In this document: in pieces, positions 1 through 64,000 of the stretch
How positions within the stretch are numbered: position 1 is the stretch's first letter
Layout of the letters: each line of letters starts with the position of its first letter
Sequence record: OZ035741.1
Reading direction: 5' to 3' (one strand)
DNA from: Felixounavirus LF82P2
Length of the DNA stretch: 64,000 nucleotides
The notes under the pieces: model-generated
The model's database searches: none
Told to the model about the DNA's origin: nothing
Seen by the model: the letters and a program-made list of their open reading frames with translations, nothing else
Position numbers and translations under genes: made by a program

Positions 1-1343
1 ACATTGACTCTAGGTACATCCCAGCAGCTACTTTGAGTAATCTTGCCAAGCTGAGTGATGCAAACACTTTCAGGTCTGCACAGGTTATCAATCTGAATGG
101 CTCATTGTTACAGCTAAAGAACACTACACAAGACAGAGAGCTTTACTTTGCTGGTCATAATGCTGATGGTGTTAGAAGGTGGTACATCGGTAATGGGGAA
201 CCATCCAACCCAACAAGATTTACTATCCGCAACGACAGAACTGCAACTACGCTTTATATGCAAGACGATTTCTTGTTGGATAAAACTGTCAGAATTACTG
301 GTCAAGTTCAACCTTCAGATTTCTCTAACTTAGATGCTAGATATTTCTTAAAAACAAAACTGTTAAACCAATCTTTAATGACAAGGACAGCTAATAGACT
401 GGATGACCCATCATCATTCAACAAAGATTGTTCAGGGTTTGTAAGAAACAACGCTATTGAGCAGGGTCTGAAAGATTTAGCCATCCATGTAGCACATTCT
501 GCTGGTATTGCTCATGCCAGAGGTATTGCTTTTACATATGGGTCTAAAGGTCTTGATGTCTTCACATACGCTTATGGGTCAGATGGAGCATATGTTGGAG
601 AGGCACAGTTGTATTCAACGGCATTTAAACCAGCCCCTTCAGATATTGGTGCATACACTAAAGCTGAAACTGACCAGAAGATTGCACAGGCAGTAAGTGA
701 CTCTACAGACCTTAACAAAATCTATCCAGTAGGTATTGTAACATGGTTTAACAGTAATGTTGACCCTAATACGGCACTTCCTGGTCTAACTTGGACGTAC
801 CTGAACAATGGTGTTGGTAGAACTATCAGAATTGCAGCAGCAAATGGTTCAGATGTTGCTACAACTGGCGGTTCAGATTCTGTAACGTTAGCTGTTGGTA
901 ACTTACCATCACACACCCACAGCTTCTCTGCTACCACTTCATCTTTTGATTATGGTACGAAGAGCACTAATAGCACTGGTGGTCATACTCACTCTGTAAG
1001 TGGTACAACAAGTGCTGCTGGTAACCACGCTCACCACTTAGGTCTGCTATTGGTTAATGGTGGTGATGCTCAGTACGGTTATACAACTGTTAGCAATAAC
1101 AAGACGAGAACTCTTGACTGGCTTGACAGAACTGATAACAAGTTCCCTAACACTAACACAACTGGTAACCATACACACACATGGTCTGGTACTACAAGTA
1201 ACACTGGTGCTCACACCCACTCTGTAGGTATTGGTGCTCACACCCATACAGTTAGTGGTAACACTGGTGGTACAGGTTCTGGTTCAGCATTTAGTGTCAC
1301 TAACCAGTTCTACAAGTTAATGGCTTGGGTGAGAACTGCTTAA
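1..1343 (+). CDS. tail fibre protein, distal/receptor-binding part (5' end truncated by window edge)
   Basis: Frame is open to window start; Gly/Ser/Thr-rich C-terminal region with repeated HTHS/HAHH/HTHT (HxH) motifs typical of phage fibre tips. Confidence 0.55.
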
Positions 1344-1349
1344 TCCCTT

Positions 1350-1378
1350 GTTGACTGATTGTTAAGATGGTGTTAATA
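1350..1378 (+). promoter_or_regulatory. sigma70-like promoter (TTGACT-17-TAATAT)
   Basis: Consensus-like -35/-10 hexamers with 17 nt spacer upstream of small ORFs at 1423. Confidence 0.35.
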
Positions 1379-1422
1379 TTCTTTATGGGTATTCTCACCA
1401 TCTTGGCTGATGAGGTGATTAA

Positions 1423-1617
1423 ATGCCTACAATCCTAGCAATTCTTCTAAAAAATCTAGGTAGCTTCTTCTGGAAACTCATTTTATCCCTTCTAAGTGAA
1501 TACATGATTGAGAAAGTGTTCTTTAAGCTTGCAAGATACCTTGCGAGTAAAACAGACACACCTATTGATGATGAGTTCGTAGATAACTTAGAAAAAGCTT
1601 TTAAGGGGGAGAAATAA
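1423..1617 (+). CDS. hypothetical small protein
   Basis: ORF with hydrophobic N-terminus; no recognisable motif. Confidence 0.3.
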   Translation: MPTILAILLKNLGSFFWKLILSLLSEYMIEKVFFKLARYLASKTDTPIDDEFVDNLEKAFKGEK

Positions 1618-1989
1618 ATGAAGTGGCTAGAGGAAGCTTTTAAAAATAATATTGGTGCAATTGTAGTTGGTATTTTTAGTGTTATTGGGATGTATACCAC
1701 TATGCAAGTTTCAAGTGGTAAGCAAGAAGTGTCTGTCACAACAAAGTTACAGCAGCTAGATAATTATTCCAAAAGTAACTATTCAGCTATTCGTGATTTA
1801 CAGTCTGACATGAGACTGATTCAGCTAGGGATGGAGAACCAGAAAGTTCAGTTAGAGAATGTTAAGGGTGAAAACGCAAAACTTACCAAAACTCTTGATA
1901 AATTCTCTGACAGTGTGAATAATCTGGCTCAATCAGTATCAGCCCTCCAAGCTATTACTGAAAAGAACACAAAGAATACTGAAAAATAA
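1618..1989 (+). CDS. hypothetical membrane-anchored coiled-coil protein
   Basis: N-terminal hydrophobic helix followed by heptad-like Q/L/E-rich sequence; GGGG-AGAAATAA-ATG RBS. Confidence 0.4.
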   Translation: MKWLEEAFKNNIGAIVVGIFSVIGMYTTMQVSSGKQEVSVTTKLQQLDNYSKSNYSAIRDLQSDMRLIQLGMENQKVQLENVKGENAKLTKTLDKFSDSVNNLAQSVSALQAITEKNTKNTEK

Positions 1990-1995
1990 AGTTTA

Positions 1996-2024
1996 AGGCT
2001 CCTTTTTACGGGAGCCTTTTTTGT
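1996..2024. terminator. rho-independent terminator (bidirectional hairpin)
   Basis: AGGCTCC-loop-GGAGCCT hairpin followed by T-run, between convergent genes. Confidence 0.5.
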
Positions 2025-2025
2025 T

Positions 2026-2925
2026 TTACTTACCTACTGACAGAGGTGCTTCAATCTTCCCTGCATGTTGGTAGTTGTTAATGCCACCAATAAAATCACT
2101 TGCAGTAAGATGTTTTAAGTCACTTAAAGTGTTAAGTGGTACACCAATCTCAAAAGTAGGTGCATGGAACTCTTCGTTGTTCATCAGTTCATAAACCTGC
2201 TTCATATGATTCTGATAAATCTGAGTATCCCCAAAGACACCTATCAAGTATCGTGGAGTGTACCCAGTCATCTTACAAAGAACTTCCAGAATAAAACCAT
2301 AAGACGCAATATTAAACGGAAGTCCTAAAAAGGTGTCTACAGAACGTTGATACCATTGTAAGTCAACTTCACCTTCGTTAGTGATATAAATCTGAAACAG
2401 AACATGACAAGGTGCTAAAGCCATCGAGTTGGCTGCAATATCTGCTGCATTCCAAGCATTAACAAGCATGTAACGGTCTGTGATATCACCTTTCATCTTC
2501 GTTACTAAGGTCTCTAACTGGTCTACAACACAACCATTATGACCTTCAAAGTTTCTCCACTGAACCCCGTAGATTCTCCCACCTGCATCCTCTAACCAGT
2601 CTTGCTCAGAAGAATAGTTAGAGCTTAACCAGCGTTTAAAGTCATCTGACCAGATAGTCCAGCGTTCTCCATCATTTTCACCCCAAGTACGGTAACGGAG
2701 TTCGCCAAGTTTATTCTCACCATTCAGGAACCATAAAGCTTCCCCAATAACTTGCCGTGTAAACACCTGTTTAGATGTTAAGAGTGGAAAACCAGTACGC
2801 ATATCAAAGCGAAACTGTGGTGGAGCAAATGCAGAGATAACATCTCCAGTTCTTGTAGTACGCAGTTCACCAACGGATAAAACATGGTTCAGTATATTTT
2901 TGTAACTTGAATCTGCTTGTGACAT
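2026..2925 (-). CDS. thyA: thymidylate synthase
   Basis: 299 aa; ThyA motifs including active-site PCH (ALAPCHVLFQ) and conserved N-terminal FPLLTSK region; ORF appears uninterrupted. Confidence 0.85.
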   Translation of the reverse strand: MSQADSSYKNILNHVLSVGELRTTRTGDVISAFAPPQFRFDMRTGFPLLTSKQVFTRQVIGEALWFLNGENKLGELRYRTWGENDGERWTIWSDDFKRWLSSNYSSEQDWLEDAGGRIYGVQWRNFEGHNGCVVDQLETLVTKMKGDITDRYMLVNAWNAADIAANSMALAPCHVLFQIYITNEGEVDLQWYQRSVDTFLGLPFNIASYGFILEVLCKMTGYTPRYLIGVFGDTQIYQNHMKQVYELMNNEEFHAPTFEIGVPLNTLSDLKHLTASDFIGGINNYQHAGKIEAPLSVGK

Positions 2926-2926
2926 A

Positions 2927-3472
2927 TCAAAAGTGTCCTTTTACTTGTGGAACATAGATTTCAAAGGTTGCTTTACCATCTACTGATGGTTTTGACTGAA
3001 TCTTAGCGAAAATTTGACGGTCATGCAACTTATCAAAGAAATTCTCAAAAGGTAGATGCACAGTTGCCTCTTCAGTAACTTCATGGAAAACTGTATGGAA
3101 CACTACATCAGCATACGGTAAAGCACTGACAAGAATACCTACACCACCAATTACGAAGACGTCTTCTTCAATATTACTATCAAGATACTTTAAAAATGCT
3201 CCAAAAGAATCTTGATGAGCCTTAGCAAACATAACATCATCTTTGGTGAAGTCCATACCATAATAAGGCACAGAATTTGTTAAGATGAGGTTTGTACGTT
3301 CTGGTAAAGGTTTATTGCCCAGAGTCTTAAAAGTCTCGTTACCCATAACTACTAAGTTGTCTTTAGTAAGTCTCTTAAACTCTTGCATATCCTGTTTATG
3401 TCTAGGCCACGGCATACCAGTCGGTGTACCAAATTCACCGTTTTCACCACTTGCAAATATTAGCTTAATCAT
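2927..3472 (-). CDS. frd: dihydrofolate reductase
   Basis: 181 aa; DHFR-like N-terminus (IKLIFA..GxxGxxxxMPW) and VVMGxxTF motif; adjacent to thyA. Confidence 0.8.
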   Translation of the reverse strand: MIKLIFASGENGEFGTPTGMPWPRHKQDMQEFKRLTKDNLVVMGNETFKTLGNKPLPERTNLILTNSVPYYGMDFTKDDVMFAKAHQDSFGAFLKYLDSNIEEDVFVIGGVGILVSALPYADVVFHTVFHEVTEEATVHLPFENFFDKLHDRQIFAKIQSKPSVDGKATFEIYVPQVKGHF

Positions 3473-3729
3473 TTTGTAAACCCTTTCTTAATGAACCAGT
3501 TGATGACACTCTTCACAGCTTTATTGCTATGGTAGATTAAGTGTGGTGTAGGTTGGTATGAACCATAAGCCCAGAAAGCAATGATTTCATTACACCCTGT
3601 ACACCTTGTACTCTCTTCAGCGATATGACCATTGACTATTTCACTTACCTCACCTTGCAAGTCTGTACATCCACAATGTGGACATCGGATAGGTGTTCCA
3701 TCAGACTCATAGCAGTGTTCAATTTTCAT
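3469..3729 (-). CDS. hypothetical zinc-ribbon protein
   Basis: CPHCGC ... CTGCN cysteine pairs. Confidence 0.35.
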   Translation of the reverse strand: MKIEHCYESDGTPIRCPHCGCTDLQGEVSEIVNGHIAEESTRCTGCNEIIAFWAYGSYQPTPHLIYHSNKAVKSVINWFIKKGFTK

Positions 3730-4245
3730 CTATTTAACCTCAAAAACTGGCTCAAGAACCAATATAAAGTCTACACAGTCATCTTCTTCATCCAGAATAC
3801 CATCAAAGTTCTTAGGAACGAAGTCGAAGAGGCTCATAACAAAACAGTCAGAAGTGACCCTGATAGTTCCTCCAATGTTCTCTACAGTTAACACTGTACG
3901 ACTTTCTTTTACCTCCCTCAGAAGATTACCCACAAAGTCATCTAAGAAGTACTTCATCAGTGACTTAAACCCTTTAGGATAATCTGTACCAGAGTATGTT
4001 TCAATCTGAGGCACAAGCTTAACATTTATACTAGTCTTTGTTAAGAACGTGTTAGAGAACATACTATCAGGTAACTTACAAACAGTCTTCCCAGTACCTT
4101 CATGTTCAATCTCAACAAAACCAGCTTCGTCGCCACATGTAACTATTTTAAAAGATGCTTCATTCTCATACTGTGAAGCCATAAACTTTTTAAGCATCTC
4201 TTTAAGGAAATCTGCATGAGCATCTTGTAAGTAGATATCAATCAT
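3730..4245 (-). CDS. hypothetical protein
   Basis: 171 aa ORF in minus-strand operon. Confidence 0.4.
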   Translation of the reverse strand: MIDIYLQDAHADFLKEMLKKFMASQYENEASFKIVTCGDEAGFVEIEHEGTGKTVCKLPDSMFSNTFLTKTSINVKLVPQIETYSGTDYPKGFKSLMKYFLDDFVGNLLREVKESRTVLTVENIGGTIRVTSDCFVMSLFDFVPKNFDGILDEEDDCVDFILVLEPVFEVK

Positions 4246-4258
4246 AGTTAATCACCTA

Positions 4259-4618
4259 TTATGGGAACAAACACTTAATGTCATCGTTTTTGAAAACGAA
4301 ACTTGTGTAGTTATGACCATCAACATCCAACCAAACAGCCTGAACATCTACACCATCAAGATTCTGGTAAAGCTCTTTGATGAAGTGGTCTTTCACAAGC
4401 TGACTGCTAGTTGTTTCCAGCTTAATGTTCGAGATTGCTGAACCTACAGCCATATAGCCCATGACACGTTTCTTCTCAGTATGCTTAATCTTACCATCTT
4501 TGTAAGCCATAATGAGATTGGAGAGAATCTTCACACCATAATACTTTTCAAGGTGAGTGGGTACGCCATAAAAGCCTAATGCGAAGTTTTCAGAGTGGAT
4601 AATGTTTTCACGTTTCAT
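4259..4618 (-). CDS. hypothetical protein
   Basis: 119 aa ORF in minus-strand operon. Confidence 0.4.
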   Translation of the reverse strand: MKRENIIHSENFALGFYGVPTHLEKYYGVKILSNLIMAYKDGKIKHTEKKRVMGYMAVGSAISNIKLETTSSQLVKDHFIKELYQNLDGVDVQAVWLDVDGHNYTSFVFKNDDIKCLFP

Positions 4619-4619
4619 A

Positions 4620-4949
4620 TTAATCTGCCAACCTTAAATTAAAATTAACACCAAATTTTTCACATACTTCCAACATATACTCAAGGGAGACGTTACCAGT
4701 GAGATGGATTATGTTGGATACACGAGCCTGAGAGATACCACAAATTTTAGCAACTTGCTCTTGAGAAAGACCTCTGGATTTAATCTCTCTCTTAAAACGA
4801 TGTGCAACGAAATCTCTCATTTCATCTACATCCATTGGACAAATATAACTCTCCATTTCAGCCTCTCTATCAGCCTCCCAATCATCTTGTGGAGCATAAG
4901 GGTCAAAAATCTCATTCATCTTTCTTCTTCCGTTTGCGTGAAGTGTCAA
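4620..4949 (-). CDS. helix-turn-helix DNA-binding protein (XRE-like)
   Basis: LSQEQVAKICGISQARVSNI helix-turn-helix-like segment. Confidence 0.45.
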   Translation of the reverse strand: MTLHANGRRKMNEIFDPYAPQDDWEADREAEMESYICPMDVDEMRDFVAHRFKREIKSRGLSQEQVAKICGISQARVSNIIHLTGNVSLEYMLEVCEKFGVNFNLRLAD

Positions 4950-5124
4950 TCAATGAATCTATGTTTGTAGCCCTAACCTTTTCACGTTCATCGTTAAGAT
5001 AATCGTCAAGAGCCTTTTCAATCTGTGAATCATCTTGACAGATGACTGTAAAGACTGTAAATCCGTCTGTATCGTCAATTATCTTACCATAACCGCTTCT
5101 GGGATGTAACTTTTTAAGAGCCAT
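4912..5124 (-). CDS. hypothetical protein
   Basis: 70 aa ORF; basic C-terminus. Confidence 0.3.
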   Translation of the reverse strand: MALKKLHPRSGYGKIIDDTDGFTVFTVICQDDSQIEKALDDYLNDEREKVRATNIDSLIDTSRKRKKKDE

Positions 5125-5125
5125 A

Positions 5126-5509
5126 TCAAATACCTGTGCAGCTTCTGTTTTCTAAGAAATACTCAACACCATACATAGCTTTTTGCATCAAATCTTCTTT
5201 AAACTGGATACGGTGGTTGAGCATAGTTTGTACATCAATATCGTCATGGTGTTTATCTTTAATATTTGCAGATTGCAGGAAATACTCTGCAAGAACACGA
5301 TATTGATAGTCAGTTACCTTATCAGTCATCTCTGTCAAAGACTCTTCAGAGATTGGTTTAAGTAGCTCACCTTTAGATAGAGCAACACCTTTAACAATCT
5401 GGCAAGTGTCTTCTGGGACACCTGATAAGTCCACATTGGGAAGTTCTGTTGCATTGACTGGTAAATTCATTGCCATAACCATTGCAGCAGCTAATAAAAT
5501 CTTTTTCAT
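5126..5509 (-). CDS. hypothetical secreted protein
   Basis: N-terminal signal-peptide-like MKKILLAAAMVMAMNLPVNA. Confidence 0.45.
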   Translation of the reverse strand: MKKILLAAAMVMAMNLPVNATELPNVDLSGVPEDTCQIVKGVALSKGELLKPISEESLTEMTDKVTDYQYRVLAEYFLQSANIKDKHHDDIDVQTMLNHRIQFKEDLMQKAMYGVEYFLENRSCTGI

Positions 5510-5599
5510 AATGACCTCAAAGTTATATTAAATTTTGTATTACGTTGAGTATAAAAATAAGCTATAACACCTGACTTGTCAACAGATTTTATAGCTTAT

Positions 5600-5900
5600 T
5601 TGGCAGATTTTTTATAAGGCTACTGCCATCCTTCCATACCTTACCTTACCACACCTAACCATACCTAACCAAACTACACCATACAATACCTTGTTAAAAG
5701 ACCCTTTTAAAGACATTTTAAAAAGGTAAGTCTCATTTTAATGTAGCTGAGACTAACTACCCTTACCTAACCTTACATCACCTTACAAAGCCAAACCTCA
5801 CAATACCGAACCATACCTAGCATCACTTAAAAACCCTCTTAAAAGACTCTTAAATGATGCTGGTGAGTACCCGTTGGTTTATGCTGCTCAGTATACTCAC
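5600..5900. repeat. two tandem ~140 bp units: C/A-rich ACCTAACC-type short repeats, then TTAAAAG-rich AT segment, then a hairpin
   Basis: Unit 1 about 5600-5760 (hairpin AGTCTCA..TGAGACT); unit 2 about 5760-5900 (hairpin GGTGAGTA..TACTCACC); no ORF. Confidence 0.5.
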
Positions 5901-5913
5901 CAAATTTTCTATG

Positions 5914-6102
5914 TCAACAACTTTCTAATAAAGTTTTATGAAGATTTTGCTTAACGACCCGCCTCACATGCCTGTGTTCTTTCTTAATAAAGAGTGACCT
6001 CTTCTTGTCAGAGCGCCTATTCTTGTAAGTATTACTAGGATACTTATCATGAACCGGACAACAGCTACCCGGATTTGTAAACTTGATAATCTCTCTTTTC
6101 AC
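5914..6102 (-). CDS. hypothetical small basic protein
   Basis: 62 aa ORF, Arg/Lys-rich; weak. Confidence 0.25.
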   Translation of the reverse strand: MKREIIKFTNPGSCCPVHDKYPSNTYKNRRSDKKRSLFIKKEHRHVRRVVKQNLHKTLLESC

Positions 6103-7202
6103 TATTCATAATCCCTAATAACTAGCCCAACAGGGAACTGTAAAGAACCCTTACGAGTCATCTTCTGGAACTGAACCGTTAAAGGCTTCCCGATAAACTC
6201 TTCAGGATGCTCAGCAAGATACTGTTTCTTCTCGTGTGTAGTTTTCCATGAAACATCTACAAAGACGTTAGGAAGAGTCTCTACAACGAACTTACCATGA
6301 CCACGCTTATCGGTCTTTACACCAGTCACTTTAAACTCTTCAGTGTGCATCTTCTTGTGCTTAATCAAGAAGTATGAACGGTGACAACACTCATAGAAGG
6401 AGTCTTCAGAGATTGAACGGTACATTGCACCTTCAAACTTAGCTTCAACCCACTTATCATGAGCTTCATCAAACTCTTCCCAAGAATTTACACGGATAGT
6501 CTGTACAGGAACAACTCTACAGGTATCCCCAAGCTCAACAATAGGTGAGTTATCAATAACTTCACGACGCTCAGGCCAAGATTTTGAATTGTCACAGATA
6601 TCATACCAGTAGAATTTAAGAAGGTGACGGTCTGGATTGTCAGCATTCTTAATCATAGATACAATATCTTCTAAGTCCCAACCATGAGCATAAATCTCTC
6701 CGTCAAAGTCTTCAACTTGCGGATGTAATTTAAGCAACAAAAGCAAATCTGGGATTAGTTCTGTTGGAACGTTGTAAACAGTATTCTCACGAGAATAAGC
6801 TGTGAAACTGACTGCATCAGCATCTCTTGAAATTCTACAACGGACACCATCAAGTTTTGGTTGAGCATCAGCAGGGAACTTCAGATACTTTGCATGACTA
6901 ACCTTTGCAGCATCATGAGCAAGCTGTACACCTACCTTCTCAGTATTCTGTGCAGACTCTTTTGTGTAAGCATAACCTTTGCGGTCAACTTGCTTTTTAT
7001 ACTTAGCAGCAACTTCAAAGAGGGCTTGCTGTTCAGCGTTACGCTCATTCTTTTTACCGATGTTTTTAGGCTCTGCTGTATACTCTTCAAACATCATCTT
7101 GCCATTTTCTTTACCGTAGGTTGTAATAACTTTGTCACCTACAGCAACGCATGACCAGACGTTGAAGGAACCGTCTTTATTTTGTTTGTACAGAATTGTC
7201 AT
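6102..7202 (-). CDS. ATP-dependent DNA ligase
   Basis: 366 aa; KxDG adenylation motif (PKLDGVRC) and nucleotidyltransferase-like layout. Confidence 0.7.
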   Translation of the reverse strand: MTILYKQNKDGSFNVWSCVAVGDKVITTYGKENGKMMFEEYTAEPKNIGKKNERNAEQQALFEVAAKYKKQVDRKGYAYTKESAQNTEKVGVQLAHDAAKVSHAKYLKFPADAQPKLDGVRCRISRDADAVSFTAYSRENTVYNVPTELIPDLLLLLKLHPQVEDFDGEIYAHGWDLEDIVSMIKNADNPDRHLLKFYWYDICDNSKSWPERREVIDNSPIVELGDTCRVVPVQTIRVNSWEEFDEAHDKWVEAKFEGAMYRSISEDSFYECCHRSYFLIKHKKMHTEEFKVTGVKTDKRGHGKFVVETLPNVFVDVSWKTTHEKKQYLAEHPEEFIGKPLTVQFQKMTRKGSLQFPVGLVIRDYE

Positions 7203-7504
7203 TTTCTCTTACCACCAATCTCTACGTCGATAACTTGAACATCGCCAGCAACATCAAACTTATGTATGATGCTTTCCACAGTATAAGTCCAACCATCAAT
7301 GCGAACCATCTCACCTTCTCGTGGAACTATTGGATTACGTTGAGCTACAGTTGTAGTGGAGTGAACAACATCATAACGATAGATATAGTTTACTAGGACT
7401 TCCATCGTGAAAACCTCACTCAATAACCGTAGTATGTGATTGTCCATTTTTGCCATAGCTGTAAGATGTTGTTGTTTGAGAGTTTGGACATCTGACAACA
7501 ACAA
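7199..7504 (-). CDS. hypothetical protein
   Basis: 101 aa ORF abutting ligase gene. Confidence 0.35.
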   Translation of the reverse strand: MLLSDVQTLKQQHLTAMAKMDNHILRLLSEVFTMEVLVNYIYRYDVVHSTTTVAQRNPIVPREGEMVRIDGWTYTVESIIHKFDVAGDVQVIDVEIGGKRK

Positions 7505-7676
7505 TATCTCTGCTTATAGCATCACCATGTAACTTGTATACTCTGCAATCTTGCATCTCTGGTGGGAGGCTATAAGAAGCATTTTTATCTTCATAAGAAG
7601 GGTTGCAGCCAGATAGAAAAATAACACCAAGCGCAATTACCACTTTCCACATAACACTACTCCTATTACTGTTCAC
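7416..7676 (-). CDS. hypothetical lipoprotein
   Basis: Signal peptide ending in lipobox-like LSGC. Confidence 0.4.
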   Translation of the reverse strand: MNSNRSSVMWKVVIALGVIFLSGCNPSYEDKNASYSLPPEMQDCRVYKLHGDAISRDIVVVRCPNSQTTTSYSYGKNGQSHTTVIE

Positions 7677-7908
7677 GATGTTCTACTTCTCTGTACGTTC
7701 GTCGATAGTATATAATAAGCTGTGCTAACTCGTTGCTTTTAACATCTGAACGTAGCAGTTGCCAATCAAAACCTTTACCGACTCTTCCATATAAACTAAA
7801 CAGTTTTACTTTGCGTTTCATTTTGGTATACCAATACTCAGAAGTCAATATTAATACGTTCGCCCTTAAGGACTCCAGTACGGTCTCTTGCAATCTTGCC
7901 GTCAACAA
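7666..7908 (-). CDS. hypothetical protein
   Basis: 80 aa ORF. Confidence 0.3.
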   Translation of the reverse strand: MLTARLQETVLESLRANVLILTSEYWYTKMKRKVKLFSLYGRVGKGFDWQLLRSDVKSNELAQLIIYYRRTYREVEHREQ

Positions 7909-8065
7909 TAAGGATATGTGCAGCCCTTAAAGAGTCACTATTAAAAGCTTTTACGAACTTACTAGGCATCACTACAATGGGCATCTCCTGAATCAACTCT
8001 GGAGTATAGCAATTGTCGTGAAGTTGCTGAATAACGTCTGCAAGTGTCATTTTTGATGTCTCCAA
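7838..8065 (-). CDS. hypothetical protein
   Basis: 75 aa ORF. Confidence 0.3.
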   Translation of the reverse strand: METSKMTLADVIQQLHDNCYTPELIQEMPIVVMPSKFVKAFNSDSLRAAHILIVDGKIARDRTGVLKGERINIDF

Positions 8066-8256
8066 TACTCAATGTCAATAAGTTCTTGTGCAATGCTTTT
8101 AAGGTTACCTTTCAAGAAAACCTTCTCAGAACCTGAAAGAGATGAATTGTCAATTAACCTGTTCATTCTCTCAAACAACTTCTGCTTACGATTTTTGATA
8201 GTCTCCTTTGAAGCACCTTTCATCATTGCTGCATGGGTTCTTCCACGATGGCTCAT
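8047..8256 (-). CDS. hypothetical protein
   Basis: 69 aa ORF. Confidence 0.3.
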   Translation of the reverse strand: MSHRGRTHAAMMKGASKETIKNRKQKLFERMNRLIDNSSLSGSEKVFLKGNLKSIAQELIDIEYWRHQK

Positions 8257-8307
8257 AAGCCCTCCTATATAAGATACAGTATAAGGTACTCTTCCATGAG
8301 CACCTTG

Positions 8308-8871
8308 TCAACTTAGTTTTGCAAACTCTCCGTGGAGTTTAATAGCAGCTTCACAGTAAGCTTTATGGGCTTCTTCTGGTGTGTCAAACATACCAAGATG
8401 ATAGTTTTTACCTTGTAAACGTATCATTGCTCGAAACCTTTTACTTATCTTCTGTACACCTTTTGGCAACCCAGATGGGGACTTTCTTGACCGATTGCAA
8501 GAGTTTTGTGAAGCTGTACAAACCCTTAAATTCAAGTACCTATTGTCCCAACCGTCCCCATTCTTATGGTCAACCTGTAAGTTTTTATCAGGCAGGTATC
8601 CATCCACATATAGTATTGCTAGACGGTTAGCTTGGTAGCCTTTACCATCAAGCAATAACTGAACAGACTTGTGACCATCTGTGTTTATCCTATAATTTCC
8701 TGCCTTTTTACCTCCAAAACGAGAGTTGAAGTTCTTATTGCCTCGTGATACCGGCTCTCTAAACTTCCAAGTAAAGACCCCTGTTTCGGGGTCGTAGTCC
8801 AATAGCTCCTTAAGACGAATTTCTGTAATCATTTCAACACCATCAATGTACTTCCAACCAGCTCTTACCAA
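8308..8871 (-). CDS. HNH homing endonuclease (AP2-like DNA-binding domain)
   Basis: GVFTW motif, HKNGDGWDNRYLNLRVCTASQN HNH core; paralogous to ORF 18423-18947. Confidence 0.65.
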   Translation of the reverse strand: MVRAGWKYIDGVEMITEIRLKELLDYDPETGVFTWKFREPVSRGNKNFNSRFGGKKAGNYRINTDGHKSVQLLLDGKGYQANRLAILYVDGYLPDKNLQVDHKNGDGWDNRYLNLRVCTASQNSCNRSRKSPSGLPKGVQKISKRFRAMIRLQGKNYHLGMFDTPEEAHKAYCEAAIKLHGEFAKLS

Positions 8872-11572
8872 CCTTACCTGTGCCAGTTACAAGCGTCTCA
8901 CTCTTCAAACCTAAATTCTTAGATGCCTGACCATACATCCAGTCAGTTATGGCTTTCACTTCTTGAGTCATACTTTCTGGACATTCCCAACTGTTTTCAT
9001 CGTGGTATGCCAGCAAAAGCCTAGCACCAATTGCTGGTTTTCGTCCATTTAATTTTGTCAACCCTTCTTCACATGCTCTTCTACAAGCAAGGTTAATTGC
9101 CTCATTTTGAATCTGAGCCTCCGAACCCATGAGCAAATAATTCAATAACTTATGTGGAGATTTACACCACAACCAAGCTCCAGCAACCTTTACGAAGCCA
9201 CCTTTAGAGATTGCAGCAGTCTTACCAAACACCTCTTCAAGTGCCTTTTTAGTTGCTTTGTAGTCAGCTTCCAAGTCATCTAGCAGCTTCTTAATTTTAG
9301 GCAAACGAATAAAGTAAGTCTGTTTAGTCAGTGCACCTTCCTGAGTAGTTGCAGCTTTAATCGTCTTAGCAAACTTCTCATCACCTGCACCGAACAGCAG
9401 TGCATAGATACCATTCTTAGCTTTCTTACGGCCTTTGCTAATCTCATGGAGGAGGTTCTCATCCTGAGTAGCTCGACAAGTCAAGATGTCCTGCTCATCA
9501 TTCAAGCTAAAGTAAATACTGTTCAGTGTATGTGCATCAGTCCCTGAATAGACAACGTACAGGTCATTTTCAGAGTCATAGCGAAGGTACTTATCAATCT
9601 CTGGGTTGAGGTACTCATCAAAATGTTTGCAGTAATAGCGTCCATCTTCTTGACGAATGAACTCAATTTCTTCTTTACCTTGCGTTACCGCTTTGGTGAA
9701 GTCCTTATCACCCATAAAGTTACAAAGCAGAACTAGCTGGGCTGAGTTCATGTCTACAGAGACAACGTTAGTACCTTCCTCACAAATCCACACTGCCCTC
9801 ATTGGTTCCCCATAGACAGCAGCACCAGACGGTACGTTTACAATACCATATTGTGTCATACGTCCAGTTGAAGTACCGAACACCATTGCACCAGCACTAA
9901 GGCGACCATCAGGACGAATCTGGTTCAACCAACCTTTTTCATCATCCTTTGAGTTCTCAATAGTTCTGCGTCGGTGCATCAAAGTATAGTACTTAGCAAT
10001 CTTCTGTCCAAGTTCACCTTCAATCGTATCATAAGATGATTCAGTAAGTTTTGGTGAAGTACGGATTAAGCAAGGCTCAAGCAAATCTGTGTATTTCTTC
10101 ACAGACCAGTTATGCTCGATGTACTGGACGCCTTCATGCTCGACATAACTCAATCCACACCGTTCTACCATCTCCTGCCACTTAGGATGTTTTGTAATCA
10201 TCTTTTTATTGTCTTTGAAACGACAAACTTTGACAGGGCGACCGTCTGAGTCTTTCTTGTAGTTCCAGTCATCTGGAATCCAACCAACTGATTTCAAGTA
10301 GTCTTTTACAACTGCTACCTGAGTCATACGAGAAACTTCAAACTCAATTGGTGTATATGGTGCATCAATCAATCCTGTGTAGCGACTTGACTCAAGTTCA
10401 AAGTGGTTAACAACGTGGCTGTTATAGTACTTCACAGTTTTGACTGTTTTTACTGGCTTCCAGTCTTTGCATTTCTTACCAATCTTTGCGTTCAACTCAT
10501 TGCAAATTGCACGAGCATCCTTCATTGCTACAAAGCCTTCCTTGTACTCTTCACCAGTTACAGAGTTGGTTGGTGTATAGCAATTTCTCTTTTCAATGTT
10601 AAAAATCTTTGTAGTTGGCTTACCAAATGGTTTGATTTCGTATGTCTGCATCTCACCGTTACGCACCTGTTGACGGTACTTCGTCTTAGGATACTTGGTG
10701 ATTCTCTTCAACCCATCTGCATGACCAAATGTTTCAACATACTCATTCCAAGCCTTTGCAAACTCTTCACCAGTTACTTTACCTTTGGTCTTAATAGTTG
10801 GAGGTAGATGTGGTTCAACCTCTGAAGCAAGCTCATTAGTCAACTTGTCAAGTTCCTTTACATGGAACTCCATAAGCTCTTTATCAGCTTTCCAACCATT
10901 GATAGCTTGCTGGCTCATCCAGAAAGATGTTTCTTTAGCTCGCATGTAGGTTTCATAAGTATCTATGCCACACTTCTTAAGCTTGAGATACTCATTATCA
11001 AGTGCCCGTTTAGTTTTGGCGTTAATACGGATATCTTCTACAACACGAGTGAAGATTTCTGCATTCCACACACCCCAATGTTCAATCTCTGGTTTACGAA
11101 CACCAACACGAGCACCCCATGCAGCCAAACCATGAGCACCTTTATAACCCTTTGGAGTTGGTCTATCCATCCACTGAACACGAGACTGGATAAGAGAATC
11201 CTGAAAGAAATTACTCCACGGTTTACACTTTGGGTTATCAAAGTTCCATAAATCAGGTGCAATGTGATTGAAAACCCACCAGTCATAACCGAGACCGTTA
11301 TGGATGCAAAGACGTTTTGCCTTTAACGCAAACTCAATACCTTCACGTAAGCCACCCTTGATGTACTTGGTGTACTTGTGACCGAGAATAGGTTCATCTG
11401 TAAAGACCCATACAGGTGGCTCTTCATCGTCAGATTTATAGTCTGCGAAAGCCATTACGTGCACTTTAGTGAACTCAAGGAGTAAACCATCAGTTTCTGT
11501 ATCACCAACTAAATGTAAGTTTTTAAAATCTACGTTTTCCATTTTTACTCCCTCTAAAATCATTAACCTCAT
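8843..11572 (-). CDS. DNA polymerase, family A, with 3'-5' exonuclease domain
   Basis: 909 aa; Exo I DTETDGL; Pol A motif B-like RKKAKNGIYALLFG and motif C YHDE. Confidence 0.8.
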   Translation of the reverse strand: MRLMILEGVKMENVDFKNLHLVGDTETDGLLLEFTKVHVMAFADYKSDDEEPPVWVFTDEPILGHKYTKYIKGGLREGIEFALKAKRLCIHNGLGYDWWVFNHIAPDLWNFDNPKCKPWSNFFQDSLIQSRVQWMDRPTPKGYKGAHGLAAWGARVGVRKPEIEHWGVWNAEIFTRVVEDIRINAKTKRALDNEYLKLKKCGIDTYETYMRAKETSFWMSQQAINGWKADKELMEFHVKELDKLTNELASEVEPHLPPTIKTKGKVTGEEFAKAWNEYVETFGHADGLKRITKYPKTKYRQQVRNGEMQTYEIKPFGKPTTKIFNIEKRNCYTPTNSVTGEEYKEGFVAMKDARAICNELNAKIGKKCKDWKPVKTVKTVKYYNSHVVNHFELESSRYTGLIDAPYTPIEFEVSRMTQVAVVKDYLKSVGWIPDDWNYKKDSDGRPVKVCRFKDNKKMITKHPKWQEMVERCGLSYVEHEGVQYIEHNWSVKKYTDLLEPCLIRTSPKLTESSYDTIEGELGQKIAKYYTLMHRRRTIENSKDDEKGWLNQIRPDGRLSAGAMVFGTSTGRMTQYGIVNVPSGAAVYGEPMRAVWICEEGTNVVSVDMNSAQLVLLCNFMGDKDFTKAVTQGKEEIEFIRQEDGRYYCKHFDEYLNPEIDKYLRYDSENDLYVVYSGTDAHTLNSIYFSLNDEQDILTCRATQDENLLHEISKGRKKAKNGIYALLFGAGDEKFAKTIKAATTQEGALTKQTYFIRLPKIKKLLDDLEADYKATKKALEEVFGKTAAISKGGFVKVAGAWLWCKSPHKLLNYLLMGSEAQIQNEAINLACRRACEEGLTKLNGRKPAIGARLLLAYHDENSWECPESMTQEVKAITDWMYGQASKNLGLKSETLVTGTGKVGKSWLEVH

Positions 11573-11612
11573 ACATTACTGCAAAAAATTATAAAAAGCA
11601 AGTTGACAATGC

Positions 11613-11642
11613 ACTTGACAAGGTGTTAATCTTTGCGAAGTG
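11613..11642 (+). promoter_or_regulatory. candidate promoter with conserved ACTTGACAAGGTG box
   Basis: 13-mer ACTTGACAAGGTG (contains TTGACA) in divergent intergenic region; same 13-mer at 27958 and 56007. Confidence 0.4.
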
Positions 11643-11799
11643 GGTTTTTACTTAAAAGGTTACTTAACAGTTTAACTATACAGATACTTTAAAACTCTTA
11701 AAAGATTATTTAATAGCTTTTAAAAAGCTTTAAAGTATAACGTATAGAATACGTTAAGATAAAAGATTAAAACTTAATAGTTACTTAAAAGAGGCTTAC

Positions 11800-12222
11800 A
11801 TGCAGAAAATGTTTGTTCACCCAGACATAGCTGACTTTGTTAGAGCTTTGCAGAAGTTGGAAGAACTTGACATTGCTGCTCAGCGGGAATATGCTCACCA
11901 TCACAGGAGAATGGTTGATATACAACATGAAATAGAGTTGTCTGAAAACTATGAAGACGACTTAAAATGCTCTGTATTTGAGCATATGAAAGATGTTGCT
12001 ACAGCGAGACGTAAAGCTAAAGACACAGTTGCTTTACTAGATTCTCTTAAAAAGAGGTTGCAAAGTGGTACAGACCTGTGTAATCTAGCGTCACTGATTA
12101 ACGATGTTGAAACTTCTTGGGATAGGCACTATTATCCACGTTCTGAAAAGACACTTGACTTTTCTTCATCCGAAAACTTAAAATGTTCTAGAAAGAAACT
12201 TAACCAACTGAGAGAGAAATAA
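11800..12222 (+). CDS. hypothetical protein
   Basis: 140 aa ORF; first gene of plus-strand block. Confidence 0.4.
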   Translation: MQKMFVHPDIADFVRALQKLEELDIAAQREYAHHHRRMVDIQHEIELSENYEDDLKCSVFEHMKDVATARRKAKDTVALLDSLKKRLQSGTDLCNLASLINDVETSWDRHYYPRSEKTLDFSSSENLKCSRKKLNQLREK

Positions 12223-12223
12223 T

Positions 12224-13036
12224 ATGAATATCGATGTAGAAAAGATGCTTGAAGAGAAAGGTGTTGATGAAGCATTCTTAATCAATGCCGTAGAAATCAT
12301 GGCTATGATTCTTCGTGGTAATAACTACACAGAACAGTTTATGCCTGCAAGCTATAACTTGCCTGAAGACAAGTCTGATAACGGTGCTTTTGCAGAACAG
12401 GTCAACATGATGTTAACAGACACTACACTTGCTCTGGCATCTATTGCGGTTGGTGTTGATGCACTTGCTGAGTTCATTTTTTATGAAATGCAAAAGAATG
12501 ACTATATCAGGATGTCAGACGAAGATAAGGAACTGTTGCTGACTAAGGACACTGATTTCATTATTGATACGCTTATCTCATCAACGAGTGCTGTTATGGC
12601 TGTTCTTGAGAAGCGTATGGAAGAGAAACTTTCACGATATGAAAAACTTGATTGGGGCGTAGAAGAATTAAACCCACGAATCAAAGAGATTATCCAGCAA
12701 ACTAAAGAGTCTTTGGAAGAAGCTGTTGAAAATGACTCTGTAGCTGACATTGAACCACTTCAGGTGAAAGTTGCACTGATGATTCCAGCTATCTCTACGA
12801 TGATGAATATCGTTGCACTAATCCAACTGTCACAGATGATGGGTGTGAGTATTGAGTTCATTGAGGAAATGACTGGTGGCGTTAGTATGCAAGCAATCAA
12901 TGATGTTCTGGTGAGCATTGGTGCTTCAATCATTGAAGAGAAGCTGCGCATTAACTTTGGTGATGATTTTGTGAAGCAAATCTCAGCTATGGCTGAAAAA
13001 GAGTATTCACAGGCTAATACTGACCAACTGCACTAA
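12224..13036 (+). CDS. hypothetical protein
   Basis: 270 aa ORF. Confidence 0.45.
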   Translation: MNIDVEKMLEEKGVDEAFLINAVEIMAMILRGNNYTEQFMPASYNLPEDKSDNGAFAEQVNMMLTDTTLALASIAVGVDALAEFIFYEMQKNDYIRMSDEDKELLLTKDTDFIIDTLISSTSAVMAVLEKRMEEKLSRYEKLDWGVEELNPRIKEIIQQTKESLEEAVENDSVADIEPLQVKVALMIPAISTMMNIVALIQLSQMMGVSIEFIEEMTGGVSMQAINDVLVSIGASIIEEKLRINFGDDFVKQISAMAEKEYSQANTDQLH

Positions 13037-13054
13037 GTCTTTATAAATCTTACA

Positions 13055-13078
13055 AGCCTCCTTAGTTGGGGGCTTTTT
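13055..13078 (+). terminator. rho-independent terminator
   Basis: AGCCTCC..GGGGGCT hairpin followed by TTTTT. Confidence 0.4.
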
Positions 13079-13097
13079 AGTAATTAATGGAGATAAG

Positions 13098-13841
13098 ATG
13101 AGTAATATTATAGCATTTACTGGAAAGGCGCGTTCTGGAAAAGACACCTCATGTTCTATTGTGAAGAACATCTTAGAGGATGAGCACGGCTACAATGTTG
13201 CAGTAATGGCCTTTGCAGACAACCTTAAACTATCTGCATCAAAGATATTTGACTTGACTTGGAATGACCTGTACGGTGAAACTAAAGAGACTCCGCAGGT
13301 ATTTGACTTATCATATCATGAACTGATGTTTAAAGTTACGGAAGCTATGGAGTTCACCTTCAGGGATGAACGTTACCATATGGACTTCAAGCTTATGTCA
13401 GAGTTAACCGGACGATTAATCATGGAGCTTAAGAAGGTTGCTAAACCGACTCTATTGACACGTCTGGGGTTTAGTAAAAAGTATAAATTCTCATCAAGAC
13501 AAATTCAACAGATTTGGGGTACTGAAGTTGTCCGTAAAGTAATGGGCGACAAGTTCTGGTCTAAAGACCTTGAAAAAAGAATGGTTAGATTCCATGAAAT
13601 GTGCTCACTTAGAAATCAATATGGTTTTGTCTTAATCAGTGATTTAAGATTTGACTCTGAAGCTGAATGGCTGAGTAGATTTGCACACCAAACTATTGAA
13701 GTAAAAAGAGACAATGTGGACAAAGTTTCATCACATGTTTCAGAAAATGGGATTTCTACAAAATATGAGCGTGACATTATTCATAATAATGGTACTCTTG
13801 CAGACCTTGAGAACAAGCTAAGAGCCATCATTAAAGTTTGA
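13098..13841 (+). CDS. deoxynucleoside monophosphate kinase-like P-loop protein
   Basis: N-terminal IAFTGKARSGKDT Walker A resembling phage dNMP kinases. Confidence 0.5.
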   Translation: MSNIIAFTGKARSGKDTSCSIVKNILEDEHGYNVAVMAFADNLKLSASKIFDLTWNDLYGETKETPQVFDLSYHELMFKVTEAMEFTFRDERYHMDFKLMSELTGRLIMELKKVAKPTLLTRLGFSKKYKFSSRQIQQIWGTEVVRKVMGDKFWSKDLEKRMVRFHEMCSLRNQYGFVLISDLRFDSEAEWLSRFAHQTIEVKRDNVDKVSSHVSENGISTKYERDIIHNNGTLADLENKLRAIIKV

Positions 13842-14050
13842 AAGAGATAATGAAGATGAGAGTAAAAGACAATTTTAAAGTTATTGACCACCGTTTAGTG
13901 GAACTCTCATCTCTTTCCAATGAGGTAATGATTGAACGTCTTAAGAGAGTTGAATCACGAAGGAAAGAGATTGCAGATGAAATTCATGAACTGGACAAGA
14001 TTGAAAATGGATTGAAGGCAGAACTACAACGAAGAGGTGCTAATGTCTAA
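13838..14050 (+). CDS. hypothetical coiled-coil protein
   Basis: 70 aa ORF, charged helical sequence. Confidence 0.35.
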   Translation: MKEIMKMRVKDNFKVIDHRLVELSSLSNEVMIERLKRVESRRKEIADEIHELDKIENGLKAELQRRGANV

Positions 14051-16028
14051 AGGTCGTAAATTGAAAGAGGCTGGTCAGTTTGTTGGTCATTGCGCATGTC
14101 CACGTTGTGGTTCATCAGATGCTGGTTCAATCTATCACCATGACGATGATTCTTATTCAATGACTTGCTTTAGTTGTAACAAAGGTTTCCCAGAGTGGGA
14201 TTTTGATAAAGGACAAATCGTGAGCACTTATTCTACTGGTTCAGACAATAAAAACCGTACTTTCCGTGGAATGGATTTAGACGATGTGAGAGAAAACCTT
14301 GAAGCAATGGACTTAAAGGACAGGAAGATTCCTGCAAAAGTTCTTGAGCGTTTGGGTATCAAGGTTGACATTGACAGTGACGGTGAAATTGATGCGCATT
14401 TCTATCCAACTTACAAACGTAATGAAGATGGTAAGCTAGAGCACGTCGGTTACCGTGTACGTCATCGTTATCCAGAAGACCATCCAAAAGAACACCTACG
14501 AGGTAAGCTAAAAGACTTCTCAGGTGGTGTTGGAGACATTAAAGGTGAACTGGCAATGTTCGGTTCATGGATTGCTCCAGAAGGTGGTAACCGTCTATTC
14601 ATCTGGGAAGGTGAGATGGAATGTGCGACAGCAATCTATATGACTTCTCTTGCGATTAAGGACAAGTCTCGTCGTAAGAATTACTGTCACGTATCTGTTC
14701 CATCAGGTGCAAACATCAAGTCTATCAAAGATAACTATCAGTACATTACATCCTTTGATGAAATTTACTTGTGCTTTGATAACGATGAAGCAGGTGCTAA
14801 AGCTACTAAAGAGGCTGCTGGTATCCTACCTATTGAGAAGGTTCGTTTATTCCAGTACCCAGAGGGTGTAAAAGACCTTAACGAATGGTGGACAAAGTTC
14901 TATAAAGAAAAAGATACAGTTCTGGAAGGATTTAAGCAGCGTATCTACAATGCACCTCGTTACTGCCCTGCTGGTATCAAGAACTTCGCAGATGGTTTTG
15001 AGGCAATGAAGAATCGTGGTCAGATTCCATTGATTCCTTTCCCAGAATCATTCGGAGATTTGAACAGACTGACTTATGGTGGTTATGGTTTAGGTGAGAT
15101 TACAACTCTGGCAGCACCCTCTTCAGTGGGTAAATCTGCATACACTCGTGAAATGATTTATACTGCTTGGAAAGATACCGATTACAATATTGGTGTAATT
15201 CCTGTAGAAGATACCTATGAAGAGTTGATGGAGATGCTCTGTGCAATCCACCTGAGCAAGCAGATTTCTGAGATTCCTTATGACGAACGTGATTGGGATG
15301 AATTGAAGAAGGCACACGCAGAACTGTCTAAAGGTCGTCGTATCCACATCGTTGACCATCAAGGGGCAATTGACCAAGATAACTTGCTGGAGTTTGTTGA
15401 CTATCTTGTTAACAGCTTAGACTGTAAGATTATTATTCTTGACCCTATTACGTTGGCTCTGTCACGTTCAGATACGGACGAAGAGGAAGTTTTATCTGAG
15501 CTATTGCGTCGTTGCAAACGCTACCAGTATGCACAGGTGAACGTCTGTCACGTTCGTAAGAGTGCAGGTGGTCAGAAGGCTAACTCCGAAGGTGGAGATA
15601 TCTCTGAAGAGGATATTAAAGGTTCTGGTGCGTATTTCCAGATTTCTATGAACAACATTCTGTTAATGCGTAACAAGGTTGACCCAGACCCTGTTAAGAA
15701 AAACTTGACAAAAATCAAGTTAACTAAATGCCGTCGTCACGGTAAGTCAACAGGTATTGCTGGTCATACTTGGTACAATCCAGATACAGGACGTCTCATT
15801 AAAGCCTCTGGTTGTGGAGTTGACATTGATGGTGCAGCAGAAAATATTCGCCAACAGTTTGGTATTGGTGAAGCTGAAGACCATTACGATGACTCTTTGC
15901 CACATTATGAGGATGAAGTGTTTGACCGTGAGACTGGTGAAGTCTATACTGAAGAGCAGCGTCAAAGCTCAACGATTCCACCTGTATTAAGTGAGGATGC
16001 AGATGACTGCCCGTTCGAAACTGAGTGA
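14037..16028 (+). CDS. bifunctional DNA primase/helicase (T7 gp4-like)
   Basis: N-terminal Cys4 zinc ribbon (CPRCG..CFSCN), central primase-like region, C-terminal Walker A (APSSVGKSAYT) helicase. Confidence 0.7.
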   Translation: MLMSKGRKLKEAGQFVGHCACPRCGSSDAGSIYHHDDDSYSMTCFSCNKGFPEWDFDKGQIVSTYSTGSDNKNRTFRGMDLDDVRENLEAMDLKDRKIPAKVLERLGIKVDIDSDGEIDAHFYPTYKRNEDGKLEHVGYRVRHRYPEDHPKEHLRGKLKDFSGGVGDIKGELAMFGSWIAPEGGNRLFIWEGEMECATAIYMTSLAIKDKSRRKNYCHVSVPSGANIKSIKDNYQYITSFDEIYLCFDNDEAGAKATKEAAGILPIEKVRLFQYPEGVKDLNEWWTKFYKEKDTVLEGFKQRIYNAPRYCPAGIKNFADGFEAMKNRGQIPLIPFPESFGDLNRLTYGGYGLGEITTLAAPSSVGKSAYTREMIYTAWKDTDYNIGVIPVEDTYEELMEMLCAIHLSKQISEIPYDERDWDELKKAHAELSKGRRIHIVDHQGAIDQDNLLEFVDYLVNSLDCKIIILDPITLALSRSDTDEEEVLSELLRRCKRYQYAQVNVCHVRKSAGGQKANSEGGDISEEDIKGSGAYFQISMNNILLMRNKVDPDPVKKNLTKIKLTKCRRHGKSTGIAGHTWYNPDTGRLIKASGCGVDIDGAAENIRQQFGIGEAEDHYDDSLPHYEDEVFDRETGEVYTEEQRQSSTIPPVLSEDADDCPFETE

Positions 16029-16280
16029 TAGCTATAAAAGAGAGGGGTTCACACCCTTATTTGAAGAAAAAAGCTTAAATAAATTTCATGAAGAGTGTTT
16101 GACAAAGATTGATAGGTTCTATAGAATGCTCCACATGAAATGCGATGGAGAAGTTGAAATAGAACAGCAGTTCCATCAAAGTATGATTACAGTCATCATT
16201 ACACTGCCTCAGCATAATATTGGTTGGCTGTTTATAATGAAAGAAAATGTGTTTGAATATCAAGTATATCGGAGAATATC

Positions 16281-16430
16281 ATGAAACACTCTAAAGCATT
16301 TGAAAAAGTTTTTGGGGATTCCTTAAAAGCCACTGCTGGAAAACCAGCAAAATACTATGAAGAAAAACGTGTAAGAACTGGAAAAACTGCACGTAAAGCA
16401 GCTTCTAAAGATAAGCACAACTTCCAGTAA
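16281..16430 (+). CDS. hypothetical small basic protein (49 aa, not in ORF track)
   Basis: GGAGAA RBS 5 nt before ATG; Lys-rich ORF. Confidence 0.3.
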   Translation: MKHSKAFEKVFGDSLKATAGKPAKYYEEKRVRTGKTARKAASKDKHNFQ

Positions 16431-16460
16431 TTAGTATTTGACAATAGAGTATCAACAAAT
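16431..16460 (+). promoter_or_regulatory. sigma70-like promoter (TTGACA-17-TAGAAT)
   Basis: Good -35/-10 match upstream of 16503 gene. Confidence 0.4.
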
Positions 16461-16502
16461 TAGAATTGATACTCTTCATAAATTGAGATAGAGGTTTAAA
16501 TA

Positions 16503-17360
16503 ATGTCTAAAGTTGTTAAAATGAAAGCTCCGGTAGAGAAGTACAACGGTACTGAACGTCAAACTCTGCGTTACCTGCTGAAAGATGTCTGGTTTTATTA
16601 CCTGAACACTTCACCACGTCCGGGTAAAGGTAAATCTATTGACAAGAAATTCCCAGGAAAAGATTGTAACTACAGCGTATCAATTCTGGCAGAAGACGGT
16701 AACAAACTCTTTAAAGAGTTTACTAAGTCTAAGAAGAACCCAGAGGGTTGGGATAAAGTTACTACTGAAGCAGTTGATGCAGATGACTTCGAAGAGAAGT
16801 TTGGCTGCAAACCACCATTTGAAGCAGACACTTACTACATCTTGAAAGTAAGTCGTGCAGCAGCTTATAAAGATGGTGCTGTATGGACAGCTAAACAGTC
16901 ATTCCCTGTAATGCTGATTGAAGAAGTGAATGGTAAGCGTGTAGCTGTTAAGCAGCCGATGAAGAAAATCAAAGCTCAAGCATCTGATAAACATGAAGAT
17001 GACAAGAACTATGATGTAATTCATCCAGATATCGCAGTTGGTAACGGTTCTTTTGGTAGTGTGATTCTTTCTACTCACTTCTACACTTTTGAGAACAATG
17101 TTCTGACAAAACCTATTCAGGAACAGTTTATCATCGATACCCTTGTACCTTACACTGGTGGTAACGGTGCTAATGGTGAACCTGAACTGGATGAAGATGA
17201 ACTGGCTATGCTTGGTCTTGATGGTGTCGAAGATAACGGTGAAATCACTGAAGAAGACGCAACAGACCATAAATCTTCGAATGATTCTGATGATGGTGAT
17301 GATGAAGATTTGCCAGACCCAGATGACGAAGAAGATGAAGACTTCGATACAGAAGACTAA
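16503..17360 (+). CDS. single-stranded DNA-binding protein (putative)
   Basis: Strongly acidic C-terminal tail (DDGDDEDLPDPDDEEDEDFDTED); sits between helicase and 5'-3' exonuclease. Confidence 0.4.
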   Translation: MSKVVKMKAPVEKYNGTERQTLRYLLKDVWFYYLNTSPRPGKGKSIDKKFPGKDCNYSVSILAEDGNKLFKEFTKSKKNPEGWDKVTTEAVDADDFEEKFGCKPPFEADTYYILKVSRAAAYKDGAVWTAKQSFPVMLIEEVNGKRVAVKQPMKKIKAQASDKHEDDKNYDVIHPDIAVGNGSFGSVILSTHFYTFENNVLTKPIQEQFIIDTLVPYTGGNGANGEPELDEDELAMLGLDGVEDNGEITEEDATDHKSSNDSDDGDDEDLPDPDDEEDEDFDTED

Positions 17361-17378
17361 TCTCTAAAAGTTACTTTA

Positions 17379-17407
17379 AAGCCCTGTACTTAGTATGGGG
17401 CTTTTTC
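17379..17407 (+). terminator. rho-independent terminator
   Basis: AGCCC..GGGGCT hairpin followed by TTTTT. Confidence 0.45.
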
Positions 17408-17422
17408 ATATGGAGAGCCATA

Positions 17423-18469
17423 ATGGAGAAGTACACATTAACAAAACTTCCCGATTCAGTTACACATGTTTTTATTGACTCTGACAGCATTGCCTATAAA
17501 GGTGCTTGTGTAGTTGAGAAAGCAAAATATAAATACGTCAATAAACTCACAGCAGAAGAATCTGAACCATTTGACAATGCGAAAGATGCTGCAAGATGGT
17601 TAGCAGACCAGAGAATCCTTGTGGAAGAACTTGGCCTGACATTTGATGAAGATGAATGGGAAAGACAGACTTGGAAAGAAGCTAAGAGTGAAAAAGAAGC
17701 TATCATGGCTACTCAACAGGTGCTTCAGGAATGGCTTAAGATTGTTGGTAAAGAAAGAACTTGGGTAGGCTATTTAACAGAGAAAGGTGTGCATAAACAT
17801 AAAGACATTAAAGGTCTTGAGCACCAATATCAAGGGAACCGTAAAGATGCTGTCACACCAACACACTTAGTCGCTTGTCGTGAATACCTTCTGTCAAGAC
17901 CAGAGTTCAAACTCTTAAAGGGAGGATTCGAAGCCGATTCAATCGTAATTGCTAAAGCTGAAAAGATGGGTAAGAAAGCTGCTCTTATGAGTATTGACAA
18001 AGACCTTCGACAAGCTGAAGGAACTTATTGTATTGATATGACTTATGAAAAGTCACCACTAATTTTTATCGCTGATAATAATGTTGGTGATATCTGGGAT
18101 TGTCCTATCAAATCAAAACCAAAAGCTGCAAAAACAGTTGGTGTAGGTTTTAAATTCTTGTGTTATCAGGCTGTTGCTGGAGATAATGCAGACAACTACT
18201 TCGGCCTAAAAGGTGCTGGTAAAGTAGCTGTGATGAATGCTTTAGATGGTAAAGAGACCTACAAAGAGTGTCTTGACGCTATCTATGAACTCTATGCTAA
18301 AAAAGACTCTTATACCTATGTGTCATGGGATGGACAGACTGTTACAAAGACACCGTTAGAGTTAATGGAACAGCATTTCTTCCTAGCTTATCAAGAGCGA
18401 AATAAATCAGATATTTTTTCATTTGAAAAGTATGGTTGGACTCCAAATGTTGACTCAGCAGATACTTAA
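17423..18469 (+). CDS. 5'-3' exonuclease / flap endonuclease
   Basis: H3TH-like GDNADNYFGLKGAGKVA motif and acidic residues near N-terminus. Confidence 0.55.
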   Translation: MEKYTLTKLPDSVTHVFIDSDSIAYKGACVVEKAKYKYVNKLTAEESEPFDNAKDAARWLADQRILVEELGLTFDEDEWERQTWKEAKSEKEAIMATQQVLQEWLKIVGKERTWVGYLTEKGVHKHKDIKGLEHQYQGNRKDAVTPTHLVACREYLLSRPEFKLLKGGFEADSIVIAKAEKMGKKAALMSIDKDLRQAEGTYCIDMTYEKSPLIFIADNNVGDIWDCPIKSKPKAAKTVGVGFKFLCYQAVAGDNADNYFGLKGAGKVAVMNALDGKETYKECLDAIYELYAKKDSYTYVSWDGQTVTKTPLELMEQHFFLAYQERNKSDIFSFEKYGWTPNVDSADT

Positions 18470-18947
18470 AGAATATCTACACTATGACCCCGAAACAGGG
18501 GTCTTTACGTGGATAAAGAAATCAGCTAACAGAACAGTTATAGGTTCCATTGCAGGTACACCACATAAGCGAGGTTATATTAGGATAAAAATTAAAAGAA
18601 AACCCTATATGGCTCATGATTTAGCAATCCTGTACACAGACGGTTTCCTACCTAACAGAGTAGACCATCGCAACGGTATTACTAATGATAATCGGAGATT
18701 AAATCTAAGGGTTTGCACACAAGCTGAAAACTCTTGGAATAGAAGAACACACTCCAACAACACATCTGGAGTTAAGGGTGTATCTTTCTATAAGGCTAAC
18801 CAAAAATGGAAGGCCAGAGTTATGACACACGGAGTATCTCACTTTCTGGGGTATTTTGACAGTATTGAAGATGCCAAAGATGCAGTCACAAAGAAAAGAG
18901 AAGAACTACATAAAGAGTTTTCAAATCACGGAGAAGCTTATGAATGA
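18423..18947 (+). CDS. HNH homing endonuclease (AP2-like)
   Basis: GVFTW motif; DHRNGITNDNRRLNLRVCTQAEN core; paralog of 8308-8871. Confidence 0.6.
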   Translation: MKSMVGLQMLTQQILKEYLHYDPETGVFTWIKKSANRTVIGSIAGTPHKRGYIRIKIKRKPYMAHDLAILYTDGFLPNRVDHRNGITNDNRRLNLRVCTQAENSWNRRTHSNNTSGVKGVSFYKANQKWKARVMTHGVSHFLGYFDSIEDAKDAVTKKREELHKEFSNHGEAYE

Positions 18948-19441
18948 AGATTAAAGGATTTGGCAATTGCCCCACCTATGGTCATTGGGTATCTTTATGT
19001 GGGGAAGTTGACCCCACTAAACATTTTGGCTTTGTCTATTTAGTACACTGTAAGAAGACTGGACAATATTATATCGGAAAGAAACAGCTTAATAGTGTGA
19101 CTAAAAGAAAAGTTGCTGGCAAGACTCGGAAGAAGGTAGTCACTAAGGAGAGTGATTGGATGACTTATGAGACTTCTTCTGAGTATATCAAAAAAGATAT
19201 TGAAAGCTTTGGAAAAGAATCTTTTGACTTTTATATTATTCAAACCTACTACACGAAAGGTGGTCTAGTTTATGGTGAAGCAAACCTCCAACATAAATTC
19301 GATGTAATGACAAAAAGGATTGACTCTAAGCTCAGACTCTTCTACAATGCCAATATTGCAGCAATTAAGTTTATTACTAAAGAAACTTATGAAGATGCTG
19401 AAAAAAGAATCCATAAGGTAATGAAAGCAAATTGTGCTTGA
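18944..19441 (+). CDS. hypothetical protein
   Basis: 165 aa ORF. Confidence 0.4.
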   Translation: MKIKGFGNCPTYGHWVSLCGEVDPTKHFGFVYLVHCKKTGQYYIGKKQLNSVTKRKVAGKTRKKVVTKESDWMTYETSSEYIKKDIESFGKESFDFYIIQTYYTKGGLVYGEANLQHKFDVMTKRIDSKLRLFYNANIAAIKFITKETYEDAEKRIHKVMKANCA

Positions 19442-19447
19442 TAACTA

Positions 19448-19711
19448 TTGAGAGAGAATAAAATGTTTAACAAAAGTAAAGCTGTGAGTCATGTAGCAAA
19501 GGTTGACAGCAAGATTGAAGAACTTGAGCGCATTCTTGCAAATGCCAGAGAGTCAATAATTAAAGAAGTTGAAGCTGTTGAATCCCAAATGCAGCACCTA
19601 ATGCTTAAACGTCAAGAGTTACGTGAGCATCTGGAATATATTGAAACACGAGAGCTAAAAGTTAACAGATATTTTAAGGAGTCCGAATGTTTAACTCAAG
19701 AGAATCAGTAA
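19448..19711 (+). CDS. hypothetical coiled-coil protein
   Basis: 87 aa ORF. Confidence 0.35.
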   Translation: MRENKMFNKSKAVSHVAKVDSKIEELERILANARESIIKEVEAVESQMQHLMLKRQELREHLEYIETRELKVNRYFKESECLTQENQ

Positions 19712-20442
19712 AAAACTGGAACCTTCGTTGTGGAAACACTCAAAAGCAACCTTACAGTAATGAGTATTGGGAATCTTTAAAATCTCAATCTCTGTGTATG
19801 CTTGAAGAAGCAAAAGAGCTTGTAAAAGCAATTGAAGAGAAAGACCCCATTGAGACACTGGATGCTCAGGCGGATTTACAATATGTTCTTGACGGTTTGA
19901 TTTACCTGTCACAACATGACCACAATGGTGCTATGAAAGCTGTTTGCCATAATAATGACCTGAAGTACACAGATGACTATGAAGAAGCTTTAAAACGTCT
20001 TGCAGACATTGAAAAGCGTACTGGTCAAGAGTGTATTATCAGAATGTCAGTAGTTGATGGTAAAGAGTGGTATGCGATTGTTCGTGCAGCCGATGGGAAG
20101 ATTATGAAGCAATCAAATCTCCCTAAAGTACAGCTTGGTGAATACATTGTAGAACTTGAAAGCCAAGAACTTTTTGTGGTAGTATCTGAGACATGCGTTA
20201 TCTGCAAAGGTATTGTAGGTAGCTTAAAGGATTTGGGTGTAGATGGTTTTGTAGAAGTTAATCCAATTACCTCTAAAGCAGATAAAGACTTCTGTAAAGA
20301 GAATGGACTATGGATTGCAGATATTGTCTACTATGATGGTGAGCAGTTCCATGTAACCTCATACCCGAAACTGAATTATGATGCTAATAACCTGAAGTGC
20401 TGGTTAAAAGGGGTTGGTTATAATGGATTCACAGAACATTAA
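19687..20442 (+). CDS. hypothetical protein
   Basis: AAGGAG RBS before ATG; 251 aa. Confidence 0.4.
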   Translation: MFNSRESVKNWNLRCGNTQKQPYSNEYWESLKSQSLCMLEEAKELVKAIEEKDPIETLDAQADLQYVLDGLIYLSQHDHNGAMKAVCHNNDLKYTDDYEEALKRLADIEKRTGQECIIRMSVVDGKEWYAIVRAADGKIMKQSNLPKVQLGEYIVELESQELFVVVSETCVICKGIVGSLKDLGVDGFVEVNPITSKADKDFCKENGLWIADIVYYDGEQFHVTSYPKLNYDANNLKCWLKGVGYNGFTEH

Positions 20443-20746
20443 TAAAGAGGGTGTGGCTCAGAAGAGCCACTTCTCAAACTACAACATTTCTATGACGGTG
20501 TTTATGAATGACCCGTTACTAGAAAAGTATGGTGAGACTCCAGATACACTTCTGGACAATGAACAAGTTTTAAAAGCAGTCCTGTACAAATACGGGATTG
20601 ACATTGAGAAAGAGTATTCTTTTGAAATCTGCCAACACAGGAATACTTTTGGGAAAGTTGTGATGGCCCCGCTCTTTATGGGTGTAGAAAGGACTGACTA
20701 TGGTTGGTTATATCTAAAAAGAAACTTGGAGAAATACCGTGTCTAA
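20423..20746 (+). CDS. hypothetical protein
   Basis: ORF; start moved to first ATG after purine-rich RBS. Confidence 0.35.
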   Translation: MDSQNINKEGVAQKSHFSNYNISMTVFMNDPLLEKYGETPDTLLDNEQVLKAVLYKYGIDIEKEYSFEICQHRNTFGKVVMAPLFMGVERTDYGWLYLKRNLEKYRV

Positions 20747-21077
20747 AGCAAAAAAGCTATCTTATGATGATATTGTCTCAGGTGCTAAGTTAGGCGTTGA
20801 CAGCCTCGGACAAGATGTTAAGCACGGGGACACAGTTATGTACTGTGATGACCGAAGAGGCAGAAGTGCAATCTTGTTTGGAAGAATTGTTTGCAAGATG
20901 CGAGGCAATTACGTTGTTGCAGACATGGATGTGAACGTTACACAAAAACTTGAAACACTTATGAATGATAATACACCATCATGGTTCTCCCTGAATTGTA
21001 TGCACACTTCTTCAGTCACAAAAGTAAGTGATAAGTTTTACGATATGTGGCAGAATGAGCAAATTTTCAAGATTTAA
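20739..21077 (+). CDS. hypothetical protein
   Basis: 112 aa ORF. Confidence 0.35.
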   Translation: MSKAKKLSYDDIVSGAKLGVDSLGQDVKHGDTVMYCDDRRGRSAILFGRIVCKMRGNYVVADMDVNVTQKLETLMNDNTPSWFSLNCMHTSSVTKVSDKFYDMWQNEQIFKI

Positions 21078-21081
21078 ACTA

Positions 21082-21105
21082 GGGAGCCTCTTCGGAGGCT
21101 CTTTT
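21082..21105 (+). terminator. rho-independent terminator
   Basis: GGGAGCCTC-TTCG-GAGGCTC hairpin followed by TTTT. Confidence 0.45.
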
Positions 21106-21123
21106 CATCTGTAGGATTCGAAA

Positions 21124-23358
21124 ATGATTAAGACAATTAAAAAATCAAATGGTACAGTAGTAAGCTTTGACCCAGAAAGACTGAATAAGTGGGCATCATG
21201 GGCAGATAAACGTGGAATTATCTGGTCAGAAGTCACTATGGAAGCTATGAAACGTGTCTATGAGGGTTGCACTACAAAAGAGATGCACCAAGCCATGATT
21301 GATGTTTGTGTTGATAAACAAACTCAAGAGTACTCAGATATGGCTGGGCGGCTACTTCTAGGGATTATCTACAAAGAAGCCTTTGGAGGCTTTACTAAGG
21401 TTCCTACGCTGATTACCTTCGTTAAAAATATGGAGAGAGCAGGACTTTGGGAGAAGATGGACTATTCACAGGAAGAGCTTGAATACCTGCAAGGTTACAT
21501 CGTACACTCAAAAGATATCTCTTACGGCTATGCGGTCTTGAAACAGTTCAGAGACAAGTACGGTATCCGTGATATTAAAACGGGAAGACTGTTTGAGTCA
21601 CCACAATTTATGTTTATGGGTATGGCTATGAAAGCCTTTGAGAAGCAACCAAAGCACCGTAGACTGCAAGATGTTATCAAGCTGTACACTTACCTATCTG
21701 ACCTGAAGATTAACGCTCCTACACCTTATTTAAACGGTTTAAGAGCAACTAAATCAGGCTATGCGTCATGCTGTTTGATTAAGGCAAATGATACTGCTGA
21801 GTCACTTGGTATTGCTGCAAAGGTTGCTTATGATATGACCACAAAGCAAGCTGGTATTGGTATGCTGATGGAGACTCGAACTATTGGTGATGGTATCCGT
21901 CAAAATACTATTGAGCACATGGGTAAGCTACCTTATTACAAGCTTGTACGTTCATCTGTAGAGGCAAACAAACAGAAGAGTCGTGGTGGTTCAGCTAATA
22001 ACTTCTACACTGCTCTAGACCCGCAGATTGAAGATTTACTGCGTTTGAAGCACCCTACAACGGTTCCTTCTAAACGTATTAATGAGATGGACTACTCATT
22101 CGGCACAAACGATTATTTCTGGCAGTGTGTCCAGTATGATACAGATTGGTTGCTATTCTCTTACAAAGATGCACCAAAACTCTATGACATGTTCTACACA
22201 GCATCTGCTGATGAGTTTGCTATGGCAGTTGGTCACGCAGTACATTCAGGTGTTAAACACAGACGGGTAAAGGCTCGTGAAATTGCTAAACTGTTTATTC
22301 AGCAGCGTTATGCTACAGGTCGTGTGTATCCATTCTTCACTAACAATGCAAACACACATACACCATTCAAAGAACCATTGAAGATGTCAAATCTTTGTAT
22401 GGAAATTGTATTGCCAGTGTATGGTTTTGAGAAAGAGACAGACCTTTACAGAGACGATGCTGTGAAAGAGGATGGTGAGGTGGCTCTTTGCTTCCTAGCT
22501 AGTTTGGTTGCAGGGAGAATTTCAGAAGATGAATACGCTGACGTTGCTTATTATGCTCTTGCAATGGTTGACTCCGTTATTGACCTTATGGATTATCCGT
22601 ATCCGTCGATGCGTAACCATGTTCAGAAGCGTCGTTCTGTTGGGATTGGCCTTACAAATGTGGCTCATTACCTTGCGAAGAACTACGTGAACTACTCTTC
22701 ACGAGCAGGTAAAACGAAGCTTCATGAACTTGCAGAGATGCACTCTTACTATCTACATGAAGCCTCTCTGAGACTTGCTAAAGAGCGTGGAGTTCCAGAG
22801 TACATGAAGTTCACTAAGTATCCTGAAGGCTGGGTTCCTCCAAAGACAGCCAACAAGAAGATTGATGAGAAGCATGATGCAAAACTAAGATATGATTGGG
22901 ATGACTTAGCACAACGTATCAAAGAAAATGGTGGAATCCGAAACTCTGTATTAGAAGCTTACATGCCTAATGAGAGTTCTTCACTAGCAACTAATACGAC
23001 AAACGGCTTGTACCCAATTCGTGACTTTATTTTAACTAAAAAGTCTGCAACTGGTAACGTACTGTTTATTGTTCCAGATTATGAAGAGTTGAAGTATGTA
23101 TATGAAATTGCTTGGGGTATTGACACCTTTGACCTGATTGATTGTTATGCAATTGTTCAAAAGTTCACTGGTCAAGCTATCTCTTCAGACTTCTATGTTG
23201 ACTATGCAAAGTCTAAGAAGGTATCATTGGCTCAAGCTTTGAAGTACATGATTTATGCCAACTCTGTAGGTATGAAAACCATGTACTACCTTAACAGTCG
23301 CATTGGTGTAGGTAAATCTGCACTGCAAGATGCTTATTGCGAGGGATGTGGTGTTTAG
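21124..23358 (+). CDS. nrdA: ribonucleotide reductase class I large subunit
   Basis: 744 aa; ATP-cone-like N-terminus, C-terminal CxxC tail (YCEGCGV). Confidence 0.8.
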   Translation: MIKTIKKSNGTVVSFDPERLNKWASWADKRGIIWSEVTMEAMKRVYEGCTTKEMHQAMIDVCVDKQTQEYSDMAGRLLLGIIYKEAFGGFTKVPTLITFVKNMERAGLWEKMDYSQEELEYLQGYIVHSKDISYGYAVLKQFRDKYGIRDIKTGRLFESPQFMFMGMAMKAFEKQPKHRRLQDVIKLYTYLSDLKINAPTPYLNGLRATKSGYASCCLIKANDTAESLGIAAKVAYDMTTKQAGIGMLMETRTIGDGIRQNTIEHMGKLPYYKLVRSSVEANKQKSRGGSANNFYTALDPQIEDLLRLKHPTTVPSKRINEMDYSFGTNDYFWQCVQYDTDWLLFSYKDAPKLYDMFYTASADEFAMAVGHAVHSGVKHRRVKAREIAKLFIQQRYATGRVYPFFTNNANTHTPFKEPLKMSNLCMEIVLPVYGFEKETDLYRDDAVKEDGEVALCFLASLVAGRISEDEYADVAYYALAMVDSVIDLMDYPYPSMRNHVQKRRSVGIGLTNVAHYLAKNYVNYSSRAGKTKLHELAEMHSYYLHEASLRLAKERGVPEYMKFTKYPEGWVPPKTANKKIDEKHDAKLRYDWDDLAQRIKENGGIRNSVLEAYMPNESSSLATNTTNGLYPIRDFILTKKSATGNVLFIVPDYEELKYVYEIAWGIDTFDLIDCYAIVQKFTGQAISSDFYVDYAKSKKVSLAQALKYMIYANSVGMKTMYYLNSRIGVGKSALQDAYCEGCGV

Positions 23359-23413
23359 TTTTAACAACTATGAGGGTCGTAAAAGACCCTCTAAAAATAA
23401 CTTTGGAGAGACC

Positions 23414-23671
23414 ATGAAAGATTTAATAGAAAAACATGAGCGACCAATATACTTGCTCTACAAACCCCGCAAAGCATTGTACTATGTGAGCAGCACAGGT
23501 ATCATGATAAAGCAGAATAATGACTTATGGGTCACTGGAGCCTCTTACATCTCTACAGCAGATGGTAAAATCTATGCAAGACCTTATGAGATGTTTAACA
23601 AAGAAAATTGGGAAGTTTTAGACAGAAAACAAGCCTTAGAAATGATAAAGAAAGGAGAAATCACGCTATGA
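23414..23671 (+). CDS. hypothetical protein
   Basis: GGAGAG RBS before internal ATG; lies between nrdA and nrdB. Confidence 0.3.
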   Translation: MKDLIEKHERPIYLLYKPRKALYYVSSTGIMIKQNNDLWVTGASYISTADGKIYARPYEMFNKENWEVLDRKQALEMIKKGEITL

Positions 23672-24741
23672 TTAACCAGCACCCAATCTTTTTAGGTGGT
23701 GAGAGAAAAACTTTTGACTCACTTAATAAGCACTACCCAAAAATCTTTGAGCTTTATAAACAACAAAAAGCACAAGATTGGTCAGAAGATGAGTTCCCTT
23801 TTGAACAATCACGTCTTGATTTTGAGAGTGTTCCAGCATCTATGTCAGGTGTAATGCTTGAGATTCTTAAGTGGCAGTGGGAAGCAGATACTCAAGTTGC
23901 TAAGAGCTTGGCATTTGCCTTTGCACCATTTATCTCTGATGACATCTATGCAACTGCAATTATGAAGCAGTCTGAGATTGAGAACCTTCATGCTTTGACT
24001 TACTCAGAGATTGTGAGGCAATGTATTAAAAACCCTGAAACAATCTTAGATGAGATTAACCAGAATGTTGCTGTGCAAGACCGATTAAAAACTGTGAATC
24101 GTGTTCTTGAAGAATTACTGGATGAAGGGATAAACTACCGACTGAGTTATGTCCGTGATTCACTTCTGGACAAAGACCCTTTACACTTCCATAAAGTGAT
24201 TCTGAAAGGTCTATTTGCAGTGACTGCACTGGAAGGTATATCTTTTATGGCATCCTTTGCATGTACTTTTGCACTTGATGCTCAAGATAAATTTCAGGGT
24301 ATTGCTCAAGCGGTACAGAAAATTATGCTTGACGAAATCCTTCACACTAAAATTGATATTGAAGTTTTAAAAGAAACTTTAAGAGATGATGAGTGGCAGA
24401 AAGCTTTTCAACAAGTTCTTCCAGAGATTAAAGTAATCTTAGATGAAGTAGTTGAAAGTGAAGAGAAATGGTCGTATTATATCTTCTCCGAAGGACGTGC
24501 TGTAGTTGGCTTAAATACAAAGCTTCTTCATGAGTGGGTTTACTATAATGCTGCACCACTGTATGATATGTTTGGCATTCCCAGAGATTTTGTAGCTCCT
24601 AAAGAACCACCTTTGAAGTACATGATTAAGAAGATGGAAATTGATAAAGAGCAGAATGCTAATCAGGAGCAACAGAACGGTGCGTACCTATTGAATACTG
24701 TTGTAGATGATTTGAATAGTGGATTTTTAGAGGTTCCTTAA
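23668..24741 (+). CDS. nrdB: ribonucleotide reductase class I small subunit
   Basis: AAAGGAG RBS before ATG at 23668; ferritin-like helices with conserved E/H spacing typical of R2. Confidence 0.65.
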   Translation: MINQHPIFLGGERKTFDSLNKHYPKIFELYKQQKAQDWSEDEFPFEQSRLDFESVPASMSGVMLEILKWQWEADTQVAKSLAFAFAPFISDDIYATAIMKQSEIENLHALTYSEIVRQCIKNPETILDEINQNVAVQDRLKTVNRVLEELLDEGINYRLSYVRDSLLDKDPLHFHKVILKGLFAVTALEGISFMASFACTFALDAQDKFQGIAQAVQKIMLDEILHTKIDIEVLKETLRDDEWQKAFQQVLPEIKVILDEVVESEEKWSYYIFSEGRAVVGLNTKLLHEWVYYNAAPLYDMFGIPRDFVAPKEPPLKYMIKKMEIDKEQNANQEQQNGAYLLNTVVDDLNSGFLEVP

Positions 24742-24983
24742 TGACTTATGTAATTTACTCCAAAACTGGATGCCCTCAGTGTGAGACTGCAAAGAATTTT
24801 GCAAAAGCTCGTGGTATTGACCATGTTGTGAGAATGTTAGGGCAGGATTATGAACTGTCAGACCTGATGGATATTGCACAGATGCCAGTTCGTCAGATGC
24901 CATTCATCATGAAGACTGATGGTCAAAATCTAAAACCTGTTGGGACGCTACAGAATTTTATGGCAGAGGTGAATAATGCTTAA
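24741..24983 (+). CDS. glutaredoxin/NrdH-like redoxin
   Basis: 80 aa with N-terminal CPQC active site; directly follows nrdB. Confidence 0.5.
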   Translation: MTYVIYSKTGCPQCETAKNFAKARGIDHVVRMLGQDYELSDLMDIAQMPVRQMPFIMKTDGQNLKPVGTLQNFMAEVNNA

Positions 24984-25182
24984 ACGCCTTTGGGAAGGTT
25001 TGGTTGTTGATGCACCAGCCATTGTGATTGGTATGCTTGTTGTTAACCTATTTACTGATTTTGAACAAGGTTCATTGTTTGGAGCCATGCTATTATGGGT
25101 TATCTTTGAAATATTAGAGATACAGCTAGGCATCACTGAAAAACTAAGAGAAATCTTTGCGAAGTTTTCTAAAAAGATTTAA
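24976..25182 (+). CDS. hypothetical small membrane protein
   Basis: Hydrophobic 68 aa ORF. Confidence 0.3.
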   Translation: MLKRLWEGLVVDAPAIVIGMLVVNLFTDFEQGSLFGAMLLWVIFEILEIQLGITEKLREIFAKFSKKI

Positions 25183-25188
25183 AATGAA

Positions 25189-25213
25189 AGGGTCTCTTCG
25201 GAGACCTTTTTAG
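25189..25213 (+). terminator. rho-independent terminator
   Basis: GGGTCTC-TTCG-GAGACC hairpin followed by TTTTT. Confidence 0.45.
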
Positions 25214-25230
25214 CATGTAAAGGGGCAATA

Positions 25231-27375
25231 ATGAACAAAGTACAGATTATTAAAAAGAATGGCTCACTTGAAGAACCTGATATCAAAAAAGTTTTAGCAG
25301 CAGTCACAAAGTCAGCTAACAGAGTTGGTTATAAAGAGCTTCCACCAGATGTTACTCAAGCTCTTGAGTCAGCATTTATGAGGATTCTGGTAAAGTCCAC
25401 TAAACAGAATAATTTGCTAATTTCGGTAAATGATATTCACAGTATTGTTGAGGGTGCTTTGGCAGAAGTCAATCACGAGATTTATGAGTCTTACTCAACA
25501 TATAGAAATTACCGTAAAGAGGTTGCTCAAAATTGGGATGAACTCTACCAGAAGACCAAAGATACACTCTTCTTAGGCGACCGAGAAAACGCTAATTTTG
25601 ACAGCAGTTTAATTTCTACAAAAGGCTCAATTATTCGTGGTTACCTGACTAAAGAAATCTTTAAACAGTACCATTTAACACCAGAGGAACTTGAAGCCAT
25701 TGAAAAAGGATTTATCTATATCCATGATTTAAGAGACCTAATTTTTGGTGGTATCAACTGTTGCCTGTTTGACATTGGTAAAGTCCTGAAAGGTGGCTTT
25801 GAAATGTCTGGCATCGAATATTGTGAACCGAAGTCTGTGCTGTCAGCCTTACAGGTTATTGGTGATGTAGTTCTTTCAGCAACTGCACAGCAATTTGGTG
25901 GCTTTACTTTAGCAGAGATTGATAAGGTACTTGTACCGTATGCTAAGAAGTCTCTACGCTATCATGCTGAGAAAGCAGCATCTTATGGTATTCCTAAAGA
26001 ACATTACCATAATTATGTCATGGAGCAGCTACAGATTGAATTAACTCAAGGTTTTCAGTCACTTGAAATGAAACTGAACACTGTACCTTGCAGCCGTGGT
26101 GATTTCGCATTCACAACTTTAACATTTGGGTTGCTCGACTCAGATATGTCTAATGAAGACAACCGACTACAATACATGATTGCAAGTACTCTCCTAGATG
26201 TTCGTATGAATGGACAAGGTAAGAGCAAGAAGCCTGTTGTATTTCCTAAACTGGTTTATATTTATGACCAGAAGAGACATGATGAAAATATCTGTCAAGG
26301 TCACCTGTACAGTAAAGCTATTGAGTGTTGCTCTAAAGCAATGTATCCAGATTTCTTAAGTGTATCTGGTCATGGTGCTGTAGCAGAGGCTTTTGAGCGT
26401 TCTGGCAAGGTTATTTCGCCGATGGGTTGCCGAGCGTTCTTATCTCCGTATCTTAACGAGAATGGGGAAGAGTTCTACGTTGGTCGTGCTAACATTGGTG
26501 CTGTATCTTTGAACTTACCAATGATTTACCAGTATTCTAAAGAGAATGGTTTAGATTTCTGGAAAGAGCTTGATAAGTACCTAGAAATGATTCGCAGCTT
26601 CCACAAGAAACGCTACGAAATGATTGCTAATATGCCAGCAAGTTCTAACCCTCTTGCATTCACGCAAGGTGGTCTGTACAAAGGGACTAAGAAGCCTACT
26701 GATAAGGTTGGTTGGGATATCGTGAAATCTTTCACAGCCTCTTTTGGGGTTACTGCTCTTGATGAGTTGTCTGTTCTTGCTGAGGGTAAACGACTCCATG
26801 AAGTTGGAAGCTGTAGTTTTGCATATGATGTTCTGGCATACATTAACATGAAAACTGAAGAGTTTAAGAACGAAGATGGCTTCTTGTATGCGGTATATGG
26901 CACTCCAGCAGAGTCATTGTGTGGAACTCAGCTAAAACAGTTCAGAGATATGTTTGGTGTTATTAAAGGCGTTTCTGACAAGGAATACTTTACAAACAGT
27001 TTCCATATGAATGTTGCAGCAAACATCTCACCATTTGAGAAGCAGGACTTAGAAGAGCCATTCTTCCATATCTGTAGAGGTGGCAGAATCCAGTATGTAA
27101 GGGTAGCTAACCCAGAAAACTTACCAGCACTTAAAAGTTGTATTACCAGAGGGATGTTGAAGGGTTTTTATCAGGGACTTAACTTTGACTTAGCAATCTG
27201 TGAACATTGTGGTAACAGACCAAAGGCTGATGTTGAAGAATGTGAGGTTTGTCATTCACACGATATCTCTGTGATTAACAGGGTGTGCGGGTACTTGTCA
27301 TTCACAAAAATTAAAGGTCAGTCTCGAATGAATGACGCTAAGATGGCAGAAATTAAGGATAGGGTTTCTATGTAG
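25231..27375 (+). CDS. nrdD: anaerobic ribonucleoside-triphosphate reductase
   Basis: 714 aa; C-terminal glycyl-radical motif RVCGYL and Cys-rich zinc site (CEHCG..CEVCH). Confidence 0.8.
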   Translation: MNKVQIIKKNGSLEEPDIKKVLAAVTKSANRVGYKELPPDVTQALESAFMRILVKSTKQNNLLISVNDIHSIVEGALAEVNHEIYESYSTYRNYRKEVAQNWDELYQKTKDTLFLGDRENANFDSSLISTKGSIIRGYLTKEIFKQYHLTPEELEAIEKGFIYIHDLRDLIFGGINCCLFDIGKVLKGGFEMSGIEYCEPKSVLSALQVIGDVVLSATAQQFGGFTLAEIDKVLVPYAKKSLRYHAEKAASYGIPKEHYHNYVMEQLQIELTQGFQSLEMKLNTVPCSRGDFAFTTLTFGLLDSDMSNEDNRLQYMIASTLLDVRMNGQGKSKKPVVFPKLVYIYDQKRHDENICQGHLYSKAIECCSKAMYPDFLSVSGHGAVAEAFERSGKVISPMGCRAFLSPYLNENGEEFYVGRANIGAVSLNLPMIYQYSKENGLDFWKELDKYLEMIRSFHKKRYEMIANMPASSNPLAFTQGGLYKGTKKPTDKVGWDIVKSFTASFGVTALDELSVLAEGKRLHEVGSCSFAYDVLAYINMKTEEFKNEDGFLYAVYGTPAESLCGTQLKQFRDMFGVIKGVSDKEYFTNSFHMNVAANISPFEKQDLEEPFFHICRGGRIQYVRVANPENLPALKSCITRGMLKGFYQGLNFDLAICEHCGNRPKADVEECEVCHSHDISVINRVCGYLSFTKIKGQSRMNDAKMAEIKDRVSM

Positions 27376-27382
27376 AATACAA

Positions 27383-27946
27383 ATGAATTACGAACTAATA
27401 TATAATGCAATTATTAAAAAGGCACATTCTGAAAGGGGTGTGCCTCTCACATACTACAAATGTCAAGGTAAGGGTTATGAAAGACACCATATCATACCAG
27501 TATGTCTAGGTGGCGATAAAATTAGTGGAGATAACATTGCTTTACTTACACCTAGAGAGCATTATATAGCTCATAAATTACTGGTTAAGATGTATCCAAA
27601 CAATCATAAGTTATGGTTTGCATGGAGCAGGTTAGCTCATGATGGCCTAGATAGGAAAATATCATCCAGAGACTATGAAAAGGTAAGGGCTTTAAACTCG
27701 AAAGCTCTATCGATTGTGAATAAAGGTAGGGTTTTCACTGAAGAGCATCGAAGACGATTAGGAGAAGTTCAAATAGGTAATACAAAGTCAAAAGGTTGTA
27801 AAAGGTCTATGGAAACAAGGAAGAAGATGTCAGAAGCCGGAAAAAAGCCAAAGAAAAAGAAAACTTGCCCGCATTGTGGCATGACTGGTGGTGCTGGTAA
27901 CATGACTCGATATCATTTTGACAATTGTAAGAAAAAAAAAAAATAA
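27383..27946 (+). CDS. HNH endonuclease
   Basis: ERHHIIPVCLGGDKISGDNIALLTPREHYIAH HNH core; start placed at ATG 27383 just after nrdD stop. Confidence 0.6.
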   Translation: MNYELIYNAIIKKAHSERGVPLTYYKCQGKGYERHHIIPVCLGGDKISGDNIALLTPREHYIAHKLLVKMYPNNHKLWFAWSRLAHDGLDRKISSRDYEKVRALNSKALSIVNKGRVFTEEHRRRLGEVQIGNTKSKGCKRSMETRKKMSEAGKKPKKKKTCPHCGMTGGAGNMTRYHFDNCKKKKK

Positions 27947-27957
27947 CCTTATGTAAA

Positions 27958-27990
27958 ACTTGACAAGGTGGTGTGGGTCTTGATAGGCTT
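27958..27990 (+). promoter_or_regulatory. candidate promoter with conserved ACTTGACAAGGTG box
   Basis: Same 13-mer as at 11613 and 56007. Confidence 0.4.
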
Positions 27991-28018
27991 ACATCACCTT
28001 TTTATTTGGAGTTACATT

Positions 28019-28354
28019 ATGGACTTGTGGCTTTATGTAGCAGTTTGTGGGATTGTATGTCTGATAATCTTATTTATTCTTGGAATAATGCGATTTAGAG
28101 ACATCATACAGTCAGATTTTTTACCTGAGTTTGCCATGATGGTTGGAGTTATTGCACTTTGTGTCTTGGCGGTGTTCTATTCATACAAAACTGTGATATG
28201 GATGAAGTCAAACAATTGTGTAAAAACTCATCAACATCGTGAGGTTACTTATTTTGTGAGTGTACTTAGTGGGAACACCACTGTACTTGTCCCACAAACT
28301 TCTGTAGAGTATCTTTACACATGTGATAATGGTAAAACTATATGGTGGAATTAA
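28019..28354 (+). CDS. hypothetical membrane protein
   Basis: Two predicted hydrophobic helices; start moved to ATG after GGAG RBS. Confidence 0.35.
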   Translation: MDLWLYVAVCGIVCLIILFILGIMRFRDIIQSDFLPEFAMMVGVIALCVLAVFYSYKTVIWMKSNNCVKTHQHREVTYFVSVLSGNTTVLVPQTSVEYLYTCDNGKTIWWN

Positions 28355-28557
28355 CAATGGCAACACTCTTAAAGGTATTGACACCCACACTACACATAGT
28401 AATCTTCTTCTTTGGTGTTAGTGTTATGGTATGGGGTTTTTCAGACCCACAATGGAATTTCTCATATCATGGTCAGATGGATTTATGGTCATGCTTCAAA
28501 CCATTTTTAGGGTTAGCTATAGCATTCAGTGCATTACCAACTAAGGTGAGATTATGA
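28342..28557 (+). CDS. hypothetical membrane protein
   Basis: 71 aa hydrophobic ORF. Confidence 0.3.
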   Translation: MVELTMATLLKVLTPTLHIVIFFFGVSVMVWGFSDPQWNFSYHGQMDLWSCFKPFLGLAIAFSALPTKVRL

Positions 28558-28949
28558 TTAAGTTGAACCAAAAACAATTAGAGTGGATTAAAGATTACGC
28601 CTCAGAGTGTGGCTCTTGCGAAAAGAATCATGTAAGATACTCAACATTCCACACAGTATTCACATTGTATATCGGCGACAATGTTCTAAGTGATTCTGTA
28701 GAAGATGGCGTAGCATTGCCTAACGAATTGCTTGACAAATTAGCTGTAGTCACTGGAACTTGGTCTGAAGAAGACGGTCATGAACTATCTAATGATATTG
28801 TCTTCTACAGTCTTGAAAACATTATGAATCCAGAGTACATTATGCTAATGACTTGTGCACAAGACTGTGTGCCATTACAAAGCTTCATTAAAGAGCACTG
28901 CGAAGAGTTTATTACTAAACAGGTTCCCTGTCAGGTGGTGTTTGAATGA
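28554..28949 (+). CDS. hypothetical protein
   Basis: 131 aa ORF. Confidence 0.35.
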   Translation: MIKLNQKQLEWIKDYASECGSCEKNHVRYSTFHTVFTLYIGDNVLSDSVEDGVALPNELLDKLAVVTGTWSEEDGHELSNDIVFYSLENIMNPEYIMLMTCAQDCVPLQSFIKEHCEEFITKQVPCQVVFE

Positions 28950-29245
28950 GTAAAACAATTCGAAGAAAAGGTTTAAAGAACGTTCATGGACTCTATGAGT
29001 GGAGAAATGAGGTACGTAACAGAGAAAATGCTTCAGATGTCTACTTCCATTCTGATATGATGTCCAGAAAAGGTGGCTCTTATGACTTTACAAGTCAGCC
29101 TTGTAGAGAGATTAAGCAGGCTACTAAACGTCTTACAAGAACACAAATCAGGCAGCTTTCTAAGACATCCTTCTTAGATGAAGACTTTGACATTGATAGC
29201 AAGTCTCCAAAGAAAGCCGCTAAGAACACTTATATGTATTGGTGA
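28946..29245 (+). CDS. hypothetical protein
   Basis: 99 aa ORF. Confidence 0.35.
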   Translation: MSKTIRRKGLKNVHGLYEWRNEVRNRENASDVYFHSDMMSRKGGSYDFTSQPCREIKQATKRLTRTQIRQLSKTSFLDEDFDIDSKSPKKAAKNTYMYW

Positions 29246-29254
29246 GGTAACTAG

Positions 29255-29740
29255 ATGAATTACATGGAGATTCGACCATTTGACACAGCTAATGGTGAAG
29301 GGGTTCGTGTAAGCCTCTTCGTAGCTGGTTGTAAGCATCACTGTGAAGGCTGCTTTAACAGGGAGTCTTGGAAGTTTAATGCTGGTAAAGTATTTACTTA
29401 TGCAAACCTCTACGTCATCATTAAGCTAATGGATGATGAGGCCATCAGTGGGTTGTCAATACTTGGTGGGGAGCCTCTGGATGATAGAAACATTCAAGAG
29501 GTCACCAACATATGCAAGCGTATTAAAACTGTTTATCCAGAAAAGTCTATATGGCTTTGGACAGGTTTTCAACTGCACGAAAAAATCCACTTAGATGTGA
29601 TGAAATATGTTGACGTGGTGATTGATGGTAAGTATGATTCATCTAAACCAACAGTTAAACCATATCGTGGTTCTGATAACCAAAACCTCTGGAGAAAAGA
29701 GTATGGGTGGCAAGGTGATTGCCAATGGCGAGCAGAATGA
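29255..29740 (+). CDS. nrdG: anaerobic ribonucleotide reductase activating protein (radical SAM)
   Basis: N-terminal CKHHCEGC (CxxxCxxC) radical-SAM cluster motif. Confidence 0.65.
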   Translation: MNYMEIRPFDTANGEGVRVSLFVAGCKHHCEGCFNRESWKFNAGKVFTYANLYVIIKLMDDEAISGLSILGGEPLDDRNIQEVTNICKRIKTVYPEKSIWLWTGFQLHEKIHLDVMKYVDVVIDGKYDSSKPTVKPYRGSDNQNLWRKEYGWQGDCQWRAE

Positions 29741-29978
29741 TTATTCTGGTAAGTGGACTTATGACATCAACAAGTTAGATGCCTGGATGATTTATACGAG
29801 AGAAAAATTTGGTGCACGTTCATTATGTGCTCTTGCAACGATGGTGAAGAACGTTACCTTTGAAATTCATGAATCAGATAAGTTTGGAGACTTCTACAGG
29901 ATTCAAAACATCAGAGAAGGTATAACTCCAATCGGTATCACTGAAGAAGAACTTCATAAGTTCTGTATTAAACTTTAA
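29703..29978 (+). CDS. hypothetical protein
   Basis: GGAG RBS before internal ATG; overlaps nrdG 3' end. Confidence 0.3.
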   Translation: MGGKVIANGEQNDYSGKWTYDINKLDAWMIYTREKFGARSLCALATMVKNVTFEIHESDKFGDFYRIQNIREGITPIGITEEELHKFCIKL

Positions 29979-30259
29979 TGAGAGAGACTAAAATGGGAAT
30001 TTTAGGCAATATTAAAGCTGGCTTTTTGAAGGTACTGGCAAAAGCAGCAGCAATCATTTCTATGACTGGGAAGCAGGTTGGTGTAGATGCTTCAGCAATT
30101 GCACAGGTTCTTGCAAGCCAAATTGAACAGCAGCCTTACATCCACGTTGGACGTGGTAAAGGTGGTAAAAAACAAGCACATCGACCAACTGGTGCAGCAG
30201 CAATTAAACGTGCAGCTAAGAAAGCTCGTAACCGTAAACGTAATAAGAAGGCTAAATAA
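29978..30259 (+). CDS. hypothetical basic protein
   Basis: Lys/Arg-rich C-terminus (KRAAKKARNRKRNKKAK). Confidence 0.35.
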   Translation: MRETKMGILGNIKAGFLKVLAKAAAIISMTGKQVGVDASAIAQVLASQIEQQPYIHVGRGKGGKKQAHRPTGAAAIKRAAKKARNRKRNKKAK

Positions 30260-30261
30260 TC

Positions 30262-30573
30262 ATGAGCAAAGTTTATAACACTCGTAAGATTCAGATTGCA
30301 GTTCTGTGTCAGTTTATGGTTGAGCAACATAACGCACATTATTGTGGTACGGGATTTCTAACCTTTGGTGGCGAACACATCCCATTTAAGAAAGCTGTGA
30401 AGATGTACAACGAATCTCTTGATGGTAGTAAAGAGCTAGAACAGCTTAAACTAACTTACAATAAGAAAGACAAGAAGATTGTATGTCTAAACCACTCTAT
30501 TAAACCTACAAATTACATTATAAGCAACATTGGCGAAGAAGGCTTCCTCAAAGTGTTGAAAATCTCACAGTAA
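30262..30573 (+). CDS. hypothetical protein
   Basis: 103 aa ORF. Confidence 0.35.
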   Translation: MSKVYNTRKIQIAVLCQFMVEQHNAHYCGTGFLTFGGEHIPFKKAVKMYNESLDGSKELEQLKLTYNKKDKKIVCLNHSIKPTNYIISNIGEEGFLKVLKISQ

Positions 30574-30586
30574 TATTATATGATTA

Positions 30587-30615
30587 GGGAACTGTAAAGG
30601 TTCCCTTTTTATTTT
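30587..30615 (+). terminator. rho-independent terminator
   Basis: GGGAAC..GTTCCC hairpin followed by TTTTTATTTT. Confidence 0.5.
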
Positions 30616-30624
30616 GGAGATAAC

Positions 30625-31140
30625 ATGTATCTGTCAAACCTGAAACGTTCGGCTGCAATGTCAGTTCTAAGACTCAGCTTTGAGGAACGTCAAGAATTTA
30701 TAGACTCCCACAAATATGACCCTTCAAATTCTAATCACATGGTTCTTTGGAATCGTGATAACTTCCGTGAAAGAGCACTTGTCCGTTATTACCCACACTA
30801 CACAATAGATAACCTGTATGAATGGTGTGTTGTGAAGAACACCATTGCAACACTGAACAATCTTTGCAGGTATACGGGTAAGCAAACATTTACACTAGGC
30901 CACCACAAACCTGTTACAAAAGGTGGTGAACATCACTGTGCGAACTGGTTTATCCAAACTAAAGCTGATAACCAGAAGCAAGGAGATAGCCTCCTAAGTA
31001 TCCCTAAGATGACCTATGAAGAGCAAGAGAAATATATCAAAAATAATATGCCAGATGTGCTTGACAACAACTATACAGATTTGGCAATATCTCTCCTGTT
31101 GAAGTTCGAGACAGTTTATAGGGCAACTTATAATGGCTAA
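30625..31140 (+). CDS. HNH endonuclease-like protein
   Basis: GHHKPVTKGGEHHCANWFIQTKADN resembles HNH core. Confidence 0.45.
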   Translation: MYLSNLKRSAAMSVLRLSFEERQEFIDSHKYDPSNSNHMVLWNRDNFRERALVRYYPHYTIDNLYEWCVVKNTIATLNNLCRYTGKQTFTLGHHKPVTKGGEHHCANWFIQTKADNQKQGDSLLSIPKMTYEEQEKYIKNNMPDVLDNNYTDLAISLLLKFETVYRATYNG

Positions 31141-31411
31141 AGAAAAGTGGGAGATTTTACCATTAGTCAGTGAAGGAGGTAATGGTTGTGAAATGTACAT
31201 GATACGTGGTCATGTTCCAGAGCCAATTGCACTTGAGATGGTAAACAACTTTACAGATGGTTCTTACAAAGACTTAGGCGAACCAACTGTCAAGCAACAA
31301 TGGGTTAAACCTGTACCAGACAGCACAGGTAACTGTAGTGTACTTTATCACGTTGTAGACCCTGCAAAATGCAAATCTGCAATGGCAGTAACAAACGTAA
31401 CTTTTGATTGA
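31133..31411 (+). CDS. hypothetical protein
   Basis: 92 aa ORF. Confidence 0.35.
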   Translation: MAKEKWEILPLVSEGGNGCEMYMIRGHVPEPIALEMVNNFTDGSYKDLGEPTVKQQWVKPVPDSTGNCSVLYHVVDPAKCKSAMAVTNVTFD

Positions 31412-31422
31412 GAGAGAAAACT

Positions 31423-32304
31423 ATGAAAACATCTATCCGTGTTACAGTTCATTCACCAACTAAAGGGACTCATGAAGAAGAGTTTAACATCGTCCAATTC
31501 CCTTCTGGTGAGATTGGTGGACACTTTTCGCCAGAGTTTGTTGATTTTACTGCTTATGCAGCATCATCCATCAACAATGTGATTATGATTGTAAAAGGTT
31601 ATGACAAGGACACATTGTTTGCTGTGGCACTTGCTAAAGAAGCAATTGATGATTTAATTCCTCATGATTATGCTTTAAAGACTGTCATCTTTTACTACTT
31701 ACCAAATGCACGATATGACCGTCACATGTTTAAAGGTGACGCAGCAGCTTTAAAGGTTTTTGCTAAACAGATTAATGCAATGGGATTTGGCGCAGTCTGT
31801 GCAGTTGACCCTCACAGTTATGTACCAGATAACCTGTTTAACTGCTTCCAAAGTATTCCTCAAAAGGAGATTGCAGTCCACTATGCAAATGACCCTCTAA
31901 TTGATTACTTAGTAGCCCCAGATGCAGGTGCTGCTAAGAAGATTGCAGAGACTGCTAAAGAGGTGGATAAACCATACATCACAATGTCTAAAGTGCGTAA
32001 CCTTAAGACTGGTGAAATTACTGGTATGCGAATCCTTGATGATGTTGATTTGACAGATAAAACCGTCATGATTCTGGATGATATCTGTGATGGTGGTCGA
32101 ACCTTCATAGAAGCAGCGAAGCATCTTCGTGAAGCAGGTGCAAAACGTGTGGAACTTTATGTAACACATGGTATCTTCTCTAAAGATGTTGAAAACCTTC
32201 TTGACAATGGTATCGACCATATTTACACTACAAACTCTTTAGGCGAAGCTAAAGACCGTGGCTTAACACATTACAGTCAAGTTACTGTAGCAAACCTTGA
32301 TTGA
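31423..32304 (+). CDS. phosphoribosyltransferase-fold protein, probable ribose-phosphate pyrophosphokinase
   Basis: PRPP-binding loop VMILDDICDGGRTF; adjacent to nadV. Confidence 0.5.
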   Translation: MKTSIRVTVHSPTKGTHEEEFNIVQFPSGEIGGHFSPEFVDFTAYAASSINNVIMIVKGYDKDTLFAVALAKEAIDDLIPHDYALKTVIFYYLPNARYDRHMFKGDAAALKVFAKQINAMGFGAVCAVDPHSYVPDNLFNCFQSIPQKEIAVHYANDPLIDYLVAPDAGAAKKIAETAKEVDKPYITMSKVRNLKTGEITGMRILDDVDLTDKTVMILDDICDGGRTFIEAAKHLREAGAKRVELYVTHGIFSKDVENLLDNGIDHIYTTNSLGEAKDRGLTHYSQVTVANLD

Positions 32305-32312
32305 AAGTTTAT

Positions 32313-32333
32313 AGGGGCTTAAAAGCCCCATTT
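32313..32333 (+). terminator. rho-independent terminator
   Basis: GGGGCTTAAAAGCCCC followed by ATTTT. Confidence 0.4.
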
Positions 32334-32349
32334 TGAGAGAGATTAAAAG

Positions 32350-34131
32350 ATGACTAAATCACTTTATGCAGTACCAGCAGGTTTAAACGCAGATGCTTAC
32401 AAATCTGGTCATGTTTACCAGTACCCTAGTGCAACAGAGTACTTGATGTTCAACCTGACACCACGTAGTGACAAATGGTTTAACAGCCCCTTAGCAATTG
32501 ATGGTGTAGTAGCTTTTGGTATTCAACGTTTCGTTAAAGATTACTTGATAGACCACTGGAACGCCACTTTCTTTGAACGTGATAAAAAAGAAGCCATTGA
32601 TGAAATCTTAGAAGTCATGAATGGTGTTCTGGGTAAAGATGCTATCAGTCGAGAGCATTGGGAAGCACTTCACGACTTAGGTTATCTACCAGTTGAAGTA
32701 TACGCTGTAGAAGAAGGTACAGTTGTCCCTATGCGTGTCCCAATGATTGTTTTCCAGAACACTGTTTCAGGTTTCCATTGGGTAGCAGGTTATCTGGAAG
32801 ATGCTTTCTCTGCTGAGATTTGGAAGGCTTGTACCATTGCAACTATTGCATTGCACTACAAACGTATCTGTAAGAAGTGGGCTGACCTTACTTGTGACAA
32901 CGACTTACATTTGCCTTATCAGTGCCATGACTTTGCTATGCGTGGTATGTCCGGCTTTACTGATGACGCATTTAACGCTGTAGGCCACTTAACCAGCTTT
33001 AAAGGAACTGATAGCTTCCCTGCTGTGTATACGGCTAAACGAATCTATGGACAGTCCTACCCAATCTCTGATATTGGTAGCTCTGTACCAGCCACTGAGC
33101 ACTCTGTAATGTGTGCAAACATTGCTTGGGAAGGTGGTAATGAGTTGATTGAAGAAGAAAGACGCTTTAAAGGTGAGTTACAAACCTTCCGTCGTTTCTT
33201 AACAGAAACTTACCCAACTGGTATTGCAAGTATTGTTTCAGATACTTATAACTTCTGGAGAACTGTGTCAGAAATCTTACCAGCACTCCGTAAAGAAATT
33301 ATGGAACGTGATGGTAAACTGGTAATTCGCCCTGACTCTGGAGACCCTGTACATATTGTCACAGGTTATAAAGCAATCCACTTAGAGTGTGCTAAAAAGG
33401 CTTATTACGAGCACCTAAGCAAGCTTGAAGCCAGCGACACAATGTTGAATGCTGTTCTGAACATGAAGCTTGAAAACATCAATTATGGTATTGCTGGATG
33501 GCTACTGTCAGAAGGCTACGAAATGGTTGTTGACAGAGAAGACTTTGAAGTTGCTGATACAGTGCTGTTGAAAAATGCTTATATGGTTGGTTCTGCAAAC
33601 GTTGTAACACGTCCTGTAGCGGAGATTGATGGAGCTATCAAGACACTGTATAACATCTTTGGAGGAACTATCAACTCTAAAGGTTTTAAAGTACTGGATG
33701 AGCATATCGGGCTTATTTATGGCGACTCTATCACGCTGGAACGTGCAAACGAAATACTGAAGCGTTTGTATGAAATGGGTTTTGCAAGCTCTAACGTAGT
33801 GTTTGGTGTAGGTTCTTACACTTACCAGTACATGACTCGTGACACCTTTGCATTTGCTGTCAAAGCAACTCTTGCAAGCATTGGTGGTAAAGAGATTATG
33901 CTTGCAAAAGACCCTAAAACAGATAGTGGTGTTAAGAAATCTGCCTTTGGTGGTGTAGCACCTATGTGGGATGGTGATAAGCTGAAAGCTGTAGATGGCT
34001 ATGGATTCCAGAGTTTTGCAGATGTACTTGACCACCCAGCTTGTGCTTTACGTTTAGTCTTTAGCGACTCTGAGCAGTTTGGTTACACAACTCTTGGGGA
34101 TATTCGAAATAATATTGACAAGCAGCTTTAA
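32350..34131 (+). CDS. nadV: nicotinamide phosphoribosyltransferase
   Basis: 593 aa; N-terminal DAYKSGH..YP signature of NAMPT family. Confidence 0.7.
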   Translation: MTKSLYAVPAGLNADAYKSGHVYQYPSATEYLMFNLTPRSDKWFNSPLAIDGVVAFGIQRFVKDYLIDHWNATFFERDKKEAIDEILEVMNGVLGKDAISREHWEALHDLGYLPVEVYAVEEGTVVPMRVPMIVFQNTVSGFHWVAGYLEDAFSAEIWKACTIATIALHYKRICKKWADLTCDNDLHLPYQCHDFAMRGMSGFTDDAFNAVGHLTSFKGTDSFPAVYTAKRIYGQSYPISDIGSSVPATEHSVMCANIAWEGGNELIEEERRFKGELQTFRRFLTETYPTGIASIVSDTYNFWRTVSEILPALRKEIMERDGKLVIRPDSGDPVHIVTGYKAIHLECAKKAYYEHLSKLEASDTMLNAVLNMKLENINYGIAGWLLSEGYEMVVDREDFEVADTVLLKNAYMVGSANVVTRPVAEIDGAIKTLYNIFGGTINSKGFKVLDEHIGLIYGDSITLERANEILKRLYEMGFASSNVVFGVGSYTYQYMTRDTFAFAVKATLASIGGKEIMLAKDPKTDSGVKKSAFGGVAPMWDGDKLKAVDGYGFQSFADVLDHPACALRLVFSDSEQFGYTTLGDIRNNIDKQL

Positions 34132-34145
34132 AAGTATATGATAAG

Positions 34146-34170
34146 AGGCTCCTACGGGAGCCTTTTTAAT
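34146..34170 (+). terminator. rho-independent terminator
   Basis: GAGGCTCC-TACG-GGAGCCT followed by TTTTT. Confidence 0.45.
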
Positions 34171-34181
34171 TTCTGGAGAAG

Positions 34182-34529
34182 ATGATGGATAGCCTTTCTA
34201 TATGGTTTAACAAGAAACCTGTGCAACCAAAATACTTACAAGTTGCCTATACAGACATCCTTGAAGTTCTCGGTAAAGAAAAGTTTGAAAAGTTTTGTGA
34301 AGGTATCTACAATCACCACTGCCAATTTGCTACAAAAGAAGGTATGTTTGTCATAGAACAATTCTTTGGCAGAGACCCAGATGACTATGAAGAGATTAGC
34401 TTTGTAATGAAATACATGATAGATTATATTGAAAATCGTGGATTCGAAGTTAATCCTGAGTTTTATGAACATGAGGGTGTACCTTTAGCAAAAGGTTTTG
34501 ATGGTATACTCGTTAACTGGACTTGGTGA
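34182..34529 (+). CDS. hypothetical protein
   Basis: 115 aa ORF. Confidence 0.35.
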   Translation: MMDSLSIWFNKKPVQPKYLQVAYTDILEVLGKEKFEKFCEGIYNHHCQFATKEGMFVIEQFFGRDPDDYEEISFVMKYMIDYIENRGFEVNPEFYEHEGVPLAKGFDGILVNWTW

Positions 34530-34870
34530 AAACTATGAAAATCAAAGAGATGAATATCAACATTGTCTTAGAAGAACGTTGGGAGAATATTAAGAAACCT
34601 GAAAATGGTCATAAGTTCCTTAACAAAATTTTAGTAGCAGCTAAAGAAGAACTGACTGGTAAGATTGCAGCAGCAATCACAATAAAGGTCTGCGTAAAAG
34701 GTCTTCCAGACAATCACCAATTTGCACTTGACGAGTTTAAAGGAAGCTTCTACAATCCAAACAAACAGATGCTTGAAAGTAACTTTGCAGTGTCTACAAG
34801 TATCGTTCATGACAGAAGCTTTATCCTTTACAAGAATATGAGAGGTGAGTCATGCAAGCATATTGGATAG
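34523..34870 (+). CDS. hypothetical protein
   Basis: 115 aa ORF. Confidence 0.35.
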   Translation: MVKTMKIKEMNINIVLEERWENIKKPENGHKFLNKILVAAKEELTGKIAAAITIKVCVKGLPDNHQFALDEFKGSFYNPNKQMLESNFAVSTSIVHDRSFILYKNMRGESCKHIG

Positions 34871-35028
34871 AAATTTTGCTGTCACTTGGTAGTGTAGCAG
34901 TATTTGTTTACCTCCTTTGTAAGTACTTTGCAGAGCACAAAAAATGTGACTACTGTAATGGAGAGGGGTACATAAGGGCAGGATGTTGCCCTATGTGTGG
35001 TGGTTCTGGTAAAATGTTTAATAAGTAA
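34852..35028 (+). CDS. small membrane-anchored protein with DnaJ-type zinc finger (58 aa, not in ORF track)
   Basis: GAGGTG RBS; N-terminal hydrophobic helix then CDYCNGEG and CPMCGGSG (CxxCxGxG x2). Confidence 0.35.
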   Translation: MQAYWIEILLSLGSVAVFVYLLCKYFAEHKKCDYCNGEGYIRAGCCPMCGGSGKMFNK

Positions 35029-35056
35029 TTTAACAGTAAACTGAGAGGAAAGTATT

Positions 35057-37423
35057 ATGCGCATGGTAAATGACCACGCAGAAGTGATTAAGAGTTCAAC
35101 TTCTTTAGAGACGTCTCAAGCACAGATTACAATGACACCTGAGATGTTCAGCCTTTTGAGTTCTGGTGTATATACCTTTAAAGAAAGGGCAGTGATTCGT
35201 GAACTGTCATGTAACGCAGTAGATGCTCAGAAAGAAGCTGGAAAAGAGAACATCCCATTCCATGTGCATTTACCTACTCGTTTTGAGCCTTACTTCGAAG
35301 TTCGTGATTTTGGAACTGGATTGACTCATGATAAAGTTATGAGTTTGTACCTAAACTATGGAGCTTCTACGAAGAATGACTCTAATGACTACATTGGTGC
35401 AATGGGTATCGGCTCAAAGTCACCATTTGCAATTGCTCAGTCATTCACAGTATCTAGTTATGTTGACGGTGTTGTTAATAAGTACTCTGTTTATCTTGAG
35501 AATGGTATCCCTCAAGTAACTAAGCTGACAACTAACCAAACAAAAGAACCTAATGGTTTAGCTGTACGTGTGGCAGTTGCTGACCACCGTATCTCAAAGT
35601 TCTTTGAAGAAGCTGGGAATGTGTACTCATACTTCACTGTAAAACCAGAAAGTAATATTGAGTACGACGATGTATTAGCAGATATGAACGTAATTGCCCG
35701 TGAAGAAGGTGTTTATGATGCCATGATTCATAAGCACAGCTGGCGTTCTAGTGATAACAGGACAGAGTTTAATGTGGTGATGGGTAACATTGCCTATCCA
35801 GTGAACATGGAAGCGTTACTTGGTGATGATTTCTTCAAAGTCTTGCCAGAGTTTTTCCGTAGGAGCGTAGACCTTGTAAACATCTACATGCCTATTGGTT
35901 CAGTTGCTATTGCAGCTTCTCGTGAAGCATTGCAGATGAATGACACGACAAAAAATGTTATCATTGAGGCTACTAAAAAGATAACTGAAGCAATTACAAA
36001 GGATGTTATCAAAAAGATTAACAATCAGCCCACACTCATGGATGCTGCACAGGCTTATGCTGAGTTGCGTTTGAACTCACGAGAAATGTTTAATGCTGTG
36101 TGTCCAAAGCTAGAGTGGGGAGGCGTTAAGCTTGATTCTCTGGAAGAAGAGTTGCTAAACATTCGTCGCGGGATTATCTACGCAGAAGACGGCTCAGTCA
36201 TTTATGAACGTGACGGTAAAGGTAACATTAAGGTTGATAGGAACGGAAACAACATCCCTAAAGTAGATTACCTTTATGACCCAGTTGCTTATGTCAAGTT
36301 CAACTCTTTAGAGAGTAAGATTCGTGCAACAGCACTTTCCTACACTCAAGAGGCAAGTATGTTCAATATCTTTGGTGCAATGCGTAAAAGCCAAATTGAA
36401 CAGTTTTTGTTTGTTATAAATGACCGTCGCAATAAAAATGGTACTGAGAAGACTGTAGGACGCAATCAAATCTTGCGTGGTGCATGTCGAGACTATGCCA
36501 GTGAGTCTAGTCTGTTTCACAGATACAATGGTATTGTCTTTGTATTCTCAACTGAAAAAGAGTTAGATGACCTAATCAATCTACACAAACTTGATAAAAG
36601 CTTGTTAAAGATTGTGAAGATGTCTGATAAGGAACACCATTATCAGCGTAAAGAAGCTGTAAGAGGTGTTGTAAAACTCTGGAAAGCTGTTCCAGCAGAA
36701 GGTGTAGCTTCCTATAAAGAGGTTTCAGAGGACTTTGATACAATTGAAGAACCCCAGCTTTACATTAAGGCAATTGGTGACACAGTTGATGGTGAATGTT
36801 TTTGCTCATCCCCAGAAGATGTAGCTAAGTCAGTTGCTAATGTTATTGGAAAGACAGTCTATGTTTTCCGAAAAGCAAATTGGAAAAAGATACCAGAAGA
36901 CTGGATTGAAGTAGATGAGAAACTCTTGAACGATAGCTTAACTGATGTTCATTGGATTAATCATAACAGGTATATGACACGTATCTATATGAATGGTGTC
37001 CTTGACCTTACAAGCAGTTGGATTATTGCCAGAAACTTTACGTTCAATAACAGGAAGATTTCTCGTGGCTATTGCTATTCACGGGATACAAACAAAACTA
37101 TCTTCCTAGAAGGTAATGAAGAGGCTGTAGAGGCAATGTTTGGTAAAATCCAGTATGTTGCTGCACCATTTGCATACACTTACACTATTAGTGTGTTGAA
37201 AACTTTGAAAGATTGTCTTGACAACGATACAAAGCTTTACAAGAAAATTAAGAAAGCTGGTGACCGTATGGTTATTAAGGTGACAAACTACCTTTCAAAA
37301 AGAAAACAAGAAAACTTCTTGCTTTCCCATTTAGATTGGAATAAAGTGTCACCCATCGAAGTGAGTAAGTTCTTAGGTTTTGATGTGAAGTGTGTTCCAG
37401 AAGGAACTACAGTTTACGATTAA
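35057..37423 (+). CDS. rIIA-like protein (GHKL-type ATPase fold at N-terminus)
   Basis: 788 aa; N-box-like RELSCNAVDA and G1-like VRDFGTGL; followed by rIIB-like gene. Confidence 0.5.
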   Translation: MRMVNDHAEVIKSSTSLETSQAQITMTPEMFSLLSSGVYTFKERAVIRELSCNAVDAQKEAGKENIPFHVHLPTRFEPYFEVRDFGTGLTHDKVMSLYLNYGASTKNDSNDYIGAMGIGSKSPFAIAQSFTVSSYVDGVVNKYSVYLENGIPQVTKLTTNQTKEPNGLAVRVAVADHRISKFFEEAGNVYSYFTVKPESNIEYDDVLADMNVIAREEGVYDAMIHKHSWRSSDNRTEFNVVMGNIAYPVNMEALLGDDFFKVLPEFFRRSVDLVNIYMPIGSVAIAASREALQMNDTTKNVIIEATKKITEAITKDVIKKINNQPTLMDAAQAYAELRLNSREMFNAVCPKLEWGGVKLDSLEEELLNIRRGIIYAEDGSVIYERDGKGNIKVDRNGNNIPKVDYLYDPVAYVKFNSLESKIRATALSYTQEASMFNIFGAMRKSQIEQFLFVINDRRNKNGTEKTVGRNQILRGACRDYASESSLFHRYNGIVFVFSTEKELDDLINLHKLDKSLLKIVKMSDKEHHYQRKEAVRGVVKLWKAVPAEGVASYKEVSEDFDTIEEPQLYIKAIGDTVDGECFCSSPEDVAKSVANVIGKTVYVFRKANWKKIPEDWIEVDEKLLNDSLTDVHWINHNRYMTRIYMNGVLDLTSSWIIARNFTFNNRKISRGYCYSRDTNKTIFLEGNEEAVEAMFGKIQYVAAPFAYTYTISVLKTLKDCLDNDTKLYKKIKKAGDRMVIKVTNYLSKRKQENFLLSHLDWNKVSPIEVSKFLGFDVKCVPEGTTVYD

Positions 37424-37502
37424 AGTGTTTGACAAGGGGCTTCAAAGCCCCTTAGAATAACCTCACAAAATGATTTATTAACTAACAAGAGAGAGTAATA
37501 AG

Positions 37503-38612
37503 ATGACTACTAAAACTAAAGCACAGATTGACGCAGAAATTTACAAACTGGTTAAAGAAGGTAAGCTGACTAAAACAGCTATTGCACAGAGATTTAATAC
37601 TTCAACCCGTTCAGTTGGTCGTGCTGTAGAGCGTCATGAAGCAACTTTAAAAGGGGATAAGAAGGCAACTTCTACACCAGCTACGAAGACTTTGAAGCAA
37701 GTTGCTAAGACATTTAAAAAGAAAGCTGACAAACCAGTTGAAAAGGTCGTTAAAGATGCTGTACAGAAAGCTCCAGTAAATAAACTGCATGAAGCTATGC
37801 AGAAAGATGACAAAATTGAGTACATGATTACTGGCGACTCTGTAATTATGACTTATGGTTCAGAATCTGAAATTGTTGAGTCTACTCATCCGAACTATCA
37901 AGAGATTGTAGTTCATGTTGTGAAAGGTGAGTTCAAGAAAGCCTTTGAACTGATGAATATTCGTAAGTCTATCGAAAACTTCACTCAGGGTGCTATCACA
38001 ATCAAAGGTGACAAGCTATTCTACGGTGCTGTTGAGATGCGTTCTACTCTGGTTGACCGTATTCTTCACATGATGAAGACTGGAGATAAAGGCTTTGAAC
38101 GCCTTGTGATGTTCTTCGAAAAACTGATGGAAAACCCATCTAAAGACTCTGTAGAACAACTTTGGGGCTTTGTATCTCACCTTGATGTTGAAATTGATGA
38201 AGAAGGCTACATCATTGGTTGGAAGAAAGTATCTACTCGTGAAGGTAAGCTGGTTGACTCCCACACCTACAAAGTTCCTAACGATTTGGGTAACATTGTA
38301 GAGATGCCACGTTGGATGGTTGATAATAACCGTAACGTGACTTGCTCTCAAGGTCTTCATGTTGGTGCTTGGGATTATGTTCGTAGCTTCTCAGGTGATA
38401 CAATCCTGAAAGTTCGTGTCCACCCACGAGATGTTGTATCTGTTCCAACTGATTACAATGATATGAAAATGCGTTCATCACGTTATGAAGTTGCAGCTAT
38501 CGTTGATAGCCAGCGTAATGTTCTGAAAGCATGGGATGGCAAGACTGAAGCTCTACATGTTATCGTTGGTACTGCTGGCGAACTTATTTCTCAGCGTAAA
38601 CGTGAAATCTAA
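37503..38612 (+). CDS. rIIB-like protein (putative)
   Basis: 369 aa immediately downstream of rIIA-like gene; assignment by synteny only. Confidence 0.3.
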   Translation: MTTKTKAQIDAEIYKLVKEGKLTKTAIAQRFNTSTRSVGRAVERHEATLKGDKKATSTPATKTLKQVAKTFKKKADKPVEKVVKDAVQKAPVNKLHEAMQKDDKIEYMITGDSVIMTYGSESEIVESTHPNYQEIVVHVVKGEFKKAFELMNIRKSIENFTQGAITIKGDKLFYGAVEMRSTLVDRILHMMKTGDKGFERLVMFFEKLMENPSKDSVEQLWGFVSHLDVEIDEEGYIIGWKKVSTREGKLVDSHTYKVPNDLGNIVEMPRWMVDNNRNVTCSQGLHVGAWDYVRSFSGDTILKVRVHPRDVVSVPTDYNDMKMRSSRYEVAAIVDSQRNVLKAWDGKTEALHVIVGTAGELISQRKREI

Positions 38613-38628
38613 TAAGTAATTCTCTTAA

Positions 38629-38657
38629 AAGGCTGCTTCGGCGGCCTTTTTTATTTG
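38629..38657 (+). terminator. rho-independent terminator
   Basis: AAGGCTGC-TTCG-GCGGCCTT followed by TTTTTATTT. Confidence 0.5.
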
Positions 38658-38713
38658 TATTTTGTGCAGAGTGCTGTATAATTGTTGTCACGATAAACTA
38701 AACAGGAGAACCA

Positions 38714-39262
38714 ATGAAGAAATTGATTCTAGGTTTGTGCTTAATGTTTACAGCACACTTATCTTATGCAGTTGACTGCCCAGAGCTATCAATTAGCCAA
38801 AAAGTGAACATGTTAAAAGCTTACCAGTATGGCGAGAATAACATGGGTAAAGGTTGGGGTATCACTCTAGCAGCTATAGCCTTACAAGAGTCAGAGTTAG
38901 GTCTGAAGGTAGAAAATAAAAAGACACATGATTATGGTATTTTCCAGAATCACTTGAAGACTGTTGTAAAGCGTAACAAAATTAGCCCTAATGTGGCTAA
39001 AAAGAAACTCTTAAGAGACTTTGATTATGCTGCGAAGGAAACTCACAAAGAGCTTGAGTTTTGGACAAAGGTGCATGGTCAGCCAAAGTCAAAGAAGACT
39101 TTACAAAAAGTTTTAGCATCATATAATGCTGGGTATTCGTACAGAATCCCTAAAGCTAAGAAGTATTCTCAAGATGTCTATAACAACATGAAAGTAATTG
39201 CTCAATGTGAATTTGCAACAAACATTTCTAAGGTAAATCATGAAAAAATTAAGAAAGTCTGA
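38714..39262 (+). CDS. hypothetical secreted protein (possible lytic transglycosylase-like)
   Basis: Signal peptide; ALQESELGL..GIFQ weakly resembles SLT catalytic region. Confidence 0.35.
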   Translation: MKKLILGLCLMFTAHLSYAVDCPELSISQKVNMLKAYQYGENNMGKGWGITLAAIALQESELGLKVENKKTHDYGIFQNHLKTVVKRNKISPNVAKKKLLRDFDYAAKETHKELEFWTKVHGQPKSKKTLQKVLASYNAGYSYRIPKAKKYSQDVYNNMKVIAQCEFATNISKVNHEKIKKV

Positions 39263-39935
39263 TGAAGTACTGTGTCATGCTTATGACTTACATCCTCATG
39301 AGTTAGGTCTTGATTCCTGTGTATGGTCTCCAGAACAGTGTAGGGATTTTGAAGACACTGCAAGAGAAGTTGTATGTTCACTTGAAGAGTTCCACACATC
39401 AGAACCAATTGTGAACGTTGTGGACAAAGAGACTGGACAATCTATAGGAGTAAGTCGTGATAGCTTAGTCATAGTCAATAAAGACCTTGTAGAAAAAGGG
39501 AATCTCATCTTAGCAGATATTGATGGTGTTCTTACAAATTTTAATCACGAAGATTGTTCAACGGAATTGACTGATGGGTCATTCTCACAGTACACTAATC
39601 TTCTTGATTCTGTAAGAGCAAAACCAACGTATGTTTTTAGTATTATTGATGCAATTGCTAATCATGCTGCCATTGGACTCTTGACAGCGAGAGGTGAATC
39701 TCAGAGAATACCTACTGAGATGTTTTTAAGGCATAACATAGAGCATGACTACATGCTTTTTATGCGTGGTTTTGGAACTAACTCTATAAGTGCAGAAAGT
39801 TTGAAAGTGAGGATGATTCAGTCTTGCATCCTGCCTTACTTTAATATAGTATGTTTTATAGAAGACACAGAGAAGAATGTGCAGAAGGTGAACAGAATCC
39901 TTCCACACATTAAAACCATGTTAGTTAAACATTGA
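39240..39935 (+). CDS. hypothetical protein
   Basis: 231 aa ORF. Confidence 0.4.
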   Translation: MKKLRKSDEVLCHAYDLHPHELGLDSCVWSPEQCRDFEDTAREVVCSLEEFHTSEPIVNVVDKETGQSIGVSRDSLVIVNKDLVEKGNLILADIDGVLTNFNHEDCSTELTDGSFSQYTNLLDSVRAKPTYVFSIIDAIANHAAIGLLTARGESQRIPTEMFLRHNIEHDYMLFMRGFGTNSISAESLKVRMIQSCILPYFNIVCFIEDTEKNVQKVNRILPHIKTMLVKH

Positions 39936-39945
39936 GAGAAAACTT

Positions 39946-40410
39946 ATGAACAATATCATTACGGTAGCACTGGACGATACGGTAAACAAATCTGCAATAG
40001 TTCGTAAAATGATTCAAGGTAACTTTGAAGGTAAAATTTTTCGTGCTGTTAATGTAAAAGCTGATGGCAGCATTCGTGAATATCGTGCATTATTGAATGT
40101 TAAAAAACACGTAAAAGGTGCTGGTTCAACTACTGCACACAAAGAAAACCTGATGACTATCTATGATATGGGCAAGGCTTCAGAGTTAGGTGCTGAAGGT
40201 ATCGTTAAAGAAGGTGCTCCGTATCGCTCTTTCAATCTGGAAACTACTCTTATGCTTTCCTTTACAAGTGGTTCTAAAACAATCACTTATCTCTTTACTG
40301 ATGCTGCAACGGTATCTGCTATTAAGGATAGCACTGTCAAAGCTGGCGTAGTTGCTGCTGCAAAAGCTTCTTCGATGGCTGCGAATATCCTTGCTAAAGT
40401 CCTCGGTTAA
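39946..40410 (+). CDS. hypothetical protein
   Basis: 154 aa ORF, Ala/Gly-rich C-terminus. Confidence 0.4.
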   Translation: MNNIITVALDDTVNKSAIVRKMIQGNFEGKIFRAVNVKADGSIREYRALLNVKKHVKGAGSTTAHKENLMTIYDMGKASELGAEGIVKEGAPYRSFNLETTLMLSFTSGSKTITYLFTDAATVSAIKDSTVKAGVVAAAKASSMAANILAKVLG

Positions 40411-40420
40411 GGTTAAGATA

Positions 40421-40450
40421 CAGGCTCCTTCGGGAGCCTTTTTCATTTTA
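40421..40450 (+). terminator. rho-independent terminator
   Basis: CAGGCTCC-TTCG-GGAGCCT followed by TTTTCATTTT. Confidence 0.45.
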
Positions 40451-40462
40451 GGAGATTGTTAA

Positions 40463-40810
40463 ATGACATTTAAAGAGTTCTGTCAAGCTACTTTCATAAT
40501 TGTTTTCTTAGTTGGTGCAGGTGTCTGGGGAGGATACTCTTACAGAGACTATCAAGTTGCTGAAACTGAGCTAAATAATGAGAAACTAATAAGTGTTGCT
40601 AAAGATGCTTATCAGGAAGGTTTAGCCACACTCAGCACCAATTACAAAAATGATTTGAAAGATGTGCTTGCTAAGAATAAGCATACAAAAGAGGTACTAA
40701 CATATGAAAAAACTAAGCCAGAGTTTTATAATGTTTGTGTTACTGATAACTATGTCAGGGTGTTCAACGAACAAAGTGAGCAGTACATTCAAAAACTCCC
40801 AAGTAAGTGA
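40463..40810 (+). CDS. i-spanin-like protein (putative)
   Basis: N-terminal TM helix then helical periplasmic-type domain; 3' end overlaps lipoprotein ORF in another frame. Confidence 0.35.
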   Translation: MTFKEFCQATFIIVFLVGAGVWGGYSYRDYQVAETELNNEKLISVAKDAYQEGLATLSTNYKNDLKDVLAKNKHTKEVLTYEKTKPEFYNVCVTDNYVRVFNEQSEQYIQKLPSK

Positions 40811-40973
40811 GGGTGATAAGTACACCCAAGAAGAATCACGGTATATCATCAAAGGCAACACAGGCAGCGATGTAGCAGCAGCCCTTGAGTTCTATCGTGA
40901 CGGCTTTTACCAGTGCACAATCAAAGCTAACAACCTTATTGACATGATTTTATTAGGGAATAAGCAGCAATGA
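40704..40973 (+). CDS. o-spanin-like lipoprotein (putative)
   Basis: Signal peptide with lipobox LITMSGC; embedded/overlapping with preceding TM protein gene. Confidence 0.35.
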   Translation: MKKLSQSFIMFVLLITMSGCSTNKVSSTFKNSQVSEGDKYTQEESRYIIKGNTGSDVAAALEFYRDGFYQCTIKANNLIDMILLGNKQQ

Positions 40974-41239
40974 CAGAGAATCAAGATACTTTTTACGTAG
41001 AAGGGTACTTACTGTTACCACGACCAAAAGAGACTTATATGCGAATTGATTTCTCACCAACCATTATGGATAATGTGATGTGCCATATCTTTATGCAAGG
41101 TGTCACAGCACAGCTTAAACATGTTGGTAAAGAGTGCAAAATAAAGGTTGACACTCATCCAGAAATCAAAGAGAATCACTACACATGGTTCTTACCAGAT
41201 TCTAAAGAAATCTTAGCAGTTCTTAAAACGAGGAAGTAA
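40970..41239 (+). CDS. hypothetical protein
   Basis: 89 aa ORF. Confidence 0.35.
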   Translation: MTENQDTFYVEGYLLLPRPKETYMRIDFSPTIMDNVMCHIFMQGVTAQLKHVGKECKIKVDTHPEIKENHYTWFLPDSKEILAVLKTRK

Positions 41240-41241
41240 CT

Positions 41242-41568
41242 ATGCAGATTAATGGAAGAGACTTTGTAGCCGTTTACTATGAGAAAGGTAAAGAAGTTGG
41301 CGTAGCACAAGTATCTTATGGCAATGGTAAGTGGCTATATGGAACAATCGCAGTAGTAGGAACAAGAAGTGATACAAAAACCTTTAAAGATTGTGTTGAC
41401 CTTCTTGAAGAATCCATCCAGAATCATTGGTGTCTGATATGGATGACTGATAACGAAGTGATGGAGCGTTTCAAAAAGATTGATATCAACATTGACAGTA
41501 TTGAGCATGTTGATTTATATGAACTAACTGAGAAGGTAAACTATGAAAGTAATACTAGCCAGAGATAA
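41242..41568 (+). CDS. hypothetical protein
   Basis: 108 aa ORF. Confidence 0.35.
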   Translation: MQINGRDFVAVYYEKGKEVGVAQVSYGNGKWLYGTIAVVGTRSDTKTFKDCVDLLEESIQNHWCLIWMTDNEVMERFKKIDINIDSIEHVDLYELTEKVNYESNTSQR

Positions 41569-41770
41569 AAAGACACGAAAACTTATAAGGTCAGCAGTAT
41601 TCATTGGACGAAATGAGGTCATCCCATTTACAGCAAATGATGTGATAGCTTACAGGAAGAACTTAGTATTCACTGACTGCTTACGTGGCTTCATCTCTGA
41701 ACCATTGGAAGACTTTAAAAGTCGTTGTGGTAAAGGTATCATCATTCAAGAGGCAATTATTCATGGCTGA
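41543..41770 (+). CDS. hypothetical protein
   Basis: 75 aa ORF. Confidence 0.3.
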   Translation: MKVILARDKKTRKLIRSAVFIGRNEVIPFTANDVIAYRKNLVFTDCLRGFISEPLEDFKSRCGKGIIIQEAIIHG

Positions 41771-41963
41771 CTTCTGTAAAGACTGTTCTATCGAAATGTT
41801 CGGACGTGATACAGGTGACTTAAAAGGTCTTATCACTGAAGATGATTTTAAAGCTGGTTATGCAATGCCAGTAATCTGTGAAGGTTGTGGGTGCATCTGG
41901 GTAGACCATGAGGGGCAACGTGTAAAACCTTCAGAAGATAAAGAATCTTGGGAGAGATGCTAA
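41763..41963 (+). CDS. hypothetical Cys-rich small protein
   Basis: CKDCS ... CEGCGC cysteine pairs; start moved to internal ATG. Confidence 0.3.
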   Translation: MADFCKDCSIEMFGRDTGDLKGLITEDDFKAGYAMPVICEGCGCIWVDHEGQRVKPSEDKESWERC

Positions 41964-42749
41964 ATGGGTATTGTAAAAATCATCAATGGTGATATCTTTG
42001 CTGCATTTGATAAAGGTAAGTTTGACATCATTGGTCATGGTTGTAACTGCATGAACCTAATGGGCGCAGGTATCGCTGACAAGATTTCTAAACTTTACCC
42101 AAAAGCATATGAGACCGATACAGAAGTTTATCTCTATGCAGGTGGTATAGGTCACAAACCCTGTGAGAATTTACTAGGTAATTTCTCTGTAGCACGCTTA
42201 AAACAAGGTCGTATAGCTAACCTTTACACTCAGCTTAAGACTGGTAAAGATGCCCGATACAGTGCTTTAGAGTCATCTTTGAAACAGCTTAACAGATACT
42301 GTGAAGTTAATCAGTTGAAGAAAGTTGGTTTACCTATGATTGGTGCAGGTATCGGTGGACTTGACCCTCAAGCCATCACAGTTATCATCAATCAGGTGAT
42401 GAAGAGTGTAGATGTTTATCTGTATGTCTATGAAGGCGAGATGTACCACAAGTTACGCTCAGGTTGGAAGAACTACTGTGAACCAGAATACTTTGCAGGT
42501 GTAGCAGTGTTCACAGATAACGCAGTTACCCTCTTCAGACGAAGAAAAGGTAAGATACATCAAAGTAACCCTCCGGTTGAAAAGATGTCTCTAAGTAACG
42601 CTCTAGTTACCCACCTGTCAAAGAGCAATCACAGAATTGCTGTAACATTTGGTAGTGATGCAGAAGCTTATATCTATGCAAGAACTGATGAGGATATCGA
42701 GGCAATCTTCTCTTCACCAGAAGTTACCTTCTTAGACGCAAAGAACTAA
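41964..42749 (+). CDS. macro-domain protein (ADP-ribose binding/processing)
   Basis: N-terminal IINGDIF..GHGCNCMNLMGAGIA resembles macro-domain core. Confidence 0.45.
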   Translation: MGIVKIINGDIFAAFDKGKFDIIGHGCNCMNLMGAGIADKISKLYPKAYETDTEVYLYAGGIGHKPCENLLGNFSVARLKQGRIANLYTQLKTGKDARYSALESSLKQLNRYCEVNQLKKVGLPMIGAGIGGLDPQAITVIINQVMKSVDVYLYVYEGEMYHKLRSGWKNYCEPEYFAGVAVFTDNAVTLFRRRKGKIHQSNPPVEKMSLSNALVTHLSKSNHRIAVTFGSDAEAYIYARTDEDIEAIFSSPEVTFLDAKN

Positions 42750-42817
42750 GAAACTCTGTAGGATATTCACAATAGCCTAAGCCTTTCTTATCTGGTAAAT
42801 TTTTCAGGTAAGGAGGG

Positions 42818-43000
42818 CTTTTTCATTTTAGAATTGTGCAGGTAGAGTTCTGTAGAGAAATCTGTAGAGAGAATTTTGAACTCCAAAGAGAAAATTCATT
42901 TTCAAACTGTGCAGGTAATCTCCAAAGAGCTTTTTCATTTTCAAAACGTGCAGACCCCGCTCAGGTCGGGCAAGAAAAATCATTTTAGAATTGTGCAGGT
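42818..43000. repeat. four direct repeats of ~25 bp (TTTTCATTTTAGAATTGTGCAGGTA consensus)
   Basis: Copies at about 42818, 42893, 42931, 42975, irregular spacing; followed by C-rich tract 43021-43056. Confidence 0.6.
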
Positions 43001-43179
43001 AGGTTTTTATAGACAGCCAGCCCAACCCCTCTCCCCCTCTTACTCCCCCTCTCCCCAAAAGTCAAGAGAAAAATTTGTAGCGGATTGAAAAATAATTCTT
43101 GATTTGCGTTCTGTTTTGTGGTAGTCGTGCGCACCCGTTTCATTACAGTTTTGCCAAAAATATTTTTAAAATTTTTATT

Positions 43180-43208
43180 GACTCTTTGAACGTGGTTATC
43201 TAATATTT
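43180..43208 (+). promoter_or_regulatory. sigma70-like promoter (TTGACT-17-TAATAT)
   Basis: Immediately upstream of conserved leader hairpin. Confidence 0.45.
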
Positions 43209-43210
43209 AC

Positions 43211-43269
43211 ATCAACGGGGAGGGAATGACCTTCCCCACTAAATAAAATCCTAAACTGGAGATTCAAAA
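43211..43269 (+). promoter_or_regulatory. conserved leader module type A (hairpin + RBS)
   Basis: CATCAACGGGGAGGGAATGACCTTCCCCACTAAATAAA..CCTAAACTGGAGATTCAAAAATG; near-identical copies end at 44259, 45525, 45855. Confidence 0.6.
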
Positions 43270-43458
43270 ATGGCATCAAGAAAAATTAAAGTTGGCGATG
43301 AGGTTAACATTAAGCACGAATACTCTTACAAAATGCTAACTATACGCTCTTATAAGGTTTATCAGGTGGAAGCTATCCACAAAGATAATACTTTTTCCTT
43401 AAAAGGGTATAGCGAACGTTTCCCTGCTGAACTCTTTGAGAAATGGAGCGCGAAATAA
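43270..43458 (+). CDS. hypothetical small protein (cassette ORF)
   Basis: Starts right after type A leader. Confidence 0.45.
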   Translation: MASRKIKVGDEVNIKHEYSYKMLTIRSYKVYQVEAIHKDNTFSLKGYSERFPAELFEKWSAK

Positions 43459-43664
43459 TGCTTTACAGTCGCGAATTGATGGTTACAACTAACGTTAACA
43501 CAAAGGCAAAACGTTTTTACATGCAAATCTGTGGCGTATGGTCCAGAATATCAGAAGCTGACTATTGCAACTATGTAGAAACAGCTATAAACTCTAATTG
43601 CTACCTTACAAGAAATACTAAAAAATTTACGAGACAGACAGCAATTTACTACTACGATAAATAA
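43443..43664 (+). CDS. hypothetical small protein
   Basis: 73 aa ORF overlapping previous stop. Confidence 0.35.
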   Translation: MEREIMLYSRELMVTTNVNTKAKRFYMQICGVWSRISEADYCNYVETAINSNCYLTRNTKKFTRQTAIYYYDK

Positions 43665-43666
43665 AA

Positions 43667-43753
43667 AGTACTTTACAAGGGGCTTATAGTTCGATAAAGT
43701 AAGCCCCAGATAAAGAGCTTTACCACTCAATCCTAAATTGGAGAACTTAAAAA
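43667..43753 (+). promoter_or_regulatory. conserved leader module type B (terminator-like hairpin + RBS)
   Basis: AGTACTTTACAAGGGGCTT..AAGCCCCAGATAAAGAGCTTTACCACTCAATCCTAAATTGGAGA..ATG; second copy 44508-44593. Confidence 0.55.
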
Positions 43754-44158
43754 ATGGCTATTAATAACCGTGAATTATCAACCTTAAAAGCACGTTTGAC
43801 CGTTAATCGAATCAACATTATGACATCATCAGCGCCTGATGAGACATTGCACAACATTATCGGAAAGATTCAAAGCGTTATTTTAGACGTTGAAAACGTA
43901 AAAAATTCATTGGCTGACGTTGCAGCAGGTATCACGCTAGACGGTGCGCAATATGAAATGTCCGACATGTTAGGCAAATCTAAGGTAATGAATAAAGAGT
44001 TAGATTTGAAAATGTTCCGATTTGCTGTTAAAGTGTGGCTATCTGTCGAGTATGATGCTAACTTTGCAATCGCTGACTTTTTCGCCACTTGGTTGCAGCG
44101 TAATTTGACTAATCATGACTTCCGTAATATCTGTGATGCAATTTATGCAGAACTTTAA
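43754..44158 (+). CDS. hypothetical protein (cassette ORF)
   Basis: Preceded by type B leader. Confidence 0.45.
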   Translation: MAINNRELSTLKARLTVNRINIMTSSAPDETLHNIIGKIQSVILDVENVKNSLADVAAGITLDGAQYEMSDMLGKSKVMNKELDLKMFRFAVKVWLSVEYDANFAIADFFATWLQRNLTNHDFRNICDAIYAEL

Positions 44159-44166
44159 AAAATTTT

Positions 44167-44259
44167 GTTGACACTGATTTTTAGATAGGTTAAATTACAC
44201 ATCAACGGGGAGGGAATGACCTTCCCCACTAAATAAAGTCCTAAACTGGAGATTCTAAA
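44167..44259 (+). promoter_or_regulatory. promoter (TTGACA-17-TAAATT) plus leader module type A
   Basis: Hairpin GGGGAGGGAATGACCTTCCCC at 44207-44227; GGAG RBS. Confidence 0.55.
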
Positions 44260-44508
44260 ATGATGAATTTTTTAAATATCCCTGATACTTGCCGACTGTT
44301 GACGCAACCAGAAAATTTAGGCAAACCTTTCCTGTACCATATGCCAGACAATACACCAAAAACATATAGCTACACGGTTAACCGCTTTACGGGTTACGCT
44401 GCAAAAAACGGTTACAAGGTTACTACTCAAAAAGTAACACTATTTACAAATATCGAAGAGCTTCCAACAATCGCTGTAAAACTAATATTTACGAAGAAGA
44501 CGCAATAA
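44260..44508 (+). CDS. hypothetical small protein (cassette ORF)
   Basis: Preceded by type A leader. Confidence 0.45.
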   Translation: MMNFLNIPDTCRLLTQPENLGKPFLYHMPDNTPKTYSYTVNRFTGYAAKNGYKVTTQKVTLFTNIEELPTIAVKLIFTKKTQ

Positions 44509-44593
44509 AGTACTTTACAGGGGGCTTGGAAGTTGATATCTTAAGCCCCAGATAAAGAGCTTTACCACTAAATCCTAAACTGGAGATTCAAAA
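44508..44593 (+). promoter_or_regulatory. conserved leader module type B
   Basis: Hairpin GGGGCTTGGAAGTTGATATCTTAAGCCCC then AGATAAAGAGCTTTACCACTAAATCCTAAACTGGAGATTCAAAAATG. Confidence 0.55.
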
Positions 44594-45136
44594 ATGAAAT
44601 GTTTTCACGGTACTACTCAAGAAAATTTCCTCAACCTGATTAATAACGGTGATAAACCATCAGGCGCATGGAATTGTTCGGATATGGACGGCAATTTTTA
44701 CGTGTATCCAGAAAATAAAATCTATGGCGACGATGAGGAAGAAATAATCTCTGAAGGTATCCAGCAAGCTCTTGGCAATGCCACTATAACGGCAGCTTTT
44801 CAGATGAAAACTCAAAATATTGTTATCTTGGAACTTGATATTCCAGAGGATGAGTTGAATGATGATTATTCTTGTGATAATATGTCGAGCGTGGCAAGTT
44901 TTACAGAGTATTTTGATATAAGCTGGATTAAAAAGGTTTACATCACTGAATTTAATGCCATGTTTTCACCTTTTTGTCTTCCTTCATTGGATAACCCAAA
45001 TTTAAATTATCTTGATGAGTCTCTGGAGCTTCTTGCTAAAAGTGTTCAACAGTCGGACAGTATTCAGGTTTTTTGTGACATCATGGATACACTAACAGGA
45101 AACATCACAGAAGAAGATTTAAAGAGCTTTTTCTAA
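44594..45136 (+). CDS. hypothetical protein (cassette ORF)
   Basis: Preceded by type B leader; 180 aa. Confidence 0.45.
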   Translation: MKCFHGTTQENFLNLINNGDKPSGAWNCSDMDGNFYVYPENKIYGDDEEEIISEGIQQALGNATITAAFQMKTQNIVILELDIPEDELNDDYSCDNMSSVASFTEYFDISWIKKVYITEFNAMFSPFCLPSLDNPNLNYLDESLELLAKSVQQSDSIQVFCDIMDTLTGNITEEDLKSFF

Positions 45137-45167
45137 AAACCTATGCAATCACCTTATAAACACTAAT

Positions 45168-45189
45168 CAGCCCCTCACAGGGGCTTTTA
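45168..45189 (+). terminator. rho-independent terminator
   Basis: AGCCCCTCACAGGGGCT followed by TTT; identical hairpin recurs at 46144. Confidence 0.45.
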
Positions 45190-45202
45190 GGGGGCTTAAA
45201 TC

Positions 45203-45436
45203 ATGCTAACAACCATTTATCTCATCCTCTCAATTTGTAATGGCCATTCATGTGATTTTAAAGGGCTTGAGGAGTTCACAGGAAGTAAAGAAAATGCTAT
45301 TCAAGTTTGCCAGATAGCAAGGCAAGACTACCCCGCAAGTGATGATATTCAGTGTTACTTTAAGACAGAAGATGACGACGGAATCTATTTCGATAGTGTT
45401 GATGGTCAGTATGAAATTATCATTGAAAAAGACTAG
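45203..45436 (+). CDS. hypothetical small protein
   Basis: 77 aa ORF. Confidence 0.4.
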   Translation: MLTTIYLILSICNGHSCDFKGLEEFTGSKENAIQVCQIARQDYPASDDIQCYFKTEDDDGIYFDSVDGQYEIIIEKD

Positions 45437-45460
45437 ACAAGCCTGATAAAAGTCTGTAAA

Positions 45461-45525
45461 TTGTCAATCAACGGGGAGGGAATGACCTTCCCCACTAAAT
45501 AAAGTCCTAAACTGGAGTTATCAAG
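45461..45525 (+). promoter_or_regulatory. leader module type A
   Basis: Hairpin GGGGAGGGAATGACCTTCCCC 45473-45493; GGAG RBS. Confidence 0.55.
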
Positions 45526-45789
45526 ATGGAAAACGTAGAATTAACCACACTTTTACAAATTGCAACCGACAAAGAAAACGTAGCTTTATTTCACCGCATC
45601 GAAAGTGATTTGTTCAATGGTGAAATCATCAAAGAGTCTTACGAGGTTGTTGGATTCAAAGATGGTAAAACATTTGGATTCTTTGACCTCGAAAAAGGCA
45701 ACGCTGTTACAAAATATGATGTTTTATCTTGTGAGATTCTTACAAAATACAACGAAAAAAGGCTTGCAACATACGCCAATATGCAGTAA
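45526..45789 (+). CDS. hypothetical small protein (cassette ORF)
   Basis: Preceded by type A leader. Confidence 0.45.
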   Translation: MENVELTTLLQIATDKENVALFHRIESDLFNGEIIKESYEVVGFKDGKTFGFFDLEKGNAVTKYDVLSCEILTKYNEKRLATYANMQ

Positions 45790-45796
45790 ATTACTA

Positions 45797-45855
45797 ATCA
45801 ACGGGAGGCGATAACCTCCCCACTAAATAAAACCCTTAAACTAGGAGATTCAAAA
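45797..45855 (+). promoter_or_regulatory. leader module type A (variant hairpin)
   Basis: Hairpin GGGAGGCGATAACCTCCC with compensatory changes; same downstream ACTAAATAAA..GGAGATTCAAAAATG. Confidence 0.5.
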
Positions 45856-46104
45856 ATGGCAACTATCCGCGCTACTGTTAACGAGTTCGGTTTTTCCTCT
45901 CTGGATGTTAAATTTGACATTGCAGGCACTGATAACGCCTTTGAAATGGTGAAAGGTCTTATCAGTCAGACCATCAAAGACTATAATCCTTCTGATGAGT
46001 TCTGGAAAGAAACAAAACAGGAAGTTCTCAAAGAGGGTTATTCTTATCACTATTGGGGTGAAAAAATTGTCTCTCTGTACTACGACAAAGAAGGCACTAA
46101 CTAA
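45856..46104 (+). CDS. hypothetical small protein (cassette ORF)
   Basis: Preceded by type A leader variant. Confidence 0.45.
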   Translation: MATIRATVNEFGFSSLDVKFDIAGTDNAFEMVKGLISQTIKDYNPSDEFWKETKQEVLKEGYSYHYWGEKIVSLYYDKEGTN

Positions 46105-46143
46105 ACGCCGCAGCGGGGCTAAATAGCCCCAGATACCTTTATA

Positions 46144-46167
46144 CAGCCCCTCACAGGGGCTTTTTTA
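46144..46167 (+). terminator. rho-independent terminator
   Basis: AGCCCCTCACAGGGGCT followed by TTTTTT. Confidence 0.5.
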
Positions 46168-47713
46168 CGTCTATCCAATCCTTATACAATCCCTTTCCTC
46201 ACCTTTTCAGAATCTTATCAGACCTTAAAAGCAATAACTCTATAGTCTACTCTATAGCCTTTTATCAAATCAACTTAAATATAAGCCAATAACCCCAGAA
46301 AGGGGATGGCCCACTTAAACGCTCTATAAAGCGCTATAACAACCTTATCAATCTAACTTAAGGGATTGCATTAACTCACCCTTAAAAGCTCTTTACAGGG
46401 CTTTATAGAGGCTTAAAAGAATCTTATAAGGTTATGAGCTTTATTGTCTCGTTAGTATCTTGTGAATAGTTAAACAATCCCCTTGATAGTCACTAAAAAG
46501 TATGTTATAGGGGCTATAAAGTTACTTCAAAGTTACGTAAAAGGGGCTATAAAGTTACGTAAATGCTAGCCCCCTTAACATTTTCTTAACAATTTCTTAA
46601 CAATCCCTACATAGTTATGCTTTTAAGGCACTTGTTAGCAACTTGTTAGTCCCTTGTTAAATCTCTGTTAAGACCACGTAAAAGCCTTGTAAGAGTCTTT
46701 GACATAGCCTTAAAAGCTCCTGTAAAGCCCTATAAAGAGCTATCTGTACAGTTGGGGGGATAGATACTAGGAAGAGGCTTAAAAGGGCTTATAAAGAGCT
46801 ATAGAGAGCTTTTAAGAGGTATGTTTAAGGAATCACTAAGAAAGGGAAGGGAACGATAAGAAAAGAGATAGTGACCGTGTTAATAGCTTGTTAAAAAGAT
46901 TAGACACTTGTTAGAAACTTGTTAATTATCTTAACAAAATAACTCTTAAAAATTAACTTGTTAGCTCTTGTTAGTCATCTGTTAAGAGACTATAAAGACC
47001 ATGTATCGACTGTTAAGAACTTGTTACAGCTTTGTTAGTTCTGTTAAGAGTCTGTTAAGACCTCTGAAGAGATGTTAAGAGGATGTAATAGTTGTTAAGA
47101 GATTGTTAATGATATTTTAAAATTCTGAAAAGGGGGGTGTTACAGGGATGTTAAGGGCTACCAAGCAGATATACATCTTCTACAGATATTTTTCAGTTCC
47201 TTCAGAGACCCTAAAAAATGACTTGATAGTCCTATTTTATAAAAATTTTAAGATTCTGAATAATTACCTATACAGCCTTTTAAAAATACAGGTAATAACA
47301 GGCTTATAAGATACCTTGTTAGTACCGTGTTAGACCTTGTGAGATAAGGTCTGTAAAGATATTCCTGTTAAGTTTGTTAAAACAGTCTATATAGAGGCTT
47401 AGTAGCACCTAGTGAACACCTATAGAGAGTATCATAGCTTACCTAGAGATTAAGAGGTGTATAGGAGCTTCTAAGAGGGTATAGAGAGAGGGTTAAGGTG
47501 ATTGTATAGGTTGTTAAGAAGGCTTGTTAGAGGGCTAGTTAGAAGGGTTATACAGAGGTCTATTAAGACCACTAGATAGATACTAAGATACTATATAGTA
47601 CTATATAACTATATAGAGAGTAAGATTAAGAAGGTTGTTAAGAAGGGTAGATATTTTGTTCACATATGATGGTGACCCAGAGGTTGGGACAACCGATAAA
47701 ATTTTATAAAAGT

Positions 47714-47738
47714 AAAAAGCCCCCAATTAAGGAGGCTC
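47714..47738 (-). terminator. rho-independent terminator (minus strand)
   Basis: Reverse complement GAGCCTCC..GGGGGCTTTTT downstream of minus-strand gene ending at 47749. Confidence 0.4.
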
Positions 47739-47748
47739 TTAAGATATT

Positions 47749-48372
47749 TTAAATCAGTGTTTCCAGAACTGTTTTTAGGGATGACTTAGTTGTCTGATAA
47801 AAATGAGTGAATCCGTTGTTATTATCGAATATCTGCATCATGATATCATCTCCCTTGATTGGATACACTCGGATATCATAGTGAAACCCATTAAAGACAG
47901 CAGAACCATTACAGAACACACTAAAATCATCCACTGAGATGTACTCTTCATGACCTGTGATTTTTATACAAACGCCTTTACTCGGTCTCTTAGGGTTGAT
48001 ATCTTCCATCACAGAAATACTCTGTCCACCAAGAGATACCATAGTGACCACTTTACGGTTCTTCTGTTTAAAGTACATCTTAACTTTCTGCAAAGTGTCT
48101 TCATAGAATGGATAAGACCTTTCTACAAAGATTCCTTCAAGTGGCTCTTTACCATTTTCAACTTCTCGGTTATGCCGTACTGCAAAGATAATTTGTTCGA
48201 ACCAGTCAAGATTTTCTTCGGAGAGTGCTTCTCGAACATCACTCCAGTCAAGTACTAGGTAGTTACCTTCAACTTCTTTTAAGTTATCTTTTTCCATAGA
48301 TATCACACCATTATCGTAAAACTTGATATTCTGGTACTGCGAATTTATTACTATTGTTCTTGATGAGGTCAT
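47749..48372 (-). CDS. hypothetical protein
   Basis: 207 aa ORF. Confidence 0.45.
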   Translation of the reverse strand: MTSSRTIVINSQYQNIKFYDNGVISMEKDNLKEVEGNYLVLDWSDVREALSEENLDWFEQIIFAVRHNREVENGKEPLEGIFVERSYPFYEDTLQKVKMYFKQKNRKVVTMVSLGGQSISVMEDINPKRPSKGVCIKITGHEEYISVDDFSVFCNGSAVFNGFHYDIRVYPIKGDDIMMQIFDNNNGFTHFYQTTKSSLKTVLETLI

Positions 48373-48775
48373 CCTCTGAAACTAAAAATGTAATACCACA
48401 TAAGTGTCTGTAACGACTATCATACTCGAATATCTTAAACAGATATTTACCATCATGATAAACCTGTTGCACTTCACCTTCTGCAACAATCTCGCCTGTA
48501 ATAAAATTTTTTAGTTTATACACATTACCAACCTTAGGTACTGTTTTCATCTCAGGCTCTTTTAGTGCTACGCCTATTTTTACATCACCGAGTAAATGAG
48601 AACTCTCAAAAGCTACGTGTTTCATATAGGCTTCTGAGCATTCCCAAATAAAACAATGTACAAGAACCTTAGCAGCATGTCTTGAGCAGTTCAACTTATC
48701 ACAAATTTCTGTGTACATCTCATCTTTAGTAGAATTGTCAAGCATTGCTCTTTGCACTACTTCTTTAATTTTCAT
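48311..48775 (-). CDS. hypothetical protein
   Basis: 154 aa ORF. Confidence 0.4.
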   Translation of the reverse strand: MKIKEVVQRAMLDNSTKDEMYTEICDKLNCSRHAAKVLVHCFIWECSEAYMKHVAFESSHLLGDVKIGVALKEPEMKTVPKVGNVYKLKNFITGEIVAEGEVQQVYHDGKYLFKIFEYDSRYRHLCGITFLVSEDDLIKNNSNKFAVPEYQVLR

Positions 48776-49193
48776 AAGCTCTCCGAATAACCCTATTAAG
48801 CATCTCTAAAGTCAGCTTTCCAGATTCTAAATGTGGCATGATGAGTTTTAAAGCTTTTTCAACATCATTCACAACATCTATTATACCTTCTGCATAGGCT
48901 TCTACAAGGATATCTTTTACGTTTTGTTGGTTACCTTTTTGTGGTATCACTAGACGCATATCAAAATCATTTGCTTGAGGATGGTCACTGCCACGCCAAT
49001 AACCCTCTTTGTTAAAGCTGATGTAGTTACCGTGGTAAAAGTGTATACCATTAACTTTAAACTTTTCCAGTACAAGGCATTGAATGGGGTATTCAGTATA
49101 CCAATCCCTGACTCCTAGAGCCTTCACTGTTGCGATATACTTCTGTGTTTTTGCATCTATGATGTCAAGTTCTCGACCAGCAATGATTTGCAT
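48765..49193 (-). CDS. hypothetical protein
   Basis: 142 aa ORF. Confidence 0.4.
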   Translation of the reverse strand: MQIIAGRELDIIDAKTQKYIATVKALGVRDWYTEYPIQCLVLEKFKVNGIHFYHGNYISFNKEGYWRGSDHPQANDFDMRLVIPQKGNQQNVKDILVEAYAEGIIDVVNDVEKALKLIMPHLESGKLTLEMLNRVIRRAYEN

Positions 49194-49247
49194 ATTCGCT
49201 ACCTTCTAAGTTCTATAAAGGGGCTATCAAGTAACCCCCTCAAGTTA

Positions 49248-49472
49248 CTACTCAGACTTTTCAGTCTTCTTATCGGATTTCTTGCTAGTCTTCTTCTCAG
49301 CTTTCTGCTCAGGTTCCTTCTCAGAAGTTGCCTTGATAACCATATCAAGAAGTTCTGATAAGTCACTCTTCAGAAGCGTTACAGGCTGCTCATTATAGAA
49401 GTTTTTGTCAAGATAAACTTTAAACTCTTCTATAGAAGGAAATCCAAAAATTGGTACAGGTGTCTTAATCAT
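49248..49472 (-). CDS. hypothetical protein
   Basis: 74 aa, Lys/Glu-rich C-terminus. Confidence 0.35.
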   Translation of the reverse strand: MIKTPVPIFGFPSIEEFKVYLDKNFYNEQPVTLLKSDLSELLDMVIKATSEKEPEQKAEKKTSKKSDKKTEKSE

Positions 49473-49548
49473 TACTTAGTCTCTCCATAGGCATCTTTTA
49501 AGATTGCCTTGTTAATCATTTCAGCGATTGCAAAACGAATACATACAG

Positions 49549-50082
49549 CTATAATTGTAGGTTGCATTCTTTACTTACCTCTTCAAGTTTAACCTCAGAG
49601 TCCTTAAGTCGTTTCTTATGAACTCTGAATCTCATTAGTGAGATGATGATACCAACTAAAGGAGCAGTATACAAGTACCAGATATCATGTAGCTTTGCAG
49701 TAATCTGTGTAATGGTCAAGTCTTGAGCTATGTAGCTGATTGCTGATACGGCTAGTAATGTTGCTAAGAAGAAAACCAGTATCATAACAATATTCAGACA
49801 ACCTCTGGCGTGGTATTCATGCTTAATGCACTTATTCTTCTCTTCAACAACCCTGTTGTAGTCATTTGTAAAGTCTCTGTAGAAAGCTTTCAAGTATTCT
49901 TGAGTGTAGCCTTCAAAGCAACCTGTACCGTACCAATAATCACCACCAAAATGTGCTATGATACCAGTATCCCCATTTGGTTTGGTTACTCTTAAAGAAG
50001 TATGGTGGCGAGTATCCTGATAGTCTATCTTATATCTTTCTTCGTAAATCATTTCCCAACCCCTCTCAATCGTTTGTTCCAT
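49549..50082 (-). CDS. hypothetical membrane protein
   Basis: Two hydrophobic helices in C-terminal half. Confidence 0.4.
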   Translation of the reverse strand: MEQTIERGWEMIYEERYKIDYQDTRHHTSLRVTKPNGDTGIIAHFGGDYWYGTGCFEGYTQEYLKAFYRDFTNDYNRVVEEKNKCIKHEYHARGCLNIVMILVFFLATLLAVSAISYIAQDLTITQITAKLHDIWYLYTAPLVGIIISLMRFRVHKKRLKDSEVKLEEVSKECNLQL

Positions 50083-50267
50083 TCAAGGTCAACAAATCTT
50101 TGCAGAACTTTTCCTCTAGGTGTTACACCTTTTAAATCTGCATCGTAACAATGGTAAAAGTCACCTTCAGCGTGCTTACCATAGCATTTTCTTATATTCT
50201 GGCTTCTGCGATACTGTTCTAACAAGGACAGTTTGTAGTAATCTTCAACTGTAGTTAGTTTTTTCAT
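50049..50267 (-). CDS. hypothetical protein
   Basis: 72 aa ORF. Confidence 0.3.
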   Translation of the reverse strand: MKKLTTVEDYYKLSLLEQYRRSQNIRKCYGKHAEGDFYHCYDADLKGVTPRGKVLQRFVDLEWNKRLRGVGK

Positions 50268-50809
50268 TCTTTCACCATAGCATTTCTGAACTGGCGTTGT
50301 GTTTCTCTTGTAATTTCGTTTGGGGTAAACCCTGCTTTTAGCATATCTCTGAAAAGAACTTCTAAGTGGTCCCTCTCAATGATGTAAATAGCATTCTGAA
50401 TAGCTGTTTTACGCTCCTTCAGGTCACTACTAATTTCTTCGCACTTACTGGTAAGTTCTGTATCAACTTTCTTATAGACTGGCATAACATGTGCGTAGCA
50501 ACCTTTATTAGTCTCCATGAAAAATTTAAAAGATTCTTCAGAATCCTTTAGAGCAATCCCTATAAAGTTTTTGTAAGCACCTGTGAAAGATAAGGAATCA
50601 ATCTCAGCAGTTGAGTATACAGTCCCTGCACACAGTCTTGCAGAAGTACTGAATGTGTGGTTTGGTGTTGTGTCAAAGTCTAAGTTCTTCAGTGGTCGGA
50701 AATAAACTGTACCATTGTGTGAGATGTGTGTTACAACAGCCTCAACACTCTTTGAAGGATTCTGTTTAACATACAAAATAATTTTATCGTGTTCTTTCAC
50801 TTTAGCCAT
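50264..50809 (-). CDS. hypothetical protein
   Basis: 181 aa ORF. Confidence 0.4.
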   Translation of the reverse strand: MAKVKEHDKIILYVKQNPSKSVEAVVTHISHNGTVYFRPLKNLDFDTTPNHTFSTSARLCAGTVYSTAEIDSLSFTGAYKNFIGIALKDSEESFKFFMETNKGCYAHVMPVYKKVDTELTSKCEEISSDLKERKTAIQNAIYIIERDHLEVLFRDMLKAGFTPNEITRETQRQFRNAMVKE

Positions 50810-50881
50810 ATCTACTCTCCAGAAACTAAAAAGGGAACTACCTCTCGATAGCTCCCATCATAGTCAATATTGTATACTCGG

Positions 50882-51463
50882 TCAAGAGTATTTTTTAGGC
50901 AGCAATGCACTGCGCTTGTTACTCTCTTCACTCAATAGTGCAATGAAATCATCACTTTTACCTTTCCACGGGCTGAATGAAGGGATATGTTCGCGGATAG
51001 CCTCAATCACTGTTTTAAGTGCTGTGTTCTTCATCCACCAATCAGAATCTGCTGATGCTACCACGTAGTATCCACCGTCATCAGTTAAAATTGGCTCTGA
51101 AATACATGGCGAAATCAAAGTGGTGATGATTGAACCATTGTTCATGTAGTATGTACGCTTAATAACCTTTTCAAGAAGCTTGTGTAGGTCACCAAACAGT
51201 GTGACAAGCTCTTTATGGTCAATGTCTTTTTCGAGGCTTGCTCGATACTTCAATAGTGCAGCATCAACTTCTCTGTCATTGAATTTGAAGTATTGTACTT
51301 CATCAACAAGGCAAACACTGATATTGTTGACATTCATAGTCAACTTACAGACTTTTGCAGGAGAATTGATACTTGGTTGAAAAAGTGCAACACAACCTTC
51401 AATGTTCCCAAAATGTTGGACTAGTGTTACTTGTGGGGTAATATTCTGTTGCTCTTCGGACAT
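50882..51463 (-). CDS. hypothetical protein
   Basis: 193 aa ORF. Confidence 0.4.
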   Translation of the reverse strand: MSEEQQNITPQVTLVQHFGNIEGCVALFQPSINSPAKVCKLTMNVNNISVCLVDEVQYFKFNDREVDAALLKYRASLEKDIDHKELVTLFGDLHKLLEKVIKRTYYMNNGSIITTLISPCISEPILTDDGGYYVVASADSDWWMKNTALKTVIEAIREHIPSFSPWKGKSDDFIALLSEESNKRSALLPKKYS

Positions 51464-51807
51464 TACAGTTTCCTCATTAAATACTTTTTAAGTTGTGTGT
51501 TAGGTTTCTCAAAAACTTCTATAGAAGATATCTTGACAGATTCACCACGCATACCTGTATGTTTGAATATATAGTACTCTAGCATTCCTATATACTTTGC
51601 TGGTAAGTCATGTTTGACATACACCGTTACAGAATCTTCAAATTCAACAACCTTTGTACCATCTTTGTAGTTAAACTCTTTAGGATGATTGTAGTTATCT
51701 ATGTCATACATTAAAAAGAGTCTTTTACGTTGTAAGTCAAGCTTATTTGTTAAAGACTCTTTGATATCTGAGAAGTTTTTGTACACTGTGACATGGAGCT
51801 TACTCAT
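51463..51807 (-). CDS. hypothetical protein
   Basis: 114 aa ORF. Confidence 0.4.
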   Translation of the reverse strand: MSKLHVTVYKNFSDIKESLTNKLDLQRKRLFLMYDIDNYNHPKEFNYKDGTKVVEFEDSVTVYVKHDLPAKYIGMLEYYIFKHTGMRGESVKISSIEVFEKPNTQLKKYLMRKL

Positions 51808-52093
51808 CGTTAAACTCTCTGACGAAGAAATAGTTGACTTTGTTATTACCTACCATAAGGTCAAAGCAGGTATTCTCAAAAGGTTTGTTGTAGGCATCAT
51901 AGGTAGTGTATGTATCAGCTACTTGTTTAGTATTGAGCTTTTTACTTGATGGGTTTAAGAGGCCACCATACAGTTTCTTGATAGCCTCTTCTACAACAGA
52001 CCAGATAATTTCGTCAGTAATTTCTTCGTACAGGTCAAGTTCACGCTCTAGTGAGAAGTCACAAATAGGGAAAACAACCTGTACTTTACTCAT
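51800..52093 (-). CDS. hypothetical protein
   Basis: 97 aa ORF. Confidence 0.35.
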   Translation of the reverse strand: MSKVQVVFPICDFSLERELDLYEEITDEIIWSVVEEAIKKLYGGLLNPSSKKLNTKQVADTYTTYDAYNKPFENTCFDLMVGNNKVNYFFVREFNDE

Positions 52094-52482
52094 TAACGAA
52101 TAACCTGTGAGACTTGAATTGCTTCGGTTACTGACAAGTCACCTACTTTCTCTTCTTTGATAAAAGTGAAGGTAAGTTCAACGGGTTCTTGCTCTTCTTG
52201 CTCAACTGGAATACCGTTAAGCTCATCGCGGATTGATTGAGTTGTCCAGTCTTCTCCACCATCTGGATAATGGATGGCATAAAGAGGAAACTCCATATCA
52301 TACCAGCCAAATACAGGGCAACCATCTTCATCATCTCGCACTCTGCGAAGGGTGCTACCTGAGTCTGTAAAACGAAGACTAATATTACCGTTACACTCAA
52401 AAATTATTGCATCAGCGAGACCAATATCTTCTCGACCATCATGAGCAAAAGTGTCAACTTTTACTTGAATCTCTTTATTCAT
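52093..52482 (-). CDS. hypothetical protein
   Basis: 129 aa ORF. Confidence 0.4.
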   Translation of the reverse strand: MNKEIQVKVDTFAHDGREDIGLADAIIFECNGNISLRFTDSGSTLRRVRDDEDGCPVFGWYDMEFPLYAIHYPDGGEDWTTQSIRDELNGIPVEQEEQEPVELTFTFIKEEKVGDLSVTEAIQVSQVIR

Positions 52483-52873
52483 AAAAACCTCTCTCTGCTT
52501 GTTCGATTTTTGCTCTTAAAGTTTCGCAATGCTGTAAATGGTAGTTAGCTTCTTGTTCATGTGTTGCTAACTGCCTTTCCAGAACAGATTTATAGTAACC
52601 TGCAAGTTGCTCTTTTGTCAATGGGTGCTCTGAAATAATATCAAGTCCACTTTCACCAAGAGGGTTGAATTGTCCATGTTCGTTGACATTGTAAGTCTCA
52701 AACTTGAACAGGCCATTGTTCACAGACTCAATAGGCGACAGTTCAACAAGTTCTACAGTAAACCGTGTATACACCTTGTCGCCTCTTGAAACAACATTGT
52801 TTCCTACAATGCGTACAAGAGAACCATTACGAGTGTATTTAAAAGTTCCAAAGTCACTAGCCCAAAGTTTCAT
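52475..52873 (-). CDS. hypothetical protein
   Basis: 132 aa ORF. Confidence 0.4.
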   Translation of the reverse strand: MKLWASDFGTFKYTRNGSLVRIVGNNVVSRGDKVYTRFTVELVELSPIESVNNGLFKFETYNVNEHGQFNPLGESGLDIISEHPLTKEQLAGYYKSVLERQLATHEQEANYHLQHCETLRAKIEQAERGFYE

Positions 52874-52888
52874 AGTTTTCTCCTTAGA

Positions 52889-52916
52889 AAATAAAAAAGG
52901 CTCCCGAAGGAGCCTA
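52889..52916 (-). terminator. rho-independent terminator (minus strand)
   Basis: Reverse complement AGGCTCC-TTCG-GGAGCCTTTTTTATTTT downstream of lysozyme gene. Confidence 0.5.
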
Positions 52917-52924
52917 TGAAGATA

Positions 52925-53389
52925 TTACTTTGGATATACACTGTCAAGATAAATGTCAGCTTCCATTCTACGTCTGTTTTTCAGGCCGTTTGAAGTGACT
53001 TTCTGACCTTTGACTGTAACCTTGTTCCACCACTGCATAGCCTCTGCACAACCTACCTTATTACCAGCGTTGTGGCGCTTGATAAATGTGGAATCCTGCA
53101 TAGCTGTGATACCAATGTTGTATGTTTCACTTACAAGTGCGTCAAACTCATTCTGAGAAGTTGGAACCTTGATGGCTTTGTTCACTGCTGCAACGAACTT
53201 TTCAACATCTGCGAGAAGATACTGTTCAGCTTGTTCAGCGGTAATCTTCATACCCATCTTAACAGGTTTACCAGCAATACGGATAGTCCCGTACCCAATT
53301 GTTGGGATTCCAGCAGAATCTTCGTAAGCCTCTAGCTTAAGACCTTCAAAGAACTTAATAGCTTCTAAACCTTTTCTTGAGAGTTGCAT
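52925..53389 (-). CDS. lysozyme (T4 e-like, GH24 endolysin)
   Basis: N-terminal LEAIKFFEGLKLEAYEDSAGIPTIGYGT matches catalytic Glu/Asp/Thr region of T4-type lysozymes. Confidence 0.75.
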   Translation of the reverse strand: MQLSRKGLEAIKFFEGLKLEAYEDSAGIPTIGYGTIRIAGKPVKMGMKITAEQAEQYLLADVEKFVAAVNKAIKVPTSQNEFDALVSETYNIGITAMQDSTFIKRHNAGNKVGCAEAMQWWNKVTVKGQKVTSNGLKNRRRMEADIYLDSVYPK

Positions 53390-54522
53390 TATGCCTCCCC
53401 TGCTGGGTTAACAGTAACTGTTGCTGCATTAGATGTTACAGAACCACCTGCACCAGTAACTACACAGGTGTAGCTTCCTGCATCAGCAGCGGTTGCACCT
53501 TCTTTGGTGTAAGTTGCAGTAGTTGCATCGAGGATGTCTTCCTCACCTTTCTTCCACTGGTAACCTGTCGCACCTGTTGCCACAACATTCAGCGTTAAGG
53601 TATCACCTTCAGTGATTTCTTGATTGGTTGGCTGTTGAGTGATTACTGGAAGTGCATTCACAGTTACTACAGCAGCATTAGATTCCACTACACCACCTGC
53701 ACCTGTTACAACGCAAGTGTATGAACCAGCATCTGCTGGCAGCGCACCAGACTTGCTATAGGTAGCATCTGTAGCCGAAGGAATGTCAGAGCCATCTTTC
53801 TTCCACTGGTAGCCTGTTGCACCTGTTGCAGTCACTTCCAAGTTAATGCTTTCACCCTCATTGATGGTCTGGCTAGAAGGTTGCTGTGTAATCACAGGCA
53901 GTGCGTTGACAGTAACTGTTGCCGCATCTGAGGTAACACTTGTCCCAGCCTCTCCAGACACAACACAAGTATAGGAACCAGCATCAGAAGGTGCTACAGA
54001 CTGTTTTGTGTAGGTTGCAGATGTGGCGCTAGTGATATCCTCACCATTCTTTTTCCATTGATATCCAGTGGCATTAGTTGCAATAACGCTTAGGGTAAGT
54101 GTGCCACCTTCATTTACTGTTTGGTTGGTTGGTTGCTGAGTGATTGATGGTGGCTTGATAGCATCCTTCAGCTTAGCATTCAACATTGAGAATGGCTTAA
54201 CTCTTGCCAACCATTCACAATAAACTGTATCAACGTCTTTACCATTGATAATTGCATATTGTAAGTCCATGAAGAAGTCAGAAGTTCTCATTTGAGCGCC
54301 GATGCTGTAAAGCAACTCATCACTAAATGGGACTTTATAGTCGGGTTTGTAGTCAAACTTCTCAACTTCTGCAATATCAGCTTCAGGCCAATATGAACTA
54401 TAGGTAAGTGGTAAAATAGCCTCTTGATATGTTCTAAAATCATATCTCTTACCAGCCTTTACATTTGCAATGAAACCCTTCACAAACTCTTTGAAGTCTG
54501 GGTAAGTCTTTGCTTTAATCAT
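53389..54522 (-). CDS. virion-associated protein with three Ig-like repeats (putative)
   Basis: Three tandem ~90 aa repeats each containing GATGYQWKK..DAGSYTCVV (Ig-like); N-terminal domain paralogous to 54519-54890. Confidence 0.5.
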   Translation of the reverse strand: MIKAKTYPDFKEFVKGFIANVKAGKRYDFRTYQEAILPLTYSSYWPEADIAEVEKFDYKPDYKVPFSDELLYSIGAQMRTSDFFMDLQYAIINGKDVDTVYCEWLARVKPFSMLNAKLKDAIKPPSITQQPTNQTVNEGGTLTLSVIATNATGYQWKKNGEDITSATSATYTKQSVAPSDAGSYTCVVSGEAGTSVTSDAATVTVNALPVITQQPSSQTINEGESINLEVTATGATGYQWKKDGSDIPSATDATYSKSGALPADAGSYTCVVTGAGGVVESNAAVVTVNALPVITQQPTNQEITEGDTLTLNVVATGATGYQWKKGEEDILDATTATYTKEGATAADAGSYTCVVTGAGGSVTSNAATVTVNPAGEA

Positions 54523-54890
54523 TTCTTTTTAGCCTCTAAATGTGCGTTTAGTCTAAAATAACCTTTGTGATGCGGAGATACATCACCAACAACAATACCT
54601 TTAACCTTATAGCCTTTACCAATTACATACTGGATATCCATAAGGAATCTTCCAAGACCAACAATATGGAACATTGGATATAATAGATTCTCAGAATCTG
54701 GAATATTGATTTCAGGTTTGTAGGTGCGTTGTTCGCTTGTTGGTGTAATATCTTCTTCAGGCCATTTACTGAGTCTCCATGTCAAAGGTGTTGGGATAAC
54801 ATCATTAAGGTTGTACCTTTCACCATTTTGCACGGAATTGATATAGGATTGTAGGAAGCAATAAAAGTCTTTTGCACTCTTAGCTTTCAT
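54519..54890 (-). CDS. hypothetical protein, paralog of N-terminal domain of Ig-repeat protein
   Basis: Shares FxxFxxxYIxxVxxGxRY and MDxQYxI motifs with 53389-54522 N-terminus. Confidence 0.4.
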   Translation of the reverse strand: MKAKSAKDFYCFLQSYINSVQNGERYNLNDVIPTPLTWRLSKWPEEDITPTSEQRTYKPEINIPDSENLLYPMFHIVGLGRFLMDIQYVIGKGYKVKGIVVGDVSPHHKGYFRLNAHLEAKKK

Positions 54891-54937
54891 TAAATATCCT
54901 TATAAATAGTTAAAGGGGCATCAGCCCCTATTCACAC

Positions 54938-55528
54938 TTAAGCTTTGGTCTTAAGTAGGTTCTTAAGTTTTTTAAGATTCATACTCTCATCAAACTTAAA
55001 ACCAAATCCATTGACATAATCAATGAACTCGGATTTCTTACTGAGTGACAATGCGTAACTCATATCAAAGTTCTTACTTGTTTCTGCGTCTGGACTAGAG
55101 TTCACATCAAATGAAATTTCTGTAGGCTCTTGCTTACTTTTCCTCATATTATCAACCAACAAACATGTATAGTTTGCTGGATAGAAGTTTACACTACCAT
55201 CAACGTAGCTGTACTTATTATTATGGATAAGGTTGGAAAATACCTTAAGGAATGTTTCTGAGTCGTGGCAAACAAGTTTGAATTGGCTGCTCTCTCCAAG
55301 CGCAACTAATGAGTACGGACTTTCACTATCAAAGTCATAATTTGGATTCGATGCCGTCACTGTTACACGCATCAAGTTATTAGCAATAGTCTTCTGTTTA
55401 AAAGAATTTTGAACATAGTGAAGACCTCTATCACACTGATTGACTAGCTCTTTAAGTAGGTCATTTGCATATGGTGAATTAATTGATACAGAGCCATCAC
55501 TATTGTAATTAAAACTTACTGTTAACAT
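54938..55528 (-). CDS. hypothetical protein
   Basis: 196 aa ORF. Confidence 0.4.
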   Translation of the reverse strand: MLTVSFNYNSDGSVSINSPYANDLLKELVNQCDRGLHYVQNSFKQKTIANNLMRVTVTASNPNYDFDSESPYSLVALGESSQFKLVCHDSETFLKVFSNLIHNNKYSYVDGSVNFYPANYTCLLVDNMRKSKQEPTEISFDVNSSPDAETSKNFDMSYALSLSKKSEFIDYVNGFGFKFDESMNLKKLKNLLKTKA

Positions 55529-55755
55529 TTTTCAGTTCTCCTGCGATTTATGATTTTGCTGCAATAGAGAAACGAAGTAAACTCACTGGAAGAAACCATT
55601 AAGTGTTGTTCACTAGATTGAGCCATTGCCCTGAAATACATTCCAGTCAAAGCATCATAGTGACTATTCTTTCCAATTGAGGTTATATAGCCATGACTCT
55701 TTGCAGTTTGATATAAATCTATAATATCTGCGATTTCTAATTGGGAACTACACAT
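55522..55755 (-). CDS. hypothetical protein
   Basis: 77 aa ORF. Confidence 0.3.
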   Translation of the reverse strand: MCSSQLEIADIIDLYQTAKSHGYITSIGKNSHYDALTGMYFRAMAQSSEQHLMVSSSEFTSFLYCSKIINRRRTEKC

Positions 55756-55919
55756 AGATAATCCTCTTGTCTTCTGTAATTTTGAAAGAACAGGTACAGA
55801 CCAATTTCAGAGGATGAATAGTAGATTGACTCTACCCTTTTTGATTCCTTACAGTGATTGGTATTCTTACCTTTCTTCGGTTTATTTGATTTTCTCATTA
55901 AGTCTCCTTTGTAGAACAA
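55737..55919 (-). CDS. hypothetical protein
   Basis: 60 aa basic ORF. Confidence 0.3.
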   Translation of the reverse strand: MFYKGDLMRKSNKPKKGKNTNHCKESKRVESIYYSSSEIGLYLFFQNYRRQEDYLCVVPN

Positions 55920-56006
55920 GGCAGACCTACAGCTTTAAGTAAGATGGTACAGTAATCCATACAACAAGTCAAGAACTATTGCAAGTTAAAAAAGTTGTTG
56001 ACAAAG

Positions 56007-56040
56007 TACTTGACAAGGTGTAGGCTTATAAATACTTAGA
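56007..56040 (+). promoter_or_regulatory. candidate promoter with conserved ACTTGACAAGGTG box
   Basis: Third copy of 13-mer; in divergent intergenic region before 56148 gene. Confidence 0.4.
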
Positions 56041-56147
56041 AGATTACTTAAAAGGTTCCTCTAAAAAGGCTATTTAAACAGATATCTTTCTGGATATCTA
56101 TCTTTTATCTTAAAAGCCTTTTAAGAGGTCTTATAAGAGGCATACCA

Positions 56148-56519
56148 ATGAAAAACAGAACAAACAAAGGCCAGTTTAAAAAAGGCCAATCTGGAAACCC
56201 ATCTGGAAGACCAAAAGGCTCTCGCAACAAAAGCTCACTTGTAAAAGCTCAACTGACCATTGACAATTCTGCTGAGTTTGCTGCAAAGTTATTTGAAGCG
56301 ATTGTTACAAGGGATGCTGCTAAGCTTGCAGAGTTCGGGTTAAACACAGATGACGTAACCATCAAGAGTATGATTGAGGTCGGTAAAACTATCTTTACTC
56401 ACTCAGCAGGTGAGATGAAAGCACTTGCAGCAGACACTAAGAAGACTCCTGATAATGGTGGTCAACAACAGACAGATAACAAACCAACGTTCTCTGCTGT
56501 AGCGACTCTTAAAAAATAA
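56148..56519 (+). CDS. hypothetical protein with N-terminal GNPSGRPKG motif
   Basis: 123 aa ORF; basic Gly/Pro-rich N-terminus. Confidence 0.4.
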   Translation: MKNRTNKGQFKKGQSGNPSGRPKGSRNKSSLVKAQLTIDNSAEFAAKLFEAIVTRDAAKLAEFGLNTDDVTIKSMIEVGKTIFTHSAGEMKALAADTKKTPDNGGQQQTDNKPTFSAVATLKK

Positions 56520-56600
56520 TTTTAAAAGGTGTTGACAGACTCTATAAAGTTGCTCTAAAGTCTGTCACATCAAACAACAAATGAGAGAAGAGAGTAAAAT

Positions 56601-58016
56601 ATGAGCGAATTATTTAAACATGCGCACCTTCATGCAGGTCGAACTGAAAATGGTGCTGTAAACCATACTTCATCAATGTCTGCTCTTGTAGACTTTTACA
56701 AAGCTGCTGGTTCAAGCCGTAGCAATGTAGAAATCTTACCAGACCTGTTCTACAAAGCTTTGCGTGAGGATGTTGATGTTGCAGTTCGTATTTTACTGCA
56801 TATGCGAGATGTACGAGAAGGTATGGGTGAGCGTAAAGCCTTCAGAACTGTTTTGCTTCAAGCAATTGAAGATAAAGTTTTAGAGCCTACACAGGTTCTT
56901 CGCATTATGGATAAGATTGCAGAACTTGGTCGTTTTGATGACTTCAAAATCTTCGTAGGTACTCGTTTCGAGACAGATGCCTTCAAACATTTAGAAGCAG
57001 CATTACTAGACCCTGCAACAGCAGGTTTGGCAGCTAAGTGGTTACCACGAGTAAAACCACGTCACAAACAGTTTGTAAAACGTTTCTGCAAGTTTGCAAA
57101 CTTGAGTGAGAAGGAGTATCGCACACTGTTATCTGCACTGTCTGATACGGTTGAGCAAAAAATCTCTGCTAATGAGTTTGGTAAGATTGACTACAGTAAG
57201 ATTCCTTCACTTGCTGCTGCACGTTACCAAAAACTCTTTAACCGTAAAGATGGAGAACGCTACAAAGCTTACATTGAGTCCTTATCAAAGGGCGAGACTA
57301 AGATTAATGCTGGTGCTGTTTATCCATACGATGTGATTAAATCTGTTAAGTATGGTAATGCAGATGTTGCTAATGAGCAGTGGAAAGCACTACCAAACTG
57401 GATGGCAGAGGGTGAAAACATTCTATGTATGTCTGATGTTTCAAGTTCAATGTCTTGGGTGAATTTTGGTTCAATTACTGCTCTTGATATTGGTGTTTCA
57501 CTTGCATTGTATGTAGCAGAACGTAATACAGGTTGCTTTAAGAATGAGTTGATGGTTTATTCAACAAACCCTCACTTCATTGAACTGAGTGGTGATTTAC
57601 GAAACCGTCATCGTCAGGTGATGCGACACGTTGAATATGGCTCAACTAACTTACAAGCAGCTTTTGACCGTATTCTTGAGACAGGTAAAAGAAACAACTT
57701 GACTCAGAAAGATATGCCAAGTAAGCTTATCATCTTCTCCGATATGGAGTTCAATCAGGTTGATGGAGCTAACGGTCGTACAAACTTTGAAGCAATTCAG
57801 AGTAAGTACAAAAAAGCTGGATATGAGATGCCACAACTGGTATTCTGGTACTTAGCAAACCGTAATGGTACTTGCGAAGTATCTGTTAAGGATAACGGTG
57901 TAGCAATGGTATCAGGGTTCTCTCCAGCCACTTTAAAAGCTCTGCTTGGTGGTGAGAAGTTTGACCCAATCAGTGTAATGCTCAAAGCAGTAATGATTGA
58001 CCGTTATATCTGGTAA
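56601..58016 (+). CDS. von Willebrand factor A (vWA) domain protein
   Basis: 471 aa; MIDAS-like DVSSSMS (DxSxS) near residue 280 followed by Rossmann-like pattern; helical N-terminal domain. Confidence 0.4.
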   Translation: MSELFKHAHLHAGRTENGAVNHTSSMSALVDFYKAAGSSRSNVEILPDLFYKALREDVDVAVRILLHMRDVREGMGERKAFRTVLLQAIEDKVLEPTQVLRIMDKIAELGRFDDFKIFVGTRFETDAFKHLEAALLDPATAGLAAKWLPRVKPRHKQFVKRFCKFANLSEKEYRTLLSALSDTVEQKISANEFGKIDYSKIPSLAAARYQKLFNRKDGERYKAYIESLSKGETKINAGAVYPYDVIKSVKYGNADVANEQWKALPNWMAEGENILCMSDVSSSMSWVNFGSITALDIGVSLALYVAERNTGCFKNELMVYSTNPHFIELSGDLRNRHRQVMRHVEYGSTNLQAAFDRILETGKRNNLTQKDMPSKLIIFSDMEFNQVDGANGRTNFEAIQSKYKKAGYEMPQLVFWYLANRNGTCEVSVKDNGVAMVSGFSPATLKALLGGEKFDPISVMLKAVMIDRYIW

Positions 58017-58035
58017 AAAGTTTTAAAAAGGGTAT

Positions 58036-58064
58036 TGACAATGTGTTTAATACCCTTTAATATG
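58036..58064 (+). promoter_or_regulatory. sigma70-like promoter (TTGACA-17-TAATAT) upstream of tRNA cluster
   Basis: Consensus -35 and near-consensus -10. Confidence 0.45.
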
Positions 58065-58171
58065 TTCTACATAGAAGCGAAATGAGAGCTTTTCTAAGAT
58101 ACTGAAAAATATTTTAAAAAAGCTCTTGACAACCACTAAAAAATAATGTTAAAGTGGTTACATAGAGTTTG

Positions 58172-58248
58172 AAAAGTTTATCTCTGTTTAGCTCAGCTTG
58201 GTAGAGCGTTCCGTTTGGGGCGGTAAGGCCGGAGGTTCAAGTCCTCCA
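58172..58248 (+). tRNA. tRNA-Pro (anticodon TGG)
   Basis: 7 bp acceptor stem, T-loop GGTTCAAGTCC, anticodon loop TTTGGGG, encoded CCA. Confidence 0.7.
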
Positions 58249-58265
58249 ACAGAGACCAAATTAAT

Positions 58266-58343
58266 GTTCCAGTAGACAAAATGGTATAGTCACCACTCTT
58301 TCAAAGTGGACATCTGAGGGTTCAAATCCCTTCTGGAACGCCA
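58266..58343 (+). tRNA. tRNA-Glu (anticodon TTC)
   Basis: Acceptor GTTCCAG/CTGGAAC, anticodon stem CCACT/AGTGG, loop CTTTCAA. Confidence 0.65.
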
Positions 58344-58434
58344 GTTTTGACAGAAGACCAAATACAGCAAACTTAATCTTATTCATCTGAAGGTAAATCG
58401 GACAAAGAAGAGATTTGGTCTGGTCATTAAGAAT

Positions 58435-58511
58435 TGCGGGTATAGAGAAAGGGCGTCTCACATGTCTCATTAGCATGGTATCGGCAGGTTCGACTCCTGC
58501 ACCCGCCTCCA
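58435..58511 (+). tRNA. tRNA-Met (anticodon CAT), atypical (T at position 37, mismatch at pair 1-72)
   Basis: Anticodon stem CATGT/GCATG, loop CTCATTA, T-loop GGTTCGACTCC. Confidence 0.5.
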
Positions 58512-58594
58512 AATTTACAGAAGACCGTTTACAGCAACATTTATTAAATTTTTAGCGGAAAAATTGAAAGATACGGTCTGGTAATACTAAACAT

Positions 58595-58671
58595 GGTTAG
58601 GAAGCACATAAGGTATGTGCGGTCGCCTGTTAAGCGAATGGCACAGGGTTCGAATCCCTGACTAACCGCCA
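58595..58671 (+). tRNA. tRNA-Asn (anticodon GTT)
   Basis: Anticodon loop CTGTTAA; T-loop GGGTTCGAATCCC; CCA encoded. Confidence 0.65.
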
Positions 58672-58740
58672 AATTTAGGAGAGAAGCGATTGCTCACCGA
58701 TTTGTAAGGTGCAAGTCCTTAGCCTGAATAGAAATTAAAT

Positions 58741-58828
58741 GTGTCGTTATCCCGTAGATGGTAGCGGTGGGGACTGTAAATCCCTTGTCATTGAGACTCG
58801 GTAGGTTCGACTCCTACACGGCACACCA
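58741..58828 (+). tRNA. tRNA-Tyr (anticodon GTA), long variable arm
   Basis: Acceptor GTGTCGT/ACGGCAC, anticodon stem GGGGA/TCCCT loop CTGTAAA, 88 nt. Confidence 0.7.
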
Positions 58829-58833
58829 ATAAA

Positions 58834-58911
58834 GGTTATGTAGTTTAATTTGGTTAAAATACTCCCCTGTCACGGGAGATGATGAGGGTTCAAATCCCTT
58901 CGTAACCGCCA
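58834..58911 (+). tRNA. tRNA-Asp (anticodon GTC)
   Basis: Acceptor GGTTATG/CGTAACC, anticodon stem CTCCC/GGGAG loop CTGTCAC. Confidence 0.7.
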
Positions 58912-59081
58912 ATTTTGAGAGGGCTATTTAGCCCCTCCCTTAAAGGGTTCTTACGAGTATCCTTTAAAGGAGCAGAAGACCAAATACAGCAAGTTACTTA
59001 AAATTTCAAGCCAATTTAATTTTGAAAAATTTAAAACTTGGTCTGGCTCAACAAATTTACAGAAGACCGTTTACAGCAAAA

Positions 59082-59178
59082 CTTAAACAATCTATTTCTC
59101 GGTAAAGAAAAGGCGAAGGTTCGATTCCTTCACTCGGCAGATGTCGAGTTGGTGTAATGGTAGCACTTAAGATGATAA
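59082..59178 (+). pseudogene. tRNA halves in permuted order (3' half upstream of 5' half); possible circularly permuted tRNA or rearranged pseudogene
   Basis: 3' part 59082-59139 (CTTAA, variable-arm hairpin, T-arm GAAGG-TTCGATT-CCTTC, acceptor ACTCGGC) then 5' part 59143-59178 (acceptor GTCGAGT, D-arm, TTAAG, loop ATGATAA). Confidence 0.35.
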
Positions 59179-59339
59179 ACAACGGTCTGGTAATTATCTT
59201 TGTAGATAAGTTATTAAGCTTACCTGTGAGTATGCGACCACAAAGGGTGAAAGGGTAAATTCTAGATTTAAACCCAAAAAGGCACATCGCTACAGACCTT
59301 AAGCAAGTCTGGGTAGCTTATCTACAAAGATAATTTAAT

Positions 59340-59415
59340 GGAAGTGTAGCAGAATGGTGATGCGGCAGACTTTTAATCTGACAGGCGATGGGTTCGAATC
59401 CCTCCACTTCTACCA
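59340..59415 (+). tRNA. tRNA-Lys (anticodon TTT)
   Basis: Acceptor GGAAGTG/CACTTCT, anticodon loop CTTTTAA, T-loop GGGTTCGAATCCC. Confidence 0.65.
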
Positions 59416-59419
59416 ATAT

Positions 59420-59496
59420 GGTTCAGTCGCAGATAAGGTAATGCAAGGGTCTCATAAGCCCTATGAATGTGGGTTCGAATCCCATCTGAACCTCCA
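59420..59496 (+). tRNA. tRNA-Met (anticodon CAT), GGG/CCC anticodon stem (initiator-like feature)
   Basis: Anticodon arm AGGGT-CTCATAA-GCCCT; acceptor GGTTCAG/CTGAACC fully paired. Confidence 0.65.
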
Positions 59497-59498
59497 AT

Positions 59499-59573
59499 TG
59501 TGGGTTAGCATAAATGGTAATGCAAACGGCTGATAACCGTTAGAAGAGGGTTCGATACCCTCACCTACAACCA
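59499..59573 (+). tRNA. tRNA-Ile (anticodon GAT)
   Basis: Anticodon arm AACGG-CTGATAA-CCGTT; T-loop GGGTTCGATACCC. Confidence 0.7.
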
Positions 59574-59591
59574 AGTTCAATAAAGTTGTTG

Positions 59592-59620
59592 ACATTGAGA
59601 TGTGACTACTTTATAGTAAC
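59592..59620 (+). promoter_or_regulatory. sigma70-like promoter inside tRNA cluster (TTGACA-17-TATAGT)
   Basis: Consensus -35 and good -10 in spacer after tRNA-Ile. Confidence 0.45.
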
Positions 59621-59821
59621 CTTAGTTTTCGTTGCGTAGCGTCTATTTTGCAAATTTAAAATAAATGCAAACGACAATGTTTTTCTGGCAGTAGCTTGAT
59701 AGGCTAAACACCAGTGAGGTCTTCCAATCCCTCATCAAAGAATTTGGCGTACTCGCCCACGGTATGATTAATAAGGTGGGCATCTTTAAGGGCTTTCTAA
59801 GAGAGTCTTTAAAGATAATTA

Positions 59822-59903
59822 CGGGGCGTATCTCAGCGGTCTTCTAAACCGCCGTTAACCGAGTAAGTGGAGTATGCGGGTTCGAGTCCTGCCGCCTCGA
59901 CCA
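59822..59903 (+). tRNA. atypical tRNA-like gene (possible Arg, anticodon TCT), non-canonical arm arrangement
   Basis: Acceptor CGGGGCG/CGCCTCG plus T-arm GCGGG-TTCGAGT-CCTGC and CCA; perfect hairpin GCGGT-CTTCTAA-ACCGC sits where the D-arm should be. Confidence 0.4.
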
Positions 59904-60046
59904 ATTTAGTTAGCAGATTACTTAGACGACCTAAGCGGGTCTTCCTGTAGGGAGGTGGTCTGTATCTCATGTTTTCCAGAACATGTAAATAATCTGAGAA
60001 GGGGCTTTACAGTGTTGAGATAATACGGTAAGCTTCGAATTATAGT

Positions 60047-60129
60047 ATGGGACGATGTTAAGACTCTAAGGCATGAGCAACGGCCTCCAAAACCGTTTCA
60101 AAGGGGTTCAACTCCTCCGTCCCATGCCA
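60047..60129 (+). tRNA. tRNA-Trp (anticodon CCA), enlarged D region (83 nt)
   Basis: Perfect acceptor ATGGGAC/GTCCCAT, anticodon arm ACGGC-CTCCAAA-ACCGT, T-loop GGGGTTCAACTCC. Confidence 0.5.
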
Positions 60130-60142
60130 AAGTCTTATTAGG

Positions 60143-60230
60143 GGTAGGTAGCGGCTAATGGCAGCCAAACAGTCTTGAAAACTGTTGCCACTGTAGAGAT
60201 ACGGTGAGGGTTCGACTCCTTTACTTACCG
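60143..60230 (+). tRNA. tRNA-Ser (anticodon TGA), long variable arm, CCA not encoded
   Basis: Anticodon arm ACAGT-CTTGAAA-ACTGT; long variable arm; T-loop GGGTTCGACTCC. Confidence 0.65.
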
Positions 60231-60488
60231 CCTAATAAGATTTTTAAAGCCAAGCTTCATTCGGATGTTGCTTTGGTATCCCTCGTGTATTGTCGTACAC
60301 ACTGATAAAACACCTAGTAGGTGTCACGGAGAAGAGATAATATCAAGCTCTCCAAAGGTTCTAGTCACCGGATTAAACAAGACTATGCAAAGACCTTTTA
60401 GGTCTTTTTAGAGGGCTTCTAAGGTTATTACAGCTTGTTGTGGAACCTTGTTGCTTAGGTTCTTAGAAGTTCTCTAAAAAGATTTAAT

Positions 60489-60566
60489 GGGAGATTGACG
60501 GTAATTGGTAAACCTATCTCGCTTAGAACGAGATGTTTGAGGGTTCGAATCCCTTGTCTCCTACCA
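60489..60566 (+). tRNA. tRNA-Leu (anticodon TAG) with short variable loop
   Basis: Anticodon arm TCTCG-CTTAGAA-CGAGA perfect; discriminator A; T-loop GGGTTCGAATCCC. Confidence 0.55.
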
Positions 60567-60573
60567 AATTAAT

Positions 60574-60649
60574 GCAGGTGTAGCAAAATGGTTATGCGGC
60601 TGACTCTTAATCAGTAAGACGATGGGTTCAATTCCCTCCACCTGTACCA
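60574..60649 (+). tRNA. tRNA-Lys (anticodon CTT)
   Basis: Scaffold similar to tRNA-Lys(TTT); anticodon arm GCTGA-CTCTTAA-TCAGT. Confidence 0.55.
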
Positions 60650-60655
60650 AACAAT

Positions 60656-60731
60656 GGGGTCATAGTTTATATGGTTAAAATTCGAGTTTTGCAAACTTGG
60701 GAACTGAGTTCAATTCTCAGTGACTCCACCA
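60656..60731 (+). tRNA. tRNA-Ala (anticodon TGC)
   Basis: Acceptor GGGGTCA/TGACTCC with G3-T70 wobble; anticodon loop TTTGCAA. Confidence 0.65.
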
Positions 60732-60737
60732 ATTAGT

Positions 60738-60812
60738 GCATCCATAGTTTAAACGGGAAAATTACAGTCTTCCAAACTGAGGTTGAGGGTTCGATTCCCT
60801 CTGGATGCTCCA
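60738..60812 (+). tRNA. tRNA-Gly (anticodon TCC)
   Basis: Acceptor GCATCCA/TGGATGC; anticodon arm ACAGT-CTTCCAA-ACTGA. Confidence 0.65.
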
Positions 60813-60826
60813 AATTAAGGTGTGAT

Positions 60827-61240
60827 ATGAAAATATGCAGTACTTGCAGAATACCAAAAGATGAAAGCTTATTCCATAAGAATAAGAACAAGAAAGACGG
60901 TCTTCAAAGTCAATGCAAAGATTGTGCAAGACTCCGTGATGCAAAGAGTTATCAAGCAAATGATAAAAGGAAAGAGGCTATTAAAAGCACTCGTAACTTC
61001 AAGAGAGAGCATAACAAGACTCTAGCTAGAAGGTACAAAGCTTTATGCAAATGTCATATATGTGGTGAGAAAGAACCAGTTGCACTGGATTTACACCATA
61101 CAGACCCTTCCCAGAAAGATTTGAATCCTGCATCACTTTATTCATACTCCACAAAAAGATTAAAAGATGAAATCAGAAAGTGCATTGTCTTGTGCGCTAA
61201 CTGTCACAGAAAAGTACATGCTGGTATCATAAAAGTTTAA
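60827..61240 (+). CDS. HNH endonuclease embedded in tRNA cluster
   Basis: Cys-rich N-terminus and C-terminal DLHHTD..CANCHRKVH HNH motif. Confidence 0.6.
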   Translation: MKICSTCRIPKDESLFHKNKNKKDGLQSQCKDCARLRDAKSYQANDKRKEAIKSTRNFKREHNKTLARRYKALCKCHICGEKEPVALDLHHTDPSQKDLNPASLYSYSTKRLKDEIRKCIVLCANCHRKVHAGIIKV

Positions 61241-61241
61241 T

Positions 61242-61318
61242 GCTGCTTTCGTATAATTGGCTATTACACATCCCTTGTAAGGATGGAAATGCAGGTTCGA
61301 GTCCTGTGAGCAGCACCA
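61242..61318 (+). tRNA. tRNA-Thr (anticodon TGT)
   Basis: Anticodon arm CATCC-CTTGTAA-GGATG; T-loop GGTTCGAGTCC. Confidence 0.7.
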
Positions 61319-61413
61319 ATTCAGAGGTCAAGTGAAAGACCGCTGGTGTCAACTGAAGACCGTAACAAATTCCACGGAGTTGAGTTAGCGGCACAACTTC
61401 AGACCTCTTTCAT

Positions 61414-61488
61414 ACTCGCTTAGTTTATATGGTAAAACATCACCCTTACAAGATGAAGAAAAAGGTTCAAGTCCTTTAGTGAGTACCA
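61414..61488 (+). tRNA. tRNA-Val (anticodon TAC), one mismatch in anticodon stem
   Basis: Acceptor ACTCGCT/AGTGAGT; anticodon arm TCACC-CTTACAA-GATGA (C-A mismatch). Confidence 0.5.
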
Positions 61489-61489
61489 T

Positions 61490-61567
61490 GTTCCAGTATC
61501 CCAATTGGCAGAGGATGCAAGCTCAAACCTTGTACTAGTGACGGTTCGAATCCGTCTTGGAACACCA
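61490..61567 (+). tRNA. tRNA-Leu (anticodon CAA) with short variable loop
   Basis: Anticodon arm GCAAG-CTCAAAC-CTTGT; discriminator A; T-loop GGTTCGAATCC. Confidence 0.55.
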
Positions 61568-61572
61568 ATTTT

Positions 61573-61648
61573 GCAGGATTAGTTCAAATGGATAGAGCAA
61601 CAGTCTACGAAGCTGTTAATAGGGGTTCGAATCCCTTATCCTGCGCCA
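61573..61648 (+). tRNA. tRNA-Arg (anticodon ACG)
   Basis: Acceptor GCAGGAT/ATCCTGC; anticodon arm ACAGT-CTACGAA-GCTGT. Confidence 0.7.
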
Positions 61649-61667
61649 ATTTAAAGAGGCTATTTAG

Positions 61668-62225
61668 ATGAGATATTTGAAGTATGCTTCATGGATTTTC
61701 TTAGCTTTGTTAGAACCATTTGCAGCAATCTTAGCAGTTATCTTAGCACCTTTTGTAGTTCCATTTTACAGTGAGAAGAAAGGACACTTACCTTTCGGAT
61801 TTAGATGGATGGAAACTTATGACAACCCAATTGATGGTGATGAAGGTCACGTTAAAAGATGGGCTAATATTAGATGGATTGGTAAGCTTGGTGTCTATAT
61901 GCAGAGAGTCGGTTGGCTCTGGAGAAACAAAGCTTATAACTTCTCTTACCATGTGTTAGGAAGAGATGTAAAAGATGTTACTAAGTGGAAAGGTAATATC
62001 AACGTAAGTTCTAACCCTGAAGATAATCAGACAGGTTATCTCCTAATGTGGAACAGCAATGCTTGGGGATTATTCGCTTTTATACCATCAATTAAAATCT
62101 TTGGTAAACAGTTCTACTGGAGAATTTATATTGGGTGGAAGCTAAAAAGTGTTGTCCCAGAAGAAAGAGCATTCTCAAGGGAAAGAGTTATGTTGGCATT
62201 CTTTATTCATCCACTAAGAAATTAA
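61668..62225 (+). CDS. hypothetical membrane protein embedded in tRNA cluster
   Basis: 185 aa; hydrophobic N-terminal segment, Trp-rich. Confidence 0.4.
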   Translation: MRYLKYASWIFLALLEPFAAILAVILAPFVVPFYSEKKGHLPFGFRWMETYDNPIDGDEGHVKRWANIRWIGKLGVYMQRVGWLWRNKAYNFSYHVLGRDVKDVTKWKGNINVSSNPEDNQTGYLLMWNSNAWGLFAFIPSIKIFGKQFYWRIYIGWKLKSVVPEERAFSRERVMLAFFIHPLRN

Positions 62226-62233
62226 AGATTTAA

Positions 62234-62309
62234 AGGGGATTAGTTTACAAGGTTAAAACCTCGGTCTTTGAAATCGAAGAAGTTGGTTCAATTCCAACAT
62301 CCCCCGCCA
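62234..62309 (+). tRNA. tRNA-Gln (anticodon TTG)
   Basis: Anticodon arm TCGGT-CTTTGAA-ATCGA; T-loop GGTTCAATTCC; pair 1-72 mismatched. Confidence 0.6.
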
Positions 62310-62311
62310 AT

Positions 62312-62390
62312 GCTCCATTACTCCAATTGGCAGAGAGGCCAGACTTAAAATCTGTGTTATGTATCGGTTCGAATCCGATATGGAGTACCA
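62312..62390 (+). tRNA. tRNA-Leu (anticodon TAA) with intermediate-length variable region
   Basis: Anticodon loop CTTAAAA; discriminator A; D region similar to tRNA at 61490. Confidence 0.5.
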
Positions 62391-62395
62391 AATTT

Positions 62396-62471
62396 AGCGG
62401 TATAGCATAACTGGCAATGCAACAGTCTCTGAAGCTGTCTTATTAAGGTTCAAATCCTTATGCCGCTGCCA
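62396..62471 (+). tRNA. tRNA-Gln (anticodon CTG)
   Basis: Anticodon arm ACAGT-CTCTGAA-GCTGT; T-loop GGTTCAAATCC. Confidence 0.55.
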
Positions 62472-62502
62472 CTTCTAAGGGTTCTTACGAGAGTCCTTAA
62501 AT

Positions 62503-62578
62503 GTGGCCTTATCATAAATGGTAATGACCCATGCTGTGAACATGGTCTATACGGGTTCAAATCCCGTAGGTCACCCCA
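62503..62578 (+). tRNA. tRNA-His (anticodon GTG)
   Basis: Anticodon arm CCATG-CTGTGAA-CATGG; discriminator C. Confidence 0.7.
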
Positions 62579-62583
62579 ATTTA

Positions 62584-62660
62584 TAGTCCAAGTAGCTTAT
62601 ATGGTTAAAGCGCGTGTCTGAAAAACATGAGAAGAGGGTTCAAATCCCACTGGACTACCA
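62584..62660 (+). tRNA. tRNA-Phe (anticodon GAA)
   Basis: Acceptor TAGTCCA/TGGACTA; anticodon loop CTGAAAA. Confidence 0.6.
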
Positions 62661-62676
62661 ATTTCAAAGGTGCTTA

Positions 62677-63411
62677 ATGAAAGAGATGACAGAACAAGGT
62701 AAGGAGATTTTTAATCTCTTAAAAACCGGTAAAGGGTTTTCTAACCCACTTATTACTGGTGCAGCAGTTCTCGGTGGAACCGTAGCTGCTTCTACATCAC
62801 TTGTAAGCTCTATTAGTTCTGTAACAGACCCTACAATGCAGGAGAAACTTGTTGCTGCTGGACTTACAACAGTCCTTCTAAACAGCTTTACAACAAGCCT
62901 TACAAGCACTACAGCAACTACTAAGACCCTGACAGACTACGGTCAAAAATCTATTGATGAGTTTTCATCACGTATGCAGGTAGCAAAGGGATATTCCAAT
63001 GTTATGGGTGCAGCAGGAGAACAAGTTGGTTGTACACCGTTCAGTGGTATTATGGGTGTTGCTACAGAATATGGTCAAAAAGCTATTGATACGATTAACA
63101 GTACACTAGAGAGTGTTAACAATGTATTAAGTGACTTACAAGACGCTATTGACAAGGGTCTTGATACTGTTTCTGATTTAGCTAACCAAGCTGTCAGTAA
63201 GATTAATGAAGGTATCTCAAAGATTACAGCTTATGCAGATGAAGTTGTGCAGATGATTGAAGAAGAATCTGCCCTTATTGCAGAGTACCTTAAAACGAAT
63301 ATCAATGGGTTCTTAGCAGGTATCTTACCAGACTGGTTTGATGATGCCTGTAAAACTGGTGTAATTGACACTATTGCAACACCAGAAATGAAGAACGCAT
63401 TACAGAAATAA
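62677..63411 (+). CDS. hypothetical protein embedded in tRNA cluster
   Basis: Track ORF 62614-63411 overlaps tRNA-Phe; start moved to ATG 62677 after AAAGG RBS; Thr/Ser-rich then helical. Confidence 0.45.
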   Translation: MKEMTEQGKEIFNLLKTGKGFSNPLITGAAVLGGTVAASTSLVSSISSVTDPTMQEKLVAAGLTTVLLNSFTTSLTSTTATTKTLTDYGQKSIDEFSSRMQVAKGYSNVMGAAGEQVGCTPFSGIMGVATEYGQKAIDTINSTLESVNNVLSDLQDAIDKGLDTVSDLANQAVSKINEGISKITAYADEVVQMIEEESALIAEYLKTNINGFLAGILPDWFDDACKTGVIDTIATPEMKNALQK

Positions 63412-63412
63412 T

Positions 63413-63505
63413 GGAAGATTAACCCTAAAAGGTAAGGGAGCAGTTTGCTAAACTGACAGTAGCTGAGAAATCGGTGTACCAGTTCAAGTCTGGTATCTTC
63501 CTCCA
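63413..63505 (+). tRNA. tRNA-Ser (anticodon GCT), long variable arm
   Basis: Perfect acceptor GGAAGAT/ATCTTCC; anticodon loop TTGCTAA; 93 nt. Confidence 0.65.
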
Positions 63506-63509
63506 ATTT

Positions 63510-63585
63510 GAATCCGTGACAGAAATGGCTATGTGCCTGTCTGCAAAACAGGTTTATAAGGGTTCGAGTCCCTTCGGATTCTCCA
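63510..63585 (+). tRNA. tRNA-Cys (anticodon GCA)
   Basis: Acceptor GAATCCG/CGGATTC; anticodon arm CCTGT-CTGCAAA-ACAGG. Confidence 0.7.
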
Positions 63586-63622
63586 AGTTATTTTACTCTC
63601 TCTCAATTAAAATAATAATAAT

Positions 63623-63682
63623 GCCCTGCTATAAGTATTCTTCCTTTCGCTACCGAAGAGTATTTTTAGACAGGGCTTTTTT
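63623..63682 (+). terminator. rho-independent terminator closing tRNA cluster
   Basis: Long hairpin GCCCTG..CAGGGC followed by TTTTTT. Confidence 0.5.
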
Positions 63683-63807
63683 ACAGAGTTATACTTTATA
63701 GGAAGACTTATACAGTATGTCTCTGACGTACATTGTGGTTTCTCCTTGACGGTCTCTGTGCCGTCTTTTTTAAGGGGAAACATGGTTAATTATTTGGAGA
63801 AAACATA

Positions 63808-64000
63808 ATGAGTGAGACCGTTTACAAAGAACTTTATGAAGCTAATAAAAAGCTAGAATTTATGCAGAACACTATCATGGCAATTGCAGATAGATTATCT
63901 GTAGCAACAGGTATTGATATTAAAGAAGCATCTATGGATGCACTTCTTGATGCTGTTGATGAAAAGTTCGAAGTTAAAAAAGAAGAGACTGCTACAGACT
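63808..64000 (+). CDS. hypothetical protein (3' end truncated by window edge)
   Basis: GGAGAAAACATA-ATG RBS; ORF runs to window end. Confidence 0.4.
   Translation, partial: MSETVYKELYEANKKLEFMQNTIMAIADRLSVATGIDIKEASMDALLDAVDEKFEVKKEETATD

What the first reader, a model, noticed from the sequence alone, without database searches (positions are those of the whole stretch)
59822..60129. Two tRNA-like genes with non-canonical arm arrangements
The gene at 59822-59903 has a good acceptor stem, T-arm and CCA, but its only convincing anticodon-type hairpin (GCGGT-CTTCTAA-ACCGC, anticodon TCT) sits where the D-arm should be, followed by a 23 nt segment before the T-arm. The gene at 60047-60129 (anticodon CCA) has a D region about 7 nt longer than standard. 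They may be functional atypical tRNAs, tRNA-like regulatory RNAs or pseudogenes.
Basis: seen in the sequence. Interest (0 to 1): 0.45.

Follow-up and report, generated by a model that had tools for sequence, protein, structure and literature searches.

The report
Two rewired phage transfer RNAs
Both flagged sequences are real, conserved transfer-RNA genes of a Felix O1-like phage (for arginine AGA and tryptophan UGG) whose cores are wired differently from the standard cloverleaf, something so far described in nature only for mitochondria.

Summary
The window is a Felixounavirus (100% identical to LF82P1) with a 25-gene tRNA array. ARAGORN calls neither candidate. Both are real and under structural selection.

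Candidate 1 (59822-59903) belongs to a phage-borne family: 99 distinct variants in 169 loci, and 262 GenBank phage records. All carry arginine anticodons (UCU, once CCU). Acceptor, anticodon and T stems covary strongly. A 3-bp D-stem (11-13 with 40-42) pairs in every member, with nine complementary combinations. It encloses the anticodon arm rather than a D-loop, and a D-loop-like AAnUGGA segment follows it. Sister phages, including REP7 in the same genus, carry a canonical tRNA-Arg(UCU) in exactly this slot. AGA is 28% of the phage's Arg codons, and the Felix O1 genome paper noted the missing AGA tRNA.

Candidate 2 (60047-60129) is a tRNA-Trp(CCA) confined to Ounavirinae. It has a cloverleaf backed by compensatory changes, plus an invariant 9-nt acceptor-to-D connector where tRNAs normally have 2 nt. 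It completes a 20-amino-acid tRNA set.

Charging and decoding are inferred, not shown. My initial tmRNA-domain idea was refuted. Also noticed nearby: a tmRNA-like tag module and a YrlA-like tRNA mimic.

The parts
59822..59903 (+). Non-canonical tRNA-Arg(UCU) gene, 82 nt with encoded CCA
   Evidence: Sequence; Rfam tRNA 31.7 bits; family of 99 unique variants with covariation; occupies the slot of canonical tRNA-Arg(UCU) in REP7, Moogle, Michonne, EcSzw-2 and Arno162
59822..59828 (+). Candidate 1 acceptor stem, 5' strand (CGGGGCG); pairs with 59893-59899
   Evidence: All 7 pairs change on both sides across the family; 98.6% of cells paired
59829..59831 (+). Candidate 1 linker U8-A9-U10
   Evidence: Invariant in 94/94 sequences when left unconstrained in the scan
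59832..59834 (+). Candidate 1 D-stem 5' strand (CUC, positions 11-13); pairs with GAG at 59861-59863
   Evidence: Paired in 99/99 unique variants with 9 complementary combinations (CUC/GAG, CAC/GUG, CGC/GCG, CAU/AUG, CAG/CUG, CUG/CAG, CUU/AAG, CGG/CCG, CGU/ACG)
59836..59852 (+). Candidate 1 anticodon arm GCGGU-CUUCUAA-ACCGC; anticodon UCU at 59843-59845
   Evidence: All 5 stem pairs change on both sides. Loop is CUUCUAA in 94, CUUCUAC in 4 and UUCCUAA in 1 of 99 variants; it stayed Arg-specific when left free in the scan
59853..59860 (+). Candidate 1 8-nt bulge CGUUAACC between the anticodon stem and the D-stem 3' strand
   Evidence: C-R-U-Y-A-A conserved when unconstrained (C32, U34, A36, A37 in 94/94); the last two positions vary
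59861..59863 (+). Candidate 1 D-stem 3' strand (GAG, positions 40-42)
   Evidence: See 59832-59834. The rival pairing with 47-49 has no double-sided change and 22 broken cells
59864..59875 (+). Candidate 1 12-nt D-loop-like joiner UAAGUGGAGUAU (G48 G49 A50 = 59869-59871)
   Evidence: GAGUAAnnGGAGUAU was invariant in 27 variants from a scan that did not require it. It resembles the D-loops of canonical phage tRNA-Arg(UCU) genes: AACUGGACA, AAUUGGAUA
59876..59892 (+). Candidate 1 T arm GCGGG-UUCGAGU-CCUGC
   Evidence: 4 of 5 pairs change on both sides; 98.8% of cells paired
59893..59903 (+). Candidate 1 acceptor 3' strand CGCCUCG, discriminator A (59900), CCA (59901-59903)
   Evidence: Discriminator is a purine in 94/99 variants; CCA is encoded in 74/99
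60047..60129 (+). Non-canonical tRNA-Trp(CCA) gene, 83 nt with encoded CCA
   Evidence: Sequence; 8 unique variants across Felixounavirus, Mooglevirus, Suspvirus and Pectobacterium phages; 100% paired, 8 pairs changed on both sides. It is the only Trp decoder in the array
60054..60063 (+). Candidate 2 extended acceptor-to-D connector GAUGUUAAG plus A (normally 2 nt)
   Evidence: Identical in all 8 variants, including the 76%-identity Pectobacterium copies
60064..60077 (+). Candidate 2 D arm: 3-bp stem CUC/GAG with loop UAAGGCAU
   Evidence: U-A changes to A-U in 3 of 8 variants (CUC/GAG to CAC/GUG); 100% paired
60079..60097 (+). Candidate 2 anticodon arm AACGG-CCUCCAAAA-CCGUU; anticodon CCA at 60087-60089. 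Either a 9-nt loop, or a 7-nt loop closed by a C.A mismatch
   Evidence: 4 of 5 pairs change on both sides (AACGG/CCGUU, GUAAG/CUUAC, GACGG/CCGUU, GUAGG/CCUAC)
60102..60118 (+). Candidate 2 T arm AGGGG-UUCAACU-CCUCC (A49.C65 unpaired)
   Evidence: G-C changes to U-A in Moogle; the other three pairs are invariant

Best explanation
Both genes encode working elongator tRNAs that the phage supplies to the host ribosome. Their cores differ from the standard cloverleaf.

Candidate 1 is the phage's AGA (and probably AGG) decoder, a tRNA-Arg(UCU).
- Its acceptor stem, T arm and anticodon arm are standard (7 bp, 5 bp, and 5 bp with a 7-nt loop C-U-UCU-A-A).
- The 3-bp D-stem forms between positions 11-13 and 40-42, so it encloses the anticodon arm instead of a D-loop.
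- The molecule is therefore a three-way junction. One arm is the acceptor and one is the T arm. The third is a composite anticodon limb: the D-stem, a 1x8 internal loop, then the anticodon stem.
- A 12-nt single strand, UAAnUGGAGUAU, joins this limb to the T arm.
- I infer that the composite limb restores the normal anticodon-to-elbow length. I also infer that the conserved GG docks on the T loop as G18/G19 do, and that the following A stands in for A20, the ArgRS identity base.

Candidate 2 is the phage's only tRNA-Trp(CCA). It has normal topology apart from three features:
- an invariant 9-nt acceptor-to-D connector;
- a 3-bp D-stem;
- a widened or mismatched anticodon loop closure.

Shown here: the sequences, the stems and their covariation, the anticodon specificity, the allelic replacement of a canonical tRNA-Arg(UCU), codon demand, and the distribution.

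Inferred: transcription within the array, RNase P processing, charging by host ArgRS and TrpRS, and use on the ribosome.
For: 1. Structural selection. Candidate 1 family: 98.4% of cells paired, 18 of 20 pairs with double-sided changes, 0/500 shuffles. The D-stem is complementary in 99/99 variants with 9 combinations. Candidate 2: 100% paired, 8 double-sided pairs, 0/500.

2. Each conserved motif stayed conserved in at least one scan that left it free. The joiner was free, the anticodon loop, the D-stem, and the 5' linker and bulge.

3. Anticodon specificity. The scaffold carries only UCU (98 of 99) or CCU (1 of 99). Candidate 2 always carries CCA.

4. Functional slot. ARAGORN's 25 tRNAs cover 19 amino acids and lack Trp and any AGR reader. 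The two candidates fill exactly these gaps.

5. Allelic equivalence. REP7 (same genus), Moogle, Michonne, EcSzw-2, Arno162 and Wc4-1 carry a canonical 75-77 nt tRNA-Arg(UCU) in the same slot. In REP7 the flanks are identical to the window's to within a few bases of the gene ends. 262 GenBank phage records hold the non-canonical form and 136 the REP7-type canonical allele.

6. Demand. AGA is 28% of Arg codons, 11.2 per 1000. Whichard et al. (PMC3185647) list AGA as over-represented and say a tRNA for it was expected but not found.

7. Context. 106 of 146 family loci have other tRNA genes within 1.5 kb. Only 2 also hold a canonical UCU tRNA in the stretch fetched.

8. Identity elements, taken from established knowledge of E. 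coli ArgRS and TrpRS. C35 and U36 are invariant, the discriminator is a purine in 94/99, and GGA is conserved. Candidate 2 has A1-U72 or G1.U72, G73 and CCA.

9. Feasibility. [quoted passage not shown]
Against: There are no expression, processing, aminoacylation or decoding data.

Candidate 1 has no D-loop hairpin, so whether ArgRS can read the relocated GGA as A20 is unknown.

Edelmann et al. found that a D-armless tRNA was limited in E. coli by PNPase-dependent decay, so stability is an open issue.

Candidate 2 has G, not U, at position 8. It also has an A49.C65 mismatch and a 9-nt or mismatched anticodon loop, each of which could reduce activity.

Two family loci also carry a canonical UCU tRNA-Arg, so strict one-for-one replacement is not universal.

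The family was collected with motif-anchored patterns. Its diversity is therefore a lower bound, and more divergent members, possibly with other anticodons, could have been missed.
Confidence: 0.72

Rival explanations
1. Candidate 1 is the alanine-accepting tRNA-like domain of a phage tmRNA. It would work with the tmRNA-like tag reading frame (ANDNVFLAVA) that lies 120-250 nt upstream.
For: The window copy has G3.U70, A73 and CCA. Rfam's tmRNA model and relaxed ARAGORN both recognise a resume sequence and tag at 59667-59702 just upstream. Genome announcements report an ARAGORN 'ssrA' in Felix O1 and Moogle.
Against: G3.U70 occurs in only 10 of 99 family members. The family has a conserved anticodon arm with an Arg anticodon, which tmRNA tRNA-like domains lack. 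The two modules occur independently: PD06, WPEC5 and Mydo have candidate 1 without the tag module, while Det7, swi2 and Cyrano have the tag module without candidate 1. In REP7 and Moogle the tag module is followed by a canonical tRNA-Arg.
Confidence: 0.02
2. They are decaying tRNA pseudogenes or annotation noise, as the labels 'pseudo' and 'tRNA-OTHER' in some GenBank records imply.
For: ARAGORN rejects both. Rfam scores are marginal or absent. Some records label candidate 1 as pseudo or OTHER, and none of the records shown annotates candidate 2 as a tRNA.
Against: Compensatory substitutions maintain every stem across sequences down to 57% identity. The unpaired core motifs are nearly invariant across unrelated phage families and environmental contigs. 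A pseudogene would not keep an invariant anticodon loop while its stems turn over.
Confidence: 0.03
3. They are tRNA mimics that are not used for decoding. For example, they could be decoys or sponges for a host factor that recognises tRNA-Arg(UCU) or tRNA-Trp (an anticodon nuclease, a modification enzyme or a synthetase), or regulatory RNAs.
For: The same array contains other tRNA-related non-decoding RNAs: a YrlA-like mimic and a tmRNA-like module. This phage region is therefore rich in tRNA mimicry. The non-canonical cores could impair ribosome use while keeping the anticodon loop and acceptor end as bait. Nothing here tests charging.
Against: A decoy would not be expected to replace the only AGA-reading tRNA at the same locus in an AGA-rich genome. 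The full set of translation-relevant features is conserved: 7/5 acceptor and T helix, encoded CCA, purine discriminator, U33, A37, and a T loop of UUCRA. With candidate 2 the tRNA set becomes complete for 20 amino acids.
Confidence: 0.15

Closest known systems
Canonical bacterial and phage tRNA-Arg(UCU), e.g. E. coli argU, T4 tRNA-Arg, and the allele in REP7 and Moogle
   Same: Same anticodon loop (C-U-UCU-A-A). Same 7-bp acceptor and 5-bp T arm, T loop UUCGA, purine discriminator and encoded CCA. Same locus in the tRNA array. D-stem letters (U)CUC/GAG(U) and a D-loop-like AAnUGGA motif resemble those of the canonical genes.
   Different: The D-stem's two strands flank the anticodon arm instead of a D-loop. 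The D-loop-like sequence lies 3' of the stem as a single strand leading into the T arm. There is no nucleotide-26 junction and no variable loop in the usual place. The gene is 82 nt, not 75-77.
Metazoan mitochondrial D-armless tRNA-Ser(AGY), and the synthetic 'mini HisT' (PMC7609411, PMC9427863, PMC11551756)
   Same: No D hairpin between the acceptor and anticodon stems. A three-way-junction topology. E. coli machinery is known to tolerate loss of the D arm.
   Different: Those tRNAs lack a D-stem altogether and are shortened (about 62 nt). This family keeps a covarying D-stem in a new topology and adds 20 conserved nucleotides. It is encoded by phages of bacteria, not by mitochondria, and it retains the GG and a canonical T loop that could form a normal elbow.
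[quoted passage not shown] 2017, PMC5389517; reviewed in PMC7609411)
   Same: [quoted passage not shown]
   Different: Allo-tRNAs have 8/4 or 9/3 acceptor/T helices, long variable arms and serine identity. The variants with an extra loop could not be charged by E. coli enzymes. Candidate 2 has a 7/5 helix (with one mismatch), a short variable loop, Trp identity elements and an invariant 9-nt connector.
tmRNA tRNA-like domain
   Same: An acceptor/T-arm minihelix with CCA and, in this window's copy only, G3.U70.
   Different: tmRNA tRNA-like domains have no anticodon arm and require G3.U70. The family has a conserved Arg anticodon arm, and G3.U70 appears in only 10 of 99 members.

Membership tests
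tRNA (elongator; Rfam RF00005) | 7-bp acceptor stem, discriminator base, 3' CCA (encoded or added) | tested here: met
   Both candidates are 7/7 paired with encoded CCA. The acceptor stems covary.
tRNA (elongator; Rfam RF00005) | 5-bp T stem with a 7-nt T loop containing UUCRA | tested here: met
   Candidate 1: GCGGG-UUCGAGU-CCUGC, covarying. Candidate 2: 4 pairs plus an A49.C65 mismatch, loop UUCAACU.
tRNA (elongator; Rfam RF00005) | Anticodon arm: 5-bp stem, 7-nt loop with U33 and a purine at 37 | tested here: met
   Candidate 1 is fully standard. Candidate 2 has a 5-bp covarying stem but a 9-nt loop, or equivalently a 7-nt loop closed by C.A, with U33 and A37 present.
tRNA (elongator; Rfam RF00005) | D arm as a hairpin at positions 10-25, two nucleotides after the acceptor stem (cloverleaf topology) | tested here: not met
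   Candidate 1: the D-stem pairs 11-13 with 40-42 and encloses the anticodon arm. Candidate 2: a D hairpin is present, but it starts 10 nt after the acceptor stem instead of 2 and has only 3 bp.
tRNA (elongator; Rfam RF00005) | Score at or above the family's gathering threshold, or a call by a tRNA finder | tested here: inconclusive
   Candidate 1: 31.7 bits against 29, with the D arm deleted in the alignment. Candidate 2: no tRNA hit. ARAGORN calls neither, and misses 145 of 146 family members. tRNAscan-SE was not available.
tRNA (elongator; Rfam RF00005) | Aminoacylation and decoding on the ribosome | not testable with these tools
   Requires tRNA-seq, acid-urea Northern blots, and in vitro charging and translation.
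tRNA-Arg identity set (E. coli ArgRS: C35, U36/G36, A20, A/G73; from established knowledge) | C35 and U36, and a purine at 73 | tested here: met
   UCU in 98 and CCU in 1 of 99 variants; discriminator is G or A in 94 of 99.
tRNA-Arg identity set (E. coli ArgRS: C35, U36/G36, A20, A/G73; from established knowledge) | A20 in the D-loop | tested here: inconclusive
   There is no D-loop hairpin. A conserved GGA lies in the 12-nt joiner and resembles G18-G19-A20 of canonical phage tRNA-Arg genes. Whether it is equivalent in three dimensions is unknown.
tRNA-Trp identity set (E. coli TrpRS: CCA anticodon, G73, A1-U72; from established knowledge) | CCA anticodon, G73, and a weak 1-72 pair | tested here: met
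   All 8 variants have CCA and G73. Seven have A1-U72 or G1.U72; the Pectobacterium copy has G1-C72.
tmRNA tRNA-like domain | G3.U70 alanine identity pair, no anticodon arm, covalent or base-paired link to a tag-encoding domain | tested here: not met
   G3.U70 in 10 of 99. A conserved anticodon arm is present. The module occurs with and without the tag element.
D-armless mitochondrial-type tRNA | Complete absence of a D-stem, with a short linker replacing the arm | tested here: not met
   A covarying 3-bp D-stem exists, and the gene is longer, not shorter, than a standard tRNA.
Allo-tRNA / tRNA-Sec-like | 8/4 or 9/3 (9/4) acceptor/T helix and a long variable arm | tested here: not met
   Both candidates have 7/5 geometry. 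Candidate 2's variable loop is 4-5 nt. The tRNA-Sec model scores only 23 bits against a cut-off of 47.

The most novel reading that the evidence does not exclude
The rewired core is an adaptation rather than a neutral oddity. It would let the phage's own AGA decoder (and perhaps its Trp decoder) work on the host ribosome while escaping a factor that recognises the canonical D-arm and elbow of the host tRNA. That factor could be a tRNA-targeting defence nuclease, a host decay or quality-control pathway, or a phage-encoded enzyme that depletes host tRNAs. If so, these would be the first natural non-cloverleaf elongator tRNAs used in bacterial cytosolic translation, maintained by a phage-host arms race and spread horizontally among unrelated phage families.
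Probability: 0.25. Interest if true: 0.9.

Novelty: new variant of a known kind. Interest (0 to 1): 0.74.

Why it matters
Current reviews and a 2024 study state that all known bacterial tRNAs are canonical cloverleaves, and that natural arm-less tRNAs exist only in mitochondria (PMC11551756, PMC7609411).

Here a family of tRNA genes with a different secondary-structure topology is conserved in at least 262 sequenced phages and about 100 distinct environmental variants. These include classic, easily grown E. coli and Salmonella phages (Felix O1 relatives, rV5-like phages, 121Q/PBECO4).

If the RNAs are charged and decoded, several things follow:
- The bacterial translation apparatus naturally uses a non-cloverleaf adaptor.
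- The 'missing' AGA tRNA noted in the Felix O1 genome paper is explained.
- tRNA finders systematically under-count phage tRNAs: ARAGORN misses 145 of 146 family members.
- Two compact natural scaffolds become available for structural work and for orthogonal-tRNA engineering.
- Natural allele pairs (canonical versus rewired tRNA-Arg in near-isogenic phages) make the question of why the core was rewired directly testable.

Tried and rejected
1. The tmRNA hypothesis. I first thought candidate 1 was the alanine-accepting domain of a tmRNA, because of G3.U70, A73 and the upstream tag. It was rejected by family variation and by the independent distribution of the two modules.

2. RNAalifold's and RNAfold's mini-hairpin in the 23-nt segment (38-40 with 47-49). 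It was rejected once those positions were left free in the scans: no double-sided change and 22 broken cells. A third option, 11-13 pairing with 49-51, is also incompatible.

After a geometry filter only Ounavirinae copies remained. My first filter had a faulty T-loop regex.

4. One IMG/VR scan was wasted on a miscounted spacer.

5. Literature searches for a D-armless or rearranged phage tRNA, and for the family's sequence strings, found nothing. This is not proof of absence, because subscription journals are not covered.

6. Single-sequence AlphaFold of the neighbouring 471-aa 'RNA-binding protein' gave a mean pLDDT of 44.5, too poor for a fold search. Its possible relation to Ro60 is left untested.

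7. I looked for a chargeable tRNA-like domain belonging to the tmRNA-like module in swi2-, Det7- and Cyrano-type loci and did not find a convincing one.

8. The Rfam 'tmRNA_permuted' hit at 59516-59699 (31.4 bits) and relaxed ARAGORN's 'permuted tmRNA' both borrow the T arm of tRNA-Ile. I judged them composite artefacts, because no matching 5' acceptor strand follows.
Full report
**Identity of the window.** The region around the finding is 100% identical to Felixounavirus LF82P1 and 93-99% identical to many Felix O1-like phages of Escherichia, Salmonella, Shigella and Citrobacter. ARAGORN finds 25 tRNA genes on the + strand between 58182 and 63585. They cover 19 amino acids. There is no tRNA-Trp, and the only tRNA-Arg reads CGN (anticodon ACG). 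Neither flagged sequence is called by ARAGORN. Rfam's tRNA model just reaches threshold on the first (31.7 bits against 29) and gives nothing for the second.

**Checking the observation.**
- Candidate 1 (59822-59903) has a 7-bp acceptor stem, a T arm, A73 and CCA. A perfect anticodon-type hairpin, GCGGU-CUUCUAA-ACCGC, starts only 7 nt after the acceptor stem and is followed by 23 nt before the T arm. Rfam's alignment agrees: the D arm is treated as deleted and 20 nt are inserted in the variable region.
- Candidate 2 (60047-60129) has a 7-bp acceptor stem, G73, CCA, anticodon CCA, and 26 nt between the acceptor and anticodon stems.

**A false lead.** The window copy of candidate 1 has G3.U70 and A73, the alanine identity set. 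Just upstream, Rfam's tmRNA model and relaxed ARAGORN recognise a resume sequence and a tag, ANDNVFLAVA followed by two stops. I therefore tested whether candidate 1 is a tmRNA tRNA-like domain. It is not.
- G3.U70 is present in only 10 of 99 family members.
- The family has a conserved anticodon arm.
- The two modules are found separately in other phages.
- In REP7 and Moogle the tag module is followed by an ordinary tRNA-Arg.

**Candidate 1 is one member of a large phage family.** Pattern scans of IMG/VR, one metagenome scan and the GenBank phage collection gave 99 distinct 79-nt variants in 169 loci. Their identity to the window copy goes down to 57%.
- BLAST finds the gene in 262 GenBank phage records. 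These include Felixounavirus, Justusliebigvirus, Mydovirus, the 121Q/PBECO4 jumbo phages, ~145-kb Klebsiella phages and a Vibrio phage.
- One representative genome from each of 185,579 bacterial and archaeal species yielded only two true copies, both on MAG contigs. The family is essentially phage-borne.
- On 81 variants, 98.4% of 1620 stem cells pair and 18 of 20 pairs show changes on both sides. No shuffle out of 500 reaches these values, and sliding the partners by 1-3 columns drops pairing to 34-48%.
- Every conserved single-stranded motif was left unconstrained in at least one scan and stayed conserved. These motifs are U8-A9-U10-C11, the bulge C-R-U-Y-A-A, and the joiner UAAnYGGAGUAU.

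**The core fold.** My first scans fixed CUC and GAG, so RNAalifold's small hairpin in the 23-nt segment could not be excluded. I then left positions 11-13, 38-42 and 46-49 free.
- Positions 11-13 and 40-42 are complementary in every sequence, in nine combinations: CUC/GAG 69, CAC/GUG 13, CGC/GCG 5, CAU/AUG 4, CAG/CUG 3, CUG/CAG 2, CUU/AAG 1, CGG/CCG 1, CGU/ACG 1.
- The mini-hairpin shows no double-sided change and 22 broken cells.
- A D-stem therefore exists, but its two strands flank the anticodon arm.
- In order, the molecule reads as follows. It starts with the acceptor 5' strand, U8-A9-U10, the D 5' strand and A14. Then come the anticodon arm, an 8-nt bulge and the D 3' strand. It ends with a 12-nt joiner containing AAnUGGA, the T arm, and the acceptor 3' strand.
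- Where position 39 is G (9 variants), position 14 is a pyrimidine, which suggests a fourth pair in some members.
- The joiner resembles the D-loops of canonical phage tRNA-Arg(UCU) genes, AACUGGACA and AAUUGGAUA.
- I infer, without structural evidence, three points. The D-stem stacked on the anticodon stem restores the normal length of the anticodon limb. The GG docks on the T loop. The following A substitutes for the ArgRS determinant A20.

**Why candidate 1 is most likely a working tRNA-Arg.**
- With the loop left free, the scaffold carries only CUUCUAA (94), CUUCUAC (4) or UUCCUAA (1). That is UCU or CCU, the two AGR-box anticodons.
- The discriminator is a purine in 94 of 99 variants, and CCA is encoded in 74 of 99.
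- 106 of 146 family loci have other tRNA genes within 1.5 kb, and only two also hold a canonical UCU tRNA in the fetched stretch.
- At the same position in the array, Moogle, Michonne, EcSzw-2 and the Pectobacterium phages Arno162 and Wc4-1 carry a canonical 75-77 nt tRNA-Arg(UCU). So does REP7, a member of the same genus.
- REP7's flanks match the window's to within a few bases of the gene ends. This is a clean cassette exchange between two forms of the same tRNA.
- In 40 long ORFs of the window, AGA is 28% of Arg codons (11.2 per 1000) and AGA plus AGG 38%.
- The Felix O1 genome paper lists AGA among the over-represented codons. It says a tRNA for it 'might have been expected', and the visible part of its tRNA table, which spans both loci, lists neither Arg-UCU nor Trp (PMC3185647).

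**Candidate 2.** BLAST finds it in 235 phage records, nearly all named as enterobacterial Felix O1-like phages, with the most divergent copies (76% identity) in Pectobacterium phages. The six copies I fetched are Ounavirinae. None of the 60 listed records annotates it as a tRNA. Eight distinct variants were recovered.
- On an explicit cloverleaf all 152 cells pair and 8 pairs change on both sides. No slid control shows a single double-sided change.
- The anticodon stem changes through AACGG/CCGUU, GUAAG/CUUAC, GACGG/CCGUU and GUAGG/CCUAC. The D-stem changes CUC/GAG to CAC/GUG. The T stem changes G-C to U-A. The acceptor changes U2-A71 to C2-G71.
- The excess length is an invariant 9-nt connector GAUGUUAAG between the acceptor stem and a 3-bp D-stem, where tRNAs normally have two nucleotides.
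- The anticodon loop is 9 nt, or 7 nt closed by a C.A or C.C mismatch. Position 49-65 is A.C.
- The anticodon CCA, G73 and A1-U72 or G1.U72 fit the E. coli TrpRS identity set (established knowledge).
- With this gene the phage's tRNA set covers all 20 amino acids.

[quoted passage not shown] It also shows that E. coli HisRS, EF-Tu and the ribosome accept a D-armless tRNA, with PNPase-dependent decay as the obstacle (PMC11551756). The 2020 review of naturally non-canonical tRNAs does not mention phages (PMC7609411).
- For candidate 1 the nearest described cases are the mitochondrial D-armless tRNA-Ser(AGY) and the synthetic mini HisT. Both lack a D-stem and are shortened. This family keeps a covarying D-stem in a new topology and is lengthened.
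- For candidate 2 the nearest case is the acidobacterial allo-tRNA-like sequences with an extra loop between acceptor and D stems. Those have 8/4 helices and could not be charged by E. coli enzymes.
- Searches for the family's sequence strings and for descriptions of such phage tRNAs found nothing.
- Annotation pipelines have occasionally flagged candidate 1 as 'tRNA', 'tRNA-OTHER' or 'pseudo', and once as 'tRNA-Leu'. It has been seen but not interpreted.

**Verdict on the finding.** Both are real, selected, structurally non-canonical tRNA genes. They are most probably functional decoders for AGA/AGG and UGG. That they are structured RNAs under selection is close to certain. That they are charged and used on ribosomes is a strong inference (about 0.7). 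Why the cores are rewired is open. Escape from a tRNA-targeting host or phage factor is an attractive but untested idea.

**Other tRNA-related elements in the same array.**
- At 59589-59821 the strongest sigma-70-like promoter of the region (TTGACA-17-TATAGT) precedes a tmRNA-like module with the tag ANDNVFLAVA. The same module occurs in at least 149 phage loci with 11 tag variants, all AN[DE]xx[FY]LAVA, including synonymous codon changes. ARAGORN makes no credible complete-tmRNA call at any of them. In some relatives it is followed by long helices that enclose T-arm-like hairpins. In this window that part is reduced to a plain hairpin.
- At about 59058-59195 there is a tRNA mimic with the layout V hairpin, T arm, closed 7-bp acceptor-like hairpin, D arm, all enclosed by a 7-bp helix. 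The acceptor-like stem shows three compensatory versions. This is the architecture of bacterial YrlA Y RNAs (PMC4201824).
- The adjacent 471-aa ORF (56601-58016) is a DUF2828/DUF7788 protein that PHROGs calls 'RNA-binding protein'. Whether it is Ro60-like could not be tested.

Noticed in passing
window 59589-59821 (+): A tmRNA-like module sits directly upstream of candidate 1. It has a near-consensus promoter (TTGACA 59589-59594, 17-nt spacer, TATAGT 59612-59617) and a conserved 5' box AGUUUUCGU (59624-59632). The resume codon GCA is at 59667, the tag ANDNVFLAVA spans 59667-59696, stops UGA UAG follow (59697-59702), and a 13-bp hairpin lies at 59782-59816. At least 149 phage loci carry it (Felixounavirus, Ackermannviridae such as Det7, swi2-like ~47-kb phages, Cyrano-like ~100-114-kb contigs). 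There are 11 tag variants, all AN[DE]xx[FY]LAVA, with some synonymous changes. No chargeable tRNA-like domain was identified. It is independent of candidate 1.
   Followed up: partly
window about 59058-59195 (+); T arm 59115-59131, acceptor-like hairpin 59132-59138 with 59143-59149, D arm 59152-59166, closing helix 59066-59072 with about 59186-59192: A third tRNA-like element in the gap between tRNA-Asp and tRNA-Lys has a 'permuted' order: V hairpin, T arm, closed 7-bp acceptor-like hairpin, D arm. The acceptor-like stem has three compensatory versions in Moogle- and Susp-viruses (ACUCGGC/GUCGAGU, ACCCUUC/GAAGGGU, ACACGUU/GGCGUGU), and its loop varies from 2 to 8 nt. This matches the YrlA (bacterial Y RNA) architecture of Chen et al. 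2014. Rfam gave no hit there at E up to 1.
   Followed up: partly
window 56601-58016 (+): The 471-aa ORF immediately upstream of the tRNA array matches Pfam DUF2828 and DUF7788, and PHROG 850 'RNA-binding protein'. It could be the protein partner of the YrlA-like RNA (Ro60-like?). There is no PDB relative by sequence, and the single-sequence AlphaFold model was too poor (pLDDT 44.5) to test this.
   Followed up: partly
window 59854-59858 and 60057-60061: Both non-canonical tRNAs contain GUUAA, then 2 nt, then a 3-nt D-stem strand, then UAA...GG. Candidate 1 reads C-GUUAA-CC-GAG-UAAGUGG. Candidate 2 reads GAU-GUUAA-GA-CUC-UAAGG. This may be a shared structural module or a shared ligand site, or it may be coincidence.
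   Followed up: no
window 59499-59702; Felix O1 and Moogle genome announcements (PMC4319497, PMC4392139): The published statements that ARAGORN finds an 'ssrA tmRNA' in Felix O1 and Moogle are probably composite calls. They would combine the tag at 59667-59702 with the T arm of the neighbouring tRNA-Ile. Relaxed ARAGORN and Rfam's tmRNA_permuted model (31.4 bits, below its cut-off of 47) reproduce such a composite here.
   Followed up: partly
window 58972-58992 and 59060-59080 (+): A direct repeat CAGAAGACC-(3-4 nt)-UACAGCAA occurs twice upstream of the YrlA-like module. The second copy supplies the 5' strand of its closing helix. Both copies are invariant in the five-genus alignment A5.
   Followed up: no
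window 58435-58511 and 58741-58828 (+): Two ARAGORN tRNAs never reach the Rfam tRNA threshold. tRNA-Met(CAU) has an unpaired 1-72 position. tRNA-Tyr(GUA) is 88 nt with a weak D-stem and is listed as 'Pseudo (Tyr)' in the Felix O1 paper. ARAGORN draws both as ordinary cloverleaves.
   Followed up: partly
GenBank records KM657822.1/LR597658.1 versus LR699048.1 (L001): Phage VpaE1 and its derivative ev108 carry the canonical tRNA-Arg(UCU), whereas the derivative VpaE1_ev035 carries the non-canonical allele. This suggests that the two alleles are exchanged by recombination between co-infecting Felix O1-like phages.
   Followed up: no

Follow-up and report, generated by a model that had tools for sequence, protein, structure and literature searches.

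Structure of the leucine tRNA genes

The tRNA cluster of the phage Felixounavirus LF82P2 raises the question of whether tRNAs that have leucine anticodons and lack a long variable arm are leucine tRNAs, and by which enzyme they would be charged. In the window, i.e., the whole 64,000-nt stretch of record OZ035741.1 analyzed here, ARAGORN identifies 25 tRNA genes between positions 58182 and 63585, including three tRNA-Leu genes. These lie exactly where the original prediction had placed them (60489, TAG; 61490, CAA; 62312, TAA), and Rfam agrees. The three genes and the comparators from the same cluster are as follows:

60489..60566, + strand: tRNA-Leu(UAG), type I, 78 nt including the encoded CCA (ARAGORN; Rfam, 44.5 bits)
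61490..61567, + strand: tRNA-Leu(CAA), type I, 78 nt including CCA (ARAGORN; Rfam, 43.6 bits)
62312..62390, + strand: tRNA-Leu(UAA), type I, 79 nt including CCA (ARAGORN; Rfam, 47.5 bits)
58741..58828, + strand: comparator tRNA-Tyr(GUA), 88 nt, long variable arm kept (ARAGORN)
60143..60232, + strand: comparator tRNA-Ser(UGA), 90 nt, long variable arm kept, G73 (ARAGORN)
63413..63505, + strand: comparator tRNA-Ser(GCU), 93 nt, long variable arm kept (ARAGORN)

All three leucine genes match Rfam RF00005 above the gathering score (43.6-47.5 bits, E 5e-8 to 5e-7), and in 3/3 the acceptor end is A73, the discriminator base first proposed for them, followed by an encoded CCA. Counted over Sprinzl positions 44-48, the variable loop is UGUUU (5 nt) in the UAG tRNA, ACUAGU (6 nt) in the CAA tRNA, and GUUAUGU (7 nt) in the UAA tRNA; each loop ends in U48, and a helix is impossible in any of them. 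The shortness of these regions had been recognized correctly, but not their sizes, which had been put at about 4, 6, and 9 nt. A gene length of 78-79 nt leaves no space for a long arm. Automated folding yields normal cloverleaves in which the canonical long arm is not found, and a long arm concealed until refolding is ruled out, as ARAGORN, Rfam, and RNAalifold all give a loop of 5-7 nt.

The UAG tRNA has a G1.U72 pair, the D region UGACGGUAAUUGGUAAACCUA, whose D stem has 3 bp, the D loop AAUUGGUAAA, and the anticodon loop CUUAGAA with A37; one surplus nucleotide between the acceptor and D stems makes its 8-10 connector irregular. The CAA tRNA combines the D arm UCCC-AAUUGGCAGA-GGA, which includes the 15-mer CCCAATTGGCAGAGG used below as a family marker, with the anticodon loop CUCAAAC. 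The same D loop, AAUUGGCAGA, recurs in the UAA tRNA (D arm CUCC-AAUUGGCAGA-GAG), together with G1.U72 and the anticodon loop CUUAAAA. The anticodon stems are well paired, as first described, except in the UAA tRNA, where a C27.U43 mismatch leaves 4/5 pairs formed.

Each of the three tRNAs thus presents a leucine anticodon in a canonical 7-nt loop with U33 and a purine at position 37, and a variable region within the span of about 4-7 nt without a helix that characterizes type I tRNALeu; the long variable arm of class II tRNAs (>10 nt, stem-loop) is missing. A leucine-type D arm (3-bp D stem, 13.22 unpaired, A14 A15 N N G18 G19 N A20a) is present in all three. The combination of a long arm and G73 that would mark a tRNASer-like or other class II identity is not seen, the three genes having A73 and no arm. 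These genes of a Felix O1-like coliphage are real tRNA-Leu genes that follow the type I plan, with a short variable loop.

The Ser and Tyr tRNAs of the cluster are long, as are E. coli leuZ, leuX, and leuW, so the short-arm contrast is real and specific to leucine. Among the 25 tRNAs of the phage, the AAUUGG D loop occurs only in the three leucine tRNAs. N73 obeys the E. coli identity rules in 21/25 phage tRNAs, and the exceptions (both CAU tRNAs, Ser(GCU), and Pro) include no leucine tRNA. In a control sample of viral contigs, a short variable loop was found in 14/50 leucine tRNAs (~28%) vs 1/34 serine tRNAs (p = 0.003).

Identity elements and comparison with host tRNAs

E. coli leucyl-tRNA synthetase (LeuRS) requires A73, A15-U48, G18G19, A20a, and the tertiary pairs joining the D loop to the T loop, while the anticodon and the long arm are dispensable (Giege and Eriani 2023; PMC9976931). 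Constructs of E. coli tRNALeu lacking the anticodon and variable arms were still charged (Larkin et al. 2002, per Giege and Eriani 2023; PMC9976931), and A14 is also counted among the determinants (Fan et al. 2019, introduction; PMC6614811). U8-A14, A15-U48, G18G19/U55C56, U54-A58, A20a, and A73 are all present in the three phage genes. Every known E. coli LeuRS determinant is thus kept, the arm excepted. Neither G3.U70 nor G34 nor any other foreign determinant was found in the three tRNAs. The phage tRNAs fit the description of the armless constructs, in that they lack the long arm and have A73 and the D/T-loop tertiary contacts intact; the constructs of Larkin et al. were, however, engineered in vitro substrates, whereas the phage tRNAs are natural genes.

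The corresponding E. coli K-12 tRNAs, leuZ(UAA), leuX(CAA), and leuW(UAG), are 87, 85, and 85 nt long and contain a 13-15 nt variable stem-loop that is absent from the phage genes. Overall identity between the two sets is only ~55-58%, yet they have in common the anticodons, A73, U8/A14, A15/U48, and the 3-bp D stem; G1.U72 is common to leuZ and the phage UAA tRNA. The D loop, AAUUGGYARA in the phage and AAU(U/C)GG(U/C)AGA in the host genes, is equal in length and nearly the same in sequence, including A20a. In the alignments, a gap of 7-10 nt falls in the variable arm, and the D loops are ungapped but for an additional base that precedes A14 in the UAG tRNA. The two UAG tRNAs differ at position 37, which is A37 in the phage and G37 in leuW.

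Codon usage

The proposed check of codon usage shows that TTA, TTG, and CTA make up 23%, 16%, and 11% of the leucine codons in the window. In alignments of the phage NrdA, NrdB, and NrdD with their E. coli counterparts, these codons face leucine in 32/74 cases (43%), compared with 32% for CTT/CTC/CTG in the same alignments and a background of 8.7%. Such an alignment gives the meaning of the codons, not which tRNA does the reading. As TTA, TTG, and CTA align with leucine in these proteins, leucine identity is the best reading of the three tRNAs. Of the two options left by the original prediction, that of unusual class-I-like leucine tRNAs is backed by the leucine-type D arm, the LeuRS identity elements, the constrained family described below, and the codons aligning with leucine; the alternative, an identity other than leucine, draws no support from the sequence.

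Distribution in phages and Actinobacteria

The 15-mer CCCAATTGGCAGAGG served as the family marker and retrieved 114 tRNAs from viral contigs and a further 100 from genomes. Leucine anticodons occur in 213/214 of the tRNAs bearing it, and all lengths fall between 74 and 78 nt. Parsed viral members (n = 150) have A73 in 149/150, U48 in 149/150, and a variable loop of 5 nt in 133/150, and the parsed genomic members have A73 in 98/98. For 60 diverse members including the three window genes, RNAalifold predicts a plain cloverleaf of 21 pairs in which a variable helix is absent; compensatory changes were found in 21/21 consensus pairs. Two subtypes can be told apart, one of the form CCC-AAUUGGCAGA-GG whose variable loop is NNAGU, the other of the form NGG-AAUUGGYAUAC whose loop is GUUUU.

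Comparison with related phages, another of the checks proposed at the outset, recovers the short form in ~250 Felixounavirus records, where the region is 90-100% identical and annotated with three tRNA-Leu genes, and in Kolesnikvirus phiEa104. The CAA tRNA is 95-100% identical in 247/312 matched phage records. Phage phiEa104, from the sister genus, encodes three short leucine tRNAs along with long Ser and Tyr tRNAs; its Leu(CAA) is 73% identical to that of the window, and the stem changes are compensatory. The pseudogene hallmarks of broken stems, lost invariant bases, and lack of constraint across relatives do not apply to the three genes.

The same architecture was found in Erwinia, T5-like (SP15), Acinetobacter, Bacillus, Lactobacillus, Enterococcus, Mycobacterium, and Streptomyces phages. 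Carriers whose hosts have only class II tRNALeu are the T5-like E. coli phage SP15 and the Acinetobacter, Bacillus, Lactobacillus, and Enterococcus phages. SP15 encodes a short tRNA-Leu(UAG) that is 75% identical to the one in the window. The tRNA-Leu of T5 is likewise encoded by a phage, in a large tRNA cluster with HNH endonuclease genes scattered through it, but this tRNA-Leu(UAG) of 85 nt keeps the long arm, whereas SP15, a close relative of T5, has two short leucine tRNAs instead. A family restricted to actinophages is ruled out: G+C content is under 50% at 90/112 viral loci, and the hosts of isolates include Gammaproteobacteria and Firmicutes.

In many Actinobacteria, short tRNA-Leu(UAA/CAA) genes are native and syntenic, with an amino-acid permease, an oxidoreductase, a binding protein, and an ANTAR regulator as neighbours. 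Type I tRNALeu is the native reader of UUA/UUG in many of these bacteria, and probably the sole one. An origin of the cellular copies as prophage genes is ruled out for most of them by conserved housekeeping synteny across actinobacterial genera. A BLAST search of 5,426 complete E. coli genomes gave no match to type I tRNALeu genes in prophages or plasmids.

Type I leucine tRNAs in the literature

According to reviews, tRNALeu is long-armed everywhere but in animal mitochondria (PMC9976931). The original prediction likewise took bacterial tRNA-Leu to be normally class II, which is correct for E. coli but does not extend to all bacteria, given S. coelicolor and many Actinobacteria. The S. coelicolor type I tRNALeu(CAA) combines a leucine anticodon with a variable loop of 5 nt (Fan et al. 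2019, Nucleic Acids Res 47:6369; PMC6614811). In vitro, E. coli LeuRS (EcLeuRS) did not charge this tRNA and is said to charge type II only; among prokaryotic LeuRS, only the Streptomyces enzyme was concluded to charge both types (PMC6614811). The leucine-specific domain of EcLeuRS is reported by the same group to favour a large variable loop. In that study alone has a natural type I tRNALeu been offered directly to EcLeuRS.

As in the phage, the type I tRNALeu of S. coelicolor occurs alongside Ser and Tyr tRNAs with long arms; its charging needs a loop of at least 5 nt, and its LeuRS is independent of the arm. It is, however, a chromosomal, actinobacterial tRNA served by its own LeuRS, adapted via the leucine-specific domain, whereas the hosts of the phage genes (E. 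coli, Salmonella) have no type I tRNALeu, and the E. coli enzyme failed on the Streptomyces tRNA. Moreover, the S. coelicolor tRNA has C48 (loop ACAGC) and does not use A73 as an identity element, in contrast to the U48 and A73 of the phage genes. Because of C48 and these other identity rules, the failure of EcLeuRS may not transfer to the phage tRNAs.

Animal mitochondrial tRNALeu(UUR/CUN) are another known instance of short-armed leucine tRNAs. They are organellar, often structurally weak, and charged by a dedicated mitochondrial LeuRS; the phage tRNAs differ in having canonical D and T loops (G18G19, UUCGA) and stable stems. A full-text search found no paper on phage type I tRNALeu and, for bacteria, only Fan et al. 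2019. The genes themselves are already known: their annotation as tRNA-Leu goes back to the Felix O1 genome paper, which lists them without comment. Azam 2024, which concerns the tRNAs of SP15, does not mention leucine.

Function of the phage tRNAs

The three genes are probably functional type I leucine isoacceptors that the phage makes and that receive leucine from the host leucyl-tRNA synthetase (probability about 0.78). Gene structure, conservation, identity elements, codon meaning, and the wide occurrence of the architecture, all shown here, point to this function. Expression, leucylation by E. coli or Salmonella LeuRS, and a benefit to the phage we infer from them. On this reading, E. coli LeuRS ignores the anticodon and the long arm and reads A73 together with the shape of the core and elbow; the features read there (A14, A15:U48, G18G19 pairing with U55C56, A20a, and the 3-bp D stem) are all retained. 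With a synthetase blind to the arm, its loss would be possible in leucine tRNAs; Ser and Tyr tRNAs retain it because their synthetases use it. The anticodons are expected to read UUA/UUG, UUG, and CUA, the last also covering other CUN codons through wobble. The phage, at 39% G+C, uses UUA, UUG, and CUA far more than its host, and the tRNAs may therefore top up, or during infection replace, scarce host isoacceptors.

No LeuRS gene is found among the large ORFs of the window, which encode PolA, NrdA/B/D, a primase-helicase, NAPRTase, RIIA, an Ig-like protein, and an RNA-binding protein; the scan was confined to the window, the other 25 kb of the genome lying outside it. The available part of the Felix O1 genome paper does not mention a phage LeuRS. 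For the RNA-binding protein, which is encoded upstream, a PDB sequence search gave no match.

Counting against leucylation by the host are the reported failure of EcLeuRS on the S. coelicolor tRNALeu and the reported preference of its domain for a large variable loop; the C27.U43 mismatch of the UAA tRNA and the irregular 8-10 connector of the UAG tRNA also count against full function. In line with the failure of EcLeuRS on a natural type I tRNALeu (PMC6614811), the phage tRNAs might be made but be poor substrates or non-substrates of the host LeuRS, with a role outside normal decoding, e.g., by serving as decoys or sponges against defence nucleases that target tRNAs, as signals for processing the polycistronic tRNA transcript, or as primers. 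Phage tRNA-Tyr and tRNA-Lys are known to counter tRNA-cleaving defences (Azam 2024), and as type I tRNALeu is absent from the 5,426 complete E. coli genomes, the host LeuRS never needed to read one. A decoy, on the other hand, needs neither conserved A73, CCA, U33, and purine 37 nor varied leucine anticodons and the full LeuRS set, and the anticodons match the codons overused by the phage. The same architecture also natively reads UUA/UUG in many Actinobacteria, where it is probably the only reader, and therefore works in translation, so that a purely non-decoding role is improbable. It is very improbable that, without the long arm, another synthetase attaches a non-leucine amino acid, leaving UUA, UUG, and CUA recoded or blurred. 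The class I shape, A73, and A35/A36 are indeed shared by several further identity sets, such as those of Phe, Ile, and Val; the foreign determinants G3.U70 and G34 are nevertheless absent, the D-loop architecture is of the leucine type, and TTA/TTG/CTA face leucine in NrdA/B/D at least as often as the other leucine codons do (43% vs 32%). Since these codons are about half of the leucine codons of the phage, miscoding would be very costly.

The two irregularities could also be taken as signs of decaying pseudo-tRNAs, in which the arm was deleted and function lost, and tRNAscan-SE marks some other Felix O1 tRNAs as pseudo. Decay is scarcely credible in view of the 95-100% conservation in ~250 genomes, the orthologues in another genus that hold the fold through compensatory changes, and a loop fixed at 5-7 nt rather than raggedly deleted; Cove and Rfam scores are normal. 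A further proposal addresses the cause of the shortness and does not conflict with a leucine function: rather than being neutrally lost, the arm may have been shed under selection, as an escape from a host factor (a nuclease or a nucleotidyltransferase toxin, for instance, or cross-recognition by SerRS) that detects either the long arm of tRNALeu or an anticodon loop of the host type. About a quarter of the phage tRNA-Leu in the control sample are short vs none in E. coli genomes, and the UAG tRNA has A37 in place of the host G37. Related short Leu(UAG) tRNAs, 75% identical, in unrelated coliphages (Felix O1-like and SP15), with T5 remaining long, suggest transfer and retention. Selection of this kind is nonetheless rather unlikely: the analysis identified no defence system targeting tRNALeu via the arm, Actinobacteria have the form natively and without evident pressure of this sort, and neutral loss permitted by LeuRS accounts equally well for the leucine-specific pattern. 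Functional leucine isoacceptors charged by the host enzyme remain the preferred reading.

Biological significance

For this window alone, the result is modest, as the genes most likely do an ordinary job. They are not unique either, the plan being common in phages and native in many Actinobacteria. Tentatively, the short-armed leucine tRNAs might represent an alternative architecture spread by phages that works in hosts having only long-armed tRNALeu (E. coli, Salmonella, Acinetobacter, Bacillus, Lactobacillus, and Enterococcus). In one version, the LeuRS of these bacteria would charge natural type I tRNALeu, against the published view that only the Streptomyces and mitochondrial enzymes do so; in the other, phages would retain the armless form as a means of evading a host factor that acts on host tRNALeu. 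As armless leucine tRNAs are conserved in two unrelated coliphage groups and make up about a quarter of the control sample, either a wider range of LeuRS or a non-canonical use of the RNA is predicted. In either version, the textbook rule of class II tRNALeu everywhere except in animal mitochondria fails for a sizeable share of phage tRNA-Leu genes and for many Actinobacteria, which bears on tRNA identity rules, on the annotation and interpretation of phage tRNA sets, and on the design of compact or orthogonal leucine tRNAs.

The three tRNA-Leu genes

On the + strand of the window, ARAGORN places 25 tRNA genes from 58182 to 63585, and three of them combine leucine anticodons with short variable regions:

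60489-60566, + strand, tRNA-Leu(tag), 78 nt (ARAGORN)
61490-61567, + strand, tRNA-Leu(caa), 78 nt (ARAGORN)
62312-62390, + strand, tRNA-Leu(taa), 79 nt (ARAGORN)

In the ARAGORN cloverleaves, all three possess a 7-bp acceptor stem (with G1.U72 in the UAG and UAA tRNAs), a 3-bp D stem, a 5-bp T stem, A73 and an encoded CCA, and they score 43.6-47.5 bits with the Rfam tRNA model (gathering score 29). The original prediction of short-armed Leu-anticodon tRNAs with discriminator A73 at 60489, 61490 and 62312 is thus confirmed by ARAGORN, by Rfam and by parsing. Its well-paired anticodon stems are indeed 5 bp long, the only flaw being a C.U mismatch in that of the UAA tRNA; the predicted variable loops of about 4, 6 and 9 nt are short as claimed, with parsed values of 5 (UGUUU, UAG), 6 (ACUAGU, CAA) and 7 nt (GUUAUGU, UAA). 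Long arms are kept by tRNA-Tyr (88 nt) and two tRNA-Ser (90 and 93 nt) of the same cluster.

Region 60400-62700 matches Felixounavirus LF82P1 (OZ035762.1) at 100%, and Salmonella phage Felix O1 and ~250 further members of the genus, from Escherichia, Salmonella, Shigella and Citrobacter, at 90-99%; the annotated records among them label the same three genes tRNA-Leu. The Felix O1 genome paper gives Leu TAG, CAA and TAA as 78, 78 and 79 nt and passes over their shape without comment.

Other elements of the tRNA cluster

Several further elements lie in or beside the cluster:

56601-58016, + strand, 471-aa protein directly upstream of the tRNA genes (PHROG 850 'RNA-binding protein'; Pfam DUF2828 and DUF7788)
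59516-59820, + strand, sub-threshold Rfam matches to permuted tmRNA (31.4 bits, gathering score 47) and tmRNA (16 bits)
59822-59903, + strand, conserved tRNA-like RNA (Rfam tRNA 31.7 bits) without an ARAGORN call
60827-61240, + strand, HNH endonuclease (PHROG 2255, E 1.6e-40) between tRNA-Gly and tRNA-Thr

The tRNA-like RNA has a 7-bp acceptor stem, a linker UAUCUCA where the D arm would be, a 5-bp stem whose loop, CUUCUAA, is invariant (anticodon UCU; Arg AGA/AGG), a conserved stretch of ~22 nt in place of the variable loop, a normal T arm, A73 and an encoded CCA. Compensatory changes occur in all three of its stems. Homologues with 80-100% identity are present in 262 phage records, which include unrelated groups (Klebsiella T5-like phages, 121Q, Justusliebigvirus, Vequintavirinae and a Vibrio phage); that of jumbo phage 121Q is annotated as tRNA-Leu(taa). 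AGA accounts for 29% of the window's Arg codons, and the window contains no ordinary tRNA-Arg(UCU). Within the adjacent segment, the stretch near 59665-59700 (AAUAAAUGCAAACGACAAUG...GCAGUAGCUUGA) looks like the resume codon and tag of a tmRNA; ARAGORN calls no tmRNA, and the resemblance may be due to chance. A sequence search of the PDB gives no relative for the 471-aa protein, whose location beside the tRNA genes and this unusual tRNA-like RNA may be significant. For many relatives, the match covers only 82% of the 2.3-kb region and falls into two pieces; a segment like the HNH gene is therefore present in some and absent from others, which fits a mobile endonuclease.

Probable leucine identity and codon meaning

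A73 is crucial to E. coli leucyl-tRNA synthetase (LeuRS), which also needs A15-U48, G18G19, A20a and the D/T-loop tertiary pairs but requires neither the anticodon nor the long arm: truncated tRNALeu without both arms is still charged, given an intact A73 and elbow (Giege and Eriani, PMC9976931). Fan et al. 2019 (PMC6614811) add A14 to this set. A73, U8/A14, A15, U48, G18G19, A20a and the UUCGA T loop are present in all three window genes. Aligned with leuZ, leuX and leuW from the E. coli K-12 genome, they show a single large gap, of 7-10 nt, at the variable arm; the host D loop AAU(U/C)GG(U/C)AGA corresponds to AAUUGGCAGA or AAUUGGUAAA in the phage, equal in length and nearly equal in sequence. 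Among the 25 phage tRNAs, the AAUUGG D loop occurs only in these three. The discriminator is as E. coli rules predict (G for Glu/Asn/Asp/Gln/Arg, U for Gly/Cys, C for His, A for Leu, etc.) in 21 of the 25, the exceptions being two CAU tRNAs and Ser(GCU), with U73, and Pro, with A73. The tRNA-Ser(GCU) (63413-63505, + strand) thereby differs from the G73 used by E. coli SerRS and found in the other tRNA-Ser (60143-60232). Position 37 is A in the tRNA-Leu(UAG) of the window (60489-60566, + strand), of Escherichia phage SP15 (L369) and of T5 (L246), whereas leuW has G37, an m1G37 site; the anticodon loop thus differs from that of the host's isoacceptor.

Codon analysis also points to leucine. Across 51 long ORFs, Leu codons are TTA 23%, TTG 16%, CTT 27%, CTC 6%, CTA 11% and CTG 16%; CTG makes up about half of host Leu codons. 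When phage NrdA, NrdB and NrdD are aligned with the E. coli proteins, TTA/TTG/CTA stand opposite Leu at 32 of 74 positions (43%) and CTT/CTC/CTG at 25 of 78 (32%). The background is 8.7%, and the codons of the three tRNAs therefore mean leucine in this phage.

The type I tRNA-Leu family

With the CAA gene as query, BLAST aligns annotated tRNA-Leu genes from phages of Erwinia, Mycobacterium and Streptomyces without gaps. As in the window, these short Leu tRNAs (74-78 nt) lie beside long Ser and Tyr tRNAs (ARAGORN), and they share the D arm CCC-AAUUGGCAGA-GG. An exact scan for CCCAATTGGCAGAGG returned at least 120 loci in viral contigs and at least 120 in genomes. The motif lies within at least 114 viral tRNAs, which among the matches listed are all 74-78 nt long and carry Leu anticodons, of all six kinds, in 113 of 114 cases; at least 100 genomic tRNAs contain it, with Leu anticodons and 74-78 nt in 100/100 of the matches listed. 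Of 150 unique viral members that were parsed, 133, 13 and 3 have variable loops of 5, 6 and 7 nt, respectively, and A73 and U48 are each found in 149.

Automated folding gives plain cloverleaves: with 60 diverse members including the window genes, RNAalifold predicts 21 pairs, every one with compensatory double changes, and A73 and U48 are invariant. Two subtypes can be distinguished. The window CAA and UAA genes carry a D arm of the CCC-AAUUGGCAGA-GG type, and the UAG gene resembles the SP15-like type (NGG-AAUUGGYAUAC, loop GUUUU), being 75% identical to SP15 Leu(UAG).

Distribution and frequency

A panel of 23 members matched 599 phage records (BLAST), sorted by the first word of the organism name into Salmonella (199), Mycobacterium (107), Escherichia (99), Streptomyces (47), Erwinia (29), Vibrio (20), Enterococcus (12) and Acinetobacter (9), among others. 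ARAGORN finds short Leu tRNAs in Acinetobacter phage Bestia (77 and 76 nt), Lactobacillus phage LP65 (three), Enterococcus phage phiSHEF16 and Bacillus phage BCP78 (one long and one short). The T5-like E. coli phage SP15 has two, UAA and UAG (both 77 nt, loop GUUUU; L369 5999-6075 and 10396-10472), whereas T5 has at the syntenic place a long-armed Leu(UAG) of 85 nt beside tRNA-Ser(UGA) (L246 11625-11709). The stem sequences are unrelated, which suggests gene replacement rather than deletion. A mainly actinophage origin of the viral copies is ruled out, as 90 of 112 loci among the matches listed have less than 50% G+C.

In a less biased sample (120 viral loci fetched via an unrelated class I D-arm motif), 14 of 50 tRNA-Leu were short (<=79 nt; 28%, Wilson interval 17-42%), 13 of them with A73 and intact arms, compared with 1 of 34 tRNA-Ser (Fisher p = 0.003). 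Arm loss is thus frequent and leucine-specific. The long arm is used by bacterial TyrRS. It is used by SerRS too, and not by LeuRS (Giege and Eriani, PMC9976931), so this specificity fits synthetase biology.

Genomic copies are, among the matches listed, mostly actinobacterial (Nocardia, Mycobacterium, Rhodococcus, Gordonia, Corynebacterium, Arthrobacter), being near-identical tRNA-Leu(UAA) or (CAA) of 75-77 nt (contigs L126-L245, e.g., L130, L131, L152, L163 and L183). Conserved housekeeping flanks surround them, with an amino-acid permease upstream in 35 loci among the matches listed; most of these copies are therefore native genes rather than prophage cargo. By comparison, the three window and two SP15 genes have zero BLAST matches in 5,426 complete E. 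coli genomes, and in E. coli the architecture comes only with phage.

Charging and function

Streptomyces coelicolor has a type I tRNALeu(CAA) beside four type II isoacceptors; its LeuRS (ScoLeuRS) charges both types and was named the only prokaryotic LeuRS to do so, at least 5 loop nucleotides are needed, and with E. coli LeuRS the type I tRNA was left wholly uncharged (Fan et al. 2019, PMC6614811). This is the sole published assay of the E. coli enzyme on a natural type I tRNALeu. There, type I tRNALeu is viewed as a relic kept in some Streptomyces and mitochondria, and phages go unmentioned. However, the S. coelicolor tRNA has C48 and lacks the U48 of the A15-U48 pair required by E. coli LeuRS, and its system does not use even A73, whereas the phage genes have both U48 and A73. 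Given these different identity rules, we infer that this failure does not extend to the phage tRNAs. From the comparative data, their charging by E. coli LeuRS is predicted.

An ordinary leucine function of the three window tRNAs is put at a probability of about 0.78. Of the two readings in the original prediction, the LeuRS identity elements, the D loop and the codon meaning favour unusual class-I-like Leu tRNAs over a non-Leu identity; neither G3.U70 nor another foreign determinant is found in any of the three genes, and a different amino acid, or pseudogenes, retains little probability. A role outside decoding is improbable. Within an ordinary leucine function, the short arm may help the phage escape a host factor or may be neutral.

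Within the full texts searched, the phrase "type I tRNALeu" stands only in Fan 2019, and armless phage Leu tRNAs are not mentioned; the kind is therefore already known, and its phage members, with their breadth, appear not to have been described before. The window tRNAs are new instances of this little-appreciated kind, and the native actinobacterial range of tRNA-Leu(UAA) and (CAA) far exceeds the lone published S. coelicolor case. The window alone is of moderate interest, which is raised somewhat by how broad the pattern is and by its direct conflict with the substrate range published for E. coli LeuRS.
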